A stretch of 64,000 nucleotides of DNA, from assembly GCA_026004495.1 (NCBI GenBank), contig BPJG01000001.1, forward strand, positions 432,527 through 496,526. Reading direction: 5' to 3'. Below are positions 1 to 64,000 of this stretch, piece after piece (the first letter of the stretch is position 1; each line of letters opens with the position of its first letter). Below the pieces are notes generated by a model. The model searched no databases. It saw only the letters and a program-made list of their open reading frames with translations, and was not told the DNA's origin. The position numbers and the translations under genes are program-made. Source of the DNA: Candidatus Parcubacteria bacterium. GTDB lineage: Bacteria > Patescibacteriota > Minisyncoccia > UBA6257 > HR35.

Positions 1-840
1 TTGGCCTTGCTTTCACCTTCTTTAATAAATTTAAAAAAAGAACAAATAAGCAACCAACACATATTACCAATTCAACTTTTTATTGGTAGCTTAGTTTGCT
101 TGGGAATTATTATTAATATTTATAATTTTTATATAGTAAGGACAATTATTTTAGGATTAACCAATCCTGACCCTAAGCAAAGTATTAATATTTTTGAGAA
201 ATTAGCTCAAAGAAAATCTCAATTTTTGCCAGAAATAGCCTTGATGACTAATAGATATCTTGAATCTAATTTAGATAAAATTAATAATTTTGAAATAATA
301 AATAAATCTTTTGATATATATATTAAAGCATTTAATTTGGATAATTATGATACAAGACTTTTTAATGCTATTCAATTGAATATTTTAAGAATATTAAATG
401 CTAAAAAGATTTTAAATTTAGATTATTCTCAAGAAAAAATTATTCTTGACCAACTTTTTGAAAAATATCTTAAAGAATATCCCCGCCTTTTAGATATTAA
501 ATTTCAATATGTTGAATATTTAAATCTTATTGATGGGAAAGATAAAGCTTATAATTTTTTAAGATCTTTTGAGACTGAATCTTTAAATAATGTTCGTTAT
601 GCCTATATGTATTTATTTGGTCTATATAATTTTGATCAAGAAAAGGCTTATAATTATTATTTAAAGATGGTTGATTTGAATTATAAACCTAGAAACCAGT
701 CAGATTATTTAATCGCCTTGAGGGTAGTAAAAAATAAAAATAAAGATTTATTCGAAAATTTAAGAAAAGAATATTTAGAAAATTTTAATAATCCAAAAGA
801 TATTCAATTTCTTAATTCACAATTAAAACTTGACAAATAA
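1..840 (+). CDS. Hypothetical protein, 5'-partial (continues upstream of the window). Low-complexity N/K/L-rich, possibly helical-repeat (TPR-like).
   Basis: Open frame from position 1 to a TAA at 838-840. No recognisable catalytic motif. The 'start' at position 1 is only the window edge. Confidence 0.35.
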   Translation: MALLSPSLINLKKEQISNQHILPIQLFIGSLVCLGIIINIYNFYIVRTIILGLTNPDPKQSINIFEKLAQRKSQFLPEIALMTNRYLESNLDKINNFEIINKSFDIYIKAFNLDNYDTRLFNAIQLNILRILNAKKILNLDYSQEKIILDQLFEKYLKEYPRLLDIKFQYVEYLNLIDGKDKAYNFLRSFETESLNNVRYAYMYLFGLYNFDQEKAYNYYLKMVDLNYKPRNQSDYLIALRVVKNKNKDLFENLRKEYLENFNNPKDIQFLNSQLKLDK

Positions 841-952
841 TTAATTTAAATTTATAATTTAATTGAATTCTTAAACCATATTTTTTATTTTAAGATTAAT
901 GAAATTTTAACTATTTATTTTATTTATCAAAGACTTTTTATAAAAGTCTAAT

Positions 953-3900
953 ATGTTTTTTACTAAAAAAAATTTTTCAAAATCTGTTTTTATAGAGCCA
1001 GAAAATCTTATTTCTTTTCAAAAAGAAAGATATAATCAATTTATTAATTTTGGAATTAAAAAAATTTTTAAAGAATTTTTTCCTATTTCAGATTATTCGG
1101 AAAAAGAATTAAAATTAGAATTTATTGATTGTTATTTAGGTCAACCAAAAATTTCAGAAGAAGAAGCAAAAGAAAAAGGTTGGACATATTCAGCTCCCCT
1201 AAGAGTAATTTTAAGATCTCATAATCTTATAAATAATCAAAAGGTTGATCAGGAAGTATATTTTGGAGATATTCCTCTGATTAATGATAGAGGAATATTT
1301 ATTATTAACGGTAATGAAAGAATAATAATTAATCAATTTTTAAGATCACCAGGAGTTTATTTTACTGCACTTCCTTTTGGAGAAAAAAAATTATTTGGAG
1401 CTAAAATAATTCCCCTAAGAGGAGCTTGGTTAGAATTTCAAATTGAATCAAACAATATTTTACAAGTTAGAATTGATCGCAGGAAAAAAGTATTAGCAAC
1501 TACTTTACTAAAATCATTTGGTATTTCAGAGGAAGAAATTAAAAATGAATTTAAAGACTTGGATTATTCAATAAATGTAATTAGAGATACTCTTAAAAAA
1601 GACGATTTAAAAGATAATGAAGAAGCTTTATTGTATATTCACTCTAAGTTAAGAAGTTTTGAGCCCAATACTTTCGATAACGCTTTAACATTTTTTGAGA
1701 ATTTATTTAGAAATAATCAAAAATATTCTTTATCAGAAGTTGGTAGATATCACCTTAATAGACGATTAAATTTAGATATTGATTCTTTATTGCTTCAACC
1801 TCAAGATTTAATTGCTATTGTTAAGGAGATACTAAGATTACAAGCTGACCCTGAAGCCCAGCCAGATGATATGGATGCCTTATGGAACAGAAGAATTAAG
1901 GGGATAAATGAACTTTTAGAAAATCAAACAAGAATTGCTTTAATGCGGATGATAAAAATTATTAAGGATAAGTTAAATGTTGTTGATAAATCAGATAAAA
2001 TATATCCAGGACAATTTATTTATTCTAAAATTTTTTCTAATGCTATTAATGAATTCTTCAATCTTTCTCCCCTTTCTCAGCTAGCAACGCAAGTAAATAT
2101 CTTATCTGAATTAGAACATAAAAGAAGGTTAACTGCCTCAGGCCCAGGTGGTGTCTCTAAAGAAAGAGCAGGTTTTGAAGTAAGAGATGTTCATCCTACT
2201 CATTATGGCAAAATTTGTTGCGTTCAGACACCAGAAGGAACTAATATTGGTTTAATAACTTATCAAGCTATTTATGCCAAAATTAATGATTTTGGATTTT
2301 TAGAAACACCATATTATCCTGTTAAAAATGGGAAAATAGATAAGGATAAAATAGTTTATTTAACAGCTTTAGAAGAAAAAAAATATAAAATTGCAAGTTA
2401 TACAGATAAAATTGATAAAAATGGTCAACTTTTAGATGAATTAGTTGAGGGTAGAATTTATGGGGAGCCTACAGTTATCCCAAGAGAGGAAGTGGAATTT
2501 ATTGATATTTCTCCTAATCAAATATTTTCAGTTGCTACCAATCTTATACCTTTCCTTAATCACGATGACGCTAATCGTGCTCAAATGGGCTCTAATATGC
2601 AAAAACAAGCTGTTCATTTAATAAATCCTCAGCCCCCTATTGTTAGTACTGGAATTGAAGAAATAGTAGCTAAAAATAGTGGTTACTTGATTTATGCTGA
2701 AGCAGACGGAGATATTGTTGAAGTTGATGCTAGCCATTTAGTTGTTAATTATAAAATAAAAAATAAAACTGAAAAAAAATGTTATTATTTAAAAAAATAC
2801 GCAAAAACAAATGATTTTACATTTATTAATCAAAAACCAGTTGTTAAGAAAGCTCAAAAAGTTAAAAAAGGAGATTTATTAGTAGATGTTTCAGGCACTA
2901 AAAATGGCATTTTATCTCTAGGTGCTAATATTTTAGTAGCCTTTTTGAGTTTTAAGGGTTACAATTTCGAAGATGCAATTATAGTTTCTGAAAGATTACT
3001 AAAAGAAGATACCCTTACTTCTATTTCAATTGAAGAATTTTCTATTGATGTTAGAGAAACAAAGTTAGGCATTGAAGAAACAACTAGTGATATTCCTGGG
3101 GTTCCAGATGGAAAGTTAAGAAATTTGGATGAAGAAGGGATTGTAAGATTAGGAGCTAAAGTTAAGGCAGGAGATATTTTAGTAGGTAAAATTACCCCTA
3201 AGAAGGATATAGAATTAACACCTGAAGAGAAATTATTAAAGGCTATATTTGGAGAAAAAGTTCAAGAAGTTAAAGATACTTCTCTTTATTTAGAACCAGG
3301 AAAATCTGGTAGGGTAACAAAAATTAAAATTTTAGAAAGAAGTAAAGGTGAATTATTTGATCCCGGAGTAATTAAAAGAATTTATGTTGAAATTTCAAAG
3401 TTAAAGAAACTTCAAGTTGGTGATAAATTAGCTAATCGTCATGGCAATAAGGGCGTTATTTCTATTATCTTGCCAGAAGAAGATATGCCATTCTTACCCG
3501 ATGGTAGACCGATAGATATTGTCTTAAATCCCTTAGGTATAGTTTCAAGAATGAATTTAGGTCAAGTTTTAGAGATGCATTTAGGCTATGCAGCTTATAA
3601 ATTAGGTTATCGAGCTATAGTTCCTGGAATATCTGATTTATCTGAAGAAGAAATAAAGGCTGAATTAAGAAAAGCTAATTTACCAGAAGATGGTAAGGTA
3701 ACTTTATATGATGGAGAAACTGGCGAACCATTTAAAGAAAAAATATCAGTTGGAATAATGTATATTATGAAATTAGTTCATATGGCTGAAGATAAAATAC
3801 ACGCTCGATCAATTGGTCCTTATTCTCTTATTACTCAGCAACCATTAGGAGGAAAAGCTCAATTTGGTGGACAAAGGTTGGGAGAAATGGAAATCTGGGC

Positions 3901-4171
3901 TTTGGAGGCATATGGTGCAGTTAATACACTTCAAGAAATGTTAACAATTAAATCTGATGATGTTATCGGTAGAGGACAAACTTATGCTAAGATAATTAAA
4001 GGTGAACCCATTAAGCCACCTAGCATTCCAACAGCATTTAATTTATTAATTAAAGAATTAAATAGCCTGGGATTGAGTATTGAAATTAAATATTTTGATA
4101 AAAAATCTAAACAACAGGAATTAATTCCCGAAGAATCAGAAGAAAAAATTAATATTACCAAAGAAGAATAA
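953..4171 (+). CDS. rpoB: DNA-directed RNA polymerase subunit beta (short form, 1072 aa)
   Basis: Conserved RpoB blocks are present: '[39 protein letters not shown]', '[25 protein letters not shown]', '[11 protein letters not shown]', '[54 protein letters not shown]'. It is followed immediately by rpoC. Confidence 0.97.
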
Positions 4172-4173
4172 AA

Positions 4174-7100
4174 ATGTATATTTCAAACCCTGAAGATATA
4201 AAATCAATTTTAATTAGATTATCTTCACCTGATGATATTTTAAAAAATTCAAATGGTGAAGTTGTTAAGCCAGAAACTATTAATTATCGAACAGGTAAAC
4301 CTTATAGAGAAGGACTTTTTTCAGAAATTATTTTTGGCCCTCTTAAAGATTTTGAATGTTCCTGTGGAAAATATAAAGGTCAACAATTTGCTGGCTTAAA
4401 ATGTGATCGTTGCGGAGTTGATGTTGTTCGCTCAAATGTAAGAAGAGAAAGAATGGGACATATTACCTTGGCTACACCTATTTGCCATATATGGTTTTTA
4501 AAAATATATCCCTATCCTATTTCTTTAATTTTAGATATACCCAATTTTCAATTAGAAAAAGTTATCTATTATTCAGCCTATATCATAACTAAAGTTAATG
4601 AAGATGAAAAAAATAAGTTATTAAAAAATATTGAAGCTGAGTACAAAGAGAAAATTAAAGATGCTAATAAGAATAAGAAAGAAATTAAGGAAATATTTGA
4701 GAAGATAAAAGAAGAAATAAATAATATAAAGGTTAAAAGAGTTATTTCAGATGTAGAATATTATATTTATTCTAAAAAGTACCCTAATATTTTTGAAGTA
4801 GGAATGGGTGCTGATGTTATTAGAAGATTCTTGGAGGATTTAGATTTAGAAGAGGAATATAAACGAACATTAGAAAACTTTAAAAAAGCTAAAAATATTG
4901 AAAAAAAGAGAATATCTCTTAAACTTAAAATTTTAAAATCTTTTATTAAGAATAACATCAGGCCGGAATGGATGATGTTAACAATTCTTCCAGTTATTCC
5001 TGCAGACTTAAGACCTATCGTTACTTTAGAGGGTGGCAAATTGGTTTCTTCTGACTTAAATGATTTGTATCGTCGAATAATAAATAGAAATAATAGACTT
5101 AAGAGGTTATATGAAATAAAGGCACCAGAAATAATTATTCGTAATGAAAAAAGAATGCTTCAGGAAGCAGTCGATGCTTTATTAGATAATTCCCTAAGAA
5201 AAGAAAAATTATCGCTTTCTCAAAGAAAAGTTTTGAAATCTTTAGCAGATATGTTAAGGGGAAAACAAGGAAGATTTAGACAAAATTTACTGGGTAAAAG
5301 AGTTGACTATTCTGGTCGAGGAGTAATTGTGATTGATCCCAATTTAGCAATTGATGAATTTGGTTTACCTAAAAAAATTGCCCTAGAAATTTTCAAGCCT
5401 TTTATAATTTATGAATTATTATCTAAAGATATTGCTGTTACTATAAAACAAGCTATTTATTTAATTGAAAGTGAAGATCCGGAAGCTATTCAAGTTTTAA
5501 ATAATATTATTAAAAATAAATATTGCTTACTAAACAGGGCTCCTACTCTTCACCGATTAGGTATTCAAGCATTTAAGCCTATTTTAGTTGAAGGAATGAC
5601 AATTAAAATCCCACCATTAGTATGTACTGCCTTTAATGCCGACTTTGATGGTGATCAAATGGCGGTATTTTTACCACTTAGCGAAGAAGCTCAAAAAGAG
5701 GCAGAAGAATTAATTTTAGCTTCAAAAAATAATCTTAAACCAGGGGTTGGAGAAATTATTACTAATCCAACTAAAGATATTATTTTAGGTATTTACTACT
5801 TAACTCAATTATTGCCTAATAAGAAAGGTGAAGGTACAATTGTTTATAACGAAAGGGAAGCTAAGTACTTATATTTTAATAATTTAATAGATCTTCAGGC
5901 AGAAATAATTGTTAAAATGTGTAAAAATGAATCAAATATTAAAACTACTGTTGGAAGATTAATTTTTAATGAAATTTTACCAGAAGATTATCCCTTTATT
6001 AATCAAGTTTTAACAAAAAAGGTTTTGAGTAATATAATAGAAGACATTTATGATAAATATGGTAACAATAAAATCGTTGTTTTATTAGAGAATATAAAGA
6101 AATTAGGATTTTACTATGCTACTTATTCAGGTATTTCATGGTCATACGATGATTTAAAAATTAATTCTAATAAATATGAAATTATTAAAAAAAGTTACGA
6201 TAGAGAAAAAGAAATAATTGAAGCTTATGAATCAGGATTGCTAAATAATGAAGAAAAAAAATCAAGAATAATTAGTTTATGGCTTGAAACATCTAATCAA
6301 ATAAATAATGATTTAAGAAAATTTTTAAATGATGAAAATAACCCCAAAAGAATGATTGATTCGGGAGCAAGGGGATCTTATACTCAATTAGGTCAGATGG
6401 CGGGAATGAAAGGATTGGTAGAAAATCCTAAGGGAGAAATTATTGATCTTCCTATCATTCATTCTTATAAAGAAGGTTTGTCACCCCTTGAATATTTTAT
6501 TAGTACTCACGGAGCTCGAAAAGGTGCCTCTGATACTGCTCTTAAAACAGCTAGGGCAGGTTATCTTACAAGAAGAATGGTAGATGTTGCCCATGATTTA
6601 ATTACTATTGAAGAAGATTGTGGCGATGAAGAAGGTATTGTTTTAACCAAAGAAGAAGCAGAAGAAGTAGGAGAAACTTTAGCTACCAGAATATTCTCTC
6701 GTGTTTCATTGGAAACTATTTTTGATAAAGATGGGAATGTAATAATTAATAAGGGAGATTATATTGATAGAAAATTATCTGAATTAATTGCTAAAAATGT
6801 AGATAAGATTATAGTGAGATCACCATTTACTTGTAAATCTTTGTTTGGTATTTGTAGTAAATGCTATGGTTTTGATTTAGCCTATAATAAACCTGTTAAA
6901 TTAGGAACTCCAGTAGGAATTATAGCAGCTCAATCAATAGGTGAACCAGCTACCCAGCTGACAATGAGAACCTTTCATGTTGGTGGAGTAGCTGGAGCCG
7001 GTGATATAACTCAAGGAGTGCCCAGAGCTGAAGAAATTTTAGAAGCAAGAAAACCTAAAAATTATAGTGTTCTTTCACCTATTAATGGTAAAATAGTTGG

Positions 7101-7719
7101 AATAGAAAAATCTAGTCGTTATTGGAAAATTACTATTAAAGGTATACATCAAAAAAAAATTATTATTCATGTTCCTTTGTCATTAACCCTTAATATTAAA
7201 TTAGGTGAAAGAGTTAAGAAAGGTCAAGCTCTTAATGAAGGAGTTAAAGATCCTAAAGAAATTTATGTCTATCATGGAAAAATGGCAGCATTTAAATATA
7301 TTATTAATGAAATAAAAAAAGTTTACAATTTCCAAGGCGCTGAAGTTCATGATAAACATTTAGAAATAATCATTAGAAAAATGTTTTCTAGAGTAAAAAT
7401 CAAAGAAGTCGGAGATAGTGATTTTGTTTATGGCGATATAGTTGAAAAAGATATCTTTTTATTAAAAAATAAAAAATTAAAAATGGAAAATAAAAAACCT
7501 GCTAAAGGAATTTTACTTTTATTAGGTATAACTAAAACAGCTTTAACTAGTGAAAGCTTTTTATCTTCTGCCTCTTTCCAGGAAACCGCAAGAGTGTTAA
7601 CACGAAGCGCTTTAGAATCAAAAGAAGATTATTTGAGAGGTTTGAAAGAGAATATTATTTTAGGAAGAAAGCCATTTATAGGTAATAATTTTAGAAAAAT
7701 AGAAATTAATATTGACTAA
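4174..7719 (+). CDS. rpoC: DNA-directed RNA polymerase subunit beta'
   Basis: Zn-binding '[23 protein letters not shown]'; catalytic '[11 protein letters not shown]'; '[13 protein letters not shown]'; a trigger-loop/C-terminal block '[11 protein letters not shown] ... [19 protein letters not shown]'. It lies 3 nt after the rpoB stop. Confidence 0.97.
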
Positions 7720-7822
7720 TTAATTAAAATTTTTTAAAATTATATTTATATAAGATATTTTTTAAAACTTCATCTTAAAGACAACTAAGGTCGTTTTTAA
7801 TTATTTTCTTTAAAAATATAAA

Positions 7823-9019
7823 ATGGCAGCTAAATTTGAAAGAACAAAACCACATTTAAACGTAGGAACAATAGGTCATATCGATCATGGTAAGACAACC
7901 CTTACAGCAGCAATTCAACATGTTTTAAAGCTAAAGGGTTTATTAGAAAAAGCAGAATCAGTCGATGAAATTGATAATGCTCCCGAAGAAAAAGCTAGAG
8001 GAATTACTATTAATATTCATCATTCTGAATATGAAACCGATAAAAGGCATTATGCTCATATTGATTGTCCAGGCCATGCTGATTATATTAAAAATATGAT
8101 TATCGGAGCTGCTCAAATGGATGGAGCAATTTTAGTTGTTGCTGCTAACGATGGAGTTATGGCTCAGACAAAGGAACACATACTTTTAGCTCGACAAGTT
8201 AATGTTCCAGCAATAGTTGTTTTTTTAAATAAAGTTGATATGGTGCCTGATAAAGAATTAATTGATTTAGCAGAAGAGGATGTAAGAAATGAGCTAAAAA
8301 AATATGGATTTCCTGGAGATGAAATACCTGTAATCAGAGGTTCAGCTCTTAAAGCTCTAGAAGCTAATTCAATCGATGATCCTTGGACAAAATCTATATT
8401 AGAACTATTAGATGCTTTAGATACTTATATTCCTGAACCAATAAGGGAGGTTAATAAACCATTTATTTTGCCCATTGAAGATGTTTTTTCAATCGCTGGA
8501 AGAGGAACGGTTGTTACTGGTAGAGTCGAAAGAGGTATTTTAAAAATTAATGAAGAAGTAGAGATAGTAGGTTTAAGAGATAAACCATTGAAAACAGTTG
8601 TAACTGGAATTGAAATGTTTCATAAACAATTAGATGAAGCACATCCAGGTGATAATGTTGGTATTCTTCTAAGGGGTGTAGATAAGAATGAAGTAGAAAG
8701 AGGTATGGTAATTGCTAAACCTGGTTCTATTACTCCTCATACAGAATTTGAAGCAGAAGTTTATGTTTTAACACCTGAAGAGGGTGGTAGGCATACTCCG
8801 TTTCATAGTGGCTATAAGCCTCAATTTTATTTTAGAACAACTGATGTAACTGGTGAAATTTCTTTATCCGAAGGAATTGAAGCAGTAATACCTGGAGATA
8901 ATGCTAATCTTAGGGTAAAACTTTTATATCCTATTGCTCTTGAAGAAGGTTTAAGATTTGCTATTCGTGAAGGTGGAAGAACAGTAGGTGCGGGTGTAGT
9001 AACAAAAATAATTAAATAG
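7823..9019 (+). CDS. tuf: Translation elongation factor Tu
   Basis: G1 motif '[13 protein letters not shown]'; '[13 protein letters not shown]'; 'NKVD' (G4). Length 398 aa, with the complete EF-Tu domain 2/3 blocks. Confidence 0.97.
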
Positions 9020-9086
9020 CAAACTTTAGTTCAATATTCTTAAATAAATAACTAAACATATTGAAATTATTAAATATTATATTTTA

Positions 9087-9416
9087 ATGATGGTTAATAA
9101 ACAAAAAGTAGAGCAGAAATTAAGAATCAGATTAAAATCTTATGATCATAAATTAATAGAAAAATATTCTCGTCAATTAGTTGATGCTTTAATTAAAGAA
9201 GGAATGCAAATCAAAGGGCCTGTACCTTTGCCTACAGAAATAAAAAAATATACGGTTAATAGATCTCCTTTTATTTATAAAGATTCTCGTGAACAATTTG
9301 AGTTAAGAATTCATAAAAGATTAATTGATGTTCTTAACCCTACCCAAAGAGTAGTTGAGTTATTTTCTTATTTAGATCTTCCTGCTGGTGTTGAAATAGA
9401 GTTAAAAATGATTTAA
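9087..9416 (+). CDS. rpsJ: 30S ribosomal protein S10
   Basis: 'KLRIRLKSYDHKLIEKYSRQLVDA ... KGPVPLPTEIKKYTVNRSPFIYKDSREQFELRIHKRLIDV' matches the S10 family. It occupies the canonical position after tuf. Confidence 0.9.
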   Translation: MMVNKQKVEQKLRIRLKSYDHKLIEKYSRQLVDALIKEGMQIKGPVPLPTEIKKYTVNRSPFIYKDSREQFELRIHKRLIDVLNPTQRVVELFSYLDLPAGVEIELKMI

Positions 9417-9466
9417 TTCAATAACTAATTCTTAGTAATTTAATTTAAATTTTGGTAAATTTTAAA

Positions 9467-10069
9467 ATGATAAAATTTATATTAGGCAAAAAATTAAGTA
9501 TGATAACCTATTTTAAAGATTATAAAGCATTGCCGGCAACTGTAATTTCAGTTATGAAATGTAAGATAAAAAATATATTAACAGAAGATAAAGAAGGCTA
9601 TAATGCAATTAAATTAGAATGTTATGATGAGAGAGGTAAAAAATATTTGAAAGAATTTAGAATTCCTAAAGACTTGATAGGTAATTTTAAAGTAGATGAT
9701 TCTATAGATATTAATATATTTGAAAATTCTGATAAATTAAGTGTTACAGGTATCTCAAAGGGTAAAGGCTTTCAAGGGGTGGTAAAAAGGTGGGGATTCA
9801 GAGATGCTCCACGAACACATGGGCAAACTACTAAATATCGTCATCCTGGATCAATTGGCCCTACTACCCCACAAAGAGTAAGAAAAGGATTAAAAATGGC
9901 AGGTAGAATGGGGAATCAAAGGGTAGTAGTTAAAAACTTAGAGGTTTTAGATATAGATAAAGAAAATAATTTGTTAATAGTTAAAGGTTCAGTGCCTGGA
10001 AACCGAAAGAGTGTATTAGAAATAAGAAATAAAGAATTAACAAGAAAGGGTAAATTGGTAAAAAAATAA
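9467..10069 (+). CDS. rplC: 50S ribosomal protein L3
   Basis: 'MIKFILGKKLSMITYF' N-terminus; 'GKGFQGVVKRWGF'; 'GSIGPTTPQRVRKGLKMAGRMG'. The ORF track starts at TTG 9452; the ATG at 9467 gives the canonical L3 N-terminus. Confidence 0.9.
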   Translation: MIKFILGKKLSMITYFKDYKALPATVISVMKCKIKNILTEDKEGYNAIKLECYDERGKKYLKEFRIPKDLIGNFKVDDSIDINIFENSDKLSVTGISKGKGFQGVVKRWGFRDAPRTHGQTTKYRHPGSIGPTTPQRVRKGLKMAGRMGNQRVVVKNLEVLDIDKENNLLIVKGSVPGNRKSVLEIRNKELTRKGKLVKK

Positions 10070-10072
10070 AAA

Positions 10073-10720
10073 ATGAATCTTAAGGTATATAATCAACAAG
10101 GTCAAGAAATAGACGAAATTGAAGTAAATGGTATTTTTGATAGTTTAAAATTTAATCCAGACTTAGTTCATCAGGTTATGCGTTGGCAGATTTTGAATAA
10201 TTATTATCCTTGGGCACATACTAAAACAAGAGCTGAAGTAAGCGGAGGCGGTAGAAAGCCTTGGCGCCAAAAAGGAACAGGAAGAGCCAGGCATGGATCA
10301 ATAAGATCACCAATCTGGCGTGGGGGAGGAATATCCTTTGGGCCAAGAAAAGATAAAATTAGAGCTATTAGGATTAATAAAAAAATGAAACGAAAAGCAA
10401 TCTTAATGGTTTTAGCAGAAAAAATGAGAAGAGATTATGTTAAGGTTTTAGATACATTAATTCCTTCTAAATTTAAAACAAAAATAATGGATAAAATATT
10501 AAGTAATTTCTTAGAAAAAAGAAGGACAAAAAAGAAAAGAGAATCAGCTCTAATTGTAATTCCTGACAATAATAAAGATTTAATTAGGAGTATTAGAAAC
10601 TTATCTTATGCTGATGCTATTGAAGCCAGAAATTTAAATATTCTTTCCTTACTTAATCATAAATATATTTTTTTAGAACCTAAAAGTTTGGAAGTAATTA
10701 AAGAAACATTTATAAAATAA
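10073..10720 (+). CDS. rplD: 50S ribosomal protein L4
   Basis: 'GGGRKPWRQKGTGRARHGSIRSPIWRGGGISFGP' is the L4 signature. It sits immediately downstream of rplC. Confidence 0.93.
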   Translation: MNLKVYNQQGQEIDEIEVNGIFDSLKFNPDLVHQVMRWQILNNYYPWAHTKTRAEVSGGGRKPWRQKGTGRARHGSIRSPIWRGGGISFGPRKDKIRAIRINKKMKRKAILMVLAEKMRRDYVKVLDTLIPSKFKTKIMDKILSNFLEKRRTKKKRESALIVIPDNNKDLIRSIRNLSYADAIEARNLNILSLLNHKYIFLEPKSLEVIKETFIK

Positions 10721-10724
10721 AAAA

Positions 10725-11144
10725 ATGCCAATAAAGTGGTTTAAAAAGAAGGACAAAGAAGAAAAAGGAGATAAAGAGAGAATAAATCAGCAATCCTCTT
10801 CTTCAATTTCAAAAACTAACAAAAACAAAGAAAACTTAGATTTATCAAAGTCTAATATATTTATTCAAAAAAATTTTGAAATTTTACCAATAATAAGCGA
10901 AAAATCACGACAATTAGTTAATCAAGAAAATACCTATGTTTTTAAAATAAGGCCTACTAATATCAATAAAGTTGAAATTAAAAAAGCAATTGAAAATATC
11001 TTTAAAGTTAAAGTTTTAAAAGTCAGAACTTTTAATTATAAAAAAAGAATTAGAGGTAGAACAAAAGTTCCATCAGTTAGATATAATTTTAAAAAAGCAT
11101 TAGTTAAATTAAAAGAAGGCCAGAAAATAGATATATTCGATTAA
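10725..11144 (+). CDS. rplW: 50S ribosomal protein L23 with an ~50-aa K/S/N-rich N-terminal extension
   Basis: The C-terminal ~90 aa, 'SEKSRQLVNQENTYVFKIRPTNINKVEIKKAIENIFKVKVLKVRTFNYKKR', is L23-like. The N-terminal 'MPIKWFKKKDKEEKGDKERINQQSSSSISKTNKNKENLDLSKSN' is low-complexity. It follows rplD as in the S10 operon. Confidence 0.85.
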   Translation: MPIKWFKKKDKEEKGDKERINQQSSSSISKTNKNKENLDLSKSNIFIQKNFEILPIISEKSRQLVNQENTYVFKIRPTNINKVEIKKAIENIFKVKVLKVRTFNYKKRIRGRTKVPSVRYNFKKALVKLKEGQKIDIFD

Positions 11145-11180
11145 ATATTAAATATAAATTTCAAATTGTAAATATTATAA

Positions 11181-11921
11181 TTATTTAGTTCTAAAGCAGA
11201 TAGTTAATCCCTCATCATCACCAGTGCAATTTCCTAAGCAAATATCAATTCTTCTACTCATTGAATTATCGGGATCTCCAAAACAATTAGTAGGATTTCT
11301 GTAAAAACCTACATTTTGATAGACTTGAAAATTACCAGTTCTTGTAGCACCTGGTGGTTGTGTATTATCTTTATATACTCCTGTTTTACCTAAACAAGTT
11401 GGATTATTATTCCAGCCCAACTCTTCACAAGAATAAATTGCTATTAAATCTCCTATGTCGGCATATAATCTACTTAATGTAAATTGACCTTCGAAGGGAA
11501 TACTATTTTGTCTTCCTTCATCAAATATAACTCTTTCACTTTTAGGGTCAAATAGTATTCGTGAATATTCATAATATGAATCTAATAGACTTATAGCAAT
11601 TAAATTTGTTTTGGTTCCAAAATTTAATATTCTAAAAATGTTTTTAGTTATAGTAGCTAAGTAATTTCCAGTAGGTTTAAATTCTATCATAGGTAAACCA
11701 AATGAACTATTATTACTACAAGAATAATTACCATAACAATCATTAGTATAATTTGAAAGACCAATAATTAATTCACGTTCATAACCAGGTGTAGAGGTTA
11801 AATTGTAATAAAATTTAAAACCACGATTATCTGTTTTAAAAACAGTTATTCTATTTTGAGCCAAAACAAAGCTTCCTACTATAATTAAAATAAATAATAA
11901 TATTCTAAATATTTTTATCAT
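11181..11921 (-). CDS. Secreted Cys-rich protein, paralog 3 of a tandem triplet (unknown family)
   Basis: N-terminal signal/TM segment 'ILLFILIIVGSFVLAQN'. The mature N-terminus 'VFKTDNRGFKFYYNL' is shared with the two upstream paralogs. The C-terminal Cys-rich block ends in the conserved 'GLTICFRTK'. Confidence 0.7.
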   Translation of the reverse strand: MIKIFRILLFILIIVGSFVLAQNRITVFKTDNRGFKFYYNLTSTPGYERELIIGLSNYTNDCYGNYSCSNNSSFGLPMIEFKPTGNYLATITKNIFRILNFGTKTNLIAISLLDSYYEYSRILFDPKSERVIFDEGRQNSIPFEGQFTLSRLYADIGDLIAIYSCEELGWNNNPTCLGKTGVYKDNTQPPGATRTGNFQVYQNVGFYRNPTNCFGDPDNSMSRRIDICLGNCTGDDEGLTICFRTK

Positions 11922-12589
11922 TTATTAGTTCTAACGCAAATAGTTAATCCGGATGAATTTCCTCCAACAAAATTATCTACTAATAAACCATTAAAAATAA
12001 TATGACCAAAATCAGGTGAATTGCCAAAGCAAAATAGCGGATTTCCAGCTTTTCCTAAACAAGTTCCACGCGCATCTTTCCACTCACCATCTTCACAGTT
12101 GTAAAAAGCTATTAAATCTTCTATATTTCCATAAATTTTAGCATCATTTACATAATATCCTCCTTCTGGCGCTGGAGTATATTTATAAAAATGAATTTCC
12201 CCAGTATAATTACCTCCACTAAAGTTTGGTGGTATTAAGTCAATAACTATATGATCGTTCGTACTTTGATTAACAGAATAAAGAAGGCTTCTACCGTAAA
12301 ATGGTTTTATTAAAAATTTATATCGATTTCTATTATCACTTGTGTTTGTTGAATAAAAATGAATTGTTGGGATATCTCTTGGGTCTTTCGATAATTCTAG
12401 ATTATAACTTCCGAAATTAGTGGAATATCTTAAATTAAAACCTTTATTATTGGTTTTAAATAGAGTATAAGCAAAATTTTGAGCATAAGAGATAATGTTT
12501 AATAAAAATGGTAAATTGATTAAAAATAAAATTATAAGTGTTGCTTTTAATAAGTTTTCTATAAACTTTAATGTTTTTTTGTTTTCCAT
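11918..12589 (-). CDS. Secreted Cys-rich protein, paralog 2 of a tandem triplet
   Basis: Hydrophobic N-terminus 'ATLIILFLINLPFLLNIISYAQN'; 'LFKTNNKGFNLRY'; C-terminus '...CLGKAGNPLFCFGNSPDF...SSGLTICVRTNK'. There is a 4-nt start/stop overlap with paralog 3. Confidence 0.7.
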   Translation of the reverse strand: MENKKTLKFIENLLKATLIILFLINLPFLLNIISYAQNFAYTLFKTNNKGFNLRYSTNFGSYNLELSKDPRDIPTIHFYSTNTSDNRNRYKFLIKPFYGRSLLYSVNQSTNDHIVIDLIPPNFSGGNYTGEIHFYKYTPAPEGGYYVNDAKIYGNIEDLIAFYNCEDGEWKDARGTCLGKAGNPLFCFGNSPDFGHIIFNGLLVDNFVGGNSSGLTICVRTNK

Positions 12590-12612
12590 TTTTTAAATTT
12601 TATTTATAAATA

Positions 12613-13323
12613 TTATTTCCTAACACAAATAGTTAAAGCAGTGTCATCACTCCCCGTATTACAATCACCAGTGCATATTTCTTGAAGAACCCTGCCCGCA
12701 CCTTGACTACCAAAACAATGTTGAGGGTTTCTATATTGCCTTGCATAATCAAAATAGTATCTATTATCTGTAGTTGTTGAAGCTCCTACTGGAGCTTGAC
12801 CTTCTTTATAATATCCAAATTTATTTAAACAAGTATTTACAGGATTTGAAACTAACCAATCAGCAGGGCTACAATTATAAATAGCAATTGAATCTTCTAA
12901 ATTAGCGTAGATTCTAGCTAATTTTACTATACCTCCTCGCTCTGTATCATTATATCGAAATATTACTGAAGTAGCATTTGGTTGAATTTCCATTGATATA
13001 TAACTTTCGCCACCATAATCATTTGGTACCGAAGAATAAATAATACTACCTGAATAGAAAGATGGTCTAATAGAAAATTTAGAAGAGATAGTTGAATTAT
13101 TAAGCCCAGAGTTGACATTATCATAACCAAATTTTAAAAAAGCTGAATCATTATCAGCTGAGATTTTAAATTCTAAATTCCTTAATTGATTAGTGATAAA
13201 TTTAAAACCGTTATTGTATGTTCTGAAAACAGTTTTTAAATTATAACTTTGACTTAGGGCAATGTTTATTATTGTAATAAATACCAAAATTAAATTTAAA
13301 ATTATCAATAATTTTAATTTCAT
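12613..13323 (-). CDS. Secreted Cys-rich protein, paralog 1 of a tandem triplet
   Basis: Signal peptide 'MKLKLLIILNLILVFITIINIALSQS'; 'VFRTYNNGFKFI'; 'IAIYNCSP...CLNKFGYYKEGQAP...CFGSQGAGR...CTGDCNTGSDDTALTICVRK'. The motif order is the same as in the other two. Confidence 0.7.
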   Translation of the reverse strand: MKLKLLIILNLILVFITIINIALSQSYNLKTVFRTYNNGFKFITNQLRNLEFKISADNDSAFLKFGYDNVNSGLNNSTISSKFSIRPSFYSGSIIYSSVPNDYGGESYISMEIQPNATSVIFRYNDTERGGIVKLARIYANLEDSIAIYNCSPADWLVSNPVNTCLNKFGYYKEGQAPVGASTTTDNRYYFDYARQYRNPQHCFGSQGAGRVLQEICTGDCNTGSDDTALTICVRK

Positions 13324-13444
13324 TTTTAATTTTATTAAATTTTAATAAATTTTAAGATTATTTTAAAATTATATAAAAAATTCTTTTAAATTCAATAATT
13401 ATTATTGTATATAATTAAATAAAAAATATAAAAAAAATAGAAAA

Positions 13445-14953
13445 ATGGAAATAATTCCTTTAGGTATTTCAAATTTTAGGGGTAGGGATATAAAATTTGG
13501 CATAAAGAGAGATGATAGAAGAAGACATATGTATATTATTGGAAAAACAGGTAGTGGAAAAACGACTCTGTTGGAAAATTTAATTTTCTATGATATTGTT
13601 TCTGGTGAGGGGATGGGGTATTTAGATCCTCACGGTGATAGCATTATGAGGATTTTATCTTATATTCCTAAAGAGAGAATTGAAGATGTAATTTACTTTG
13701 ATCCAGCTGATTTAAATTATCCTATTTCCTTTAATCCTCTAGAGAATGTTAGTTATGAGGCTAGGCATATTGTAGCCTCAAGTATTTTATCTGTAATGAA
13801 AAAAATTTGGGTAGATGCGTGGTCGGCTAGAATGGAATATATTCTTTTAAATACTTTATTAGCTTTATTAGAACATCCTAATTCAACACTATTAGATATT
13901 AATCGCTTATTGGGAGATATTAATTTTAGAAAAAAGATAGTTTCTAATTTAAAAGATCCAGTTGTTAAAAATTTTTGGGATAAAGAATTTGCTAATTATC
14001 ATACTAATTTTAGAACTGAAGCTATTGCGCCAATTCAAAACAAGATAGGTCAATTTATTTCAAGTCCTTTAATAAGAAATATAATTGGCCAAGAGAAAAG
14101 TTCCTTTGATTTAAGAGAGGCAATGGATAGAAAAAAAATATTTTTAGCTAACTTATCTAAGGGAAAATTGGGTGAAGAAAATTCAATGTTATTAGGTGGT
14201 CTTTTAATTACTAAATTTCAATTAACAGCAATGAGTCGAGTTGATGTTCCAGAAGATCAAAGATTAGATTTTTATCTTTATGTTGATGAATTTCAAAATT
14301 TTGCTACCGAATCTTTTGTCAATATTCTTTCTGAAGCGAGAAAATATAGATTAAATTTAATTATAGCCCATCAATATTTAGAGCAAGTACCAGAAAATAT
14401 TATAAAATCTGTTTTCGGTAATGTAGGTAATTTAATTATCTTTCGTTGTGGAAGCTTTGATGCTGAAATTTTTGCTAAAGAATTAATCGATATTCAACCA
14501 TATGAGCTTGTTAATCTGCCAAAATATTACGCTGTTTTTAGATTAGTTGTGGATGGTTTTCAGGTTAGACCATTTATGGGAATAACTTACCCACCTAAAC
14601 CATTGCCTGAGATTGATTATAAAGATGAAATAATTAAAATTTCAAGATTAAAGTTTTGCAGAAATAAAAAGATAATTGAAAATAAAATTTATTCCAAATA
14701 TCAAGAAGCAAGAAATAACAATATGATATTAAAAGAATGTTCTCAATGCCATCAAGAATTTTGGATAGATTCTAAATCTGAAAAAAATATTTGTTATGAA
14801 TGTGAAGAAAAAGGTAAAGAGGGTTTTAGTTTATTAAGTTTAGATTCTAAAAATTTTACAGTTTCAATAAAGAAAAAACCTGATTATTTTATCAAGGAAA
14901 AAAACGATGAGAAAATTGTCGATGATTTATTAAAGAAAATTTTAAATGAATAA
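13445..14953 (+). CDS. Soluble TrwB/TraD/VirD4-family (coupling-protein-like) P-loop ATPase with a C-terminal zinc ribbon
   Basis: Walker A 'IIGKTGSGKTTLLENL' is followed by 'YLDPHGD' (compare TrwB 'IVDPNGD'). Walker B is 'FYLYVDEFQNF', then 'LNLIIAHQYLEQ'. There is no N-terminal TM helix. The C-terminal 'CSQCHQEFWIDSKSEKNICYECEE' is a C4 ribbon. The last 8 nt overlap the efp start. Confidence 0.6.
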   Translation: MEIIPLGISNFRGRDIKFGIKRDDRRRHMYIIGKTGSGKTTLLENLIFYDIVSGEGMGYLDPHGDSIMRILSYIPKERIEDVIYFDPADLNYPISFNPLENVSYEARHIVASSILSVMKKIWVDAWSARMEYILLNTLLALLEHPNSTLLDINRLLGDINFRKKIVSNLKDPVVKNFWDKEFANYHTNFRTEAIAPIQNKIGQFISSPLIRNIIGQEKSSFDLREAMDRKKIFLANLSKGKLGEENSMLLGGLLITKFQLTAMSRVDVPEDQRLDFYLYVDEFQNFATESFVNILSEARKYRLNLIIAHQYLEQVPENIIKSVFGNVGNLIIFRCGSFDAEIFAKELIDIQPYELVNLPKYYAVFRLVVDGFQVRPFMGITYPPKPLPEIDYKDEIIKISRLKFCRNKKIIENKIYSKYQEARNNNMILKECSQCHQEFWIDSKSEKNICYECEEKGKEGFSLLSLDSKNFTVSIKKKPDYFIKEKNDEKIVDDLLKKILNE

Positions 14954-15509
14954 AATTAAATTTAAAAATTTAACCGAAGGAGATATTATTGAAATTGATA
15001 GTAATTTATGGGAAGTTTTAGATTTATCTCATTCTCATTTAGGTAGAGGTGGAGCCAATCTTAGAATTAAACTTAAAAATATAATTAATAATACTACTTT
15101 ATTTAGGAATTTTAATCCCGATGATGAAGCAGTTTTAATTGAAATTACTAAAAAACCAATTAAATTTATCTATAGCAAAAATAACCTCTATTATTTTTTA
15201 GATAATGAAAATGTTAAACACCAATTGAGCGTTGAAATATTAGGCTCTAAAGTTAATTTTATTAAAAAAGATTTAGATATTCAGGGCTTATTTAAAGATA
15301 GTAAACTTATAAATATTGTTTTACCTATAAAAGTTAAATATTTAGTAACCGAAGCACCGCCTGGAATTAAAGGAGATTCTCAAAAAAATAATAATAAATT
15401 GGTTTCAATTGAAACTGGGTATAAATTATCAGTTCCTTTATTTATTGAAAAAGGGGATTATATTATTATTAATACTGAAACAGGTGAATATGTCGAGCGC
15501 TTTAAATAA
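14946..15509 (+). CDS. efp: Translation elongation factor P
   Basis: 'HLGRGGANLRIKLKNIINNTTLFRNF' matches the EF-P KOW-like domain (site of the modified Lys). Length 187 aa. Confidence 0.85.
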   Translation: MNKIKFKNLTEGDIIEIDSNLWEVLDLSHSHLGRGGANLRIKLKNIINNTTLFRNFNPDDEAVLIEITKKPIKFIYSKNNLYYFLDNENVKHQLSVEILGSKVNFIKKDLDIQGLFKDSKLINIVLPIKVKYLVTEAPPGIKGDSQKNNNKLVSIETGYKLSVPLFIEKGDYIIINTETGEYVERFK

Positions 15510-15513
15510 AATA

Positions 15514-16488
15514 CTAATTTAATCCCAATTTACTCATAATTAAATTTAAGTTATTGTTTGCTATTTTGTTTAATTTAATAGCTGATTGTTTAAAAATTTT
15601 ATTTATTTCTTGATTGGTGATCTTATTTTTTGCTAGTCTAGCTTTTTTAAAATAACTCATAAAAGAATTATAAATTTCTAATTTAAATTCATAATAGCCT
15701 TTATTTTTAAAATTATTTTCAATTTCAGAATAAGTCTTTTTTGTTAAATATTTATAAATAGTCATCAAATTGCTAATACCTGGCTTATGTGAGGGATCGA
15801 ATTTTACTTCGTTATCTGAATCAGTTATTGCTTTTAGTATTTTTTGTTTTATTTCTTTTTCGGGCGCAAAAATTTCTAAACAACCTTCTGGTTCTGATTT
15901 GGACATCTTTTTAGATGGATTTATTAAGCTCATTATTTTAGCAGTTTCATTGGGAATATAAGCTTTGGGTATTTTAAGTTTGGTATTAAATCTTTTATTA
16001 AACTTTCTGACTAATTCTCGGCATAATTCAAGATGTTGTTTTTGATCTTCGCCAACGGGGACTAAATCAACATTATAAATAAGAATATCTGCTGACATTA
16101 ATACAGGATAAAGCAAAATTCCAGATCCTACTCCAGTTTTTTTATACTTTTCGCTTTGTTCCTTAAATTCATGCATTCTCATCAGTTCGCCGACAGAAGC
16201 TACAGTTGATAAAAACCAAAATAAATAAAGATGGGCAGGAATATCAGATTGTTTAAAAATAATTGTTTTTTTAGGATTAATACCTAAGGCTATTAATGAT
16301 TTAACAATATCATAGGTTAAGAAGCTTAATTCTCTGGTTGAATAAGGAACTGTTTGAGCATGAAGATTGGCAATCATTAATAAAACCTGATATCTATTTT
16401 GCATTTCAATAAGTTCTCTAATGACCGAGAGATAATTACCTAAATGTAGCTTACCAGTTGGTTTAATTCCTGTTAGTATTCTTTTCAT
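15514..16488 (-). CDS. trpS: Tryptophan--tRNA ligase
   Basis: 'ILTGIKPTGKLHLGNYLS' (HIGH-type) and 'KMSKSEPEG' (KMSKS). Length 324 aa. Confidence 0.93.
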   Translation of the reverse strand: MKRILTGIKPTGKLHLGNYLSVIRELIEMQNRYQVLLMIANLHAQTVPYSTRELSFLTYDIVKSLIALGINPKKTIIFKQSDIPAHLYLFWFLSTVASVGELMRMHEFKEQSEKYKKTGVGSGILLYPVLMSADILIYNVDLVPVGEDQKQHLELCRELVRKFNKRFNTKLKIPKAYIPNETAKIMSLINPSKKMSKSEPEGCLEIFAPEKEIKQKILKAITDSDNEVKFDPSHKPGISNLMTIYKYLTKKTYSEIENNFKNKGYYEFKLEIYNSFMSYFKKARLAKNKITNQEINKIFKQSAIKLNKIANNNLNLIMSKLGLN

Positions 16489-17941
16489 TTTTAATTAATC
16501 TTTTAACCAATAAATTAAATTTTTTACCTCGATCAAATTCATTTTTAAATTTTTCGAAAGAAGATCCTGCTGGAGAAAACAAAATTATATTATGTTTTTT
16601 ATTCTCTTTGGTTAATTCTAAGGCTTTATTAAGGCAATCTCTTAAATCATCAAAAATATTATATTTATCTAAATTATAATTTATTTTATTTAATTCTTTA
16701 ATAATTTTTTGAGAAGCAGTTCCACTTAAAATAATTAAGTTTTGTGGCTCAACTTTTTGCTTAATTGACTTAGCTAATTCTTGAAAATTTAGATTTTTAT
16801 CTTTCCCACCCACTATAAGAATTAAATTATGATTAGCCTGATGAAATCTTTTTATGGCTTCGATTGTGGCTTGAGGAGTAGTGCTAGCCGAATCGTTGAT
16901 AATACTTAAATTATTCCCTTGATAGATAATTTGTTGCCTAAATTCAGGTAGATTTAATTTATTTAAATATTTTTCTAACAAACTCCAGTTTATTTTTATA
17001 TTTTTTTCATAACTATATAAGTAAAGGGCAAGAATTGAATTTAGTAAATTATAGAGATTATGAACACCTAGGTATTTTAGTTTTTTATTAGGCGTTAATT
17101 TAATTAATTGACTTTTATGCTTAATAATTATTTTATCTTTTTGGTAAAAAATACCGTTTAAATTATTACCAATAATTTTTTGAGATACATAAAATGTTTG
17201 ACTTTGAGGTTTAAATTTAAGAAAAAATTTAGTCCAGTCGTTATCATAATTTAAAATCAGAAAATCTTTTTTTGTTTGATTTAAAAAAATTTTTGCTTTA
17301 ATTGAAGCATATTCTTCCATGGTAGCATATCTATCAAGATGATCTTCGTAAAGATTTGTTATAATAGAGATTTTGGGTGCTTTTAATTTTTTTTTATAAA
17401 ATTCCAATTGAAATGAAGATATTTCTAAGACAAATAAATTACTTGGTTCGTCTATCAATTTTAATAAACCCCTTGTTGGCTGATTACCACCTAAAACAAT
17501 GTTTTTATCGAAAAATTTTTTAAATAATTGATATGTTAAAAATGAGGTAGTAGTTTTACCTCTTGTTCCAGTTATGGCAATAATATCAGTATTAACTAAT
17601 TTGAAAAATAAATAACAATCATTAATAATAATTTTGTTTTTTTTCTTAGCACATTTAATGAAATTATTTTTATAACTAATAGCTGGATTTACAACAATTA
17701 TTTCTGCCCAATCAAAATCTTCGTAATTATGACTTCCAAGGGTATATTTAATTTTGTGAGGATATTTATATTTTTCTTTTAAGCGATTTATTATTTTAAT
17801 TTGATTTTTTAATTCATCTATTTTTTTTAAATCAGTAATTCTTATTTTAGATTTGTTTTTAATAAAAAATTCTACATTTGCTAATCCGCCGCCTAAAATT
17901 CCTAAGCCAAAAATTAAGACGTTCTTATTTTTTAATACCAT
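16463..17941 (-). CDS. murD: UDP-N-acetylmuramoylalanine--D-glutamate ligase-like Mur ligase
   Basis: N-terminal Rossmann 'VLIFGLGILGGGLA'; Mur ligase central P-loop 'IAITGTRGKTTTSFL'; 'DSASTTPQA' C-domain block. Confidence 0.8.
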   Translation of the reverse strand: MVLKNKNVLIFGLGILGGGLANVEFFIKNKSKIRITDLKKIDELKNQIKIINRLKEKYKYPHKIKYTLGSHNYEDFDWAEIIVVNPAISYKNNFIKCAKKKNKIIINDCYLFFKLVNTDIIAITGTRGKTTTSFLTYQLFKKFFDKNIVLGGNQPTRGLLKLIDEPSNLFVLEISSFQLEFYKKKLKAPKISIITNLYEDHLDRYATMEEYASIKAKIFLNQTKKDFLILNYDNDWTKFFLKFKPQSQTFYVSQKIIGNNLNGIFYQKDKIIIKHKSQLIKLTPNKKLKYLGVHNLYNLLNSILALYLYSYEKNIKINWSLLEKYLNKLNLPEFRQQIIYQGNNLSIINDSASTTPQATIEAIKRFHQANHNLILIVGGKDKNLNFQELAKSIKQKVEPQNLIILSGTASQKIIKELNKINYNLDKYNIFDDLRDCLNKALELTKENKKHNIILFSPAGSSFEKFKNEFDRGKKFNLLVKRLIKNEKNTNRN

Positions 17942-18017
17942 CTTTATAATTATAATCTATCTATTATTTAACAATTATTTTTTTAATATAATTTATAAAA
18001 TTTATTCTAAAATTTTA

Positions 18018-18419
18018 ATGTTTAAAGTCTTAGCTCATACAGCAGATATAAAATTTAAAATTGAGGCTAACAATTTTGAGGGTATTATTAAAGATTCTCT
18101 TAGGGCGATTAATTATTATTTATCTCCTAAGTATAAAGACAGAACTAAAAATTTGGAAAAAAATTTTTCAAAAAAGATTGAAAATAAATTTAATGAATTT
18201 TTGATAGATTTTTTAAATGAAATTTTAGCCTTAACATATATTAAAAAAAGAATCTTTAGAATAAGGAAGATTAATCTAAATAACAAAATTTTAAAATTAA
18301 CTTTAGTTGGTTATTCTTATAATTCTTTAGAAAGAGAAATAAAATCTATAACCTATCATCAATCAAAAATATATAAGAAAAATAATAAATATTTTTTTGA
18401 ATTTATAGTTGATGTATAG
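18018..18419 (+). CDS. Archease
   Basis: '[31 protein letters not shown]' matches the archease N-terminus (HTAD motif). The ORF-track start at 17853 overlaps murD on the opposite strand, so the ATG at 18018 is preferred. Confidence 0.7.
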
Positions 18420-18690
18420 GTTCAACCTCTATTATTTTTATCCATCGTTCTTTTTTGTTAAAACCAAGCTTTCTTTTTGTTTTAAATTTTACTTTGCCAT
18501 AAATTTTTGAATGAATAGTGAAATCCTTTCCCATAAAAGTATTATTACCGGGATAAAATTTAGTTCCTCGTTGACGAACAATTATATCTCCTGGTTTAAC
18601 AATTTCACCGCCAAATTTTTTAATTCCCAATCTTTTACTAATAGAATCTCTGGTTGATTTTGCTGCTCCTGATGCTTTTTTTTCTGCCAT
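18403..18690 (-). CDS. rpmA: 50S ribosomal protein L27
   Basis: '[45 protein letters not shown]' is the L27 signature. Confidence 0.93.
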
Positions 18691-18734
18691 GGTTTAGAAA
18701 TATTATAAATTAAAATTTATAAATGTTCAATAAT

Positions 18735-19340
18735 TTAAATATTGTTTAAATAATTTTTTAAAAATGTTTTTCTATGGTAGGAAGAAATGCCGTATTTTAA
18801 GATTGATCTAAAATGATCAGAAGTGCCATAACCTTTATTATGTTTAAAATTATAAAGATTAATTTTTGAATTTAGATTTATCATATATTCATCTCTTAAT
18901 ACTTTAGAAATAATAGAAATTGCACCTAATGAAATCAATAAGCTATCTCCTTTAATTATAAATTTTGTATGTTTTATTTTGTCTTTAATTTTTTTTATTT
19001 CTCTTCCGTCAATTAAAATTAGATTAGGCTTAAAAAGATTATTTAATTCAAAAACTGCTTTCAAAAAACAATTACCGATACCTAATTTATCAACTTTTTT
19101 ATTATTAAATTTTATTATTTTATATTTTATTTTTAATTTTTTTATTTTTTCAAAGATTTCTTTTCTTTTTGAGGAAGATAATTTTTTTGAATCTTTAATA
19201 GGTATTTGTTTTAATTCTTGATATTTATTATAGGTTAATAAAATTCCACCGATAAAAAAAGGTCCAGCTAAACTTCCTCGACCTACTTCATCGATTGCTA
19301 AAATTTTTTTATAACCTTTTTTAAATAATTTATCTTCCAT
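18735..19340 (-). CDS. rnhB: Ribonuclease HII
   Basis: 'ILAIDEVGRGSLAGPFFIGGIL' is the RNase HII catalytic DEDD N-motif. Confidence 0.85.
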   Translation of the reverse strand: MEDKLFKKGYKKILAIDEVGRGSLAGPFFIGGILLTYNKYQELKQIPIKDSKKLSSSKRKEIFEKIKKLKIKYKIIKFNNKKVDKLGIGNCFLKAVFELNNLFKPNLILIDGREIKKIKDKIKHTKFIIKGDSLLISLGAISIISKVLRDEYMINLNSKINLYNFKHNKGYGTSDHFRSILKYGISSYHRKTFLKNYLNNI

Positions 19341-19473
19341 AAATAAATCTCAGATAGATATCCTCTAGTTATTGTTAATTAATTATAATTTTATTATTTT
19401 TAATAACCTTTAAAATTATTTTATAAGAATTTTTTTTATTAAAAAATTATTTTTATTTTATAATGTTTTCAAA

Positions 19474-22400
19474 ATGAAATTTACCCATCTTCATGTTCAT
19501 ACTCATTATAGCCTGTTGGATGGATTGGCTAAAATAGATAATTTAGTTAAAAGAGCAAATGAATTAGGCTATGATTCGTTAGCTATTACGGACCATGGCA
19601 ATCTTTATGGAATAATTGAGTTTTATAAAATATGTAAAAAAAATAACATTAAACCAATAATTGGAGTTGAAGCTTATTTAGCTCAAAGAAGAATCACTGA
19701 TAGGGTTCCTAAATTAGATTCTAAAAGTTATCATTTGACGTTATTAGCTAAAAATTATCAAGGATATAAAAATTTAATTAAATTGATTACTTTAGCTCAT
19801 TTAGAGGGTTTTTACTATAAGCCTCGAATAGATAAAGAAATTTTAAGACAGCATAGCGAAGGATTAATTATTCTTTCAGGATGTTTAAATGGAGAAATAC
19901 CAAAGCTTATTTTAAATAATAGATATCAAGAAGCAAAAAATACTGTTTTTGAGTATCTTGATATAGTAGGAAAAGATAATTTTTATTTAGAGATTCAAAA
20001 GCATCCTAATATTCCAGATAGCTTGAAAGTTTATAAAGCATTAATTAAACTTTCAGAAGAAACAAAAGTGCCATTAGTTGCTACCCAAGATGTTCATTAC
20101 GTCTATAAAGAAGATAGAGATATTCATGATATATTTTTAGCTATTCAAACAGGTAAAGATATTGAAGAAAAAGATAGATTAACAATAAAAGATGATTTTT
20201 TCCATCTAAGCAGTCAAGAGGAGATATTTGAACTTTTTAAAGATTTACCAGAAGCAATTGAAAATACTCAAAAAATTGTAGCCTATTGTAATTTAGAAAT
20301 TGAAATGAATAAGATTCATTCTCCAGTTTATCATATACCAAATGGTCTAACTCCTGATGAATATTTGAAAAAAATAACTTTAGCTAAATTAATTGAGAAA
20401 AATAAAAAAAATAAAGAATACGAAGATCGTTTAAATTATGAATTAGAAGTAATTAAAAAAACAGGATTCGCTTCATATTTCTTAATAGTTCAAGATTTCG
20501 TTAATTGGGCAAAGGATAATAATATAAAAGTTGGACCAGGTAGAGGTTCGGCTGCAGGTAGTCTGGTTTCTTATCTTTTAGGTATAACCGAAATAGATCC
20601 TATAAAGTATGATTTAATTTTTGAAAGATTTTTAACCCCAGAAAGAATTAATTTCCCTGATATTGATGTTGATTTTTCTGATATTAAAAGAAATAAAATA
20701 ATTGAGTATTTAAAAAATAGATATGGCCAAGATAAGGTTGCTCAAATTTTAACTTTCGGTAAAATGGGCTCTAGAGCTGCTATTAGAGATGCTGGTAGGG
20801 CTCTAGGTTTACCCTATAGTTTTTGTGATAAGATTGCTAAATTAATTTCTCACCAAGATACTATTGATGAAGCTTTGGAACGTGAAGATTTGTTAAAGAT
20901 TTATCAAGGTGATCAACAAGCTAAAAAACTTTTAGATATTGCTAAAAAATTAGAAGGAACCGTAAGACATGTTTCTGTTCATGCTTCAGGTGTTATTATT
21001 ACTCCATTAAATTTAACCGAATATTTACCACTTCAATATGCTCCGCAAGAAAATTCAATTATCACTCAATATGATATGTATACTATTGAAGAATTGGGAT
21101 TATTAAAATTAGATCTTTTAGGCTTAAGAACTCTTTCAGAAATAGAAACTGCCTTAGATTTAATTAAGCAAAGAAGAAATATTGAAGTAAATTTAGACTC
21201 CGAAAAATTGGATGATCAAAATGTTTATGAAATTTATCGTCATGGAGATACAGTTGGTGTTTTCCAGGTTGAAAGCAAGGGAATGACTGATTATCTTACC
21301 AAACTTAAGCCTAATAATATTAATGATATTAACGCAATGATAGCTTTATATCGACCAGGTCCGATTGAATTAATTCCAACTTATATTAAACGAAAAAATA
21401 AACAGGAACCTATTACTTACTTACATAATTCCCTAGAACCAATATTAAAAGAAACATATGGTATAGCTGTTTATCAGGAACAGTTAATGAAAATAGCTCA
21501 AATTTTAGCTAATTTTAGCCTGAGAGAAGCAGATGTTTTAAGAAAGGCAATAGGTAAAAAAATACCTCATTTGTTAGAAGAGCAGAAAACAAAAATGATC
21601 CAAGGAATGATAAATAATGGTATTGATAAAGAAACTGCCGAAAAAATATGGAGTTGGTATGAACCATTTGCTAGATATGGATTTAATAAAAGTCATAGTA
21701 TTGCTTACTCTATTATATCTTATCAAACTGCTTATCTTAAAAGATACTTCATAATTGAATTTCTAACTTCTTTATTTATTCATGAAGGTAGTGATATTGA
21801 AAGAATTAAAGACCTTTTTGAAGATTGCAAAAAACATAATATTAAAGTTTTACCTCCAGATATTAACGAAAGTTATGAAGATTTTACTATTATTGACAAT
21901 AATACAATAAGATTTGGTTTAGCTTCAATTAAAAATGTGGGTAAAAAGTTAACCCACGAAATTATCGAAGAGAGAAATAAAAATGGTCCTTATAAAACTT
22001 TTTCTAATTTTCTTAATAGAACTAAAAACTCCAAAGATTTAAATAGAAAATCTTTAGAAAGTTTAATAAAAGTTGGTGTTTTTGATAGTTTAATTAAGAG
22101 AGATTTAATTTATTATAATTTAGACACGATAATAGAATTTGTAAACAAAATTAAAAACTTTACTTATACTGGCAATCGTCTTTTTGGTGGTGAAAGTGAA
22201 TTAATTTTAAATAATAAAAAAGAAATATCTATATTTGAAAGATTAAAGTGGGAAAAAGAATTATTAGGTGTATATATATCTGGTCATCCACTAAATTTAA
22301 TAAAAAATAACAATCATAATAAAATTATTGATATTAAAAAATATAAAGAAAATATTAAAGTTAGAATATTAGGAATCATTAATTCAATTAAAAGGATAAT

Positions 22401-22590
22401 AACTAAAAATAATGAAGTGATGGTTTATCTAAATGTTGAAGATCAAACTGATAATATTGAGGTTGTTGTTTTTCCTAATACCTACAAAGAAACAAATATT
22501 TTATGGTCAGAAAATAAAATAATTTCAATTATTGGCGAATATCGTGGTCAGAATAAATTAATAGCTGAAAAAATTAATGAAATTAGATAA
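19474..22590 (+). CDS. dnaE: DNA polymerase III alpha subunit
   Basis: PHP domain 'FTHLHVHTHYSLLDG'; 'PGRGSAAGSLVSYLLGITEIDP'; 'FPDIDVDF'; 'GLLKLDLLGLRTL'; OB-fold C-terminus. Length 1038 aa. Confidence 0.95.
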   Translation: MKFTHLHVHTHYSLLDGLAKIDNLVKRANELGYDSLAITDHGNLYGIIEFYKICKKNNIKPIIGVEAYLAQRRITDRVPKLDSKSYHLTLLAKNYQGYKNLIKLITLAHLEGFYYKPRIDKEILRQHSEGLIILSGCLNGEIPKLILNNRYQEAKNTVFEYLDIVGKDNFYLEIQKHPNIPDSLKVYKALIKLSEETKVPLVATQDVHYVYKEDRDIHDIFLAIQTGKDIEEKDRLTIKDDFFHLSSQEEIFELFKDLPEAIENTQKIVAYCNLEIEMNKIHSPVYHIPNGLTPDEYLKKITLAKLIEKNKKNKEYEDRLNYELEVIKKTGFASYFLIVQDFVNWAKDNNIKVGPGRGSAAGSLVSYLLGITEIDPIKYDLIFERFLTPERINFPDIDVDFSDIKRNKIIEYLKNRYGQDKVAQILTFGKMGSRAAIRDAGRALGLPYSFCDKIAKLISHQDTIDEALEREDLLKIYQGDQQAKKLLDIAKKLEGTVRHVSVHASGVIITPLNLTEYLPLQYAPQENSIITQYDMYTIEELGLLKLDLLGLRTLSEIETALDLIKQRRNIEVNLDSEKLDDQNVYEIYRHGDTVGVFQVESKGMTDYLTKLKPNNINDINAMIALYRPGPIELIPTYIKRKNKQEPITYLHNSLEPILKETYGIAVYQEQLMKIAQILANFSLREADVLRKAIGKKIPHLLEEQKTKMIQGMINNGIDKETAEKIWSWYEPFARYGFNKSHSIAYSIISYQTAYLKRYFIIEFLTSLFIHEGSDIERIKDLFEDCKKHNIKVLPPDINESYEDFTIIDNNTIRFGLASIKNVGKKLTHEIIEERNKNGPYKTFSNFLNRTKNSKDLNRKSLESLIKVGVFDSLIKRDLIYYNLDTIIEFVNKIKNFTYTGNRLFGGESELILNNKKEISIFERLKWEKELLGVYISGHPLNLIKNNNHNKIIDIKKYKENIKVRILGIINSIKRIITKNNEVMVYLNVEDQTDNIEVVVFPNTYKETNILWSENKIISIIGEYRGQNKLIAEKINEIR

Positions 22591-23143
22591 AAAAAGATTG
22601 TTTATAGCCCTACCTCTTACTTCAGGTGTTTATCCTAAAATTAAAAAATTAGAAAAAGAAATTGATAAGAAAATTAAAACTAATTGGATTCCACTTAATA
22701 ATTTACATTTAACTTTAATATTTTTAGGTTTAATCGATTTAAATTATTTACATAAAATTATTAAAATTTTTGAACAGACTATTATAGAAAATAATGATTT
22801 TTTTAAATTGAGTTATTTAAAAATAAGCAAAATAGATTATGGTCCTCCAGGTAAAAAAAGAATGATTTGGTTGTATATTAACAAAAATGATAAATTAATA
22901 AAAATGAAAAAAATTTTGGAGACTAATTTAATAAAAAATGAAATAAAATTTCAGAAAGAAAATAGGGAATTTTTGCCACATATTAATTTAGCCAGAATTA
23001 AAGAAAATGAAAACTTACCCTTAATTGAAAAAGAATTAAAATGGGAAATTGCGTTTAATAAGATTTGTCTTTATGAAAGTTATTTAGATAAACCCTTTGC
23101 TCGTTATGAGATTTTATCTTCAGTTAGGCTTTTATCTTCTTGA
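22577..23143 (+). CDS. thpR: RNA 2',3'-cyclic phosphodiesterase (2H family, LigT/ThpR-like)
   Basis: Two HxT/S-like motifs, 'NLHLTLIFLG' and 'LPHINLARI', spaced as in the 2H phosphoesterase fold. Ends with TGA. Confidence 0.65.
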   Translation: MKLDKKRLFIALPLTSGVYPKIKKLEKEIDKKIKTNWIPLNNLHLTLIFLGLIDLNYLHKIIKIFEQTIIENNDFFKLSYLKISKIDYGPPGKKRMIWLYINKNDKLIKMKKILETNLIKNEIKFQKENREFLPHINLARIKENENLPLIEKELKWEIAFNKICLYESYLDKPFARYEILSSVRLLSS

Positions 23144-23484
23144 ATTAAAGAATTATCTGTTTTTTCTTCTTTGATATTTTTTAATTGGTTAATATTTTTT
23201 TCTGCCCATAATTGCCATCTTAAAAAATGAATTTTTGATATTTGAAATAATTTTATTAATAAATTAATAAAAAATTCAATAATCCAATTATAAAAATTAG
23301 ATACTTGCCAGTTTATTCTAATTTTTTTTTCTAAATGATATAACTTTAAATAATCTTTAGGCAAAATTTTAATTTTTTTTATTTTTAAATTGAGATAAGT
23401 AATAACTAATAATAATATTAAAAGAGCTACTAGAGGTGAAAGATAATAGAAAATATTATTAAAAAAGATTAATTGGCTAATCAT
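23104..23484 (-). CDS. Hypothetical membrane protein
   Basis: Two predicted TM segments ('YLSPLVALLILLLVITYL', 'IIEFFINLLIKLF'). No recognisable domain. Confidence 0.35.
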   Translation of the reverse strand: MISQLIFFNNIFYYLSPLVALLILLLVITYLNLKIKKIKILPKDYLKLYHLEKKIRINWQVSNFYNWIIEFFINLLIKLFQISKIHFLRWQLWAEKNINQLKNIKEEKTDNSLIQEDKSLTEDKIS

Positions 23485-24067
23485 TAATACTTAAACGAAT
23501 AAATCTTTTAATTTCTATTTTCTCACCAAATTTATTAACTGCTTGATGGATTAAATCTTTTATTTTTAAATTTTCATCTTTAAAATAAAACTGATCCATT
23601 AAGCATACCTCTTCATACCATTTTTGTAGCTTGTTTTCTATTATTTTATTTTTTATTTCTTGTGGCTTATCTTTAAATTCTTCTTCAAATTCTCTTATTT
23701 TGTCATTTATTATTTCTTCAGGTATTTTATCTGAAGATAAATATTTTGGATTCATGGTAGCTATTTGGATGGCTATTTCATGAGCTAATTTTTTAAATTC
23801 ATCACTTCTAGCAACAAAGTCAGTTTGGCATCTTAAATCAATTAGAGAAGCAACTCGGCCATTAAAATGAATATAACCTTCAATTATCCCATTATTACTG
23901 AGATTATCACTTTTTTTATTAATTAAATATTCTCCCTTTTTGATAATATATTTTTTAGCTAATTCTAAATCACCATTACTTTGTTCAAGTGCCTCTTTGC
24001 ATAAATTAATAGGAGCCGAAGTTTCTTCTCTTATTTTTTTTATTTTTTCTATTAATTCTTTATCCAT
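23477..24067 (-). CDS. tsf: Translation elongation factor Ts (short form)
   Basis: UBA-like N-terminus 'IKKIREETSAPINLCKEALEQSNGDLELAKKYI'; 'GRVASLIDLRCQTDFVARS'. It sits downstream of rpsB, the canonical rpsB-tsf pair. Confidence 0.9.
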   Translation of the reverse strand: MDKELIEKIKKIREETSAPINLCKEALEQSNGDLELAKKYIIKKGEYLINKKSDNLSNNGIIEGYIHFNGRVASLIDLRCQTDFVARSDEFKKLAHEIAIQIATMNPKYLSSDKIPEEIINDKIREFEEEFKDKPQEIKNKIIENKLQKWYEEVCLMDQFYFKDENLKIKDLIHQAVNKFGEKIEIKRFIRLSIND

Positions 24068-24073
24068 TTTTAT

Positions 24074-24784
24074 TTATTTTTTAATTAAATTAATTAATGA
24101 AGAAATTATAAAGTTTATACTTTTAGGAGCTTTATCATTGGCAGGTATAAAAGAAAAAATTTTGCTAATATCATTATCAGATCCTGCTAAAGCTATAATA
24201 GGAATATTTTTTTTGATTGCTTCACGATAAGCTGTTTTATGGTTTTTAAAATTTAAATCTACTATAAATATATAATCAGGAAGGCTATTTAGATTTAGTA
24301 AGCCATAATATATTTTTTTCATTTTTTCTAATTCTTTTTTAATTTTTTGTCTCTCATAAGTAGGCAATTCTTCTAATTCTTTTGTTTCTTCTTTTTTTAA
24401 TAATTCTTTAAAGTAAGTTAGTCTCTTATAAATAGTTTCAAAGTTAGTTAATAATCCACCAGTCCATTTATAATTTATATAAGGCATATTAAATTTCTGA
24501 GCTATATCTTTAATTGCCTTTTCTGAACTAGGCTTGGTTCCAACAAATAAAATAATTTTATTTTCTGTAATTATTTTTTTAATTGAATTAGCGACTTCAT
24601 TTAATTTTTCAACTGTTTTTTTTAAATTAAAAAATTCAATATTACTATTTTTTGACCTTAATAAATATTTTTTCATTGAAGGATGTGTAAATCTCTTAGC
24701 TCTACCATAATGACAACCGTTTTCTAAAAAATCTTTATATTTTTTATTTTCTTGTTTATTATTATTTTCTTGATTATTTGTCAT
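24074..24784 (-). CDS. rpsB: 30S ribosomal protein S2
   Basis: 'FLENGCHYGRAKRFTHPSMKKYL'; '...IPIIALAGSDNDIS' matches S2. Confidence 0.9.
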   Translation of the reverse strand: MTNNQENNNKQENKKYKDFLENGCHYGRAKRFTHPSMKKYLLRSKNSNIEFFNLKKTVEKLNEVANSIKKIITENKIILFVGTKPSSEKAIKDIAQKFNMPYINYKWTGGLLTNFETIYKRLTYFKELLKKEETKELEELPTYERQKIKKELEKMKKIYYGLLNLNSLPDYIFIVDLNFKNHKTAYREAIKKNIPIIALAGSDNDISKIFSFIPANDKAPKSINFIISSLINLIKK

Positions 24785-24855
24785 TTTAATATTATAATTT
24801 AAATATTAATTTTACTAATTTCTTAATTTTAGTAATTTTAAACCATTTTTAAAAA

Positions 24856-25053
24856 ATGAAAAATAATATTCATCCTAAATATTTTAAGGCAATTGTTAAA
24901 TGTTCCTGCGGTCAATCTTATGAAGTTTATTCTACCCTTAAAGAAATTACTGTTGAAATGTGTAAAAATTGCTCTCCAATATTTATTGGTACAGAAGAAA
25001 AAAGAGTTGTTACTGGACAAGTAGAAAAGTTTAGAAAAAAATATAAAAAATAA
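24856..25053 (+). CDS. rpmE: 50S ribosomal protein L31 (Zn-ribbon type)
   Basis: 'MKNNIHPKYF' N-terminus; 'CSCG...CKNCSP' Cys pairs. Confidence 0.85.
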   Translation: MKNNIHPKYFKAIVKCSCGQSYEVYSTLKEITVEMCKNCSPIFIGTEEKRVVTGQVEKFRKKYKK

Positions 25054-25087
25054 TTACTAAATAACATTTTAACCAATAAAGAATAAA

Positions 25088-25840
25088 ATGCAAATAGATG
25101 AAATTAATAATTTTGATATTAACAGCGTTATTCTTGAAATTAGACCAGGGGTTGGCGGTGAAGAAGCTTCTTTATTTGCCAGAGATCTATGGCGAATGTA
25201 TTTTAAATTCTTTGAAAAAAATAATTTTAGGGTAATTGTTTATGATGAAGAAAAGACAAATTTAGGTGGTTTAAAAAATTTAATAGCTGAAGTAAGGGGA
25301 AATAATATTTATAATCTATTAAAAAACGAAGCGGGAGTTCATAGAGTTCAACGTATTCCTATAACCGAAAAGGGAGGCAGAATCCATACTTCTACTGCTT
25401 CGGTTGCAATTTTACCTAAATTTAATATAAAAACCGGAGAAATTAAGGAAAGTGATTTAGAGATAGAATTTTATCGTGCCTCAGGACCTGGCGGTCAAAA
25501 TGTAAATAAAGTAGAAACAGCAGTAAGAATTCTTCACAAACCAACAGGTATTATAGTTAATTGTCAATCAGAAAGAACTCAGCAAAGAAATAAAGAAATT
25601 GCTCTTCAGATACTAAAATCAAAATTATGGCAAAAAGAACAGGAACAAATTTATAATAAAATAACAAGCGAAAGAAAAAAACAAATAGGACATCAAGATC
25701 GTTCAGAGAAAATTAGAACCTATAATTTTGTTCAAAATAGAATAACTGACCATCGTTTATCTAAAAGTTGGTACAATTTGGATAATATTTTAGAAGGCAA
25801 TTTAGATCCAATTATAAAGAGTTTTCAAAAAGATTTTTAA
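25088..25840 (+). CDS. prfA: Peptide chain release factor 1 lacking the N-terminal domain 1
   Basis: '[25 protein letters not shown]' is the PxT (RF1-type) anticodon motif. '[26 protein letters not shown]' is the GGQ motif. The protein begins at the start of domain 2 ('[23 protein letters not shown]'). At 250 aa it is about 110 residues shorter than canonical RF1. Confidence 0.85.
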
Positions 25841-26004
25841 AAAATTATACCTTAGAAAAATTTTTAATATTTAATTTTAATGGGAGAAAAAGAAAAAATA
25901 CTTTTAATAATCTACTATATTATTGCCATATTTTTTTTATGGCTATTTACTAATCCTGATTTTTGGAATATTATTCTGAAAACAATATTTAAAAAAATTT
26001 AAAA

Positions 26005-26919
26005 ATGATTTATCAGTCAATTATATTGGGAATTTCAGCTGCGGGTATTAGTGCTGGTATATATCTTAAAAGAAGGGGTGTAAATTTTATTATGATTGGA
26101 AGGGATATAGGAGGCGAATTATCTCTTTCGGGTATAGTAGAAAATTACCCTGGATTTCTAAAAATAAATGGGTTAGAATTAGCCAAAAAATTTAAACAAC
26201 ACTTAGATTATTATAAAATTAGTTATTTTTTAGAAACAGTTGAAGGCATTGAAAAAATTAATCATATTTTTAAAGTAAAAACTAATAAAAATTATTATGA
26301 GTCAAAATCAATTATTATTGCTACCGGAACCCAACCCAAAAAACTTAATATCCCAGGAGAAAAAAAATTCTATCATAAAGGATTAAGTTATTGTAGTGTT
26401 TGTGATTTGCCGTTATTTAAAAATAGAATTGTAGCTATTGTTGGTGGTGGTAATTCAGCCCTCGAAGCAGGTTTAATGGCTAGCGATATTTGTAAGATGG
26501 CTTATATAATAAATAAAAATCCTAAATTTAAAGGAGATGATATTTTAATTAATGAATTGAATAAAAAGAATAATGTAAAAATAATCTACAATTCTTTAAC
26601 AAAGGAAATTTATGGAGATAAATTTGTTAAGGGATTAAAATATTTAAATACAGAAAATAATAAATTAGAAGAATTAAATATTGATGGTGTTTTTATCCAT
26701 ATCGGCTTAAAACCAAATAGTGAATTTATTCCCAATTCTTGGGAAATAAAAAATAATTTTGGCGAGATTGTTATTAATGAATTGGGAGAAACTAAAATTA
26801 ATGGTTGTTTTGCTGCTGGCGATGTAACTAATATTCCTTACAAACAAATTGGAATTGCAGTTGGTCAAGGAATTATTGCTGCTCTTTCAAATATTAAATT
26901 TTTAAATAATAGTTCTTAA
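26005..26919 (+). CDS. trxB: Thioredoxin reductase-like flavoprotein disulfide oxidoreductase
   Basis: Redox-active 'CSVCD' CxxC; NAD(P)-binding 'IVAIVGGGNSALEAG'; C-terminal 'GCFAAGDVT'. The N-terminal FAD motif is degenerate. Confidence 0.65.
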   Translation: MIYQSIILGISAAGISAGIYLKRRGVNFIMIGRDIGGELSLSGIVENYPGFLKINGLELAKKFKQHLDYYKISYFLETVEGIEKINHIFKVKTNKNYYESKSIIIATGTQPKKLNIPGEKKFYHKGLSYCSVCDLPLFKNRIVAIVGGGNSALEAGLMASDICKMAYIINKNPKFKGDDILINELNKKNNVKIIYNSLTKEIYGDKFVKGLKYLNTENNKLEELNIDGVFIHIGLKPNSEFIPNSWEIKNNFGEIVINELGETKINGCFAAGDVTNIPYKQIGIAVGQGIIAALSNIKFLNNSS

Positions 26920-26932
26920 GGGTTAATAATTT

Positions 26933-28495
26933 TTACCAATTAAATTTCTTTATTAAGCTAACTCCTTCCATTTCTTGAGGTATAGGCAAATTTAAGATTT
27001 CTAAGATAGTAGGCGCTATATCTATTAGAGTTCCAATTATTTCCTTTTCTTTTCTTTTAAGATCGTAATTTTTATTTTCTAAATATAAATTTTTATTTAC
27101 TAGATAAAAAGGAACGGGGTTAATATTATGACTAGTTTCTGCCTCACCTGTTTGGATATCAATCATTTGTTCTAAATTTCCATGGTCACTAGTAATTATT
27201 AGAAAATAATCTTTTTCAATTATCTTTTCATAAACTTTTCTTAAATAAAAATCAATTTTTTCTACCACCTGAATTGCTAAGTTAATATTTCCAGTATGAG
27301 CAACTATATCAGGAGCGGCATAATTAACAGCGATAAAATCATAAATATTTTCATTAATAGCATTAATTAAAATATTAGTAATTTCTTCAGAATTAATCAA
27401 GGGGTTTTCAAATATTGATTTTTGAGAAGATGGCAAAATTTTCCAAAATTCATTAGGATGAGGATCTTTAAATAAACCATTGAAATAGTAAGTTAAATGA
27501 TAAGCCTTAACTTTTTCAGCTATTTTTAATTGAGTTAAATTATTTTCTGAAATAACCTTTGAAAGAGAAGTAGTTATTTTATCTTTTTCAAATGCTACCA
27601 AATAATCAATATCTTCAAAATATTTTACCATTGAAGCAATTAAAATATTTTTTTTAATTGGCCTAGGAAAAAAAGAAAACTCTGGATCGATAAAGGCTCG
27701 GCTTAATTGGTATATTCCATCTTCTCGAAAATTAAAGAAGAAAATAGCATCATTATCTTTAACGATTCCATTTTCGTCGATAACTAAAGGTTCTAAATTT
27801 TCATCATTAAAATCACTGTTTGTTATATATATATTGCTCAAATATTTAATCGGGTCATCAATTTTTTTACCTTTACCTTCATTAATTAAATAAAAGGCAA
27901 CTTCAGTTTTTATTTGCCAATATTCATTTTTATCCATTCCATAAGTCCTACCACATAAAGTTGCTATTTTGCCAACTTTTTTAGCTTGCATTTCATGTAA
28001 CAATCTTTTTAATAAATCTACTCCAGATTTAGGTTGACTATCTCTGCCATCTAAAAATAAATGTAGGTAAACACGATTGAAATTATTTCGTGAACAAAAT
28101 TCTAATAAGGCAACTAGATGTTCAAAGGCAGCATGAATAATGCCCGAAGTCAATAAACCGATAAAATGAAGATTGCTTGAAAACTTGTTGCAATATTCAA
28201 TGAGTAATTTTAATGTTTTATTTTCAAAAAAACTTTCATTTTTGATACTTAATGTTATTTTGGGATAACTTTGATAATAAACCCTACCCGTTCCCATTGT
28301 TAAATGTCCTACTTCACTATTGCCTTCTTCTTCCCAAGGTAATCCTACTGCGATACCTGAGGCTTGAAGAAGAGAATAGGGATAATGATTTTGCAAATAA
28401 ACTAAAAAATCTTTTTTGGCTATATGAATAGGATTAGAAAAGTTTTCTTTTCCTACGCCCCAGCCATCTAAAATTATTAAAGCAATCTTACGCAT
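26933..28495 (-). CDS. gpmI: 2,3-bisphosphoglycerate-independent phosphoglycerate mutase
   Basis: 'IALIILDGWG' N-terminus; 'GNSEVGHLTMGTGRVYYQ'; 'TSDHGN' metal-binding block. Length 520 aa. Confidence 0.9.
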   Translation of the reverse strand: MRKIALIILDGWGVGKENFSNPIHIAKKDFLVYLQNHYPYSLLQASGIAVGLPWEEEGNSEVGHLTMGTGRVYYQSYPKITLSIKNESFFENKTLKLLIEYCNKFSSNLHFIGLLTSGIIHAAFEHLVALLEFCSRNNFNRVYLHLFLDGRDSQPKSGVDLLKRLLHEMQAKKVGKIATLCGRTYGMDKNEYWQIKTEVAFYLINEGKGKKIDDPIKYLSNIYITNSDFNDENLEPLVIDENGIVKDNDAIFFFNFREDGIYQLSRAFIDPEFSFFPRPIKKNILIASMVKYFEDIDYLVAFEKDKITTSLSKVISENNLTQLKIAEKVKAYHLTYYFNGLFKDPHPNEFWKILPSSQKSIFENPLINSEEITNILINAINENIYDFIAVNYAAPDIVAHTGNINLAIQVVEKIDFYLRKVYEKIIEKDYFLIITSDHGNLEQMIDIQTGEAETSHNINPVPFYLVNKNLYLENKNYDLKRKEKEIIGTLIDIAPTILEILNLPIPQEMEGVSLIKKFNW

Positions 28496-28640
28496 AAATA
28501 AATAAAAAATAATTACAAATATATTTTTAAAATTTTTAACTTTTGTGTTATAATTTTTTTATTTATCATAATATAAATTTTATTTATTACTATATAAACC
28601 TCAAAAATGAAGGCCGTAATTTCTAAAAAAAATTATATAA

Positions 28641-30167
28641 ATGAATATATATATTACCCTCGAAAAAATAATTATTTTTATTATTGGGTTACTTTTAGGT
28701 TTTTTAATAAGATATATTTTAGCATATTTTCGCGCTAGTTTTTTAGAGTCTCAACTTAAACAAAAAATTGATGATTTAAAGAAAAGGGAAAAAGAGATAA
28801 TTTTAGAAGCTGAAAAAAAATCATTAGAAATTTTGGAAAATACAAGATTGGAAAGGGAAAATATTCTAAAAGATTTGAGGACTAGAGAGGAAAGAATTGC
28901 AAATAGAGAAAATATTTTAGATATTAAAGAAAGAGAATTAAATGAAGAAAAGATAACTCTAAAAAATAAAATTTCTGAGTTAGAAATCAAAGAGCAAGAA
29001 CTTAAAAAAACTCGAGATTTTTATGAAAAACAGTTAGAAGAGTTAAGTGGTTTTTCTAAAGAAGAAGCTTTAAATTTATTATTTAATAAAATAGAAAAAG
29101 ATAATGAACAAATATTAGTTCAAAGAATTAGTAAGCTTTTAAGATATCAAAAAGAAGAAATAGAGCAGAAAGCAAATGAAATTATTATTAGTAACTTACC
29201 CAGGTATAGTCGTTCGGTAGCAAATGAAATTAACTTAAGTATTGTTTCTTTGCCGAGTGGGGAGATGAAAGGTAGAATAATAGGTAAAGAGGGTAGAAAT
29301 ATACGTTATTTTGAAAAATTAAGTGGAGTTCAAATAATTATTGATGAGACACCAGAAATAGTAACAATTTCTTCCTTTGATCCTATTCGAAGAGAAATTG
29401 CTAAAATTGCACTAGAAAGATTAATTCAAGATGGCAGAATAAATCCTTCATCAATTGAAGAAGCTTTAATTTTTGCCAAGGAAAAAATTGAAGAAGATAT
29501 CAAAAATTCGGGCAAAAATGCTGCTTTAGAATTGGGGATTTTAGATTTACCTGAAGAAATTATTTATCTTATGGGAAAATTAAAATTTAGATATAGCTAT
29601 GGCCAAAATGTTCTGCAGCATTCAATTGAGGTAGGCTTTTTTTCTCGGATGATTGCTGATGAGCTTAAATTAAATTCAGAAATCGCTAAAAAAGCTGGCT
29701 TTTTGCATGATATTGGTAAATCTGTGAGCCATGAGATAGAAGGTTCACACCTTGAAATTGGTATTAAAATTTTAGAGAAATATAATATAGATGAAAAAAT
29801 AATTTTAGCTATGAAATCGCATCATGAAACTTATCCCTTTTTAATTCCTGAAGCTTATGTAGTTTTAGCAGCTGATGTGATTTCAGCTAAAAGATTAGGG
29901 GCTCGCTCTGAAACTCTAGAAGCTTATCTTCAAAGATTAGAAAATCTTGAAAAAATTGCTTTAAGCTTTGAAGGTGTGGATAAGGCTTATTCTATAAGTG
30001 GCGGTAGAGAAGTTTGGATTTTTGTTAAGCCTTCGGAAATTAGCGATTTAGAAATGATAAAATTAGCCCAAAATATAGCAAAAAAAATTGAAGAAGATTT
30101 AAGATACCCTGGTGAAATAAAGGTTGTCGTTATCAGAGAAAATAGGGCAATAGAATATGCGAGATAA
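28641..30167 (+). CDS. rny: Ribonuclease Y
   Basis: N-terminal TM segment plus coiled coil; KH domain 'GRIIGKEGRNIRYFEKLSGV'; HD domain 'HSIEVG...FLHDIGK'. Confidence 0.9.
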   Translation: MNIYITLEKIIIFIIGLLLGFLIRYILAYFRASFLESQLKQKIDDLKKREKEIILEAEKKSLEILENTRLERENILKDLRTREERIANRENILDIKERELNEEKITLKNKISELEIKEQELKKTRDFYEKQLEELSGFSKEEALNLLFNKIEKDNEQILVQRISKLLRYQKEEIEQKANEIIISNLPRYSRSVANEINLSIVSLPSGEMKGRIIGKEGRNIRYFEKLSGVQIIIDETPEIVTISSFDPIRREIAKIALERLIQDGRINPSSIEEALIFAKEKIEEDIKNSGKNAALELGILDLPEEIIYLMGKLKFRYSYGQNVLQHSIEVGFFSRMIADELKLNSEIAKKAGFLHDIGKSVSHEIEGSHLEIGIKILEKYNIDEKIILAMKSHHETYPFLIPEAYVVLAADVISAKRLGARSETLEAYLQRLENLEKIALSFEGVDKAYSISGGREVWIFVKPSEISDLEMIKLAQNIAKKIEEDLRYPGEIKVVVIRENRAIEYAR

Positions 30168-30242
30168 AATTTTAATTTTAATTGATTTGAGTTATAATAA
30201 ATAAATTTAACAGGTCGAATTAATGTTATTAAAATAATATCA

Positions 30243-30527
30243 ATGCAAAATACTATTAAAAGAGAAGTTTTAGCTCAAAAAATATCAGATAAATTTGATA
30301 TACCTAAAAAAACATCAGTCGAAATATTAAATTATTTTGTTGAATTAGTTGCTAGTAATTTAAAAAGCGGCAACAAAATAAAATTACCAGGTTTAGGGAC
30401 TTTTAAGGTTAGAGAAAGAAAGGCAAGAACAGCTATTAACCCTAAGACGGGAGAAAAAATAACTGTTCCTGCTACTAAAGTTCCTAAATTTACACCAGCT
30501 AAAGAGTTAAAAGCTTTATTCAAATAA
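30243..30527 (+). CDS. hup: DNA-binding protein HU
   Basis: 'LPGLGTFKVRERKARTAINPKTGEKITVPATKVPKFTPAKELK' is the HU/IHF arm. Confidence 0.9.
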   Translation: MQNTIKREVLAQKISDKFDIPKKTSVEILNYFVELVASNLKSGNKIKLPGLGTFKVRERKARTAINPKTGEKITVPATKVPKFTPAKELKALFK

Positions 30528-30741
30528 ATTCCAAGTTATAAAATAAAATCATTAATTAAAAAGATTTAAGGTTAAACCAATATGTTGAGGAAGATAAATA
30601 AGAAATTATTTCTATTTATTATAATAATTTTGGTAATCTTGAGTATGGTTTTTAGTTCCTTTATATTTATCTTTAGGTAAGTTTTTAGATTTTAATTATT
30701 TTATCATTTTAGATAATATTTAGATAATAAATTTTTTACGG

Positions 30742-31308
30742 ATGGCTGGGATAAAAAATGACAGATGGATAAAATATATGGCTAGAAAGCATAAAATTAT
30801 TGAGCCTTTTGTTGAAAAGCTGGTTAAAAAAGGAAAGGTTTCTTATGGTCTTTCGAGTTATGGTTATGATATGAGAGTTGCTGATGAGTTTTATATTTTT
30901 CACAATGCTTATCCAACTGAAATTATTGATCCTAAAAATGCTAAAGAAAATTATTTTATTAAACATAAAGGTAAATTTTGTATAATTCCTCCTAATTCAT
31001 TTGTTTTAGCTCGTTCTTTAGAATATTTTCGTATTCCCAGAAATGTTATAGCAATTGTTTTAGGTAAATCAACCTATGCTCGTTGCGGAATTATTGTTAA
31101 TGTAACTCCCTTAGAAAGTGAATGGCAGGGCTATGTAACGATAGAAATTTCTAACACAACACCATTGCCAGCAAAAATTTATGCTAATGAAGGGATTGCT
31201 CAAGTTATTTTTTTAGAAGCTGATGAACCTTGTAAAATTTCTTATGCTGACCGTAATGGTAAATATCAAGGACAAAAGGGAATTGTTTTACCAAAAATTG
31301 ATAAATGA
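30742..31308 (+). CDS. dcd: dCTP deaminase
   Basis: 'NDRWI...IIEPF' N-terminus; '[33 protein letters not shown]' catalytic block. TTG start; ends with TGA inside an ATGA overlap with the next ORF. Confidence 0.85.
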
Positions 31309-31724
31309 TTATTAAAAAATTGAATCAAAATCAATTTATATTAAGAATTGAACCAAATGAAGAATTATTTAGTTCTTTATTAAAATTTGCTGAAGAATAT
31401 AAAATCAAGTCAGGATTTTTTTATGGTATTGGCGCAAGTAAAAAATGTTCAATTGGAAGATATAATGAGAAGAAAAAAGATTATGATTGGTTTGAGATTA
31501 AAAAACAAATGGAAATTGGAAGCTTAATTGGCAATTTAACCTTAAAAGAAAATCATCATTATTTACATATTCACGCAACTTTAGGCGATAAAAATCTAAA
31601 AGCAATCTCAGGGCATTTGAAAAAAATTATAGTTTTTCCAACTTGTGAAATTATATTTTTTGAGTTTAAAAATAGAGTTAAAAGAGAATTTAATGAAATA
31701 ACTAACTTATATTTGATAAATTAG
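31305..31724 (+). CDS. Hypothetical protein (PPC/DUF296-like fold suggested)
   Basis: 139-aa ORF overlapping the dcd stop. No diagnostic motif; the domain guess is weak. Confidence 0.3.
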
Positions 31725-31725
31725 A

Positions 31726-32163
31726 ATGTTTAAGTTAATAGATGAAACAATAATTAAATTTTTAAAAAAAATTTGGCAACCCTTATCCAAGATTTCTCTT
31801 TTTATTGTTTTCTTTTATTTTGGTTTTCTAAAAGTTTTAGGACTTAGTCCAGCAACTCCTTTAGTTGAAGCTTTGTTTCAAAAAACTTTAAATTTCTTTC
31901 CTTTTAGTTATTTTATTATTTTTTTTGGTTTATTTGAGATGCTTATTGGCTTAGCTTTCATTATTCCTCATTTAGAAAGACTAGCAATTTTTCTTTTAAT
32001 TATTCATATGATAACAACTTTTATGCCTTTAATTTTACTTCCTCAAATAAGTTGGCAAAAATTTTTAGTTCCAACCCTAGAAGGGCAATATATTATTAAA
32101 AATCTGGTTATAATTTCTTTAGCTTTTGTTATTGGCGCCCATCTTAGGATATTTAAATCTTAA
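31726..32163 (+). CDS. Hypothetical small membrane protein (DoxX-like, 4 TM)
   Basis: Four hydrophobic helices, e.g. 'ISLFIVFFYFGFLKVLGL' and 'FIIFFGLFEMLIGLAFIIPHL'. Confidence 0.4.
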   Translation: MFKLIDETIIKFLKKIWQPLSKISLFIVFFYFGFLKVLGLSPATPLVEALFQKTLNFFPFSYFIIFFGLFEMLIGLAFIIPHLERLAIFLLIIHMITTFMPLILLPQISWQKFLVPTLEGQYIIKNLVIISLAFVIGAHLRIFKS

Positions 32164-32255
32164 TAAATTTAATATTAATATATTTTGCTTAATTATTTTT
32201 ATAAATTATTATATATTTTAAAACCATAATTTTCACATTAAAAAATATCCTAAAA

Positions 32256-33974
32256 ATGTCAAAATATATCTTTATTTGTGGTGGGGTAATGTCAGGAGTA
32301 GGTAAGGGTATTGCTACTTCTTCAATTGCAAAAATTTTATCTTGGTATGGTTATAAGGTAACTTGTTTTAAGATTGATCCTTATGTCAACGTTGATGCTG
32401 GAACAATGAATCCTTTAGAACATGGGGAAGTTTTTGTTTTGAAAGATGGAACTGAATGTGATCAAGATATGGGGCATTATGAAAGATTTTTAAATCAAGA
32501 ATTGACAAAAGTAAATTATATGACAACTGGTAGTATTTATCTTTCACTAATTCAAAAAGAAAGAAGTTTATTTTTTAATGGCAAATGTGTTGAAGTTGTT
32601 CCTCATGTTCCCTTGGAAGTGATTGACAAAATTAATCAGGCTAAAAAATTAACTAAAGCTGAAATTGTTATTACTGAAATTGGCGGTACTGTAGGTGAAT
32701 ATCAAAATTTATTATTTTTAGAAGCAGTAAGAATTTTAAAGCTTAAACAGCCAAAAGATGTTATTTTAGTTTTAGTTAGTTATTTACCCTATCAAGGAGA
32801 GGGAATGGAAATTAAGACAAAACCAACGCAATATGCTATTCGAGCTTTAAATTCTGCTGGTCTTCAACCTGACTTTGTTTTAGCTCGAGCTCTATTTCCT
32901 TTAGATGATAAAAGAAAAGAAAAAATTTCTTTTAATTGTGGTATAGATAAAGAAAATATAATTTCTGCGCCAGATGAAAAAATAATCTATAAAATTCCTT
33001 TGAATTTTGAAAAAGAAAAAATAGGAGAAAAAATATTGAGGTTATTTAATTTAAAATCAAAAAGTAAAAAATCAAAAGATTTTTTGAAATGGCAGAAAGA
33101 ATTAAATAAAATAAAAAAAATAGATCAAGAAATTAAAATAGGTATTGTTGGCAAATACTTCAAAACAGGTGATTTTATTTTGGCTGATGTTTATATTTCA
33201 GTTATTGAAGCGATTAAACATGCAAGTTGGTTTTTGGGTTATCAGCCAAAAATTGTTTGGTTAAATTCAGAAGAATATGAAGTAGATAAAAAAAGAGTAG
33301 AGGAATTAAAAAATTATCATGGAATTGTTATTCCTGGTGGTTTTGGCTCTCGTGGTGTTGAGGGAAAAATTTTAGCGATTAAATATTGTCGGGAAAATAA
33401 AATCCCTTTATTTGGTTTATGTTATGGTCTTCAACTTATGATTGTTGAATTTGCCAGGAATGTTTGTGGTTTGAAAAATGCTCAAACAACTGAAGTAAAT
33501 CCTAAAGCAAAAAACGCGGTAATTGATATTTTAAAAGAGCAAAAGAAATTATTAAAAGAAAAACTTTATGGTGGAACAATGAGATTGGGTGATTGGGAAT
33601 GTGAAATAAAAAGAGGAACAATTGCTTGGAGAGCTTACACAGAACTTAGCAGAACTGACGCAGAATTTAGCAGAAGATATCAAAAAAATGTTTCTTTTAG
33701 TTCTACGTTTGGTCAGCCTTTTCCGCGTGTTTTGAAAGTTGTAGAAAGACACAGACATCGTTATGAAGTTAATCCTAAATATCATAAAATTTTACAAAAG
33801 AATGGTTTTGTTTTTTCGGGTACATCGCAAAATGGTTTATTGGTTGAAATTGGAGAATTGTCACAAAATATTCATCCTTTCTTTTTGGGAACTCAATTTC
33901 ATCCAGAATTGAAATCAAAATTTTTACATCCCCATCCATTGTTTCTTGAATTTATTAAGCAGAGTACAAAATAA
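32256..33974 (+). CDS. pyrG: CTP synthase carrying a lineage-specific in-frame insert
   Basis: 'YIFICGGVMSGVGKGIATSSIAKIL' P-loop; GATase 'GLCYGLQLMIVEFA' (catalytic Cys); 'VERHRHRYEVN'. A GC-richer repetitive segment at 33640-33728 lengthens the region between 'MRLG' and 'ERHRHRYEVN'. Confidence 0.95.
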   Translation: MSKYIFICGGVMSGVGKGIATSSIAKILSWYGYKVTCFKIDPYVNVDAGTMNPLEHGEVFVLKDGTECDQDMGHYERFLNQELTKVNYMTTGSIYLSLIQKERSLFFNGKCVEVVPHVPLEVIDKINQAKKLTKAEIVITEIGGTVGEYQNLLFLEAVRILKLKQPKDVILVLVSYLPYQGEGMEIKTKPTQYAIRALNSAGLQPDFVLARALFPLDDKRKEKISFNCGIDKENIISAPDEKIIYKIPLNFEKEKIGEKILRLFNLKSKSKKSKDFLKWQKELNKIKKIDQEIKIGIVGKYFKTGDFILADVYISVIEAIKHASWFLGYQPKIVWLNSEEYEVDKKRVEELKNYHGIVIPGGFGSRGVEGKILAIKYCRENKIPLFGLCYGLQLMIVEFARNVCGLKNAQTTEVNPKAKNAVIDILKEQKKLLKEKLYGGTMRLGDWECEIKRGTIAWRAYTELSRTDAEFSRRYQKNVSFSSTFGQPFPRVLKVVERHRHRYEVNPKYHKILQKNGFVFSGTSQNGLLVEIGELSQNIHPFFLGTQFHPELKSKFLHPHPLFLEFIKQSTK

Positions 33975-34208
33975 AGTATTATTTATCTATGGTTAAAATA
34001 TAATTATTAAAATAAATAATTCTTGAATTATTTTTGTTAATTTTTGATAAATTATAAATTAATAATTTAAATAAATTTTCTTAGCTACAAAAAACTTTTT
34101 AAATCTAAGTCAAGTTATAAAAAGAAATGGATTTTTTAATTTATAATAGAAATACAATAAACACAATAATTAAGATAATTTAAATAATAATATAATTTTT
34201 AAAAATTT

Positions 34209-34874
34209 TTATTTAATTTCTTCTATTACTATTTCATCTCCTAAAATATAGGCAATTATCGCTTTATTGTCTTTGGTAAGGGTGAAATAAACATAATCAT
34301 AAGGCCCATATATTTTATCATTTAGTTGAACATAGTATTTATCATCTTTTTTATATTTTATATATACGTATTTGCCAGTTTTTTCTTCTAATAAACCCCA
34401 TATATCTAAATATTCTTTAAATATAAAATCCTTCCCTAACAATAATTTATATTTTCTTATTTTTGCTTCTTCTTCCTTAGTTTCCAATTTTATATCTTTA
34501 CCTTTTATAGGAAATACTTTATTATCTTTTTTCCTTTTAAATGTTAATAATCTAAGTGTATCCTTATTTATTAATCTTCCTCTAAATTCTCCTGTATTAT
34601 TATTATTTTCATCATATTCTTTAAGGATAACAGTTTTAGTCTTAAGATTAATCTCTCCTTCTAATTTTAACCATTTTCCTACTTTATCATATTTATATCT
34701 TCATTCTATTTTATTACTATTATCTTTTTGAGATAATTCAAGAGTAATAGGATAATTAGATATTTTTAGATTATAAGTATTAGTAATTTTATTAGTAGTT
34801 ATTGTTTGAGCATTAGAAAATAAGGGAGAAAGAATAAGAGAGATAAGGATTAAAGAGATTATTAGTTTTTTCAT
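34209..34874 (-). pseudogene. Secreted hypothetical protein interrupted by a single in-frame TGA (pseudogene, read-through or sequencing error)
   Basis: ATG at 34874-34872 gives 'MKKLIISLILISLILSPLFSNAQT...' (signal peptide). The same frame continues through a TGA at 34703-34701 into the 92-aa ORF 34209..34487. Confidence 0.5.
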
Positions 34875-35250
34875 TATTATTTATTGTTTTTTTAAGTTTT
34901 TGACTATTTATATTTAAGTCTTAAATATTATTTATAATTTATTTTAATTTTTTTTTACAAGATTATAAAAATATTTATGAAAATAAATATAAAAAATATT
35001 TTATTTTTTAATTATTAATTTTATTATTTTTTATTATAATTTATTTAAGATATTAAAGTTTTAAAAATTTATTAAATTTGATAAAGGATCTTAAATTAAG
35101 AAATGAAAACATTGTTGTTTTATTTTAATAATTAAATTAAATACCTAATAAATAAAATAATTACAGATATATTAAAATATTATTTTTTTAAAAAATTATA
35201 TCTTAATATCTATTAATCATAACTTTATAATTTTTATTAAATTTTACTAA

Positions 35251-36207
35251 ATGTATTTAATAGGAGATGTGGGTGGTACAAAAACAAGGCTAACAATTAT
35301 TGATAAGATATATATTAATTCAAATCAATCATATAGATATCTTAAACAAAAGACAAAGTTTTTTAACACCCCTCAAAAATACGAAGATTTTTTAGGATTA
35401 ATTTTTAAATTTCTTAAGAAATTGAGAAAAAGAATTGACAAAGTTTGCTTTGGATTTGCCGGTAATTTCGATTTAGATAAAGAAAAATTAATCTACTCTC
35501 CAAATTTAAAAGATTATATTGATAGAGATTTAAAGAAAGATTTAGAGAGGATTTTACATTCGTGTCAATCCGTGGTTTTAGAAAATGATGCTGCCTTAGC
35601 TGGTTTAGGTGAAGCATATTATGGAGCAGGAAAAAATTTTAATGTTTTTGGTTATATTACTTTAGGAACAGGAGTTGGAGGAGTTAAAATTATAAAACGC
35701 GAACTAATGCAAACAGGACGCGAACAGATGCAAACTAAATTTTTTATTGATGATAATGTTTTTGGTTTTGAGCCAGGACATTCATTTATTTTGATATGCG
35801 GAATAAACGGAAGCGGACACAGAATGAACGGAATAAACGGAAAAGATGCTTCCGCAAATTCCGTTAAGTCTGTGTTAAGTCCGTTATATCAGATAGAAGT
35901 TGAAGAGATTATTGGCGGTAAAAGTTTGGAAAAGATTTTTAAGAAAAAACCAGAAAAAATAAAAAATAAAAAATTATTGGATGATATGAGTAAAATTTTA
36001 GCAATATTTTTAATAAATGTTTCAATTTTTTGGTCTGTTGATAAAATTATTTTAGGCGGAGGATTAACAAAAAGTCTAAATTTTAAAAAATTAAATTTTT
36101 ATGTTAATGAATTTCATCCTTTACCAATTAAAATTAAAATAATAAAATCAAAATTAGGAGAATTCGCAGGTTTGTTTGGAGGATTAAATTATATAAAAAA
36201 TTTTTAA
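35251..36207 (+). CDS. glk: Glucokinase (Glk family) carrying a GC-rich in-frame insert
   Basis: 'MYLIGDVGGTKTRL' (compare E. coli Glk 'LVGDVGGTNARFA'); 'LGTGVGG'; 'GFEPGHSF'; 'IILGGGL'. The segment 35696-35890 contains direct repeats and an imperfect palindrome. Confidence 0.8.
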   Translation: MYLIGDVGGTKTRLTIIDKIYINSNQSYRYLKQKTKFFNTPQKYEDFLGLIFKFLKKLRKRIDKVCFGFAGNFDLDKEKLIYSPNLKDYIDRDLKKDLERILHSCQSVVLENDAALAGLGEAYYGAGKNFNVFGYITLGTGVGGVKIIKRELMQTGREQMQTKFFIDDNVFGFEPGHSFILICGINGSGHRMNGINGKDASANSVKSVLSPLYQIEVEEIIGGKSLEKIFKKKPEKIKNKKLLDDMSKILAIFLINVSIFWSVDKIILGGGLTKSLNFKKLNFYVNEFHPLPIKIKIIKSKLGEFAGLFGGLNYIKNF

Positions 36208-36214
36208 TATTAGA

Positions 36215-37342
36215 ATGAAGTGGTTAATATTATCTTTGTTAATAATTATATTTCTTACTATTCTTTCATTGTCTAACTCTTTTATTAAAATTCATAAAAA
36301 AGTGAGCTTTCAATTTAATTTCTCTAATCCTTATATAGAATTAAATCTAGGAATAAGAAAACCTAAAATTTGTGAAAAAAGAGTTTGGGAAATAAATTTA
36401 TCTAAGAATGAAATTTATTTTTTTGAAAATTGTAGATTAAAAATAATAATCCCAATCGCCTATCAAGCTCCTCCAGGTAAATGGTATCAAACACCTACTG
36501 GTTATTTTAGGGTTGGTATTAAAAAAGAAAAACATATTTCTTCTCTGTTTCCTGTTTATATGAATTATGCTGTTCAAATGTATGAAGATTTTTTTATTCA
36601 TGAAGTACCTTATTATTTAGATGGTAGAAGAGTTGATAATAATTTTACTGGTGGTTGTATTAGATTGGAAACAGAACAAGCTAAAAAATTTTTTGAGATG
36701 GCTCGAGCTGGTGATTTAATTATTTCTTATTTAGATATGGATAATATTAAAGTTAAAGATAATTTTGTTTTTCCTATTAAAAAAGATCAATTTTATTTAA
36801 GACAAAGATTCAATAGTCCTTTAAGAACTTCTTGGCATTCTTTAGAAGATAGAAAAATAGATTATATTCAACATGCTGGAGTTGATTTAGCACCAGATAA
36901 TGAAGCTAAAGATTTAAATGTTTATAATATTTATGATGGTAAAATTTTTAAAATAGTAAAAAATGGAGAAAATGATCATGGGCTAGGAAATACAGTGATT
37001 ATTGAACATCCTGATTTAAAGATTTATTCTTTATATGGACATCTTCAGTCAATAAATTATGATTTAAAAGAAGGCAACTTTATTAAAAAAGGAAAAAAAA
37101 TCGGGATTGTTGGCGCAACTGGCTATGGTTGTAATTATTGGAGGGTTGGCGAAGATGGGTGTGATAAAAAAGGGAAACTAGACATTCATTTACATTTTGA
37201 GATAAAAATTAAACCAGTATTAGAAAGTCCGATTGAAGCAAGATGTTTTATTAATGGTAAATATAAAAATTGTTATGACTATACACCAAATAATCCAGAG
37301 CTATTTGGTTATTATGATCCTTTAAAATTTTTGACTAAATAA
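36215..37342 (+). CDS. Fusion protein: L,D-transpeptidase (YkuD) domain plus M23/LytM peptidase domain
   Basis: YkuD: 'FIHEVPYYLDGRRVDNNFTGGCIRL' (His ... Cys catalytic pair). M23: 'HAGVDLAPDN ... GHLQSI ... GATGYG ... HLHFEI' (HxxxD and HxH). N-terminal TM anchor. Confidence 0.75.
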   Translation: MKWLILSLLIIIFLTILSLSNSFIKIHKKVSFQFNFSNPYIELNLGIRKPKICEKRVWEINLSKNEIYFFENCRLKIIIPIAYQAPPGKWYQTPTGYFRVGIKKEKHISSLFPVYMNYAVQMYEDFFIHEVPYYLDGRRVDNNFTGGCIRLETEQAKKFFEMARAGDLIISYLDMDNIKVKDNFVFPIKKDQFYLRQRFNSPLRTSWHSLEDRKIDYIQHAGVDLAPDNEAKDLNVYNIYDGKIFKIVKNGENDHGLGNTVIIEHPDLKIYSLYGHLQSINYDLKEGNFIKKGKKIGIVGATGYGCNYWRVGEDGCDKKGKLDIHLHFEIKIKPVLESPIEARCFINGKYKNCYDYTPNNPELFGYYDPLKFLTK

Positions 37343-37346
37343 AATA

Positions 37347-38009
37347 ATGCTTTATATTGTTCCAACTCCTATCGGCAATTTAAAGGATATTACCTTAAGA
37401 GCAATTGAGGTCTTGAAACAAGTTGATTATATTTTTTGTGAAGATACCCGAAGAACAAAAGTTTTACTTGATTATTATGATATTAAGAATAAAAAATTAA
37501 TTTCCTACTTTTCTCCATATGAAGAAAGAAAAATTCCTCAAATTTTAGAAATCTTAAAAAAATATGATGCGGTTTTAGTTGTTGATGCTGGAATGCCTTT
37601 AATTTCTGATCCTGGTTATAAATTAATTAAAGTATGCTTAGAAAATAATATTAAAATAATAGTTTTACCAGGACCTTCTGCTTTTTTAACTGCTTTAGTG
37701 GGCTCTGGACTTCCAACAGATAAATTTTTGTTTTTAGGGTTTTTACCTAAAAAGGGAATTAAGAATTATTTAGCAAAATATAAAAATTTTGATGGAACTA
37801 TTATTTTTTACGATTCACCTTATCGTTTCAAGAAAAATTTAAATTTTATTAAAGAGATTTATCCTAGGGCTTATATAGTAATTGCTCGAGAAATTTCTAA
37901 AATTTATGAAGAATATCAAAGAGGATTCATTGATGAAATCATAAGTATTTTAAAAGAAAAACCAATTAAAGGAGAAATTACAATAATATTGAGAAATAAT
38001 TTTAAATAG
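37347..38009 (+). CDS. rsmI: 16S rRNA (cytidine1402-2'-O)-methyltransferase
   Basis: 'MLYIVPTPIGNLKDITLRAIEVLKQVDYIFCEDTRRT' is the tetrapyrrole-methylase-fold RsmI N-terminus. Confidence 0.85.
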   Translation: MLYIVPTPIGNLKDITLRAIEVLKQVDYIFCEDTRRTKVLLDYYDIKNKKLISYFSPYEERKIPQILEILKKYDAVLVVDAGMPLISDPGYKLIKVCLENNIKIIVLPGPSAFLTALVGSGLPTDKFLFLGFLPKKGIKNYLAKYKNFDGTIIFYDSPYRFKKNLNFIKEIYPRAYIVIAREISKIYEEYQRGFIDEIISILKEKPIKGEITIILRNNFK

Positions 38010-38715
38010 ATTTATCTATTAAATCACATATTTTATTAAAATTTTTAGGCTTTAAACTTTGAGAGCCTATTAAAAATCCATCAAGAGGTAGATCAAGATA
38101 TATTTTAATATTATCTATAAAAACAGAACCACCATAAACTATCTTATTATTAAAACCTAAATTTTTAATAAATTTTATAAATTCACTAACAATTTCCGGC
38201 GATACCGAACCTTGCTTGTAAGTACTAATAGCCCAAGTTGGTTCATAGGCTAAAATAATACTTTTATTATTTAAATTTATATTTTTAAACAAAATTTTTA
38301 TTTGTTTTTGCCATTCTGATTTTAATATTTTTATATTTTTTATTATTTTATCTTCGCCCAAACAAACAATAGCAGTTAAATTACTATTAATTACACTTAT
38401 GATTTTTTGATTAGCAATTTTAAAATTTTCTCCTATTTTTCTTCTTTCTGAATGATTTATGATTACAAACTTTCCTCCTATTTTTTTTATCATTTTAGGA
38501 GAAATTTCTCCAGTATAAGGACCTTTATCTTGAAAATAAATATTCTGTGATCCGAATTTAATCTTTCTAAATTTAGTTATTAATGGTATAAGATAAAGAT
38601 AAGGTGGTGCGATCCAAATATCTAAATTTTTATATATTTTATATTTTTTGACCAAATTTAAGGCTTCATTAAGCGAGAGAGGATTCATTTTCCAATTGGC
38701 AATAACTGTTTTCAT
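38002..38715 (-). CDS. tpiA: Triosephosphate isomerase
   Basis: 'VIANWKMN' N-terminal motif; 'IINHSERR' (catalytic His); 'LAYEPTWAI' (catalytic Glu). Confidence 0.9.
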   Translation of the reverse strand: MKTVIANWKMNPLSLNEALNLVKKYKIYKNLDIWIAPPYLYLIPLITKFRKIKFGSQNIYFQDKGPYTGEISPKMIKKIGGKFVIINHSERRKIGENFKIANQKIISVINSNLTAIVCLGEDKIIKNIKILKSEWQKQIKILFKNINLNNKSIILAYEPTWAISTYKQGSVSPEIVSEFIKFIKNLGFNNKIVYGGSVFIDNIKIYLDLPLDGFLIGSQSLKPKNFNKICDLIDKSI

Positions 38716-38735
38716 TTAAAAAATTTTATAATAAA

Positions 38736-39422
38736 TTAATTTTTATAAAAATTTATAATTCCAATAGCAATCATTAAGGCAGTCTCTGCCCTTAAATTAG
38801 ATTTAGACAAACTTACAAATTTACATTTTTTTGAACTTAAAATTTTTAATTCTTTTTCTGAAAATCCTCCTTCGGGCCCTAGGACAATTTCAATTTTATA
38901 ATTAAAATTTATATTTCTAATATCTTCACCATATTTATCTAAAACATAAGTATTTTCAGGCAGTTCATTTAGGTTTATAGGATTAGTAATTTCTGGTAAA
39001 TAATTCCAATCTGCTATTTCTATTCCTTGATATATTATTTTTCGCCATCTATCTGAAACTTTAGCCGTAGACCAAGATATTCTTTCTGTTTTAAGGGGTA
39101 TTATTTTTTTAATTCCTAACTCAAAAACCTTACCGAGAATAAATTCAAATTTTTCTTTTTTAAGAAAACTTAAATAAAGAAAAACTTCCTTTAGGGGCAT
39201 TAACTTTCTTTTTTTTAGATATTTAGCTTTGAATATTAATGAATTTTTATCTTTTTTAGTTAAATAATAATAACCCTCAAGTAAATTATTGCCTATGAAA
39301 ATTAAGCCGTCATTTAATTTGAGTCGATAAACGTTATTAATCCTATTAATTATTTCTTGGTCCTTAATTTGCAATATTTTATCTTGATTCAATTCTTGAT
39401 TAATAAAAATCTTACGTTTCAT
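38736..39422 (-). CDS. rsmE: 16S rRNA (uracil1498-N3)-methyltransferase
   Basis: 'IEIVLGPEGGFSEKE' SPOUT knot motif. Length 228 aa. Confidence 0.8.
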   Translation of the reverse strand: MKRKIFINQELNQDKILQIKDQEIINRINNVYRLKLNDGLIFIGNNLLEGYYYLTKKDKNSLIFKAKYLKKRKLMPLKEVFLYLSFLKKEKFEFILGKVFELGIKKIIPLKTERISWSTAKVSDRWRKIIYQGIEIADWNYLPEITNPINLNELPENTYVLDKYGEDIRNINFNYKIEIVLGPEGGFSEKELKILSSKKCKFVSLSKSNLRAETALMIAIGIINFYKN

Positions 39423-40108
39423 TTACATATAGTTAAAGCTAATATATTTTTACTGCCTGACTCTCTTAAATTTTTAGCTAGTTCAAATAAAGTTGTACCT
39501 GTAGTAATTATATCATCTATAATTATCAAATTTTTTGGAGGTTTATCTTTGGCCTTGAAACAATTTTGAATGTTTTTTAATCGTTGTTGATAATCTAATT
39601 TAGCCTGAAATTCAGTTTCTTTTATTTTTTCAATTTTTTCAAAAAGAGGAAGTTTTAAATTTTTAGCAATTTTTTTAGCTAATATTTTAGTTTGATTAAA
39701 GCCTCTTTCTCTTTCTACTTTCTTACTTAAAGGAACGTAGGTAAGATGAAAATTTAAAATATTCAAATCATTTAAGTATGAGGATATTAAATTACCAAAC
39801 CAATTAAATATTTGCCAATATCCATTAAATTTACCGTCAATTATTAATTTATCTATTGGCTTGTTATTATAATCATTAAAAGTGATTAATGTTTTTATTA
39901 TATTAGAACAACAGGCGTCAATTAATTTTTCACCGATTGGTTTTCTTCGATAGCATTTAGGACAAAAGAGATAAATATTAAAATTTATATTTTTAAGACA
40001 TTGAGAACATAAATAACCTTCTTCAATGAAATTTAAACACTTATAACAAAAATTAGGAAATATACAATTTTCAGAAATATTATATAATTTTTTTATTATG
40101 TTTAACAT
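39419..40108 (-). CDS. comFC: ComF-family phosphoribosyltransferase (competence protein ComFC-like)
   Basis: N-terminal 'CYKCLNF...CSQC...CPKC' zinc finger; PRTase motif 'LIIIDDIITTGTTL'. It is divergent from pilM. Confidence 0.8.
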   Translation of the reverse strand: MLNIIKKLYNISENCIFPNFCYKCLNFIEEGYLCSQCLKNINFNIYLFCPKCYRRKPIGEKLIDACCSNIIKTLITFNDYNNKPIDKLIIDGKFNGYWQIFNWFGNLISSYLNDLNILNFHLTYVPLSKKVERERGFNQTKILAKKIAKNLKLPLFEKIEKIKETEFQAKLDYQQRLKNIQNCFKAKDKPPKNLIIIDDIITTGTTLFELAKNLRESGSKNILALTICK

Positions 40109-41150
40109 CTTTGGTTCAAAAAAGGTTTTAGGGATCGATTTGGGTTCAAGATCAATTAAAATTGTTGAAATAGAAAAATATAAGAAATCTTTTATTTTAA
40201 ATAATTATATTATAATTGAATTAGAAGAAAGCCAACAATTACCATTTTTATTGGAAACCTCTCAAATTTATGAAGAAAATTTAGCTAAAGTTTTAGAGGC
40301 AGGCTTGAAAGAATTTAAGACTAAAGATGTTGTTTATAGTATTCCTTCTCTATATTATTTTTATACAAATTTTTCTTTACCATACATTCCTCTTAATGCT
40401 ATAAAAAATGCTATTAACTTTGAATATCGTAAATACTTACCCATAGGTTATGAAAAATTTGATATTGAATGGCGCAACATTAAATATACACCATTTAATT
40501 TAGAGGGTCAAGATAAGTGGCTTATTTTTTTTACTGCAATTCCTGAAAGTTATTTAAATAAAATTAAAAATATTTCATCTTTAAATAAAATAAATTTTAA
40601 AAAAGCTTACTCTGAGTTTTTTTCTTTAGAAGTTTTTTTTAAAGAATTTAAAGAAAACTTAATTTTAATAGATATAGGTTATTCGTATTCTTTTGCCTTG
40701 CTGGTTAAAGAAGGACAAATTATTCATTGTCAAAAATTAAAATTTACGATTAAAGATATTATTCAAATATTCAGTAATGTTATGTCAGTTAATAGAAAAG
40801 AAGCAGAAGGTATTTTTTTTAAGAAGGGCTTTAATATTTTACCTGAAGAAATTGATTTAAAAAAAATAATTGATGAAATTATTGATAATTTTTCTTTAGA
40901 TATATTAAAGCTAAAGGATACCCTAGAAAACAATTTTAACATTAAAATAAATTTAATATATTTAAAGGGTGGAATAACATTAGCTAATGGTTTTTTGGAA
41001 AACTTAACGACTAGATTAAAAAATATACCCCTTGCTGTTTTTAACCCTTTAAATAATTTAGTAATAACTAATGATAATATTAAAGATAAGAATATTGGAA
41101 CAATTTTAGTCCAGTCAATTGGTGCTTGTATTAAATTTTTATCAGGTTAA
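40098..41150 (+). CDS. pilM: Type IV pilus assembly protein PilM (actin-like ATPase fold)
   Basis: 'KKVLGIDLGSRSIKIVEIEK' N-terminus. Length 350 aa. Followed by pilN and pilO. Confidence 0.8.
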   Translation: MFNIFGSKKVLGIDLGSRSIKIVEIEKYKKSFILNNYIIIELEESQQLPFLLETSQIYEENLAKVLEAGLKEFKTKDVVYSIPSLYYFYTNFSLPYIPLNAIKNAINFEYRKYLPIGYEKFDIEWRNIKYTPFNLEGQDKWLIFFTAIPESYLNKIKNISSLNKINFKKAYSEFFSLEVFFKEFKENLILIDIGYSYSFALLVKEGQIIHCQKLKFTIKDIIQIFSNVMSVNRKEAEGIFFKKGFNILPEEIDLKKIIDEIIDNFSLDILKLKDTLENNFNIKINLIYLKGGITLANGFLENLTTRLKNIPLAVFNPLNNLVITNDNIKDKNIGTILVQSIGACIKFLSG

Positions 41151-41163
41151 AATATATATAATT

Positions 41164-41667
41164 ATGTTAAAGGCATTTTTAGAATTAATACCCAAGCGTC
41201 TCTTTTATTTTTTAGTAGGTGGATTAGTAGTAAGTTATTTGGGTAGTTATGTTTTGAATTATTTAACTAATTTTAATTATAGAAAGATTGATGAAATTAA
41301 AAGCAAAATTGAAAGTACTAAACTTGAATATTCAGATCAAATTAGAGCTGAGACCTATCAAGCCTTAATGCATTTTATTATGCTTAAATATTTAATAGAT
41401 AATAAAAAATCTATTATACCATTGATTAATGAACCACCTAAATATTTACCTAAATTTTTAAAAATTAATTCAGTGAATATAGAAAATAAAGGCAATAGAA
41501 TTTCAATTAATGGCCAAGTTGATGGTTGGATAAATTATGCTCGTTTTAAAAAATATTTTCAAAACAATGGCAATCTATTTAAAGAATTTAAAATTGATAA
41601 TTTTAGTTATGACAATTCTTTAGGAGTTATTAACGTAAGTTTCAGTTTTATTTTTAATAAACAATGA
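41164..41667 (+). CDS. pilN: PilN-like type IV pilus inner-membrane component
   Basis: Single N-terminal TM segment 'YFLVGGLVVSYLGSYVL' then a periplasmic domain. Assigned by position between pilM and pilO. The ATG at 41164 is preferred over the overlapping TTG 41119. Confidence 0.5.
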   Translation: MLKAFLELIPKRLFYFLVGGLVVSYLGSYVLNYLTNFNYRKIDEIKSKIESTKLEYSDQIRAETYQALMHFIMLKYLIDNKKSIIPLINEPPKYLPKFLKINSVNIENKGNRISINGQVDGWINYARFKKYFQNNGNLFKEFKIDNFSYDNSLGVINVSFSFIFNKQ

Positions 41668-42218
41668 GATTACTGATTAATCTTATTTTTATAATTTTAT
41701 TTTTCTTTTTCATAAATTCAGTTTTTAACTCTTTAATTCCTAGTTATAGAAATTATTTAAATTCTGTTGAAGAAAAAAATAAAGTAGAAAATGAACTAAT
41801 GTTAACTAAAAGCGTAAAAGAACAGTTTGAATTTTTACAATTAAAGGATGTTGTTAATATTGTTAAGCTTAAAAAAGATAATTATTTTGATTATTTTTTG
41901 CCTTCAAATTATATAGACTATGAATTAACAATGTTTATTAATCAATTATTTTATATAGCAGGATTTCCTCAGCCCAATGTTTATTCATTTAATCAAGAGG
42001 AAATAATTCACCCTCAAATAAAAAATGCTAAAGTATCTAAGTTAAGCTTTAGTATCATGGAGGAAGAAACATTAGATAATATAATAAAATTAATATCCAC
42101 TCTAGAAAATAGTAGTCGAATATTTGAAATTGAAACATTAGATTTAAAGAGGGGGAAAGAGAATAATTTAATAAATTCTTCTTTAAAAATTTCAACTTAT
42201 TATTTTTTGCCTAAATAA
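41664..42218 (+). CDS. pilO: PilO-like type IV pilus inner-membrane component
   Basis: Single N-terminal TM segment 'LINLIFIILFFFFINSVF'; coiled coil; 184 aa. ATGA overlap with pilN. Confidence 0.45.
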   Translation: MRLLINLIFIILFFFFINSVFNSLIPSYRNYLNSVEEKNKVENELMLTKSVKEQFEFLQLKDVVNIVKLKKDNYFDYFLPSNYIDYELTMFINQLFYIAGFPQPNVYSFNQEEIIHPQIKNAKVSKLSFSIMEEETLDNIIKLISTLENSSRIFEIETLDLKRGKENNLINSSLKISTYYFLPK

Positions 42219-42220
42219 AG

Positions 42221-42523
42221 ATGAAAAATATAATTTATAATAATTTTTTAAGATTAAAAATTTTGAACATAGTTTCAATATTATTATCATTTTTTATTGT
42301 TGTAGCAATTATCTATATTGCCTTTTGGGAATTTAATATTCTTAAAAAAGAAGTAGAAATGAGCCCTGAAATAAAAATGATTGAAGATGAAATAAATTAT
42401 TTAAGGGGTATCAATTTAAGCGAAAGCGTTGGAGATTTAAAAAATAAATTACCACAAGCTCAAGTTTTATCAGAACCAACCTTAACTAATGAGATGATAG
42501 GTAAAAGAGATTTTTTTGAATAA
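42221..42523 (+). CDS. Small single-TM protein in the pilus operon (PilP-like position)
   Basis: TM segment 'ILNIVSILLSFFIVVAIIYIAFW'. Sits between pilO and pilB. Confidence 0.35.
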   Translation: MKNIIYNNFLRLKILNIVSILLSFFIVVAIIYIAFWEFNILKKEVEMSPEIKMIEDEINYLRGINLSESVGDLKNKLPQAQVLSEPTLTNEMIGKRDFFE

Positions 42524-42528
42524 ATAAT

Positions 42529-44247
42529 ATGACCCTTAATGAATTTTTAAAAGAAAAATTAAAAGATAAATTTGATAATATTGATTATTTAATTTCTGAG
42601 GCAGAAAAAAATAAAATTTCTTTAGAAGAATTGTTTTATAGAAACGGTTTGCTAGATGATGACTTTCTTAAATTGAAATCAGAGTTTTTTAATTTACCAA
42701 TTAAAAAATTCGATTATAGTGAACAAATACCTCAAGAAATTTTAAATTTGATATCAAAAGATTTTGCTAAACAAAGAAAAATTATTGTTTTTGATAAAAA
42801 AGATAGTGAAATTTATATAGGTGCAGTAAATCCAGAAACTAATCCTCTTAATGAAACTATTGACTATCTTAAATCAATTTATAATCAAGAAATTAAAGCT
42901 TACATTATATCTATTAGAGATTATTTTTTGATTTTTAGGCAATATAATAAATTTTCTGATGTCTTAAAAGAAACTTTATTTAATTTAAGAAAAACCAAAC
43001 CTTTGGTAACTGAAGAAGAAATAGTGAAATTAGAGGAGGAAGTTTTAACTGATGAAGAAGCTCCAGTTGTTAAATTGGTGCAATCTTTAATTGAAGAAGC
43101 AGTTTATCTTCAAGCTTCTGATATTCATATTGAACCCTTGGTTCGTAAATTAAGAATCAGATTTAGAATTTTAGGCGATTTGAGAACAATTGCTTATTTA
43201 CCTAAAGATTTTCATCGTCAAATAATTAATAGAATAAAAGTTCTTTCTAAATTGAAATTAGATGAAACACGAATTCCTCAAGAAGGGAGAATTAGAACTT
43301 TTATTCATGGTCGAGAAATAGACTTAAGGATTGGTATTTTACCTACAATTCAAGGAGAAAAAATTGCTATTAGAATATTAGATCCCTTAGTTGGCTTGAA
43401 AAAAGTTTCAGACTTAGGATTATTGGTTTATAGCTATGAAAAATTAGGTAAGGCAATTAAATATCCTTATGGTCTAATTTTGATAACTGGCCCAACTGGC
43501 TCAGGTAAAACAACTACACTTTATGCTATCTTGCAAGAACTAAATAATGAAAACATTAATATTGTTAGCCTTGAAGACCCCGTGGAATATCTTTTAGAAA
43601 GCATTAATCAATCTCAAGTTAGATCAGAAATTAATTATACCTTTGCTAGTGGTTTGAGAACTATTCTTCGCCAAGATCCTAATGTTATTTTAGTAGGTGA
43701 GGTTAGAGATTTAGAAACAGCCGAGCTTTGTATCCATGCCTCATTAACGGGTCATTTAGTTTTATCAACGCTTCATACTAATACCGCCTTAGGTGCTATT
43801 AATAGATTATTAGATTTAGGAATTGAGAGATTTCTTTTGCCTGAAACAATTAGAATGATAATGTCACAAAGATTAGCAAAAAGATTATGTGACAGTTGCA
43901 AAAAAGAAGAAACTCCTTCGGATGATTTAAAAAATATAATTTCTGATAATATCAAATATATTGATAAAGAAATAATAGAAAGTCTTAAAATTGATATTAA
44001 TAATCCTAAAATTTATCATCCTTCAGGTTGTGAAAAATGTAATTTTCGGGGTTATATAGGTAGGGTTGGAATTTTTGAAATTATTTTAATTACTGATGAA
44101 CTTAAAAAGGCTATTTATGATAAAAAAACTAATGAAGAGATGGAAAAAATTTTAATTGAGGAAAAATTTATTAATTTAAAACAAGATGGTATTATAAAAT
44201 CATTAATGGGATTAGTAACAATTGAAGAAGTTTTGAAAATAACTTAA
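42529..44247 (+). CDS. pilB: Type IV pilus assembly ATPase PilB (GspE family)
   Basis: Walker A 'ILITGPTGSGKTTTLYA'; 'RQDPNVILVGEVRDLETA'; tetracysteine 'CDSC...CEKC'. Length 572 aa. Confidence 0.9.
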   Translation: MTLNEFLKEKLKDKFDNIDYLISEAEKNKISLEELFYRNGLLDDDFLKLKSEFFNLPIKKFDYSEQIPQEILNLISKDFAKQRKIIVFDKKDSEIYIGAVNPETNPLNETIDYLKSIYNQEIKAYIISIRDYFLIFRQYNKFSDVLKETLFNLRKTKPLVTEEEIVKLEEEVLTDEEAPVVKLVQSLIEEAVYLQASDIHIEPLVRKLRIRFRILGDLRTIAYLPKDFHRQIINRIKVLSKLKLDETRIPQEGRIRTFIHGREIDLRIGILPTIQGEKIAIRILDPLVGLKKVSDLGLLVYSYEKLGKAIKYPYGLILITGPTGSGKTTTLYAILQELNNENINIVSLEDPVEYLLESINQSQVRSEINYTFASGLRTILRQDPNVILVGEVRDLETAELCIHASLTGHLVLSTLHTNTALGAINRLLDLGIERFLLPETIRMIMSQRLAKRLCDSCKKEETPSDDLKNIISDNIKYIDKEIIESLKIDINNPKIYHPSGCEKCNFRGYIGRVGIFEIILITDELKKAIYDKKTNEEMEKILIEEKFINLKQDGIIKSLMGLVTIEEVLKIT

Positions 44248-44258
44248 AATTTTTTAAC

Positions 44259-45317
44259 ATGGACGATAAATTAAAAAGAATTTTTTATATTGCTGTTCAA
44301 AGAGGTGCTTCTGACGTTCATATAGTACCAGCTAAATATCCAACCCTAAGGGTTGATGGCGGATTAGTAAATCTTAACGAAGAAGGTATTATTTTTGCCA
44401 GCCAAACAAAGGAAATGCTTTTCTCTCTATTAAATGATGATCAAAAGAATTTTTTAATTAAGTATAAAGATATTGATTTTTCTTTTAATATTGATGATAA
44501 AATTAGAGTTAGAGCAAATATTTATTTTCAAAATAATGGTTTAGCTGGTGCCTTTAGAATTATTTCAACAGAAATTAAAACGATCGAAGAATTGAATTTG
44601 CCTCCCATACTTCATGAATTCATTAAGAAAAGACAAGGATTAATTCTTATCACTGGACCTGCTGGCTCAGGTAAATCAACTACCCTTGCTTCTTTAATTG
44701 ATGAAATTAATCACAATAGAAATAGTCACATTATTACTATTGAAGAACCAATAGAATACATTTTTTTACCAGATCTTTCTTTAATTTCACAAAGAGAAAT
44801 ACCTCGGGATTCACCTACCTGGCATCGAGCTCTAAGAGCAGCCCTGAGAGAAGATCCAGATATTATTATGATAGGAGAATTAAGAGATGCTACTTCTGTT
44901 CAAATAGCCCTAACTGCTGCTGAAACGGGTCATTTAGTTTTAGGTACGCTACATACAAATTCAGCTTCTCAAACAATCGATAGAATTTTAGATGTTTTAC
45001 CCGAGGGTCAAAAAAATCAAGCTAGGTTTCAATTAGCTTCTACTTTAATTGGGGTTGTTTCTCAGAGATTGGTTAGTAGATTAAAGGGTGGTAGGATACC
45101 TGCTTGTGAAGTTTTGGTTGCTAATCCGGCAGTAAAAAATCTTATTAGAGAAAATAAAATTTATCAAATAGATTTAGTTATAGAGACAAGTATTGAAAGC
45201 GGAATGTTTGCTATGGAAAGATCACTTGCTACCTTAGTTAATTTAGGTGAGATAAGTATGGAAACTGCTTTTGATTATTCAATTAATCCTGAGAGATTAA
45301 AAAACTTATTAAAATAA
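44259..45317 (+). CDS. pilT: Twitching-motility/pilus retraction ATPase PilT
   Basis: 'ILITGPAGSGKSTTLAS'; 'REDPDIIMIGELRD'; 'GHLVLGTLHTNSA'. Length 352 aa. Confidence 0.9.
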   Translation: MDDKLKRIFYIAVQRGASDVHIVPAKYPTLRVDGGLVNLNEEGIIFASQTKEMLFSLLNDDQKNFLIKYKDIDFSFNIDDKIRVRANIYFQNNGLAGAFRIISTEIKTIEELNLPPILHEFIKKRQGLILITGPAGSGKSTTLASLIDEINHNRNSHIITIEEPIEYIFLPDLSLISQREIPRDSPTWHRALRAALREDPDIIMIGELRDATSVQIALTAAETGHLVLGTLHTNSASQTIDRILDVLPEGQKNQARFQLASTLIGVVSQRLVSRLKGGRIPACEVLVANPAVKNLIRENKIYQIDLVIETSIESGMFAMERSLATLVNLGEISMETAFDYSINPERLKNLLK

Positions 45318-45331
45318 TAACCTAAATTAAA

Positions 45332-46540
45332 ATGAAATTTGAATTCAGAGGTTTTGATCAAGATGGTAATTTTAAGACAGGTATTTTAGAAGCTCAAAGT
45401 CAAGAACAGGCAGTTTTGTTACTTCAAAATCAAGGAATAGTTGTTACTTATATCAGTAAGCCATCAATTTCCAAAATTCAATTATTTTTTAATAAAATAT
45501 CTCTTTTAGATTTAGCCTTCTTTTGTAAATCACTTAACTTTCTTCTTAAATCTAAAACAGAAATAGATGAATCGATTAAATCTTTATCATATCAGGTTAA
45601 TAAGCAATTTTTTAAGAATATATTAGAAGATATCTATCAGCAAATTATTTCTGGTATTTCATTATCAGAAGCCTTGAATAAATATCCGAATGTATTTCCT
45701 AATTCTATGGTTAAATTAATTAAAATAGGTGAACTTTCTGGTAATTTAGAAGAAGTGTTTAAAAATTTATCTGAATATTTTGAAGAGCAACATAAGCTTT
45801 TTAGTAAAGTAATTCAATCTCTGTATTATCCTGCTATAGTTATTTTAATTTTTATTACTACTATAATTTTTCTCTTTTTTAACGTTATACCTCAAATATC
45901 TAATATTTTTATAGAAAATAATATTGAACTACCTAAAATAACTAAAAATTTATTAAGTGTTTCTACTTTTGTTGTTAATTATTGGTATTATATTTTAATC
46001 GGAATTATAATTTTTATTTATTCTCTAATAGAATTCCTTAAGACTGACGATGGAAAGTTATTTTTATATAATATGTTTGTTAATTTTCCTATAATTGGTA
46101 GCTTACTGAAAGAAATTTATATAGTTTCTTTTATTCAATCTTTAATTTTTCTTATAAAAGGAGGCATTACAATATCTGAAAGTTTAGAAATTGTTTCCCA
46201 AAGTATTAATAATCCATACTATAAAAATGCTATTAAATACCTATCTGATGAAACACAAAAAGGTAAGCAAATTTCTGAGAGTATAAAAATTTTTCCTGAC
46301 CTATTTCCTCCTTTTGTAGTCCAAGGATTTATTACTGGTGAAAAAACTGGTGAATTAACAAATTCGCTTACAAGTATCTTAGAGTATTATAAGATAGATA
46401 TTAATAATAAAGTAAATAATTTGGGTGAAACAATTCAACCTATTATAATAATTGTCTTAGCTATAGGACTTATTTTTATTGAGGCTTCTTTAATTATTCC
46501 AATATCCGAATTAACTAAATCAATCAGTCAATTAAGATAA
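45332..46540 (+). CDS. pilC: Type IV pilus platform protein PilC (GspF family)
   Basis: Two GspF-type repeats with 3 TM segments. 402 aa. Follows pilT. Confidence 0.85.
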   Translation: MKFEFRGFDQDGNFKTGILEAQSQEQAVLLLQNQGIVVTYISKPSISKIQLFFNKISLLDLAFFCKSLNFLLKSKTEIDESIKSLSYQVNKQFFKNILEDIYQQIISGISLSEALNKYPNVFPNSMVKLIKIGELSGNLEEVFKNLSEYFEEQHKLFSKVIQSLYYPAIVILIFITTIIFLFFNVIPQISNIFIENNIELPKITKNLLSVSTFVVNYWYYILIGIIIFIYSLIEFLKTDDGKLFLYNMFVNFPIIGSLLKEIYIVSFIQSLIFLIKGGITISESLEIVSQSINNPYYKNAIKYLSDETQKGKQISESIKIFPDLFPPFVVQGFITGEKTGELTNSLTSILEYYKIDINNKVNNLGETIQPIIIIVLAIGLIFIEASLIIPISELTKSISQLR

Positions 46541-46680
46541 ATTAAGTTATCCACATTTTATAAAATTGTTTTTTTAATAATATTTTATAATTTATTATAT
46601 AAAATAAATATTATGTAATAAAGATTTTGGTCGTAATTAATTTTAAAAAATTAAATTTTAAATACTAAAATAATTAAAAA

Positions 46681-47235
46681 ATGAAAAATAATAAATTTAA
46701 AGGATTCACCTTAATAGAATTAGCGGTCGTTCTTTTGGTTATAGGTATATTAGCTGGTTTGGTTGTTAGAAATTATAGTGGTTTTACCAGCTCTGCTAGA
46801 GATACTCGTCGATTAGCAGACTTAAGAAATATAACCAATTTATTAGCTGCTTATTACGTAGGGAATAATATTTTTCCAGATCGAACCTTTGCTGGAGCAG
46901 CAGCTAGTTGGACAAATGACTTTGCTAACCTATTAGTAAGCAATGGAATATTAGCTAATTCTAATGAATTACCTAAAGATCCTCAAAATAATAACAATTT
47001 CTATTATAGATATTATACTTGTGATAGAGATGTAAACCCAAACGGAGGTACATATGGCACAGGAAGCGCTTATATCTTAGCTGCAAGATTAGAAACGCCA
47101 ACTTCAAACCAAGCTATTTATAGAGAATCTGCTACTGGTAACATACAATGTCTTAATCAGTCAGGATTATGGACAACCCGTGATGGTCTTGGTTGCTATC
47201 CTAGCACTACTCTATTTTGCCTATATGTATATTAA
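46681..47235 (+). CDS. pilA: Type IV (major) pilin with a class III signal peptide
   Basis: 'MKNNKFKG|FTLIELAVVLLVIGILAG' is a prepilin leader plus the G/FTLIE N-methylation motif. C-terminal Cys pairs ('CDRD', 'QCLNQ', 'GCYPSTTLFC') suggest disulfide loops. Confidence 0.85.
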   Translation: MKNNKFKGFTLIELAVVLLVIGILAGLVVRNYSGFTSSARDTRRLADLRNITNLLAAYYVGNNIFPDRTFAGAAASWTNDFANLLVSNGILANSNELPKDPQNNNNFYYRYYTCDRDVNPNGGTYGTGSAYILAARLETPTSNQAIYRESATGNIQCLNQSGLWTTRDGLGCYPSTTLFCLYVY

Positions 47236-47283
47236 AAAGTTATATTAAAAAATAAATCTATCATAAAAATAATTTAATTCTGT

Positions 47284-48129
47284 ATGATTTATTTTATCTT
47301 TGGATTATTTTTGGGTAGTTTAGTTAATAATATTGCTTATCGATTAGTTAGAAATGAAGACTTTATTTTGGGGAGTTCTAAATGTGATAGTTGCCAAAAA
47401 AATCTATTATGGTATGAATTAATCCCCATAATTAGTTATTTGATTCAAGGAGGTAAATGTAGGAATTGTCGGAATAAAATTTCTTTTCGCTATCCATTAA
47501 CAGAGTTAATTACAGGTTTGTTGACATATAAAATTGCAGAAAAAACTCTTTTAATATCAAATTTTAATTTAATTAATTTTTTATATTTTAATTATTTTTT
47601 AATAATAACCCTATTATTTTTTATTTTAAGCTTATATGACTTAGAAACATTTTATATTGAAGATAAATTAATATATTTAGCTATATTTATTTGGTTAATT
47701 TTTGCCCTTGTTTTTAATTATTTAAGTATTTTTCCTAAAATTGATTTTAATCCTGGATTAAATTCTTTAATTTATTTACCTGAATTAAATGTTAAAGATT
47801 ATATTTTTAATAGATTATATTATGCTTTCATATTTGCTTTATCAATTTTAATTATTTTTATTCTTACTCTTGGCAAAGGAATTGGTTTAGGTGATATTAA
47901 ACTATTCTTTATTCTTGGTTTATATTTCAATTTTAGCGATATCTTAGCTGCTTCGGCATTTACAATTTTAATTAGTGGAATTTTTAGTTTATTTATTTTG
48001 ATTTATAAAAGAAAAATTAAACAAGCGGTTCCCCTTGGGCCTTTTATATTTGCAGGTTTATTTTTGTCCATTTTTACTGGAGATTATCTATATGAGCTGG
48101 TGAATAATTTATTAATCTTAGATACATAA
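47284..48129 (+). CDS. pilD: Prepilin peptidase (A24 family)
   Basis: N-terminal 'CDSC...CRNC' zinc motif typical of PilD. Polytopic membrane protein with 'GLGDIKLF' (catalytic Asp region). Confidence 0.8.
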   Translation: MIYFIFGLFLGSLVNNIAYRLVRNEDFILGSSKCDSCQKNLLWYELIPIISYLIQGGKCRNCRNKISFRYPLTELITGLLTYKIAEKTLLISNFNLINFLYFNYFLIITLLFFILSLYDLETFYIEDKLIYLAIFIWLIFALVFNYLSIFPKIDFNPGLNSLIYLPELNVKDYIFNRLYYAFIFALSILIIFILTLGKGIGLGDIKLFFILGLYFNFSDILAASAFTILISGIFSLFILIYKRKIKQAVPLGPFIFAGLFLSIFTGDYLYELVNNLLILDT

Positions 48130-48204
48130 TTTAAAAGTCTTGTTTTTTTTAAATTTTATCTTAAAATAAAATTCCGTAGTAAAATTAAGCTTACTAATAA
48201 TATT

Positions 48205-49410
48205 ATGGATAAAAATAATTTAATAATTTTTACGTTTTTTATTCTGTTTTTAATTAGTTTAATTTTTAGTTTAGATAATTCAATTTTAGATTTTAAATTT
48301 GGCCTAGATTTAACAGGGGGTGTTCTTATAACATATGATGCTGATTTAAGAAATGTAAAATTAACAGAAATAAATGATGTCCTTTCTGGGGTTAAAGATC
48401 TGATTGAAAGAAGAATTAATACGTTAGGAATAGCTGAAACAAATATCAGCTATACTAATTCAGGTAGATTAATAGTTGAAATCCCAAATATTAAGGACCC
48501 GCAAGAAGCCATTAATTTAATTGGCCAAACTCCATTATTAGAATTTCGCATTCCTAAAGTGGTTGGAACAACAACATATTTTTTACCTTCTGAACTAACT
48601 GGTCGTTATCTAGAAAATGTAGAATTTAAGCTAAATCCTCAAACTGCTTTTCCCATTATAAGTTTAAAGTTTAATAAAGAAGGATCAAAAATATTTGAAG
48701 AATTGACAAAAAAATATTTAAATCAACCGATAGCTATTTATATTGACAATAAGCCTATTTCAACACCTATTGTAAGACAAGTTATTAGCGGAGGTGAGGC
48801 TGTTATTGAAGGAAATTTTGATTTATTAACTGCAAAAAAATTAGCAAACGATCTTAAACAAGGCGCTCTACCTGTACCTCTTTATTTAAAAGGTATAACC
48901 CAGATCAATCCTTTGTTTGGAGAAAAATTTAAATACCTATCTTTAAAGGCTGGCATAATTGGATTTTTATTAGTTGTTATCTTTATGATTATTTTTTACC
49001 GCCTACAAGGTATAATAGCTTCTATTTGTTTAATTGTCTATATTTTTTTAAATATATTTATTTATAAATTATTTGGAATTGTTTTAACATTAGCAGGAAT
49101 AGCAGGTTTGATTTTATCTATTGGTATGGCAGTGGATGCTAATATTTTAATTGCTGAAAGAATAAGAGAAGAAATTAAATGGGGATTAAATAAGAAAGAA
49201 GCAGTAATAACAGGTTTTAAAAGAGCTTGGACATCTATTAGAGATTCTAATGTTTCTACTATTATTTCAGCAATTATAGTTTATTTTTTAGCTACTTCAT
49301 TTATTAAGGGTTTTGCTATTACTCTTTCTATTGGTGTTATAATTAGTTTTATTACTGCTTTTTATCTTACTAGATTATTAACCCAAAAAATATATGATTT
49401 AAGTATTTAA
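48205..49410 (+). CDS. secD: Protein translocase subunit SecD
   Basis: 'FGLDLTGGVLITY'; 'RINTLGIAE'; 'GQTPLLEFR'; C-terminal 6-TM RND-like domain 'GIAGLILSIGMAVDANILIAERIREE'. Confidence 0.8.
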   Translation: MDKNNLIIFTFFILFLISLIFSLDNSILDFKFGLDLTGGVLITYDADLRNVKLTEINDVLSGVKDLIERRINTLGIAETNISYTNSGRLIVEIPNIKDPQEAINLIGQTPLLEFRIPKVVGTTTYFLPSELTGRYLENVEFKLNPQTAFPIISLKFNKEGSKIFEELTKKYLNQPIAIYIDNKPISTPIVRQVISGGEAVIEGNFDLLTAKKLANDLKQGALPVPLYLKGITQINPLFGEKFKYLSLKAGIIGFLLVVIFMIIFYRLQGIIASICLIVYIFLNIFIYKLFGIVLTLAGIAGLILSIGMAVDANILIAERIREEIKWGLNKKEAVITGFKRAWTSIRDSNVSTIISAIIVYFLATSFIKGFAITLSIGVIISFITAFYLTRLLTQKIYDLSI

Positions 49411-49429
49411 CTAACTTATTTAAATAAAA

Positions 49430-49909
49430 ATGTCACGAGTTATTAGTAAAGAAGTTTATGAGCAATTAAAAAAAGAATTAGAAAATTTAAAAAAGATTGC
49501 AAGAAAAGAGATTGCCGAAAAAATAAAAACAGCTAAAGAATTTGGAGATTTAAGCGAAAATGCCGAATATCAATCTGCCTTAGAAGAACAAAAGAGGCTT
49601 GAAAGAAGAATTTTTGAAATTGAAAATATCCTCAAAACATCTAAAGTAATAAAAAGTAAGCCAATAAAGTCAGATAAAGTTAATATTGGTACGGAAATTG
49701 AAGTTGAGATAATTGATAATAAAGTTAAGGATAATAAAAAAACAATGAAGTTTAAAATTGTAGGCTTTGGAGAATCAGATCCTTTGAGTGGCAAAATATC
49801 TATCGAATCTCCATTAGGTAAAAGTCTTCTTGGTAAAAAAATTGGTGATGTAGTTGAAGTTTCTGTTGGGAAAAAGATAATAAAATACAAAATTAAATCT
49901 ATTAAATAA
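49430..49909 (+). CDS. greA: Transcription elongation factor GreA
   Basis: 'AKEFGDLSENAEYQSALEEQ' is the Gre coiled-coil acidic tip. A C-terminal FKBP-like domain follows. Confidence 0.85.
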   Translation: MSRVISKEVYEQLKKELENLKKIARKEIAEKIKTAKEFGDLSENAEYQSALEEQKRLERRIFEIENILKTSKVIKSKPIKSDKVNIGTEIEVEIIDNKVKDNKKTMKFKIVGFGESDPLSGKISIESPLGKSLLGKKIGDVVEVSVGKKIIKYKIKSIK

Positions 49910-49919
49910 AATAATTCTT

Positions 49920-52539
<2,620 letters not shown>

Positions 52540-52555
52540 TTGTAAATAATAATAC

Positions 52556-53140
52556 TTATGTTCTACAAAGATTGGTTTTGTTGAAAGAATTAAAAGGATG
52601 GGCAGTCATTTGAATATTAATTGGAATTTGATTTTTTCCTTTTAATTTTACCTTACCTTCTATAGCGATAGTAATAGATTTAGCTGATATTAAATTATAA
52701 GTATCATTATTAGTAATAATATCTCTTGTAGGAATGCTAGTATTTATTTTCCCTCCTAAATAAATATTAAATTTATCTATATCAATTAAATTTATATCGC
52801 TAAGATTGGAGGTGATGTTATTTTTTATGAGTGATAAATAACCAATATCATCTGAAGTGGTAGTAAAAATTAAAGTAGTAGTAACACAATCATTAATATT
52901 TAGAAATTCTAATTCATTAGTTGTAGTCGAAAAATAGCCCCCCGTTTTAATTTCTAAATAAATTCTATCTAGGGCAGTTTTTAAATTCTGAAGACCAGCT
53001 AATTGTCTTTGATTTATTACATAAGAATTTATTATAGCTAAATAAGAATTTGATAATGTTCCGAGGAAAATAAGGATTATAAAAAAAGCAACTATTAATT
53101 CTATAATTGAGAAAGATTTATTAATTATTTTCATTTTCAA
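52556..53140 (-). CDS. Minor (pseudo)pilin with a prepilin-type N-terminal motif
   Basis: 'NKSFSIIELIVAFFIILIFLG' has an E at +5, as in class III signal peptides, with S in place of the usual G. Confidence 0.55.
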   Translation of the reverse strand: MKMKIINKSFSIIELIVAFFIILIFLGTLSNSYLAIINSYVINQRQLAGLQNLKTALDRIYLEIKTGGYFSTTTNELEFLNINDCVTTTLIFTTTSDDIGYLSLIKNNITSNLSDINLIDIDKFNIYLGGKINTSIPTRDIITNNDTYNLISAKSITIAIEGKVKLKGKNQIPINIQMTAHPFNSFNKTNLCRT

Positions 53141-53149
53141 ATTTTAATT

Positions 53150-53752
53150 TTATTTATTTAAGTTAAAAATAAAACTTTCCAAATTTATTTGCTTATTACC
53201 AAATTGTAATGTGCTTATTACTTTAACACTAGTTGCGCTTTCTATATTGATTCCATCTAAGGTTGTTGTTACTGTAATGAATCTTTTAAATTTAGTCGTG
53301 GTATTAGATGATAAATGAGTAAAGAAACTTTCACTATTTAAGTATAAAGAATCAGGATTATCACAAGAAGAAGTATTAAAATCATAATTTAAGCAAAAAG
53401 TAATTGAGCTTGTATTATTATTTCCTAAATCTCCTAACCAGGAAGATGTTGAATATTCAGGACAAAATGGATAATCTGATTGCCCACTCGCTGTTTTTCT
53501 GCATTCATTTATCGCAAATCTATAATCTCTAATGGCTCTAACTAACTCTAAACCTTCTTGAGCCAAAAAGTTAGCTATAAAAACTTCCTTTGACTGATTA
53601 AGAGTTTTAACATAAGAATAAATAAGATTATAAAAACCTATAAAGACTAATAAAAAAATTATAATAGCTAATAAAACTTCAGCCATAAATTGACCTTTTT
53701 TATTCTGATGATATTTTTCCAGCTTTACTAATAGTGATTGTTGCAGTTTCAT
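53150..53752 (-). CDS. Minor (pseudo)pilin with a prepilin-type N-terminal motif
   Basis: 'KKGQFMAEVLLAIIIFLLVF' (G followed by E at +5). Confidence 0.55.
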   Translation of the reverse strand: MKLQQSLLVKLEKYHQNKKGQFMAEVLLAIIIFLLVFIGFYNLIYSYVKTLNQSKEVFIANFLAQEGLELVRAIRDYRFAINECRKTASGQSDYPFCPEYSTSSWLGDLGNNNTSSITFCLNYDFNTSSCDNPDSLYLNSESFFTHLSSNTTTKFKRFITVTTTLDGINIESATSVKVISTLQFGNKQINLESFIFNLNK

Positions 53753-54350
53753 TATTTTTTATTAAAATTATATAGAAATTATTTTCTAAATCAATTTTAT
53801 AACTACTATTTGAGGTTGAATAATAGATAATTGGTTCACCATAAGGAGCAGTAAATATAACTGAAGTTGTATTGAAATCTATATATGCTGATGAAGTAGC
53901 TATCTTTATATTGTCTACGAAAGATAAATCTCTAGTATCTTCTGTATTTAAGGTTGTTATATAGTTGTCGTTTTGTGAAATATAAAATGAAGGAGTATAA
54001 ATAGCAAAATTAAAAACCTCAGGTGAAGTGGATGAAATATCTAAACAATTAACCACTGTTGAAGTTGAAGAAGTTGCATAAAGGACTTTAAAATATTTTT
54101 TATTTTCTCTTGAAATAACTAATCCCGAACCGCAGATTGTTGAAGTAGTATTATTTAAAACAAATTCACCACTTTCCATAGCTATTCTTAGAGTTTGTTT
54201 TAGGTCTTGATTTAATAAAAATATATTTTCTTGAAATTTACGGAAAATTTTATTAATTCCACTGATAGATACAGTTATACCTAAAATTATCGTAGTGATT
54301 AAAAGAATTATTGTTGATTCTAATAAAGTAAAGGCTTTATTATTCTTCAT
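53700..54350 (-). CDS. Minor (pseudo)pilin with a prepilin-type N-terminal motif
   Basis: 'MKNNKAFTLLESTIILLITTIILG' is FTLLE-type. Confidence 0.6.
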   Translation of the reverse strand: MKNNKAFTLLESTIILLITTIILGITVSISGINKIFRKFQENIFLLNQDLKQTLRIAMESGEFVLNNTTSTICGSGLVISRENKKYFKVLYATSSTSTVVNCLDISSTSPEVFNFAIYTPSFYISQNDNYITTLNTEDTRDLSFVDNIKIATSSAYIDFNTTSVIFTAPYGEPIIYYSTSNSSYKIDLENNFYIILIKNNETATITISKAGKISSE

Positions 54351-54435
54351 ATTAAATATTATATCACAAGATGTGATTTATAATATAAATTAAATAATTT
54401 GAAAAATAAGATATATTTTAAATTTAAATAATAAA

Positions 54436-55320
54436 ATGCTTTATATTTTAGTAGGAAAAGATTCATTTTTTATTAAAGAAAAAATAAAGGAAATTAGTAA
54501 AAATAATTATCATCTAATTTCTTTAAAAAAAGATAAAGATTATTTAATTCAGATCGATAATCTTATTAATAAGAGGTTATTTGATCATAATCCTCATATT
54601 GTTCTTATAGATGTTGATAAAATTGAAATGAACGATTATTTAATTTCTAAATTTAAGATTGGAAATTTTATTTTAGTTTTTAGTGCCAAATCTCAAATTT
54701 TTATCAAAAAAATTAAATCATTGTCTATTCCTTATCAAATTATTGAAATTGAAAAAACAAATTTTAAAAACGAAAGAGCTTTTTATTATCACCTTAAAAA
54801 TTATTTAAAAAATAAAAATATCGAACTATCTGATAGAATTATTTTTTCTTTAGTAAAAATTTTTTTAAATAATCACGCTTTACTTTTTAATGAATTAAAA
54901 AAAATTGAATTTACTAAACTTAATCAGGAAGAATTTTTAGATATAATTAGATGGCCCAATGAATCTACTATTTTTTTCTTAACCAATGATTTAATAGAAA
55001 AAAATTATAGCGATTTTATTTTAAGATTAAAAAGAGAACTACACTTAGGTTCATCTTTTAACAATATTTTAAGTTTAATTTATAAAACACTTATTAGGAT
55101 TTACTTGCTTAAAAATGTTAAAAATCTTAAACAAGAAAACCTTTTAGGGCTTAAACCTTATTATAAAGAAATTTTAAAAAAACAAGCTAATAAAATTTCT
55201 GAGGGTGAAATTTTAAAATTAATCAAATTTATAAGTGAAATTGATAGAAAGTACAAAAAATTTTTAATCGATGAAAACCAAGCTGTCTATTTATTAGCTG
55301 AATTTTTAAAATTAAAATAA
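54436..55320 (+). CDS. holA: DNA polymerase III delta subunit-like protein
   Basis: N-terminal 'MLYILVGKDSFFIKEKIKEI' fits the HolA start pattern. 294 aa helical protein. The call is tentative. Confidence 0.4.
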   Translation: MLYILVGKDSFFIKEKIKEISKNNYHLISLKKDKDYLIQIDNLINKRLFDHNPHIVLIDVDKIEMNDYLISKFKIGNFILVFSAKSQIFIKKIKSLSIPYQIIEIEKTNFKNERAFYYHLKNYLKNKNIELSDRIIFSLVKIFLNNHALLFNELKKIEFTKLNQEEFLDIIRWPNESTIFFLTNDLIEKNYSDFILRLKRELHLGSSFNNILSLIYKTLIRIYLLKNVKNLKQENLLGLKPYYKEILKKQANKISEGEILKLIKFISEIDRKYKKFLIDENQAVYLLAEFLKLK

Positions 55321-55511
55321 ATTTCTAAATTTTTATCTAAATCTTTTAACAGAGAATTAATCTCTTCTTCATTATTATTAGCAGAAATAGGTTGATTAAA
55401 AATATTTTTAATTTGATTAAAATTTTTTATAAAAAGAAAAGTAAAGAAAGAAATAATAAATATAATTGTAGCTATATTAAATATAATAAAAAATAAATTG
55501 CTCTTTTTCAT
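55287..55511 (-). CDS. Hypothetical small membrane protein
   Basis: Single TM segment 'LFFIIFNIATIIFIISFFTFLFI'. Confidence 0.3.
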   Translation of the reverse strand: MKKSNLFFIIFNIATIIFIISFFTFLFIKNFNQIKNIFNQPISANNNEEEINSLLKDLDKNLEIYFNFKNSANK

Positions 55512-55975
55512 TTTATTTTAATTTCTAAATTTAAATTATTATTTTCAATTCTGCCTCGAAAATAATCAATACCTACTTCATTTTCTTGAAGAAACTTAAT
55601 AAACTTTAAAAAATTTTGAACTTTATCATTAAAAATTAAAATAGAGTTTTCGGAAATTTCTGAGATATTTATTTTAGTTGTTGAAACAAATTCTAAAATA
55701 GATTTATTGTCTAATTTTTTTTGAGACAATTCTTCGTTTAGTTTATTCAAATTAGTATTATATTTTTTTTCAACTTGATTGACAAAATTTTGAATTTTAA
55801 CAAAGTTTTGATAATTATTTAACCTTATTTCTTTTTCAATATTAAGATTGTTAATCTCTTGGGCTAAATTTAATATTTTTTTAGTTAGATAATTAGCTGA
55901 ATAAAATATTATTATATATATTAGTATAAATAAAAATAGATTTAGTATTAATTTTTTTATATTATTTTGTGTCAT
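55508..55975 (-). CDS. Hypothetical membrane-anchored coiled-coil protein
   Basis: N-terminal TM segment 'LILNLFLFILIYIIIFY' followed by a coiled coil. ATGA overlap with the downstream small ORF. Confidence 0.3.
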   Translation of the reverse strand: MTQNNIKKLILNLFLFILIYIIIFYSANYLTKKILNLAQEINNLNIEKEIRLNNYQNFVKIQNFVNQVEKKYNTNLNKLNEELSQKKLDNKSILEFVSTTKINISEISENSILIFNDKVQNFLKFIKFLQENEVGIDYFRGRIENNNLNLEIKIK

Positions 55976-55986
55976 TTAAATATAAA

Positions 55987-57894
55987 TTATAAATTATTTT
56001 TTTCTTCTTCTAAAAATAAAAGTAATTCCTCCTTAGTTATTTCTTTTTCCTTACTATTGAATTCTTCTAGCGGTGTTTTTATTAATTCTTTTATAATAGG
56101 TCGGGGTTGTAAATTATATTTTTTATTAAATTCTATTTGATATTTTCGTCTTCTTTCTGTTTCTTCAATTGCTTCTTTCATAGATTTAGTTATTTTATTA
56201 GCATACAATATAACCCTACCATTAATATTGCGAGAAGCTCTGCCAATCGCTTGAATTAGTGTTGTTGAATTTCTCAAAAAACCCTCTTTATCGGCATCTA
56301 AAATGCAAACCAATGAAACTTCTGGCAAATCAAGTCCTTCTCTTAATAAATTAACGCCTATAAGAATATCTATTTTCCCCTCTCGTAAATTTCTAATAAT
56401 TTCTGGTCTTTTTAAGGTTTTAATATCAGAATGAATGTAATGAACTTTTAAATCGTAATTACTTAAAAATTCTGTTAAGTTTTCAGCGGACTTTTTAGTT
56501 GCAGTTAAAATTATAATTCTCCCTTTGTTGTTAATATTTTTTTCAATTTCTCTTAACATATCCACTATTTGATTATCACTGGATCTAATTTCAATAATCG
56601 GATCTGGGATAAACGTTGGTCTAATCAATTGTTCTACTATTTGAGATGAATTTTTCTTTTCAAAATGACTAGGCGTAGCTGAAACAAAAATAATTTGAAA
56701 ATTTTTAGAAAAAAATTCTTCAAAAGTTAATGGTCGATGATCTATAGCTGAAGGTAAGCGCCAGCCATATTCAACTAAAACCTCTTTTCTTTTACGATCT
56801 CCTCGAGCCATAGCTTTAATTTGGGGAATAGTTAAATGAGATTCATCAATAAAAATTATTGTTTCTTGAGGAAGATAGTCTAAAATAGTATAAGGTGGTT
56901 CACCGGGTTGTTTAAAGTTCAAATGTCTTTCATAATTTTCTATTCCCTGACAATAGCCTTTAGTAGTCAACATTTCAATATCACTTAATATTCTTCTTTT
57001 TAATCTTTCAGCTTCAATTATTCTATTTTCTTTAAGTAATTGCCAATATCTTTCATCAAGTTCTTGTCTAATATTATTAATAGCTAAAGTTAATTTTTCA
57101 TTGTCAGTTATAAAGAGTTTAGCTGGATAAATTTTTATTTTATCTAAATCTTCTTCACTATTTCTGTTAATTATCAATTTAAGTCGATAATCAAATTTTT
57201 TTAAAACTTCATACCTTTTTATTTGTTTAACAAAATTTTTTTCTAAGATAATAACAAAAAAATCATTAGCATTTGATGATACAATTTCTATTTGTTTTAA
57301 ATTTCTTTTAATATTAAATATTTTAAAGGCTCCAGCCTTTATTTCATTATTCAATTTGTTGTATTGAAGAACCTTTAAAGAACTAATTAAATTTCTAATA
57401 TTTAAATATTGATTAATTTTTATTTCAATACCTACTTTTTCATAATCTTCAGGATTAGTTATTCCATAAAGACAAGAAACTGAAGAAATAATTATAAAAT
57501 CTTGATGATTTAAAATAGCCTGGATAGCACTATGTCTTAATTGGTCTAAATATTCATTAATTCTAGCATCTTTGGCTATATAGGTATCGCTTTCAGGTAA
57601 ATAAGCTTCAGGTTGATAATAATCATAATAACTAACAAAATAATGAATTTGATTAATTGGGAAAAATGTTTTAAATTCCTGATAAAGTTGAGCAGCTAAC
57701 ATTTTATTGGGACAAACAATGAAAGCAGGTCTTTTTGTTTTTTCTATTACCCAAGCCATTGTTGCTGTTTTGCCACTGCCGGTAACACCCAATAAAGTTT
57801 GATAACTATAGCCTTTATTTAATCCAGAAATTAGCTTTTTAATTGCCTGGGGTTGATCTCCAGTTGGTTTTATATTTTGAAAAAATCTAAACAT
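55987..57894 (-). CDS. uvrB: Excinuclease ABC subunit B
   Basis: 'GDQPQAIKKLISGL ... LLGVTGSGKTATMA' N-terminal helicase motif I; DEAH-like 'IIFIDESH'; beta-hairpin region; C-terminal UVR domain. Confidence 0.93.
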   Translation of the reverse strand: MFRFFQNIKPTGDQPQAIKKLISGLNKGYSYQTLLGVTGSGKTATMAWVIEKTKRPAFIVCPNKMLAAQLYQEFKTFFPINQIHYFVSYYDYYQPEAYLPESDTYIAKDARINEYLDQLRHSAIQAILNHQDFIIISSVSCLYGITNPEDYEKVGIEIKINQYLNIRNLISSLKVLQYNKLNNEIKAGAFKIFNIKRNLKQIEIVSSNANDFFVIILEKNFVKQIKRYEVLKKFDYRLKLIINRNSEEDLDKIKIYPAKLFITDNEKLTLAINNIRQELDERYWQLLKENRIIEAERLKRRILSDIEMLTTKGYCQGIENYERHLNFKQPGEPPYTILDYLPQETIIFIDESHLTIPQIKAMARGDRKRKEVLVEYGWRLPSAIDHRPLTFEEFFSKNFQIIFVSATPSHFEKKNSSQIVEQLIRPTFIPDPIIEIRSSDNQIVDMLREIEKNINNKGRIIILTATKKSAENLTEFLSNYDLKVHYIHSDIKTLKRPEIIRNLREGKIDILIGVNLLREGLDLPEVSLVCILDADKEGFLRNSTTLIQAIGRASRNINGRVILYANKITKSMKEAIEETERRRKYQIEFNKKYNLQPRPIIKELIKTPLEEFNSKEKEITKEELLLFLEEEKNNL

Positions 57895-57994
57895 ACTTTG
57901 CTTAAATTAAGAATAAATTTGACAAAGATAAATTTATATCTTTTTAAATTAATTATAAATTAAAAAAAATAAAATTTTTAAAATGAAATAAAAA

Positions 57995-58023
57995 TTGACA
58001 AAAAATAGTTAGATTATTATAAT
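57995..58023 (+). promoter_or_regulatory. Perfect sigma70-consensus promoter TTGACA-N17-TATAAT upstream of tRNA-Ile
   Basis: TTGACA at 57995-58000, a 17-nt spacer, and TATAAT at 58018-58023. It lies about 100 nt upstream of the tRNA. Confidence 0.45.
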
Positions 58024-58126
58024 TTATATTGAATAAATATTGAGATAATTTATGTTTCAAATTTTTTATTTAAATTTTGAATAGAATTATTTTATATATC
58101 TTAGGGCTTATTTTTTTTAAATTTAT

Positions 58127-58198
58127 GGGTACGTAGCTCAGTGGTAGAGCGCGTCTCTGATAAAGACGAGGTCGTAGGTTCGATCCCTACCGTACCCA
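58127..58198 (+). tRNA. tRNA-Ile (anticodon GAT)
   Basis: Acceptor GGGTACG pairs with CGTACCC. D-arm GCTC/GAGC. Anticodon stem CGTCT/AGACG with loop CTGATAA. T-arm GTAGG-TTCGATC-CCTAC. Discriminator A. CCA is not encoded. Confidence 0.85.
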
Positions 58199-58202
58199 CA
58201 AA

Positions 58203-59438
58203 CTGAAATACATTTTCAAATTTATAAAAGAAAAACTTGGTCCAGGAATTATCACCGGTGCGAGCGATGATGATCCCTCAGGGATTGTAACTTATTTAAT
58301 TTCTGGTGCTAAGGGTGGTTTAGATTTTTTATGGACACCAATATTTACTTTGCCATTGATGTATTATATTCAAGAAACTTGCGCTCGGATTGCTTTAGCA
58401 ACAAAAAAAGGATTAATTTTTCTTATTAAAAATTTATATGGATTCAAAGTTTCTTTTTTTATATCTATATTGATGTTTTTAGCTGCCACCTTTAATTTAG
58501 CAGCAGATATTAATGCTATCTCAATGCTTTTTAATTATCTTTTCCCTTATATACCTTTTCCGATATATTCTTTATTAATATCAATTGTGATGTGCTTAAT
58601 AATAATAATTCTTCCCTATAAAAAATTTAGTAATTTTATTAAATTTTTAGCTATTTTTTTATTTGCTTATATTGGTTTAATTTTTGTTATTCAAGTTGAT
58701 TGGATGGAGGTTTTTAAAAATATTATTTTACCTGAATTTAAGATAAATAGAGAATGGTTATTAATTTTTATTGCTATTTTAGGAACAACCATTTCTCCTT
58801 ATTTATTTTTTTGGCAAGAGGAAGAAGAATTAGAAGAAATTGAGGATAACAAAAATTCAAATAATAATCCTCCAAATTTAAATATTATTAGAATTGATAC
58901 CTTTTTGGGAATGTTTATTTCTAATTTAATTATGTTTTTTATTATTTTATCATCGGGATTAATTTTGCATCCATTGGAAATTTATAATATAGAAAAAATT
59001 GATGATTTAATAAGAGTTTTTGAACCATTAGTAGGTAAATATGCTTTTTTATTATTTTCCTTAGGTATTATTAGCAGTGGTTTAATAATTATTCCCGTTT
59101 TAGCCGGAACTTGTGGTTACATTTTAGCTGAATTATTTGATAAACCTGCCACTTTAAATAAAAAATTTAATGAAGCAATTTATTTTTATTTTTTTATGAT
59201 TTTTTCTATTTTATTATCTAATACTTTTAATTTTTTAGGCCTGTCACCTATTAAATTATTGTTTTATACAGCTGTTATTTATGGAATTTTATCCCCTCTT
59301 TTGATTTTTTTTATTTTAAAAATTAGTAATAATGAAGATTTGATGGGTGAATATAAAAATAAATTTATTAGCAATCTATTCTTGTATTTTAATTTAATTA
59401 TTATGTTAATCGTTTTAGTATTTTATTTAATTCTATAA
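58203..59438 (+). CDS. Nramp-family divalent metal transporter-like membrane protein; start codon uncertain
   Basis: The in-frame sequence 'LGPGIITGASDDDPSGIVTYLISGA' (the Nramp N-terminal signature) precedes the ORF-track start at 58350. There is no ATG, GTG or TTG before it; only CTG 58203 and ATT 58212 are possible. About 10 TM segments follow. Confidence 0.6.
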   Translation: MKYIFKFIKEKLGPGIITGASDDDPSGIVTYLISGAKGGLDFLWTPIFTLPLMYYIQETCARIALATKKGLIFLIKNLYGFKVSFFISILMFLAATFNLAADINAISMLFNYLFPYIPFPIYSLLISIVMCLIIIILPYKKFSNFIKFLAIFLFAYIGLIFVIQVDWMEVFKNIILPEFKINREWLLIFIAILGTTISPYLFFWQEEEELEEIEDNKNSNNNPPNLNIIRIDTFLGMFISNLIMFFIILSSGLILHPLEIYNIEKIDDLIRVFEPLVGKYAFLLFSLGIISSGLIIIPVLAGTCGYILAELFDKPATLNKKFNEAIYFYFFMIFSILLSNTFNFLGLSPIKLLFYTAVIYGILSPLLIFFILKISNNEDLMGEYKNKFISNLFLYFNLIIMLIVLVFYLIL

Positions 59439-59441
59439 AAT

Positions 59442-60041
59442 ATGATAAAGGTAATTTTTTTAATAGGTAAGCCAGCTTGCGGAAAAGATACTCAAGCAGA
59501 TTTATTAGCTGAAAAATTTAATTTAAAGAAAATTACAACTAGTAAAGAATTAGAATATTTTTTAAGTCATTATAAAAAAAAATATTTTAAGATAGGAAAT
59601 ATTAAAATAAATCTTAAGAAGCAATTAATAAATAAGAATAAAGGAAAATTAGTTTCTTATCGATTAATTTCTTTCTTGGTTAATAAATTAATAAAGGAAA
59701 ATATCAAAAATGGAAATTCAATTATTTTTGCTGGTTCTCCACGAAGTCGATATGAGGCTAAAAATGCTATTAAACTTTTAAAAAAACTTAATGTTGATTA
59801 TTATTTCATCTATTTAAAAATAAGAGATAAAACAGCTATTAAAAGAATGTTAATAAGATCAAAAATAGAAAAAAGAGCTGATGATAATTTAAAAACAATT
59901 AGATTACGATTAAAATTATTTAAAAATGAAATTATGCCAATGATTAATTATTTAAAATCAAAAAAAAATTTAAATATAGTCAATGGAGAAGGTTCTATTA
60001 AACAAGTTAATAAGAGATTAATTAATATTATTAAAAAATAA
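59442..60041 (+). CDS. adk: Adenylate kinase-like nucleoside monophosphate kinase
   Basis: 'VIFLIGKPACGKDTQADLLAEKFNLKKITTS' is the P-loop, with spacing similar to Adk. The LID region is divergent. Confidence 0.5.
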   Translation: MIKVIFLIGKPACGKDTQADLLAEKFNLKKITTSKELEYFLSHYKKKYFKIGNIKINLKKQLINKNKGKLVSYRLISFLVNKLIKENIKNGNSIIFAGSPRSRYEAKNAIKLLKKLNVDYYFIYLKIRDKTAIKRMLIRSKIEKRADDNLKTIRLRLKLFKNEIMPMINYLKSKKNLNIVNGEGSIKQVNKRLINIIKK

Positions 60042-60048
60042 TTAAAAA

Positions 60049-60816
60049 ATGGATTTCGAAAAAAAAATAGAAATTATGAAAGAAGGTGGAGATATTTTAA
60101 AAAAAATATTTGTTGAATTGATTAATTATATTAAACCTGGAATTGACACTTTAAGTTTAGATAATAAGGCTGAAAAGCTTTTTAAGTTATTTAAAGTAAA
60201 AAGTGCTTTTAAGAACTATAAACCCGATTTTTCAGACTTACCTTATCCAGCTAATATTTGCGTATCTTTAAATGAAATAATAGTTCATGGTATTCCCAGT
60301 AAAGAAGTAATTATTAAAGAAGGCGATTTAGTAAAATTAGATATAGGGATTGTTTATAAAGATTTATTTTTAGATAGCGCTTTAACGATTACTGTTGGAA
60401 GTGTAGATCGTATTTATAAAAAATTAGTTCAAGCAACAAAAATGGCTTTAATTAAGGCTATTAAGGTTGCTTGTGAAGGTTATAATATAGGTGATATTGG
60501 TTATCAAATTGAAAAAACAATTAGTGAGTATAATTTCAAGGTTATTAAAAATCTTTGTGGTCATGATATTGGAGAATATTTACATGGCAATCTTCAAATA
60601 TTAAATTTTGGCAAACCAAAAACCGGCAAAAAGATAATTAGGGGAGACATATTTACTATTGAACCAATGGCTAGCATTTCTTCCGATTTGGGTGTTAGTA
60701 TAAATGATTTTGAATTTAAAACAAATGATAATTCATGGGCTAGTCATTTTGAGGTAACTTTGGCAGTTTTAGGCAGTGATAATATAGTATTAACTGATAT
60801 TTTAAATTTGGTTTAA
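60049..60816 (+). CDS. map: Methionine aminopeptidase type I
   Basis: 'IVHGIPS', 'GDLVKLDIG' and 'HGIG'-like 'CGHDIGEYLHG' metal-binding blocks of the M24A family. Confidence 0.85.
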   Translation: MDFEKKIEIMKEGGDILKKIFVELINYIKPGIDTLSLDNKAEKLFKLFKVKSAFKNYKPDFSDLPYPANICVSLNEIIVHGIPSKEVIIKEGDLVKLDIGIVYKDLFLDSALTITVGSVDRIYKKLVQATKMALIKAIKVACEGYNIGDIGYQIEKTISEYNFKVIKNLCGHDIGEYLHGNLQILNFGKPKTGKKIIRGDIFTIEPMASISSDLGVSINDFEFKTNDNSWASHFEVTLAVLGSDNIVLTDILNLV

Positions 60817-60838
60817 AAATATATTAAAATTTTAAAAA

Positions 60839-62596
60839 ATGGATAAATTTTTGGTTGAAGTAAGTTGGGAAGTTGCTAACCAGGTTGGAGGAATATATAC
60901 TGTTCTAAAAGAAAAGTCTAAATATATTAATGATTATTTTAAGGGAAATTATTTTGTAATTGGACCTTATATGCCGCATAGAAGTAGTTTAGAATTTTCT
61001 AAGCTTGAAACACCTAAAAATTTTTTAGATATCATTAATGAATGTAAAAAAATAGGATTTGATGTCTATTTCGGAGAATGGTTAATTGATTCTAGGCCTA
61101 AATGCTTTTTAATTGATTTTCAGATATATTTAAATAATATTAACTCTTTAAAATATGAATTATGGGCTAAGTATAGAATAGACAGTTTAAGAACTGGAGA
61201 TGACTATAATTATCCTCTTGCTTGGAGTAAGGCAGTTAATGTTTTTTTAAAATTTTTTAGTGAGAAATTCCCAGCTATTCCTAAAATATTACACTTGCAT
61301 GAATGGTTAGCAGGTTCTGTAATTTTATTTGATAAACTTCCCTTTGTTTCAATTTTTACTACTCATGCTACTTCTTTAGGGAGAACTTTATCAGAAAGTA
61401 GTTTTAATTTTTGGGATTCTTTAGATTCGACAAACTTTAATCAGGAAGCAACAAAATATGGTATCGAAGCTAAGCATATGATTGAAGTGACTGTAGCCAA
61501 GAATGCTGATTTTTTTACCACTGTTAGTAATATTTTAGCTCTTGAAACAGAATTTATATTAGGTAGAAAACCAGATTTTGTTTTACCAAACGGTATTAAT
61601 TTAGATAAATTTCCAACTGTTGAAGAAATAAGTTTTGCCCATAAGAAGAATAGAGATACCATAAAAGACTTCTTTTTATACTTTTTTTCTCCTTATTATC
61701 GTTTAGAAACAAAAAATAGTTTAATATATTTTATTAGTGGCAGACAAGAGATTAGAAATAAAGGAATAGATATATTTATTAGATCTTTAGTAGAGTTAAA
61801 TAAAAAGTTAAAAGAAGATGATCCCAATATTTTTGTTTTAATTTTAGTTCCGACTGAAGTTAAAGATATTGATCCTGTTTTATTAAATAATTTAAATGTT
61901 TATCGTAATTTAGAGGAAAAAATTGAAGATTTATTACCAGAAGTAAAAAGTAGATTAATTCATTATTTTATTCACAAAGAAAGAATTGTTTCTCAAACTT
62001 TATTTGAGAAAGAAGATTTTTTAGAAATTCAAAGGATGGTTAAGAGATTAAAGGTTAATAATTATTATCCTATCTCTACTCATATTTTACCTGAAGATAA
62101 TCCTATTATAAATTTAATTAAAAATATAGGTTTAATTAATTTACCCTTAAATAAAGTTAAAGTAATTTATTATCCTACTTATATTAGAAGAGGTGATGGT
62201 TTAATAAATTTAAATTATGATGAATTAGTAGTAGGGTCTCATGTGGGTATCTTTCCTTCATTGTATGAGCCTTGGGGTTATACCCCCCTAGAGACAATAG
62301 CAAGTGGTGTTATAACTATTACTACTGATCTAACTGGATTTAGTGATTACATTTCTCGTTACGTTCAATTTAATAAAGATTATCCTGGTTTATATATTTT
62401 AAAAAGGAAAGGAAGAAGAGATGTTGATATTGTTGAAGATTTAAGTAATATTATGTTAGGAATAGCTAAGCTAAATAAAAACGCTCGAGTTGAAAATAAA
62501 ATAGAAGCTCGGAAAATTGCTAAATTATGCTCCTGGGAAAAATTAATTTCTAATTATTTTAATTTGTATAATATAGCCCTAAATAAAAAATTATAA
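60839..62596 (+). CDS. Glycogen (starch) synthase, GT3 (eukaryote/archaea-type) family
   Basis: 'LVEVSWEVANQVGGIYTVLKEK' N-terminus is characteristic of GT3 glycogen synthases. C-terminal 'GIFPSLYEPWGYTPLE' is a GT-B E-x7-E-like block. Confidence 0.75.
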   Translation: MDKFLVEVSWEVANQVGGIYTVLKEKSKYINDYFKGNYFVIGPYMPHRSSLEFSKLETPKNFLDIINECKKIGFDVYFGEWLIDSRPKCFLIDFQIYLNNINSLKYELWAKYRIDSLRTGDDYNYPLAWSKAVNVFLKFFSEKFPAIPKILHLHEWLAGSVILFDKLPFVSIFTTHATSLGRTLSESSFNFWDSLDSTNFNQEATKYGIEAKHMIEVTVAKNADFFTTVSNILALETEFILGRKPDFVLPNGINLDKFPTVEEISFAHKKNRDTIKDFFLYFFSPYYRLETKNSLIYFISGRQEIRNKGIDIFIRSLVELNKKLKEDDPNIFVLILVPTEVKDIDPVLLNNLNVYRNLEEKIEDLLPEVKSRLIHYFIHKERIVSQTLFEKEDFLEIQRMVKRLKVNNYYPISTHILPEDNPIINLIKNIGLINLPLNKVKVIYYPTYIRRGDGLINLNYDELVVGSHVGIFPSLYEPWGYTPLETIASGVITITTDLTGFSDYISRYVQFNKDYPGLYILKRKGRRDVDIVEDLSNIMLGIAKLNKNARVENKIEARKIAKLCSWEKLISNYFNLYNIALNKKL

Positions 62597-64000
62597 TGAT
62601 AGTTGTCTATAATGAATTCGATAATAAACCTCAGTTTAATATCGAACAACCAATTATTCCACTAATAGCTAATAATCATTGGTTTTTATTTTCTTTTGAT
62701 CGACGAAGTGTATATTTTGGCTACTGGATGGCAATTGAGAAAAAATTTTACAAGATTGTTGAAAAAATTAACATTTATGAGGACATAAAAAAAATAGAAA
62801 TAATAAATGAAAAAAAAATTGTTTTAATTACCAAGAACAATAAAATAAATTTATTTTTAGATTCTCAAGGATTCAATCTAACTGCTGAAAAATATATTTT
62901 ACTAGATATAGATTTTGATTTTAGAAAAATTTATGAAACCGAAATTAAAAATATAAATTTTAATATTATTTCTCAAAATAATTCTTTTGTTATTTTTTTT
63001 GATAATTTAGACGTAAATGTATTTTTTGAAGGAAATTTAAGCTATATTAATCAGAAAATTTATGTAAATTATGATTATGATTTAAAAAGAAAATCTAATT
63101 TTTATCAAAATGAAATTTATAAACTATTTAAAGGTTGGGTAATTAATTTAAAAATTTTTTCTTCCCAAAAAAAGATTGAAAAAAATATTGAGATTAATTA
63201 CGAAAATAATTTAAAAAATTTTATTATAAAAAGAATTTTTTCTTTATATTCAACCAGCCAAGGATTTAGGGCAGGATTGCCTTGGTTTCCTCAAAGATGG
63301 TTTCGAGATGAATTAATATCTCTTTTATTTTTAGATAATAATTTTGATAAATCTAAAATAATTTACTTTTATTTAGAAAATTTAGAAGAAATATGGAATA
63401 GAAATAGGGAAGATAATTATATTTTGGCAGTAGACACATTGCCTTTATTAATTGTTAACCTCGAAAATAAAATTATAGAAGAAAAAAAAGATTTTTTGAT
63501 TTGTTTATTAAGAAAATGGGAAAATTTATTTAATTTTTATCAAGATAATTTACCACCTCAATCAACTTGGATGGATACCATAGAGAGGAAGCGAGCTATT
63601 GAAATAGATTTTTTATATTATTTATCTTTATTAAGATTAGGACTAATGAATGAAGCAAAAAAATTTAAGATTTTTATTAAAAATAAAATTTTCACTAATA
63701 ATTATCCACAAGATGAATTTTTAAGACCTAATTTATTTTTTGTTTATTTTTTAGATAAAAATTTTTTTAATAGAGAGCAATGGATAGATTTTTTTGATAA
63801 CTTGATGGCTAATAATTATCTTGAATGGGGAGGATTTAGTTCAATTAGTAAGTTTAATCCTAATTTTATTAAAAACTATAGTGGCGAGTTACCTTATAGC
63901 TATCATCAGGGTGATTCATGGTTTTGGTTAAATAATTTAGCCTATTATGCCTTAAATGATTTAAATTATGATAATAAATATTATTTAAAAATAAGTAAAG
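62596..64000 (+). CDS. Glycogen debranching enzyme / amylo-alpha-1,6-glucosidase family protein (3'-partial)
   Basis: 'GLPWFPQRWFRDE' and 'YHQGDSWFWLN' are hallmark motifs of the amylo-alpha-1,6-glucosidase (six-hairpin) domain. The ORF runs off the window end. Confidence 0.7.
   Translation, partial: MIVVYNEFDNKPQFNIEQPIIPLIANNHWFLFSFDRRSVYFGYWMAIEKKFYKIVEKINIYEDIKKIEIINEKKIVLITKNNKINLFLDSQGFNLTAEKYILLDIDFDFRKIYETEIKNINFNIISQNNSFVIFFDNLDVNVFFEGNLSYINQKIYVNYDYDLKRKSNFYQNEIYKLFKGWVINLKIFSSQKKIEKNIEINYENNLKNFIIKRIFSLYSTSQGFRAGLPWFPQRWFRDELISLLFLDNNFDKSKIIYFYLENLEEIWNRNREDNYILAVDTLPLLIVNLENKIIEEKKDFLICLLRKWENLFNFYQDNLPPQSTWMDTIERKRAIEIDFLYYLSLLRLGLMNEAKKFKIFIKNKIFTNNYPQDEFLRPNLFFVYFLDKNFFNREQWIDFFDNLMANNYLEWGGFSSISKFNPNFIKNYSGELPYSYHQGDSWFWLNNLAYYALNDLNYDNKYYLKISK

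Follow-up and report, generated by a model that had tools for sequence, protein, structure and literature searches.

The locus lies in a 64-kb stretch of a Candidatus Parcubacteria genome (the window, by which we mean the whole stretch of DNA analyzed). It comprises a CTP synthase gene, pyrG, with an in-frame insert of repetitive DNA, and a ROK/glucokinase gene with two further repeat arrays (Table 1).

Table 1. Features of the pyrG insert and of the related arrays in the window
Feature	Position	Strand	Basis
pyrG (CTP synthase), 572 aa, host of the insert	32256..33974	+	ORF, Pfam, phmmer, AF2
In-frame insert, 29 codons = 87 nt, residues 462-490 (TELSRTDAEFSRRYQKNVSFSSTFGQPFP)	33639..33725	+	MAFFT, anchor lengths, PDB alignments, pLDDT
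Forward arm, 3.5 tandem units (CAGAACTTAG / CAGAACTGACG / CAGAATTTAG / CAGAAG)	33640..33676	+	TRF, spacing test
A-rich spacer (ATATCAAAAAAATG), in hairpin-loop position	33677..33690	+	Read off the sequence; kept in L001 (GATATCAAAAAAATATTTCT)
Degenerate inverted arm (TTTCTTTTAGTTCTACGTTTGGTCAGCCTTTTCCGCGT)	33691..33728	+	Short reverse complements; fold not significant
ROK/glucokinase gene (35251..36207), sister array 1: a direct pair of 21-nt units, ACGCGAACnnATGCAAACnnn	35697..35738	+	Missing from L001/L002 orthologues
ROK gene, sister array 2: CGGAAT/ACGGAA units plus inverse, near-perfect hairpin	35797..35890	+	Missing from L001/L002 orthologues

An in-frame insertion in CTP synthase

The identity of the host gene is clear. 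PyrG has the Pfam domains CTP_synth_N (residues 3-266) and GATase (residues 309-568), matches CTP synthases in the PDB with an E value of 5.5e-149 (phmmer), and its AF2 model aligns with 3nva, 1vco and 5tkv at TM scores of 0.79-0.82. In a MAFFT alignment of 121 PyrG sequences the insert falls between Y461 and the ERHRHRYE block, with boundaries uncertain by 1-2 codons. The GGTMRLG and ERHRHRYE motifs are separated by 51 residues in the window PyrG versus 22 in ~95 of 120 close homologues (67-85% identity to the window protein). All solved CTP synthases are without the insert; the PDB alignments stop at PyrG residue 462, restart at 494/495, and bridge the gap in 3nva (456 to 460) and in 1vco (461 to 464). 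Given these anchor distances and the solved structures that align across the gap, the excess amounts to 29 codons. The original prediction was therefore right about an extra segment and low in its count of about 20 codons.

As had been claimed, the sense reading frame is preserved: the insert contains no stop, and the conserved C-terminal blocks follow in the same frame. The closest PyrG sequences are those of ‘Ca. Parcubacteria bacterium KatS3mg096’ and HR35, and the HR35 protein, 82% identical, has no insert and the canonical AYKTTKVL at the site. Alignment with the PyrG of relatives, which had been proposed as a check, thus identifies the segment as a genuine in-frame insertion missing from close orthologues. 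An assembly artefact can be dismissed because independent assemblies bear homologous inserts. We also rejected an intein, an intron and translational bypass, as an intein would need a longer segment and every insert seen within a called gene is in frame and stop-free.

Mapping onto a structure, also proposed at the outset and done on the AF2 model, places the insertion site (hereafter s2) between a helix at residues 456-467 and a strand at residues 492-499 (DSSP). The insert is predicted to lie in a glutaminase-domain loop that joins a short helix to the beta-strand entering the ERHRHRYE block. Model confidence is low here (pLDDT 65/56/54 for residues 461-490 versus 92 and 83 in the flanks), and a helical extension is predicted over residues 456-476.

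Repeat architecture, composition and folding

The repeats described in the original prediction are present and regular. Four CAGAA pentamers begin at 33640, 33650, 33661 and 33671, a spacing of 10/11/10 nt, and three CAGAA in series at 10/11 spacing occur twice, against zero expected from 100 shuffles. TRF reports a period of 10 with 3.5 copies at 33640-33675. The forward-arm period in fact alternates between 10 and 11 nt, which gives a true period of 21 nt, or 7 codons, and the peptide repeat ..TELS RTDAEFS R..; the near-duplicate 21-nt units at 33630-33650 and 33651-33671 are 81% identical. On the inverted side, AGTTCTAC at 33699-33706 is the reverse complement of GTAGAACT, and TCCGCGT at 33722-33728 is that of ACGCGGA. 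The complementarity that remains is in short pieces only (GCAGAACT/AGTTCTAC and ACGCGGA-like/TCCGCGT), which is what survives of the partially complementary arm that had been reported; a significant hairpin does not.

Folded as RNA, positions 33636-33732 reach -16.8 kcal/mol (z -0.28), which 75 of 200 shuffles equal, and positions 33625-33735 give a z of +0.22. Secondary-structure prediction thus finds the pyrG copy no better than shuffled sequence, and the description ‘hairpin-forming’ is rejected for it. The segment is richer in GC (36.8%) than pyrG (29.4%) and the window (25.2%), but it was overstated as conspicuously so, since it ranks only at the 93rd percentile of 87-nt segments across the window and at the 90th of those inside pyrG.

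The antisense repeat peptide that had been noted, ..SSAKFCVSSAKFCVSS.., is indeed read in an ORF at 33552..33785. We do not regard this ORF as a gene; it has no Pfam hit and is a product of the stop-free repeat. An Rfam scan of the window returned only a tRNA (58127-58198) above the gathering score, and at E ≤ 0.1 the arrays of six loci match no Rfam family. A generic inverted-repeat scan of the window yielded mostly AT-rich noise, and other low-MFE segments (for example at 13591, 26061, 30391 and 29801) have, by eye, an ordinary coding look and no unit structure.

Counterparts of the insert at the same pyrG site are better preserved. In the nearest relative, KatS3mg096 (L001), the inverted repeat (GTTAGTTCTGC...CCACGCGTC) folds with a z of -2.45, and arrays at this site in three other lineages reach -43.8 kcal/mol (z -5.6, L247), -47.2 kcal/mol (z -6.4, L249) and -64.8 kcal/mol (z -9.4, L251). 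The hairpin units are CCGGAT/ATCCGG in L247 and CCGAAT/ATTCGG in L249, and RNAalifold finds two A-U/G-C compensatory pairs between these arrays at the same unit position. The hairpin arms of the sister arrays change in concert.

Turnover at pyrG and a dispersed family of arrays

L001 pyrG has this element at an identical position, longer by one 21-nt unit and 89.7% identical to the window copy over 68 nt. In a single cluster of PyrG proteins that diverge by <12% in the core, every combination of presence and absence occurs at three sites: s1, the interdomain linker at residues 264-273 (AF2 DSSP); s2; and s3, by our mapping a turn at residues 525-528. Turnover at these three loop sites is rapid. 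Between the window and L001, identities in the insert are 0.67 (amino acid), 0.82 (nucleotide) and 0.80 (third position), and in the rest of pyrG they are 0.87, 0.87 and 0.76. By these measures the insert appears to evolve in a roughly neutral manner, its peptide changing at about the synonymous rate. This one pairwise comparison, together with the patchiness, suggests that the insert is a passenger without a role in CTP synthase.

Could the arrays instead be kept by selection, either as an mRNA or DNA hairpin (REP-like mRNA stabilization, a gyrase or nucleoid-protein site, a translational pause) or as a heptad-repeat peptide surface serving, for example, assembly or regulation? The concerted changes that keep the arms of the sister arrays complementary, the abundance of arrays despite very little intergenic space, the predicted helical extension at residues 456-476, and the RNA- and DNA-level roles proposed for REPs (PMC3733652) would all fit. 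We nevertheless consider selection for such a function most improbable, given the patchy distribution among near-identical PyrG proteins, the near-synonymous rate of peptide change, the loss of dyad symmetry in the pyrG copy, unit sequences that differ by site and lineage, and the low pLDDT of the insert.

The two arrays in the ROK gene extend the pattern within the window. Array 1 is a 14-codon insert that encodes RELMQTG/REQMQTK. Array 2 adds ~23 extra codons (CGINGSGHRMNGINGKDASANSV...) and has an RNA MFE of -39.7 kcal/mol (z -6.53; none of 200 shuffles is as stable); no 100-nt fold in the window is more stable. A second copy of the pyrG unit itself, the search for which had also been suggested, does not occur elsewhere in the 64 kb: a 37-mer with ≤3 mismatches, a 16-mer core, blastn-short and the peptide motif recovered only the element itself and A-rich noise. 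Since the window holds no paralogous unit, the assignment of the pyrG copy to a family rests on the genomes of relatives. There the unit recurs in the ROK gene of L001, on the opposite strand and with 82.5% identity across 40 nt, as well as in the L245 TGT gene, with 96% identity across 24 nt, and such 24-40-nt strings common to non-homologous genes have E values of 1e-4 to 4e-4 in a 190-kb database.

The L001 locus contains at least 9 arrays in 21.7 kb, with at least 5 unit types and, at 16440-16820, an array stem of up to ~380 bp; five of the arrays are intragenic, in genes for TP_methylase, PyrG, ROK (two) and ArgRS. Arrays in L245, L246, L247 and L248 lie in genes for an epimerase, TGT, thymidylate kinase, ArgRS, FBP aldolase and DUF4147. 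ACGCGGAT arrays are present on more than 120 contigs; in low-GC metagenome contigs, they occur in frame in genes with RNase HII, Mur ligase, class-I aaRS, MnmA, enolase and GatC domains. A contig pattern scan (CAGAACT twice plus CAGAA) was less informative: among the matches listed, chance occurrences in unrelated phyla predominated, and the pertinent ones were confined to L026 (the L001 locus) and L018. Overall, three pyrG sites and upwards of 10 further gene families have this architecture and its motifs in common, with unit sequences that vary by site and by lineage. These sequence matches in the genomes of relatives place the pyrG insert in a dispersed repeat family.

They also bear on a simpler account, in which a low-complexity insert grew in a surface loop by replication slippage in situ and no dispersed element was involved. 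The unit length is a multiple of three and copy number varies between relatives, as for a simple tandem repeat; the window and L001 differ by exactly one 21-nt unit, no other copy lies in the window, and the pyrG copy has no significant fold. However, the same 24-40-nt strings in non-homologous genes, the recurrence of architecture and motifs across sites and gene families, and the inverted arms of sister arrays, which slippage alone does not make, render purely local expansion very unlikely. We view slippage as how the array changes and not as its origin, since other loci share the units.

A different possibility is that a Y1/HUH (RAYT/IS200-type) or other transposase, with its gene at another place in the genome, carried a REP/REPIN- or MITE-like hairpin, as single-stranded DNA, into a preferred target in pyrG. 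Filled and empty alleles among very close relatives and the same unit in unrelated genes on both strands are consistent with this, hairpins are typical of REP/RAYT substrates (PMC3733652), and the GGACG...CGTCC termini of the ACGCGGAT arrays in other phyla recall the CGTC tag, a likeness that is only suggestive. Yet by eye we saw no terminal inverted repeats (TIR) or target-site duplications, as of a MITE, in the filled-versus-empty comparisons (pyrG of the window/L001 vs L002, L251 vs L252, and L249 vs L250; ROK of the window vs L001/L002). Moreover, no Y1 or other transposase is among the genes listed at seven loci, at least 5 unrelated unit types share the 21.7-kb locus, unit number differs between orthologous arrays, and in L251 the outermost stem replaces host codons, which is no clean cut-and-paste. 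CGTC REPs, too, are without a known transposase (PMC3733652). We therefore consider transposase-driven insertion unlikely, if less so than local expansion or a selected function, and favor a translated repeat array from a dispersed family.

Analogues, proposed origin and implications

The original prediction likened the insert to the Rickettsia palindromic elements (RPEs), which are short palindromic repeats, many per genome, that often interrupt unrelated housekeeping genes in frame and are translated as extra peptides, thought to lie in tolerant surface regions of proteins from small, reduced genomes (PMC10969869; PMC3733652). The arrays described here share the short palindromic form, the in-frame position in housekeeping genes, translation and the small genomes. 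Hairpin stability is a feature of RPEs that is absent from the window pyrG copy and present in its sister arrays (z -5 to -9). RPEs (RPE-1 to RPE-8/10), which are confined to Rickettsia, follow consensus sequences of ~100-150 bp and encode peptides conserved within each family, whereas these arrays consist of 10/11-nt units that vary widely, change in 21-nt copy steps and reside in Parcubacteria (CPR). Thus, the in-frame and repeat-built character held up, as did, through the genomes of relatives, membership in a dispersed family, and the stable fold, RPE architecture and Rickettsia host did not. RPE membership is very unlikely given the unit architecture and the host, and the insert is best described as an analogue, resembling RPE-type elements in effect through its in-frame insertion, repeat units, dispersed family and hairpin-forming sister arrays.

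Other systems share parts of this pattern. Intragenic REPs and REP dimers (GTAG- or CGTC-tagged; Di Nocera et al. 2013) are mainly extragenic, sometimes occur in ORFs, and then encode 20-30 extra residues, sometimes twice per gene (PMC3733652). The arrays are likewise hairpin repeats, sometimes two in one gene, and in other phyla the ends of ACGCGGAT arrays read ...CGTCC. However, each REP is a lone stem-loop of 20-40 bp that bears a defined tag, the arrays have tandem-decamer stems of up to ~380 bp and, unlike REPs, a high intragenic share (5 of ~9 in L001), and no 20-40-bp palindrome with a GTAG or CGTC tag is present in the window pyrG copy. PARCELs, too, are intragenic tandem repeats with dyad symmetry, variable repeat number and a punctate distribution, but they are 25-residue domains that fill whole ORFs of unknown function, often of membrane or surface proteins, not short enzyme inserts, and there is no apparent sequence relation.

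In organelles, yeast mitochondrial GC clusters are GC-richer hairpin repeats in an AT-rich, compact genome. Sponge RHEs are hairpin elements of AT-rich organelle genomes (PMC2800124), and palindromes in Nematomorpha mitochondrial coding sequences are conserved protein parts under amino-acid selection (PMC6649704). As in the arrays, GC-richer repeats have invaded AT-rich compact genomes, coding sequence included, with the frame kept and the proteins apparently functional; the arrays differ in being bacterial and, unlike the Nematomorpha palindromes, in being loop additions that seem to evolve about neutrally. Literature searches for a CPR-specific description, the unit strings and the peptides found no prior account, only analogues.

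We consider it probable that the pyrG insert is a translated, slowly decaying short palindromic repeat array of a family scattered in spacers and in-frame gene loops. An intact array would consist of several tandem 10/11-nt units (a 21-nt double unit of 7 codons), then an A-rich loop, then inverted copies of the units, and such arrays would be scattered in spacers and, in frame, in permissive loops of many housekeeping genes of this Parcubacteria lineage. The pyrG array would already have been present in the common ancestor with KatS3mg096, its unit number since altered by 21-nt slippage and most of its dyad symmetry lost. Growth and homogenization probably involve slippage plus hairpin- or template-switch-templated copying, with selection presumably filtering only for reading frame and structural tolerance. 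Units could move between loci by template switching, gene conversion or a transposase, and recurrence at exactly the same three pyrG sites could reflect a site preference of some insertion machinery, not selection alone.

More speculatively, and at somewhat less than even chances, the insert may be one eroded representative of ‘tandem-decamer hairpin arrays’, a class that has had no name so far. Each array would have N units of ~10-11 nt (for example ACGCGGATnn, ACGCAGAAnn or CCGGATnnnn), a loop, and N inverted units, and the class would occur in many bacterial phyla, where arrays were counted without a stop-codon check on genic versus intergenic position. This class would have colonized permissive loops of essential genes in the spacer-poor CPR/Parcubacteria genomes and would spread and homogenize itself by hairpin-templated slippage or template switching, not by a dedicated transposase. 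Across the tree of life, inverted-repeat density is highest in Ca. Campbellbacteria, Gracilibacteria and Kaiserbacteria (bioRxiv 10.1101/2024.09.29.615628), and the existence of the class would help explain why CPR phyla top that ranking.

Taken alone, the pyrG copy is a decayed remnant of modest interest. Should the wider picture hold, essential CPR enzymes, among them CTP synthase, glucokinase, TGT, ArgRS, RNase HII, Mur ligase and enolase, would be full of fast-turnover translated palindromic arrays that inflate protein lengths, disrupt alignments and yield spurious antisense ORFs. The three recurrent PyrG sites would provide a natural map of insertion-tolerant loops, and the concerted compensatory changes in the arms a tractable case of palindrome homogenization. 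The arrays would then show how selfish or structural DNA persists in genomes with almost no intergenic space.

An in-frame insertion in the CTP synthase gene

The pyrG product carries CTP_synth_N (residues 3-266) and GATase (309-568) domains in Pfam, matches solved CTP synthases with E-values down to 5.5e-149 (phmmer), and yields an AlphaFold model (pTM 0.85) that superposes on 3nva, 1vco and 5tkv with TM ~0.8. At 85% and 77% identity, its nearest relatives are proteins of 'Candidatus Parcubacteria bacterium' MAGs; that of 'bacterium HR35' is 82% identical. Together with the nearest locus (see below), these matches identify the organism as a Parcubacteria/Patescibacteria (CPR) bacterium. From GGTMRLG to ERHRHRYE, 51 residues intervene in the window protein but 22 in ~95 of the 120 top homologues, and HMMER alignments to solved structures break at query residue 462 and restart at 494/495 (456 to 460 in 3nva, 461 to 464 in 1vco). 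The anomaly noted in the original prediction is therefore a real, in-frame insertion of 29 codons, longer than the 20 or so proposed and absent from HR35, which has the canonical empty site AYKTTKVL. In the AF2 model it falls between helix 456-467 and strand 492-499, with pLDDT of 54-65 against 92 and 83 in the flanks.

The CAGAA repeats are genuine. They start at 33640, 33650, 33661 and 33671, and three in series at 10-11-nt spacing match twice, but never in 100 shuffles. TRF reports a period of 10 (3.5 copies), but the actual period is 21 nt, or seven codons (33630-33650 and 33651-33671 are 81% identical by repeat search). Of the proposed hairpin, only fragments of the complementary arm survive (AGTTCTAC, TCCGCGT), and the fold is no different from that of shuffled sequence (z +0.22 and -0.28). 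Likewise, GC content does rise, to 36.8% against 25.2% for the window, but this is the 93rd percentile of all 87-nt windows in the 64 kb and, among those of pyrG, which has an equally GC-rich stretch elsewhere, the 90th. The antisense repeat peptide, SSAKFCVSSAKFCVSS, also exists, though in a 77-aa ORF (33552..33785, minus strand) with no Pfam or family match, which we reject as a gene and regard as a by-product of the stop-free repeat.

The locus nearest to the window, on contig BPJI01000001 of 'Ca. Parcubacteria bacterium KatS3mg096' (L001), has a matching pyrG element at the same codon position (89.7% identity over 68 nt). It differs by a step of one extra 21-nt unit (RTDTELS twice) and has a better-kept inverted arm (GTTAGTTCTGC; fold z -2.45). 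Between this single pair, the insert has identities of 0.67 (amino acid), 0.82 (nucleotide) and 0.80 (third position), compared with 0.87, 0.87 and 0.76 for the rest of pyrG. The insert has thus diverged at about the synonymous rate at all codon positions, which fits a peptide under little constraint, as judged by one pairwise sequence comparison. This rate and the loss of dyad symmetry point to a decaying passenger; the copy is roughly neutral, and a role under selection, at the level of RNA, DNA or protein, is unlikely for it, though the family as a whole might have one. No second copy was found within the 64-kb window; the unit string also matches the opposite strand of the L001 ROK gene (82.5% over 40 nt, E 1e-4) and the TGT gene of L245, a related locus (GAACTGACGCAGAA-TTAGCAGAA; 96% over 24 nt, E 4e-4).

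Recurrent loops and paired arms in PyrG

Three insertion sites were defined from an alignment of 121 PyrG proteins. Peptide motifs common to different sites (PRINAD.., NPRKSAL, PHKSVP, YPDKNRIINYPD, SGKNPGKIS) are translations of forward and reverse units. Within one close cluster (<12% core-column difference), proteins have no insert, site 1, 2 or 3 alone, each of the three pairs, or all three, so gain and loss at these loops are fast.

Features of the window, PyrG insertion sites and arrays in related loci
Feature	Position	Strand	Description
pyrG, CTP synthase, 572-aa ORF	32256..33974	+	Pfam, phmmer, AlphaFold model; contains the flagged segment
29-residue insert TELSRTDAEFSRRYQKNVSFSSTFGQPFP	residues 462-490, nt 33639-33725	+	MAFFT
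PyrG site 1	after residue ~266-273		interdomain linker; residues 264-273 in AF2 model
PyrG site 2 (window insert)	after ~461-465
PyrG site 3	after ~494 (HR35 numbering)		turn 525-528 in our mapping onto AF2 model
ROK/glucokinase gene	35251..36207		host of two arrays
ROK array 1	35697-35738		two direct 21-nt units, RELMQTG/REQMQTK; in frame
ROK array 2	35797-35890		near-perfect hairpin, CGGAAT/ACGGAA units and inverse; in frame
L004 array	pyrG site 2		six ACGCGGATnn(n) units (RINAD repeats), inverted GAATCCGCGT
L247 array	pyrG site 2		ACCCGGAT/ACCGGAT units, inverted ATCCGGT; -43.8 kcal/mol, z -5.6
L249 array	pyrG site 2		L247 layout with CCGAAT/ATTCGG; -47.2 kcal/mol, z -6.4
L251 array	pyrG site 2		ACGCGGAT/ACGCAGAT units; -64.8 kcal/mol, z -9.4
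L001 intergenic array	16440-16820		~380 bp, ~11-12-nt CCGGAT units, then inverted ATCCGG units
L001 intergenic palindrome	4508-4682		GTGCGACGT-type, adjoining AGCTTC tandem units
L001 intragenic arrays			TP_methylase, pyrG, ROK (two), ArgRS
L245 arrays			inside epimerase and TGT genes
L246 array			inside DUF4147 gene
L247 other arrays			inside thymidylate kinase, ArgRS, FBP aldolase genes

The site-2 arrays of L004, L247, L249 and L251 illustrate the element in intact form. The orthologous arrays of L247 and L249 differ by G<->A in every forward unit and C<->T in every reverse unit, and RNAalifold finds two compensatory A-U<->G-C pairs at the same unit position. These matched changes indicate that the arms are homogenised together, and so evolve in concert. 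Set against the empty site of L252, the L251 array has replaced host codons with its outermost stem, converting AWRAY to AYRGY (TACCGCGGATA) and NLIL to LSVV (TTATCCGTGGTA). Arrays may have spread by a transposase-based route, but by eye we saw neither target-site duplication nor terminal inverted repeat beyond the array at any filled-versus-empty junction, the gene tables of seven loci contain no transposase, and one locus mixes at least five unit types.

Site 3 of L247 (about 11660-11760) and of L251 holds GC-rich hairpin inserts without decamer units (GTCCTGAACC...GGTTCAGGAC and GCCCCGTA...TACGGGGC), so more than one hairpin class uses the same loops. Assembly GCA_026004515.1 has two different pyrG genes (P0006 and P0014, on BPJH01000003 and BPJH01000002; loci L245 and L246), each with its own site-2 insert, pointing to either a mixed bin or the presence of two strains. 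A 44-45-aa ORF directly follows or overlaps the pyrG end in L001 (11748-11882, reading as a hydrophobic, tail-anchored-like peptide), L246, L249, L250 and L252; the window has no counterpart of ≥25 aa after pyrG.

Arrays in the lineage and beyond

The window has two more arrays of the same architecture, both in the ROK gene 2 kb downstream; these, and arrays in sister genomes, are better examples. The second ROK array of the window is clearer than the flagged pyrG segment, forming the window's most stable 100-nt fold (MFE -39.7 kcal/mol, z -6.5), and both ROK arrays are missing from the L001 and HR35 orthologues. The 21.7-kb L001 locus alone has at least nine arrays, about four intergenic and five intragenic, and its large intergenic arrays show the full-length architecture outside genes. 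In-frame and spacer arrays are thus general in this lineage, forming a dispersed family. A different palindromic array, of CTGCAGAACT and CTGCAGAGGTTAGACCTCTGCAG units, occurs at 480-700 of L018 (Patescibacteria group bacterium MAG117). Separately, the HR35 dCTP deaminase gene (L002, 1292-3124) encodes 610 aa with a faint LAGLIDADG_3 match, compared with 188 aa in L001 and in a putative counterpart ORF at the syntenic position of the window (30742..31308), and probably carries an intein.

Scanning metagenomes for three ACGCGGAT units 2-4 nt apart recovered hairpin arrays (GGACGCGGATnn... loop ...ATCCGCGTCC) on at least 120 contigs (L125-L244), whose GC content of 0.26 to 0.72 indicates a distribution far beyond CPR bacteria. 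Among the listed matches, most contigs have GC of 0.5-0.7, and the arrays inspected on these are hairpins (GGACGCGGATnnACGCGGAT..loop..ATCCGCGTnnATCCGCGTCC). About 20 are low-GC (0.26-0.43), and in several of them a long ORF reads through the array in frame, placing it inside or between the Pfam domains of RNase HII, Mur ligase, class-I aminoacyl-tRNA synthetase, MnmA, enolase and GatC. An EF-G ORF has the array ahead of its GTPase domain, and perhaps ahead of the genuine start. The ACGCGGAT arrays fall under no Rfam family, and our literature searches turned up no name for them.

Analogues and a model for array turnover

We found no description of such arrays in CPR bacteria. One survey ranks Ca. 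Campbellbacteria, Gracilibacteria and Kaiserbacteria above all other phyla in inverted-repeat density (10.1101/2024.09.29.615628). Analogues include Rickettsia palindromic elements (RPEs; PMC10969869), intragenic GTAG/CGTC REPs (PMC3733652), PARCELs (PMC2996958) and mitochondrial coding palindromes and hairpin elements (PMC6649704; PMC2800124). The comparison with RPE-type in-frame inserts drawn in the original prediction is the right one: like RPEs and intragenic REPs, the pyrG element is a palindromic insert that is translated and occupies a loop able to tolerate it. However, it differs in its unit-array architecture, and none of the features that define those elements (consensus element, tag, cognate transposase) was recognised.

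We suggest that arrays grow, shrink and homogenise through slippage combined with hairpin- or template-switch-templated synthesis, and that copies of existing arrays would found new ones at other loci. Selection would then retain only those arrays that preserve the reading frame in tolerant loops.

Follow-up and report, generated by a model that had tools for sequence, protein, structure and literature searches.

The sugar kinase gene of a hot-spring Parcubacterium raises the question of how two repetitive segments, which are both richer in GC than the genome on average, came to reside within the open reading frame of a conserved enzyme. An earlier note, which described this locus from its sequence alone, had viewed them and a comparable stretch in pyrG as members of a family of small mobile or structured elements. 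From our analysis of the window, the 64-kb stretch of DNA surrounding the gene, and of related genomes, we regard it as probable that both segments are lineage-specific insertions that keep the frame and consist of GC-rich repeat DNA made of short units, originating from dispersed families of hot-spring Parcubacteria.

A ROK-family kinase with variable loops

The host gene ('glk') is located at 35251..36207 on the forward strand and encodes a sugar kinase of 318 residues that is identical to KatS3mg094_454 (P0001), which is encoded on a 634-kb contig of Ca. Parcubacteria bacterium KatS3mg094. Its open reading frame matches the Pfam family ROK (PF00480, 4.4e-22) and the conserved motifs DxGGT, ENDA, GTGxGG and EPGH form invariant columns of the alignment, which places the protein in the ROK family. 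The AlphaFold2 model (mean pLDDT 88) displays an actin-like ATPase fold whose relatives in the PDB are ROK glucokinases and N-acetylmannosamine kinases. ROK kinases contain a CxCGxxGCxE zinc motif following the GH motif. This motif is absent from the window kinase, and its orthologues hold a Cys-free hairpin tip of 10 residues at the equivalent position. The sole cysteine of the window kinase, Cys183, is contributed by the second of the two inserted segments (site D), which, when aligned to the PDB entry 2qm1, is found at the position of the Zn-binding loop of classical ROK kinases, a loop that adjoins the sugar site.

In an alignment of 28 orthologues, variable inserts cluster at four sites, all of them loops. 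Most of these proteins encompass about 265–280 residues and contain neither the segment at site C nor the one at site D. The closest orthologue, from KatS3mg096 (P0002, 77% identity over aligned residues), carries no insert at either site, and a comparison of the DNA reveals near-identical flanks from which both inserts are missing. The orthologue alignment, which had been proposed as a check, thus characterizes the segments as lineage-specific, since they are absent from most of the 28 orthologues and from the DNA of the sister genome, and it rules out a conserved domain feature. In related lineages, other repeat inserts occupy these four loops: (A/G)CGAAC units form a 190-nt palindrome at site D of P0033 (−75 kcal/mol, z −5.5), CCGAAT/ATTCGG palindromes are located at site C of P0015 and P0039, and the kinase of P0032 contains very GC-rich hairpins (GC up to 0.7). 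With a GC content of 0.37–0.48, the inserts of the window kinase clearly exceed the genome mean of 0.25 and the value of 0.27 for the entire gene. Their initial description as much GC-richer than their surroundings applies with respect to the genome mean, but conserved non-insert parts of the same gene also reach up to 0.43.

Architecture of the two kinase inserts

Repeat detection, a pattern scan and the orthologue alignment define the element at site C (35697..35739, forward strand) as a tandem repeat of two 21-nt units, which is translated in frame as had been proposed. Its 18-nt cores (35697–35714 and 35718–35735) are 89% identical and spaced by 21 nt, and, read directly, the full 21-mers agree at 16 of 21 positions. 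When up to 3 mismatches are allowed, the pattern ACGCGAACWRATGCAAAC is matched twice in the window compared to 0.06 expected matches, both times at site C. Each 21-mer is composed of two half-units of 10–11 nt (ACGCGAACNN / ATGCAAACNNN), the four of which read ACGCGAACTA / ATGCAAACAGG / ACGCGAACAG / ATGCAAACTAA. The repeat codes for residues R150-K163 (RELMQTG/REQMQTK) and, in the AlphaFold2 model, lengthens an existing β-hairpin (strands 142–153 and 160–166). It has no significant RNA fold (z −0.8).

The element at site D (35790..35893, forward strand), delineated by inverted repeats, RNA folding and homology, is an interrupted palindrome that constitutes a long hairpin. It extends over 104 nt. 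Both it and the tandem repeat are located where the earlier note had placed them, and the preserved frame and the translation were correctly recognized. The left arm (35798..35842), found by repeat detection and the CRGAA pattern, consists of CGGAA-type 9-nt units and one CAGAA unit, with a direct repeat of 30 nt in its interior (CGGAATAAACGGAA, at 35799 and 35829). It is connected by the apical loop AAGATGC (35843..35849), apparent from inverted repeats and the RNA fold, to a right arm (35850..35887), apparent from repeat detection and the RNA fold, with the inverted units TTCCG-N4-TTCCG, which are followed by an 11-nt direct repeat (GTTAAGTCTGT / GTTAAGTCCGT). The core arms (35817–35842 and 35850–35875) are 81% complementary with outer arms nested around them, and each arm remains an inverted copy of the other as far as 35790–35798 and 35885–35893, as in the terminal inverted repeats of a MITE. 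All four matches of CRGAA-N4-CRGAA in the window, compared to 0.28 expected, are located within this element. The proposed arrangement of C(A/G)GAA units with 4-nt spacers therefore describes the glk palindrome but not the pyrG element, where CAGAA recurs every 10–11 nt and the pattern is not matched.

The suggested folding of the RNA yielded a pronounced signal. The region 35790–35895 is predicted to form one interrupted hairpin of −39.7 kcal/mol, compared to −18.5 ± 3.3 kcal/mol for shuffled sequences (z −6.5, with none of 200 shuffles being equally stable), which makes it the most stable 100-nt fold across the 64-kb window. The predicted stability amounts to −18.5 kcal/mol at 65 °C and −11.9 kcal/mol at 75 °C. 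Rfam contains no match to the region and elsewhere returned only tRNAs and sub-threshold 'miRNA precursor' hits, the latter being expected of any long hairpin. An intein, an intron and a known riboswitch or sRNA were ruled out by the size of the element, its open frame and the lack of a match.

On the protein level, the block 35797–35892 codes for C183-Q214 (CGINGSGHRMNGINGKDASANSVKSVLSPLYQ). Four of the six frames of the element contain stops and the frame in use is one of the two that are free of them. Residues 188–207, which are located between strands 179–183 and 212–216, are modelled with a pLDDT below 50, and the palindrome-encoded segment is thus predicted to be a disordered hairpin tip. 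Such a segment might not be part of the protein at all, either since it reflects a chimera in the assembly of a MAG or since the ribosome would skip it. Translational bypassing is known from T4 gene 60 and from the byp elements of Magnusiomyces mitochondria, and a stable hairpin rich in GGA codons, which is moreover found in a single assembly (the P0001 cluster having one member on one contig), would be in line with either scenario. Both appear extremely unlikely in view of homologous or analogous in-frame inserts in independent NCBI, JGI and Logan assemblies, and the length of the insert as a multiple of three together with the absence of a stop from the used frame would make bypassing unneeded.

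Relatives in other genes and genomes

Within the 64-kb window, no further CGGAA palindrome was detected in searches with the arm (3 mismatches), CRGAA-N4-CRGAA, paired CRGAA/TTCYG clusters or a scan for clusters of GC-rich 7-mers. A window-wide inverted-repeat scan returned mostly AT-rich noise and TRF was likewise uninformative. Being unique in the window, the palindrome has a family that becomes visible only through other genomes, and two copies are known, the second of which is located in the reverse gyrase gene of KatS3mg096. This insert (L001, 18522–18602) is homologous to the site-D palindrome and shares its architecture. Aligned to L001 18515–18615 in forward orientation, the palindrome obtains a score of 40 compared to 14.1 ± 2.2 for the null, with 51 of 71 nt being identical and the match running collinear through the 30-nt arm duplication. 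In reverse orientation the score is 51 (z 14.8, 42 of 53 nt identical). Outside of the CGGAA cores, 22 of 33 positions match (P = 3e-5). The insert is present in one of 15 reverse gyrases and absent from the 14 others, including KatS3mg094's own protein (P0171).

The copies in glk and reverse gyrase share their reading frame and encode similar peptides (NGINGKDASANS and NGTNGNNSSAHS). The preserved frame and the similar peptide in two proteins, as well as the location of site D at the position of the Zn-binding loop, could be taken as a sign of adaptation, where the loops would equip the kinase with a novel feature, for instance a surface for interaction or a mode of regulation, and would be kept for their peptide. 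We consider this very unlikely, since the segment is of low complexity and predicted to be disordered, since orthologues either lack it or contain unrelated sequence at the same place and since the likeness of the peptides follows from homologous DNA that offers only two stop-free frames. Most likely, the kinase works despite its inserts and not because of them.

A second insert in the same reverse gyrase (insert 2) is built from ATCCGGGTAA units that also occur in mnmA (50 nt, 88%) as well as in an intergenic array of 360 nt. The GCGAAC units of site C in the window kinase are also found in this insert (17 of 19 nt, z 6.1) and at kinase site A of P0039. The pyrG element (33639..33733, forward strand), which was defined by its repeats and by an empty site, contains tandem RCAGAAYT units of 10–11 nt with a 21-nt period, followed by a degenerate inverted copy. 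It adds a net 29 residues (TELSRTDAEFSRRYQKNVSFSSTFGQPFPRVL) and the nearly clean empty site in PyrG of bacterium HR35 identifies it, at the level of sequence comparison, as a true insertion. The element contains two 21-nt units in the window but three in KatS3mg096, and it is homologous to the insert at kinase site A of KatS3mg096 (40 nt, z 15), although in opposite orientation. Units of the pyrG type are also present at kinase site A of P0003, with z of 15–16 for the homologous units overall. The hairpin of the pyrG element has no significant stability (z +0.2), the element does not align with the glk palindrome (z 1.2–2.6) and its units have a period of 10–11 nt compared to 9 nt in the palindrome. 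At most, both would belong to a single loose superfamily whose units share an SGAAY core, with the reverse gyrase element, in which units of both types are mixed, as the only link. The idea of a repeat family in unrelated housekeeping genes is thus borne out for glk and reverse gyrase, for site C and insert 2 and for pyrG and kinase site A, but not for pyrG and the glk palindrome, which do not align. From presence and absence together with homology, we infer that the elements are mobile.

Among the matches listed in a contig scan for CGGAA-N4-CGGAA..TTCCG-N4-TTCCG, most originate from unrelated GC-rich genomes and the only one from Parcubacteria (L080) is a separate perfect palindrome. A metagenome scan with a tighter pattern identified two intergenic palindrome families of like unit style in organisms with a GC content of 0.5–0.65, whose homology is not demonstrable because the search pattern forces most of the match. 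Scans of viral contigs returned unrelated hairpins and collagen-like NPGN repeats only and thus nothing that points to a phage vector. A role as DNA-uptake sequence was ruled out, with the motif not being over-represented across the window. In full-text searches of the literature, we came across no account of such elements from Parcubacteria or the CPR.

The density of elements differs between genomes, with 21 clusters in 21 kb of KatS3mg096 compared to three in the 64 kb of the window. The same repeat units form large intergenic arrays, which are located between divergent genes and beside tRNA genes, and their 5–7-nt cores are common to genomes with a protein identity of only about 50%. Function of the cores could be an alternative reason for this conservation. 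The hairpin or the CGGAA/TTCCG array might then be selected itself, either as a thermostable mRNA element that acts in ribosome pausing or transcript protection or as phased sites for a DNA-binding protein. The exceptional stability of the site-D fold, which is predicted to last at 65–75 °C, the conserved cores, the spacing of 9–12 nt that approximates one helical turn and the intergenic arrays would be in line with such a role. Conversely, the closest orthologue and most others lack the element, its position is not conserved, different unit types occupy the same loop depending on the lineage, copy number is polymorphic, the elements in pyrG and at site C have no significant fold and no Rfam family matches, which together make a selected nucleic-acid structure quite improbable.

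Origin of the elements and comparison with known repeats

In the interpretation that we favour, insertion from dispersed families, the building block is a unit of 9–12 nt, consisting of a 5–7-nt SGAAY-type core (CGGAAT, CAGAAC, GCGAAC or CCGAAT) and an AT-rich linker. Such units form short arrays in direct orientation, and frequently an inverted array comes next, which results in a long interrupted hairpin. The glk palindrome represents one copy of a composite of about 75–100 nt in the order CAGAA-type, CGGAA, CGGAA, loop, TTCCG, TTCCG, inverted CAGAA-type, one of whose arms contains a duplication of 30 nt, and its second copy is located in reverse gyrase of the sister genome KatS3mg096. As non-autonomous DNA, either selfish or neutral, the elements would propagate through template switching or recombination mediated by hairpins, or else with the help of a trans-acting enzyme, with slippage subsequently growing and shrinking the arrays and purifying selection clearing those intragenic copies that break frame or fold. 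Unit number varies in frame-keeping steps of 9, 21, 24 or 30 nt, and the intragenic copies found are located at the tips of loops or β-hairpins and offer a stop-free frame that gives a polar, disordered peptide. Because purifying selection would remove all others, the survivors look 'designed' for in-frame insertion. Nothing points to the elements being selected for such insertion, as had been considered in the earlier note; in-frame copies alone survive in essential genes.

The insertion at site D was not clean. The element stands in place of the 10-residue hairpin tip QSKTYDVLPF of the orthologues, so that about 10 ancestral residues were replaced, and neither a target-site duplication is recognisable in its AT-rich flanks nor a flanking direct repeat. 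The empty site of KatS3mg096 itself contains a perfect 9-bp palindrome (GTAAGACAT-ACG-ATGTCTTAC), which leaves room for local hairpin growth. It is thus conceivable that the elements originated de novo at their locus, where a small prior palindrome would have grown by replication slippage and by template switching within the strand (quasi-palindrome growth), and that the likeness between loci reflects convergence on GC-rich microhomologies, which in a genome of 25% GC would be the only ones to anneal stably at high temperature. Apart from the palindrome in the empty site and the lack of a visible target-site duplication, this process would be consistent with the wealth of direct repeats of 9, 11 and 30 nt within site D, with the different number of pyrG units in sister genomes and with the absence of another copy in 64 kb. 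We nevertheless hold a purely local origin to be unlikely, since convergence does not predict the collinear reverse gyrase match (51 of 71 nt), which includes the arm duplication and extends to non-core positions (22 of 33, P = 3e-5), the match between the pyrG element and kinase site A (40 nt at z 15) or the one between insert 2 and the mnmA insert (50 nt at 88%). Slippage probably explains the later growth of arrays and local origin is in this respect partly contained in the interpretation as dispersed insertions.

A broader proposal, which we put forward as a tentative possibility, is that modular SGAAY-core repeats of 9–12 nt constitute a superfamily in thermophilic Parcubacteria that is new to description, that would spread between loci and genomes by a hairpin-based process without a classical transposase and that would repeatedly hit essential enzymes (sugar kinase, CTP synthase, reverse gyrase, MnmA and RsmI) at the same surface loops. 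If true, it would be a bacterial counterpart of the GC clusters of yeast mitochondria and of the RPEs of Rickettsia. In addition, proteins may bind to the conserved cores as phased sites, or the cores may act as structural sites that are thermostable.

RPEs are small palindromic repeats that are found in frame in unrelated metabolic and housekeeping genes of the reduced AT-rich genome of Rickettsia, where they add a translated peptide at positions that the fold can accommodate, with a conserved peptide for each family (PMC10969869). The site-D element resembles them as a 104-nt hairpin palindrome that is located in frame in a loop and encodes a similar peptide in two genes. In contrast to RPEs, which are unitary, about 100–150 bp long and present in many alignable copies per genome, it is assembled from a variable number of modular 9–12-nt units, with two known copies of the glk palindrome, one in the 64-kb window and one in the sister genome, and its host is a hot-spring Ca. 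Parcubacteria and not a member of the Rickettsiales. The element thus works like an RPE without being one. The GC clusters of yeast mitochondria are GC-rich palindromes in an AT-rich genome, which are mostly non-coding and optional between strains (PMC4464245 and references cited there). They exist as single elements and tandem arrays and are also found in rRNA genes and, in frame, in the protein gene VAR1/rps3, where they change how large the product is (PMC4464245). Like these clusters, the inserts described here (GC 0.37–0.48 compared to 0.25) are absent from orthologues and located in frame. The yeast clusters, however, are organellar and belong to other sequence families, whereas the Parcubacteria inserts populate many housekeeping genes of a bacterial chromosome and are only moderately GC-rich (about 0.4–0.5, up to 0.7 in P0032). 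The resemblance is thus one of analogy only.

In common with MITEs and the mosaic repeats BOX, ERIC and BIME/REP, the elements of Parcubacteria are hairpin-forming and non-autonomous, and BOX and BIME elements have a comparable modular build with a variable number of internal units. MITEs occasionally insert intragenic copies in frame (PMC10969869). For the site-D element, no parent IS, defined terminal inverted repeat or recognisable target-site duplication came to light. REP and BIME elements are extragenic and contain a 20–40-bp palindrome with GTAG or CGTC tags (PMC3733652), whereas the site-D element is intragenic, 104 nt long and without either tag. PARCELs are coding tandem repeats of variable number with dyad symmetry in their DNA, for which shuffling both inside a genome and from one genome to another has been proposed (PMC2996958), and the Parcubacteria elements are likewise coding repeats with dyad symmetry and variable number. 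PARCELs, however, encode an amphipathic domain of 25 residues, and the ORFs concerned are of unknown function and often code for membrane proteins (PMC2996958). The Parcubacteria elements, in contrast, are short inserts in loops of conserved enzymes. Such loops are also affected in Plasmodium falciparum, whose housekeeping proteins contain lineage-specific disordered repeat inserts at their surface. Both cases combine disordered repeat-derived loop inserts in conserved enzymes with an extremely AT-rich genome, and in both the inserts probably originate from slippage and would be largely neutral, but the inserts of Plasmodium are AT-rich simple repeats coding for Asn and Lys, which are not palindromic and whose DNA is not shared between loci.

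In-frame palindromic repeats in essential genes have so far been a curiosity of Rickettsia and yeast mitochondria. Hot-spring Parcubacteria add a third type of very AT-rich reduced genome with the same outcome but a different modular build, which suggests that the remodelling of protein loops by selfish hairpin DNA follows a general route. Repeat inserts explain much of the length variation in CPR proteins, as in the kinase with its 259–353 residues, and they caution the annotation of such segments, which are neither domains nor errors. Finally, a single kinase loop that was hit independently by different elements offers a tractable system for both the movement of such DNA and its tolerance by proteins.

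Two repeat elements at variable loops of the kinase

The open reading frame at 35251-36207, located in a window of 25% GC, encodes a ROK-family sugar kinase of 318 residues (glk; Pfam PF00480, 4.4e-22), which matches at 100% identity a protein encoded on a 634-kb contig of Candidatus Parcubacteria bacterium KatS3mg094. Its relatives originate from other hot-spring MAGs, namely KatS3mg096, KatS3mg097, bacterium HR35 and JGI and Logan assemblies, and the reverse gyrase encoded in the sister genome KatS3mg096 fits a thermophilic lifestyle. Since the conserved catalytic motifs are all intact, the kinase gene looks functional. Both the tandem repeat and the palindrome described in an earlier note are present in this gene, at the positions that the note gives. 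The units of the 21-nt tandem repeat (35697-35739) match at 16 of 21 positions, with 18-nt cores that are 89% identical, and translate to RELMQTG/REQMQTK; the pattern has no other occurrence within the 64-kb window and shows no significant fold (z -0.8). The palindrome (35790-35893) is predicted to form a single long hairpin of five short stems, with internal loops of 3-4 nt at regular spacing. Its minimum free energy of -39.7 kcal/mol (shuffles: -18.5 +/- 3.3) makes it the most stable 100-nt segment across the 64 kb, and the hairpin is predicted to remain folded at 65-75 °C. All four matches to CRGAA-N4-CRGAA in the window (0.28 expected) fall within the palindrome, two of whose six frames are free of stop codons.

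In an alignment of 28 orthologs, kinase length ranges from 259 to 353 residues, with the variation centred on four sites: site A behind the second helix, site B after LEKIL, site C after GTGxGGxKI, which in the window holds the tandem repeat, and site D after EPGHSFxLI, which holds the palindrome. Most orthologs comprise about 265-280 residues and contain neither segment. The segments are thus not conserved features of the protein, and the conservation that by the earlier note would have refuted its reading is not observed. The closest ortholog, from KatS3mg096 (77% identity in aligned residues), is nearly the same in its DNA around both sites, but encodes just NKK at site C, and its site D consists of a tip of 10 residues, QSKTYDVLPF. 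In an AlphaFold2 model of the window kinase calculated with the ortholog alignment as input (mean pLDDT 88), the palindrome centre (residues 188-207, pLDDT <50) forms a loop joining strands 179-183 and 212-216, while the site-C repeat lengthens the hairpin of strands 142-153 and 160-166. The site-D stretch aligns with the Cys-rich loop located behind the GH motif in solved ROK kinases, whose cysteines are missing from the Parcubacteria orthologs in the 28-ortholog alignment.

Related copies in reverse gyrase and other loci

A scan of the KatS3mg096 locus L001 by 60-nt folding windows flagged positions 18541-18600 within the reverse gyrase gene. This segment aligns with the glk palindrome in both orientations, because both are palindromes, with 51 of 71 positions identical in the forward alignment (one gap, collinear across a 30-nt arm duplication, z 11.6) and 42 of 53 in the ungapped reverse alignment (z 14.8). 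As these z-scores, like those of the comparison with pyrG, are based on mononucleotide shuffles, which destroy repeat structure, we also give the identity outside the CGGAA/TTCCG cores, where 22 of 33 positions agree compared to 31% expected (P = 3e-5). The reading frame is common to both copies, and the encoded peptides are similar. Among 15 aligned reverse gyrases, the segment, INGTNGNNSSAHSDSSAFVSAPSDSSQ, is found in KatS3mg096 only, and the enzyme of KatS3mg094 itself lacks it. The CGGAA palindrome is known from only two copies, in glk and in this reverse gyrase, the former from a single assembly. The reverse gyrases of the two genomes (L001 15792-19490 and P0171 of KatS3mg094) share only 50% identity compared to 86% for PyrG and 77% for the kinase, which suggests that one of the genes is a paralog or was exchanged.

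A second insert, also unique to the KatS3mg096 reverse gyrase, begins with three AYGCGAAC units that correspond to the site-C units of the window (17 of 19 nt, z 6.1), followed by ATCCGGGTAA units. Latter recur in frame in mnmA of KatS3mg096 (50 nt at 88%) within a composite insert of about 95 residues (L001 20440-20780, minus strand), the largest intragenic element observed, in which about five CGCAGAC-type units precede three 24-nt SGNHPGN units with ATCCGGGTAA cores, with about five inverted GTCTGCG-type units at the end. About 25 such units also make up a 360-nt array in the intergenic DNA between divergent MurJ-like and PAP2 genes (L001 13160-13510), a giant imperfect palindrome whose inverted halves consist of about 12 CC(C)GGAT and about 13 ATCCGG(G) units, and such units are also intergenic in a different genome (contig L002, 6867-6925 and 8469-8527). 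Further arrays of GAAGCT, TTAGGGAT, ACGGAT and CGCAGA(C/T) units are found at L001 6049-6246, 3415-3494, 14074-14153 and 20309-20388, in the HR35 contig L004 at 4651-4730 and 5651-5730, and at L002 6752-6831, part of which adjoin tRNA genes (tRNAs at L001 6121-6193 and 3624-3695). An intergenic hairpin at L001 1296-1355 has a near-perfect 16-bp stem, GGATGTGCGACGTCC...GGACGTCGCACATCC (-34.5 kcal/mol); part of a third copy follows directly downstream.

By alignment, element copies of different genes and genomes are homologous in sequence. A purely local origin of the arrays is unlikely in light of the long collinear matches between loci, although a local process is probably the mode by which arrays grow after seeding, for which a perfect 9-bp palindrome at the KatS3mg096 empty site offers a possible seed.

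The pyrG element and its surroundings

The pyrG element (33639-33733, plus strand) is a true insertion. At this site, HR35 PyrG reads AWKAY-KTT-KVLERHRHRYEV, relative to which the window protein contains 29 and that of KatS3mg096 36 extra residues, the gap being one 21-nt unit. Homology of its RCAGAACT units extends to two site-A inserts, that of the KatS3mg096 kinase, which runs in the opposite orientation (40 nt, z 15), and that of the kinase ortholog P0003; the units also lengthen the C-terminus of RsmI in KatS3mg096. The earlier note had suggested that the glk and pyrG segments form one family of in-frame mobile or structured elements. Families of in-frame repeat elements are indeed real, but the two segments belong to different ones, as they do not align significantly (z 1.2-2.6) and differ in unit period (9 nt in the glk palindrome, 10-11 nt in pyrG), and their mobility is something that we infer. 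The pyrG element is not significantly stable as a hairpin (z +0.2 in the window, -1.3 in KatS3mg096), and its sole link to glk is a CAGAA(C)-type unit beside CGGAA units in both the reverse gyrase element and the glk palindrome.

An antisense frame of 77 residues over the pyrG element (33552-33785, minus strand, ...SSAKFCVSSAKFCVSS...) was rejected as a gene and regarded as a by-product of stop-free repeat frames. The 1.3-kb gap between pyrG and glk (33975-35250) is extremely AT-rich, with 60-nt windows down to 2-7% GC, and holds only a doubtful 92-residue frame (34209-34487, minus strand). Since a 144-residue gene immediately precedes glk in the syntenic loci L001, L004 and L209, and pyrG is absent from this position in L209, the pyrG block seems to have been moved into its present place by rearrangement.

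Distribution, relation to known repeats and origin

More distant kinase orthologs contain other unit palindromes at the same loops. At site D of P0033, nine (A/G)CGAAC units with inverted copies form a 190-nt palindrome (-75 kcal/mol, z -5.5); P0039 contains ATGCGAAC/ACGCGAAT units at site A, P0039 and P0015 CCGAAT/ATTCGG palindromes at site C, and P0032 very GC-rich hairpins at sites A and D. SGAAY is the form common to the unit cores. The presence of the elements is lineage-specific, and cluster density ranges from 21 in 21 kb in KatS3mg096 to 6 in 16 kb in L002 and 3 in 64 kb in the window (pyrG and glk sites C and D). A function of the hairpin or of the unit cores is possible, and the strongest case for it comes from the intergenic arrays and from the cores being conserved between divergent genomes; at the glk locus, it is contradicted by the absence from orthologs, by the polymorphic copy number and by unit types that differ from lineage to lineage at one loop.

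Elsewhere, Ca. Parcubacteria S40-23 (L080 2655-2700), a much GC-richer relative (54% GC), contains a perfect 18+18-nt palindrome, GCGGAAATGACGGAAGTC-AG-GACTTCCGTCATTTCCGC, with CGGAA-N4-CGGAA units as in the window element, in frame in an ORF of 231 residues. Soil metagenome contigs of about 52% GC (L126, L129, L133, L134, L137, L147, L156, L160, L162) harbor dispersed near-perfect palindromes of about 110 nt with ACGGAACAA / ACGGAAATNN units, intergenic in both contigs checked (L126, L133), and a second metagenome family, TCAGCGGAACAGCGGAACGAGCGGAAAACAAACGTTCCGGTCTTTCCGCTTTTCCGCTGA, occurs in >20 contigs of about 60% GC. The dCTP deaminase gene of HR35 (L004 7316-9148) encodes 610 residues compared to 188 in relatives and, with a faint LAGLIDADG match, probably holds an intein.

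The Parcubacteria elements have their modular build in common with BOX and BIME, which are extragenic. The nearest counterparts are the palindromic elements of Rickettsia, found as in-frame insertions in numerous unrelated genes, with a conserved peptide encoded by each (PMC10969869), followed by the palindromic GC clusters in yeast mitochondrial DNA, also inserted in VAR1/rps3 and rRNA genes (PMC4464245). The Parcubacteria elements act like both but, differing in host and sequence, are members of neither, and their build from short units sets them apart. PARCELs are likewise palindromic coding repeats, but constitute a separate protein domain (PMC2996958). We found no description of elements of this kind in Parcubacteria or CPR in the full text of the open-access literature.

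As the elements are modular, variable in unit number and devoid of recognizable ends or target duplications, we favor a mechanism where copies would move by hairpin-mediated template switching or recombination between arrays, which would subsequently change by slippage; alternatively, a trans-acting enzyme might mobilize them. Steps in unit number of 9, 21, 24 and 30 nt keep the frame, and intragenic copies sit in loops and, as translated from their sequence, are read in a stop-free polar frame. These properties fit dispersed non-autonomous repeat DNA, which within genes would be tolerated only where the frame is kept and the insert is placed in a loop.
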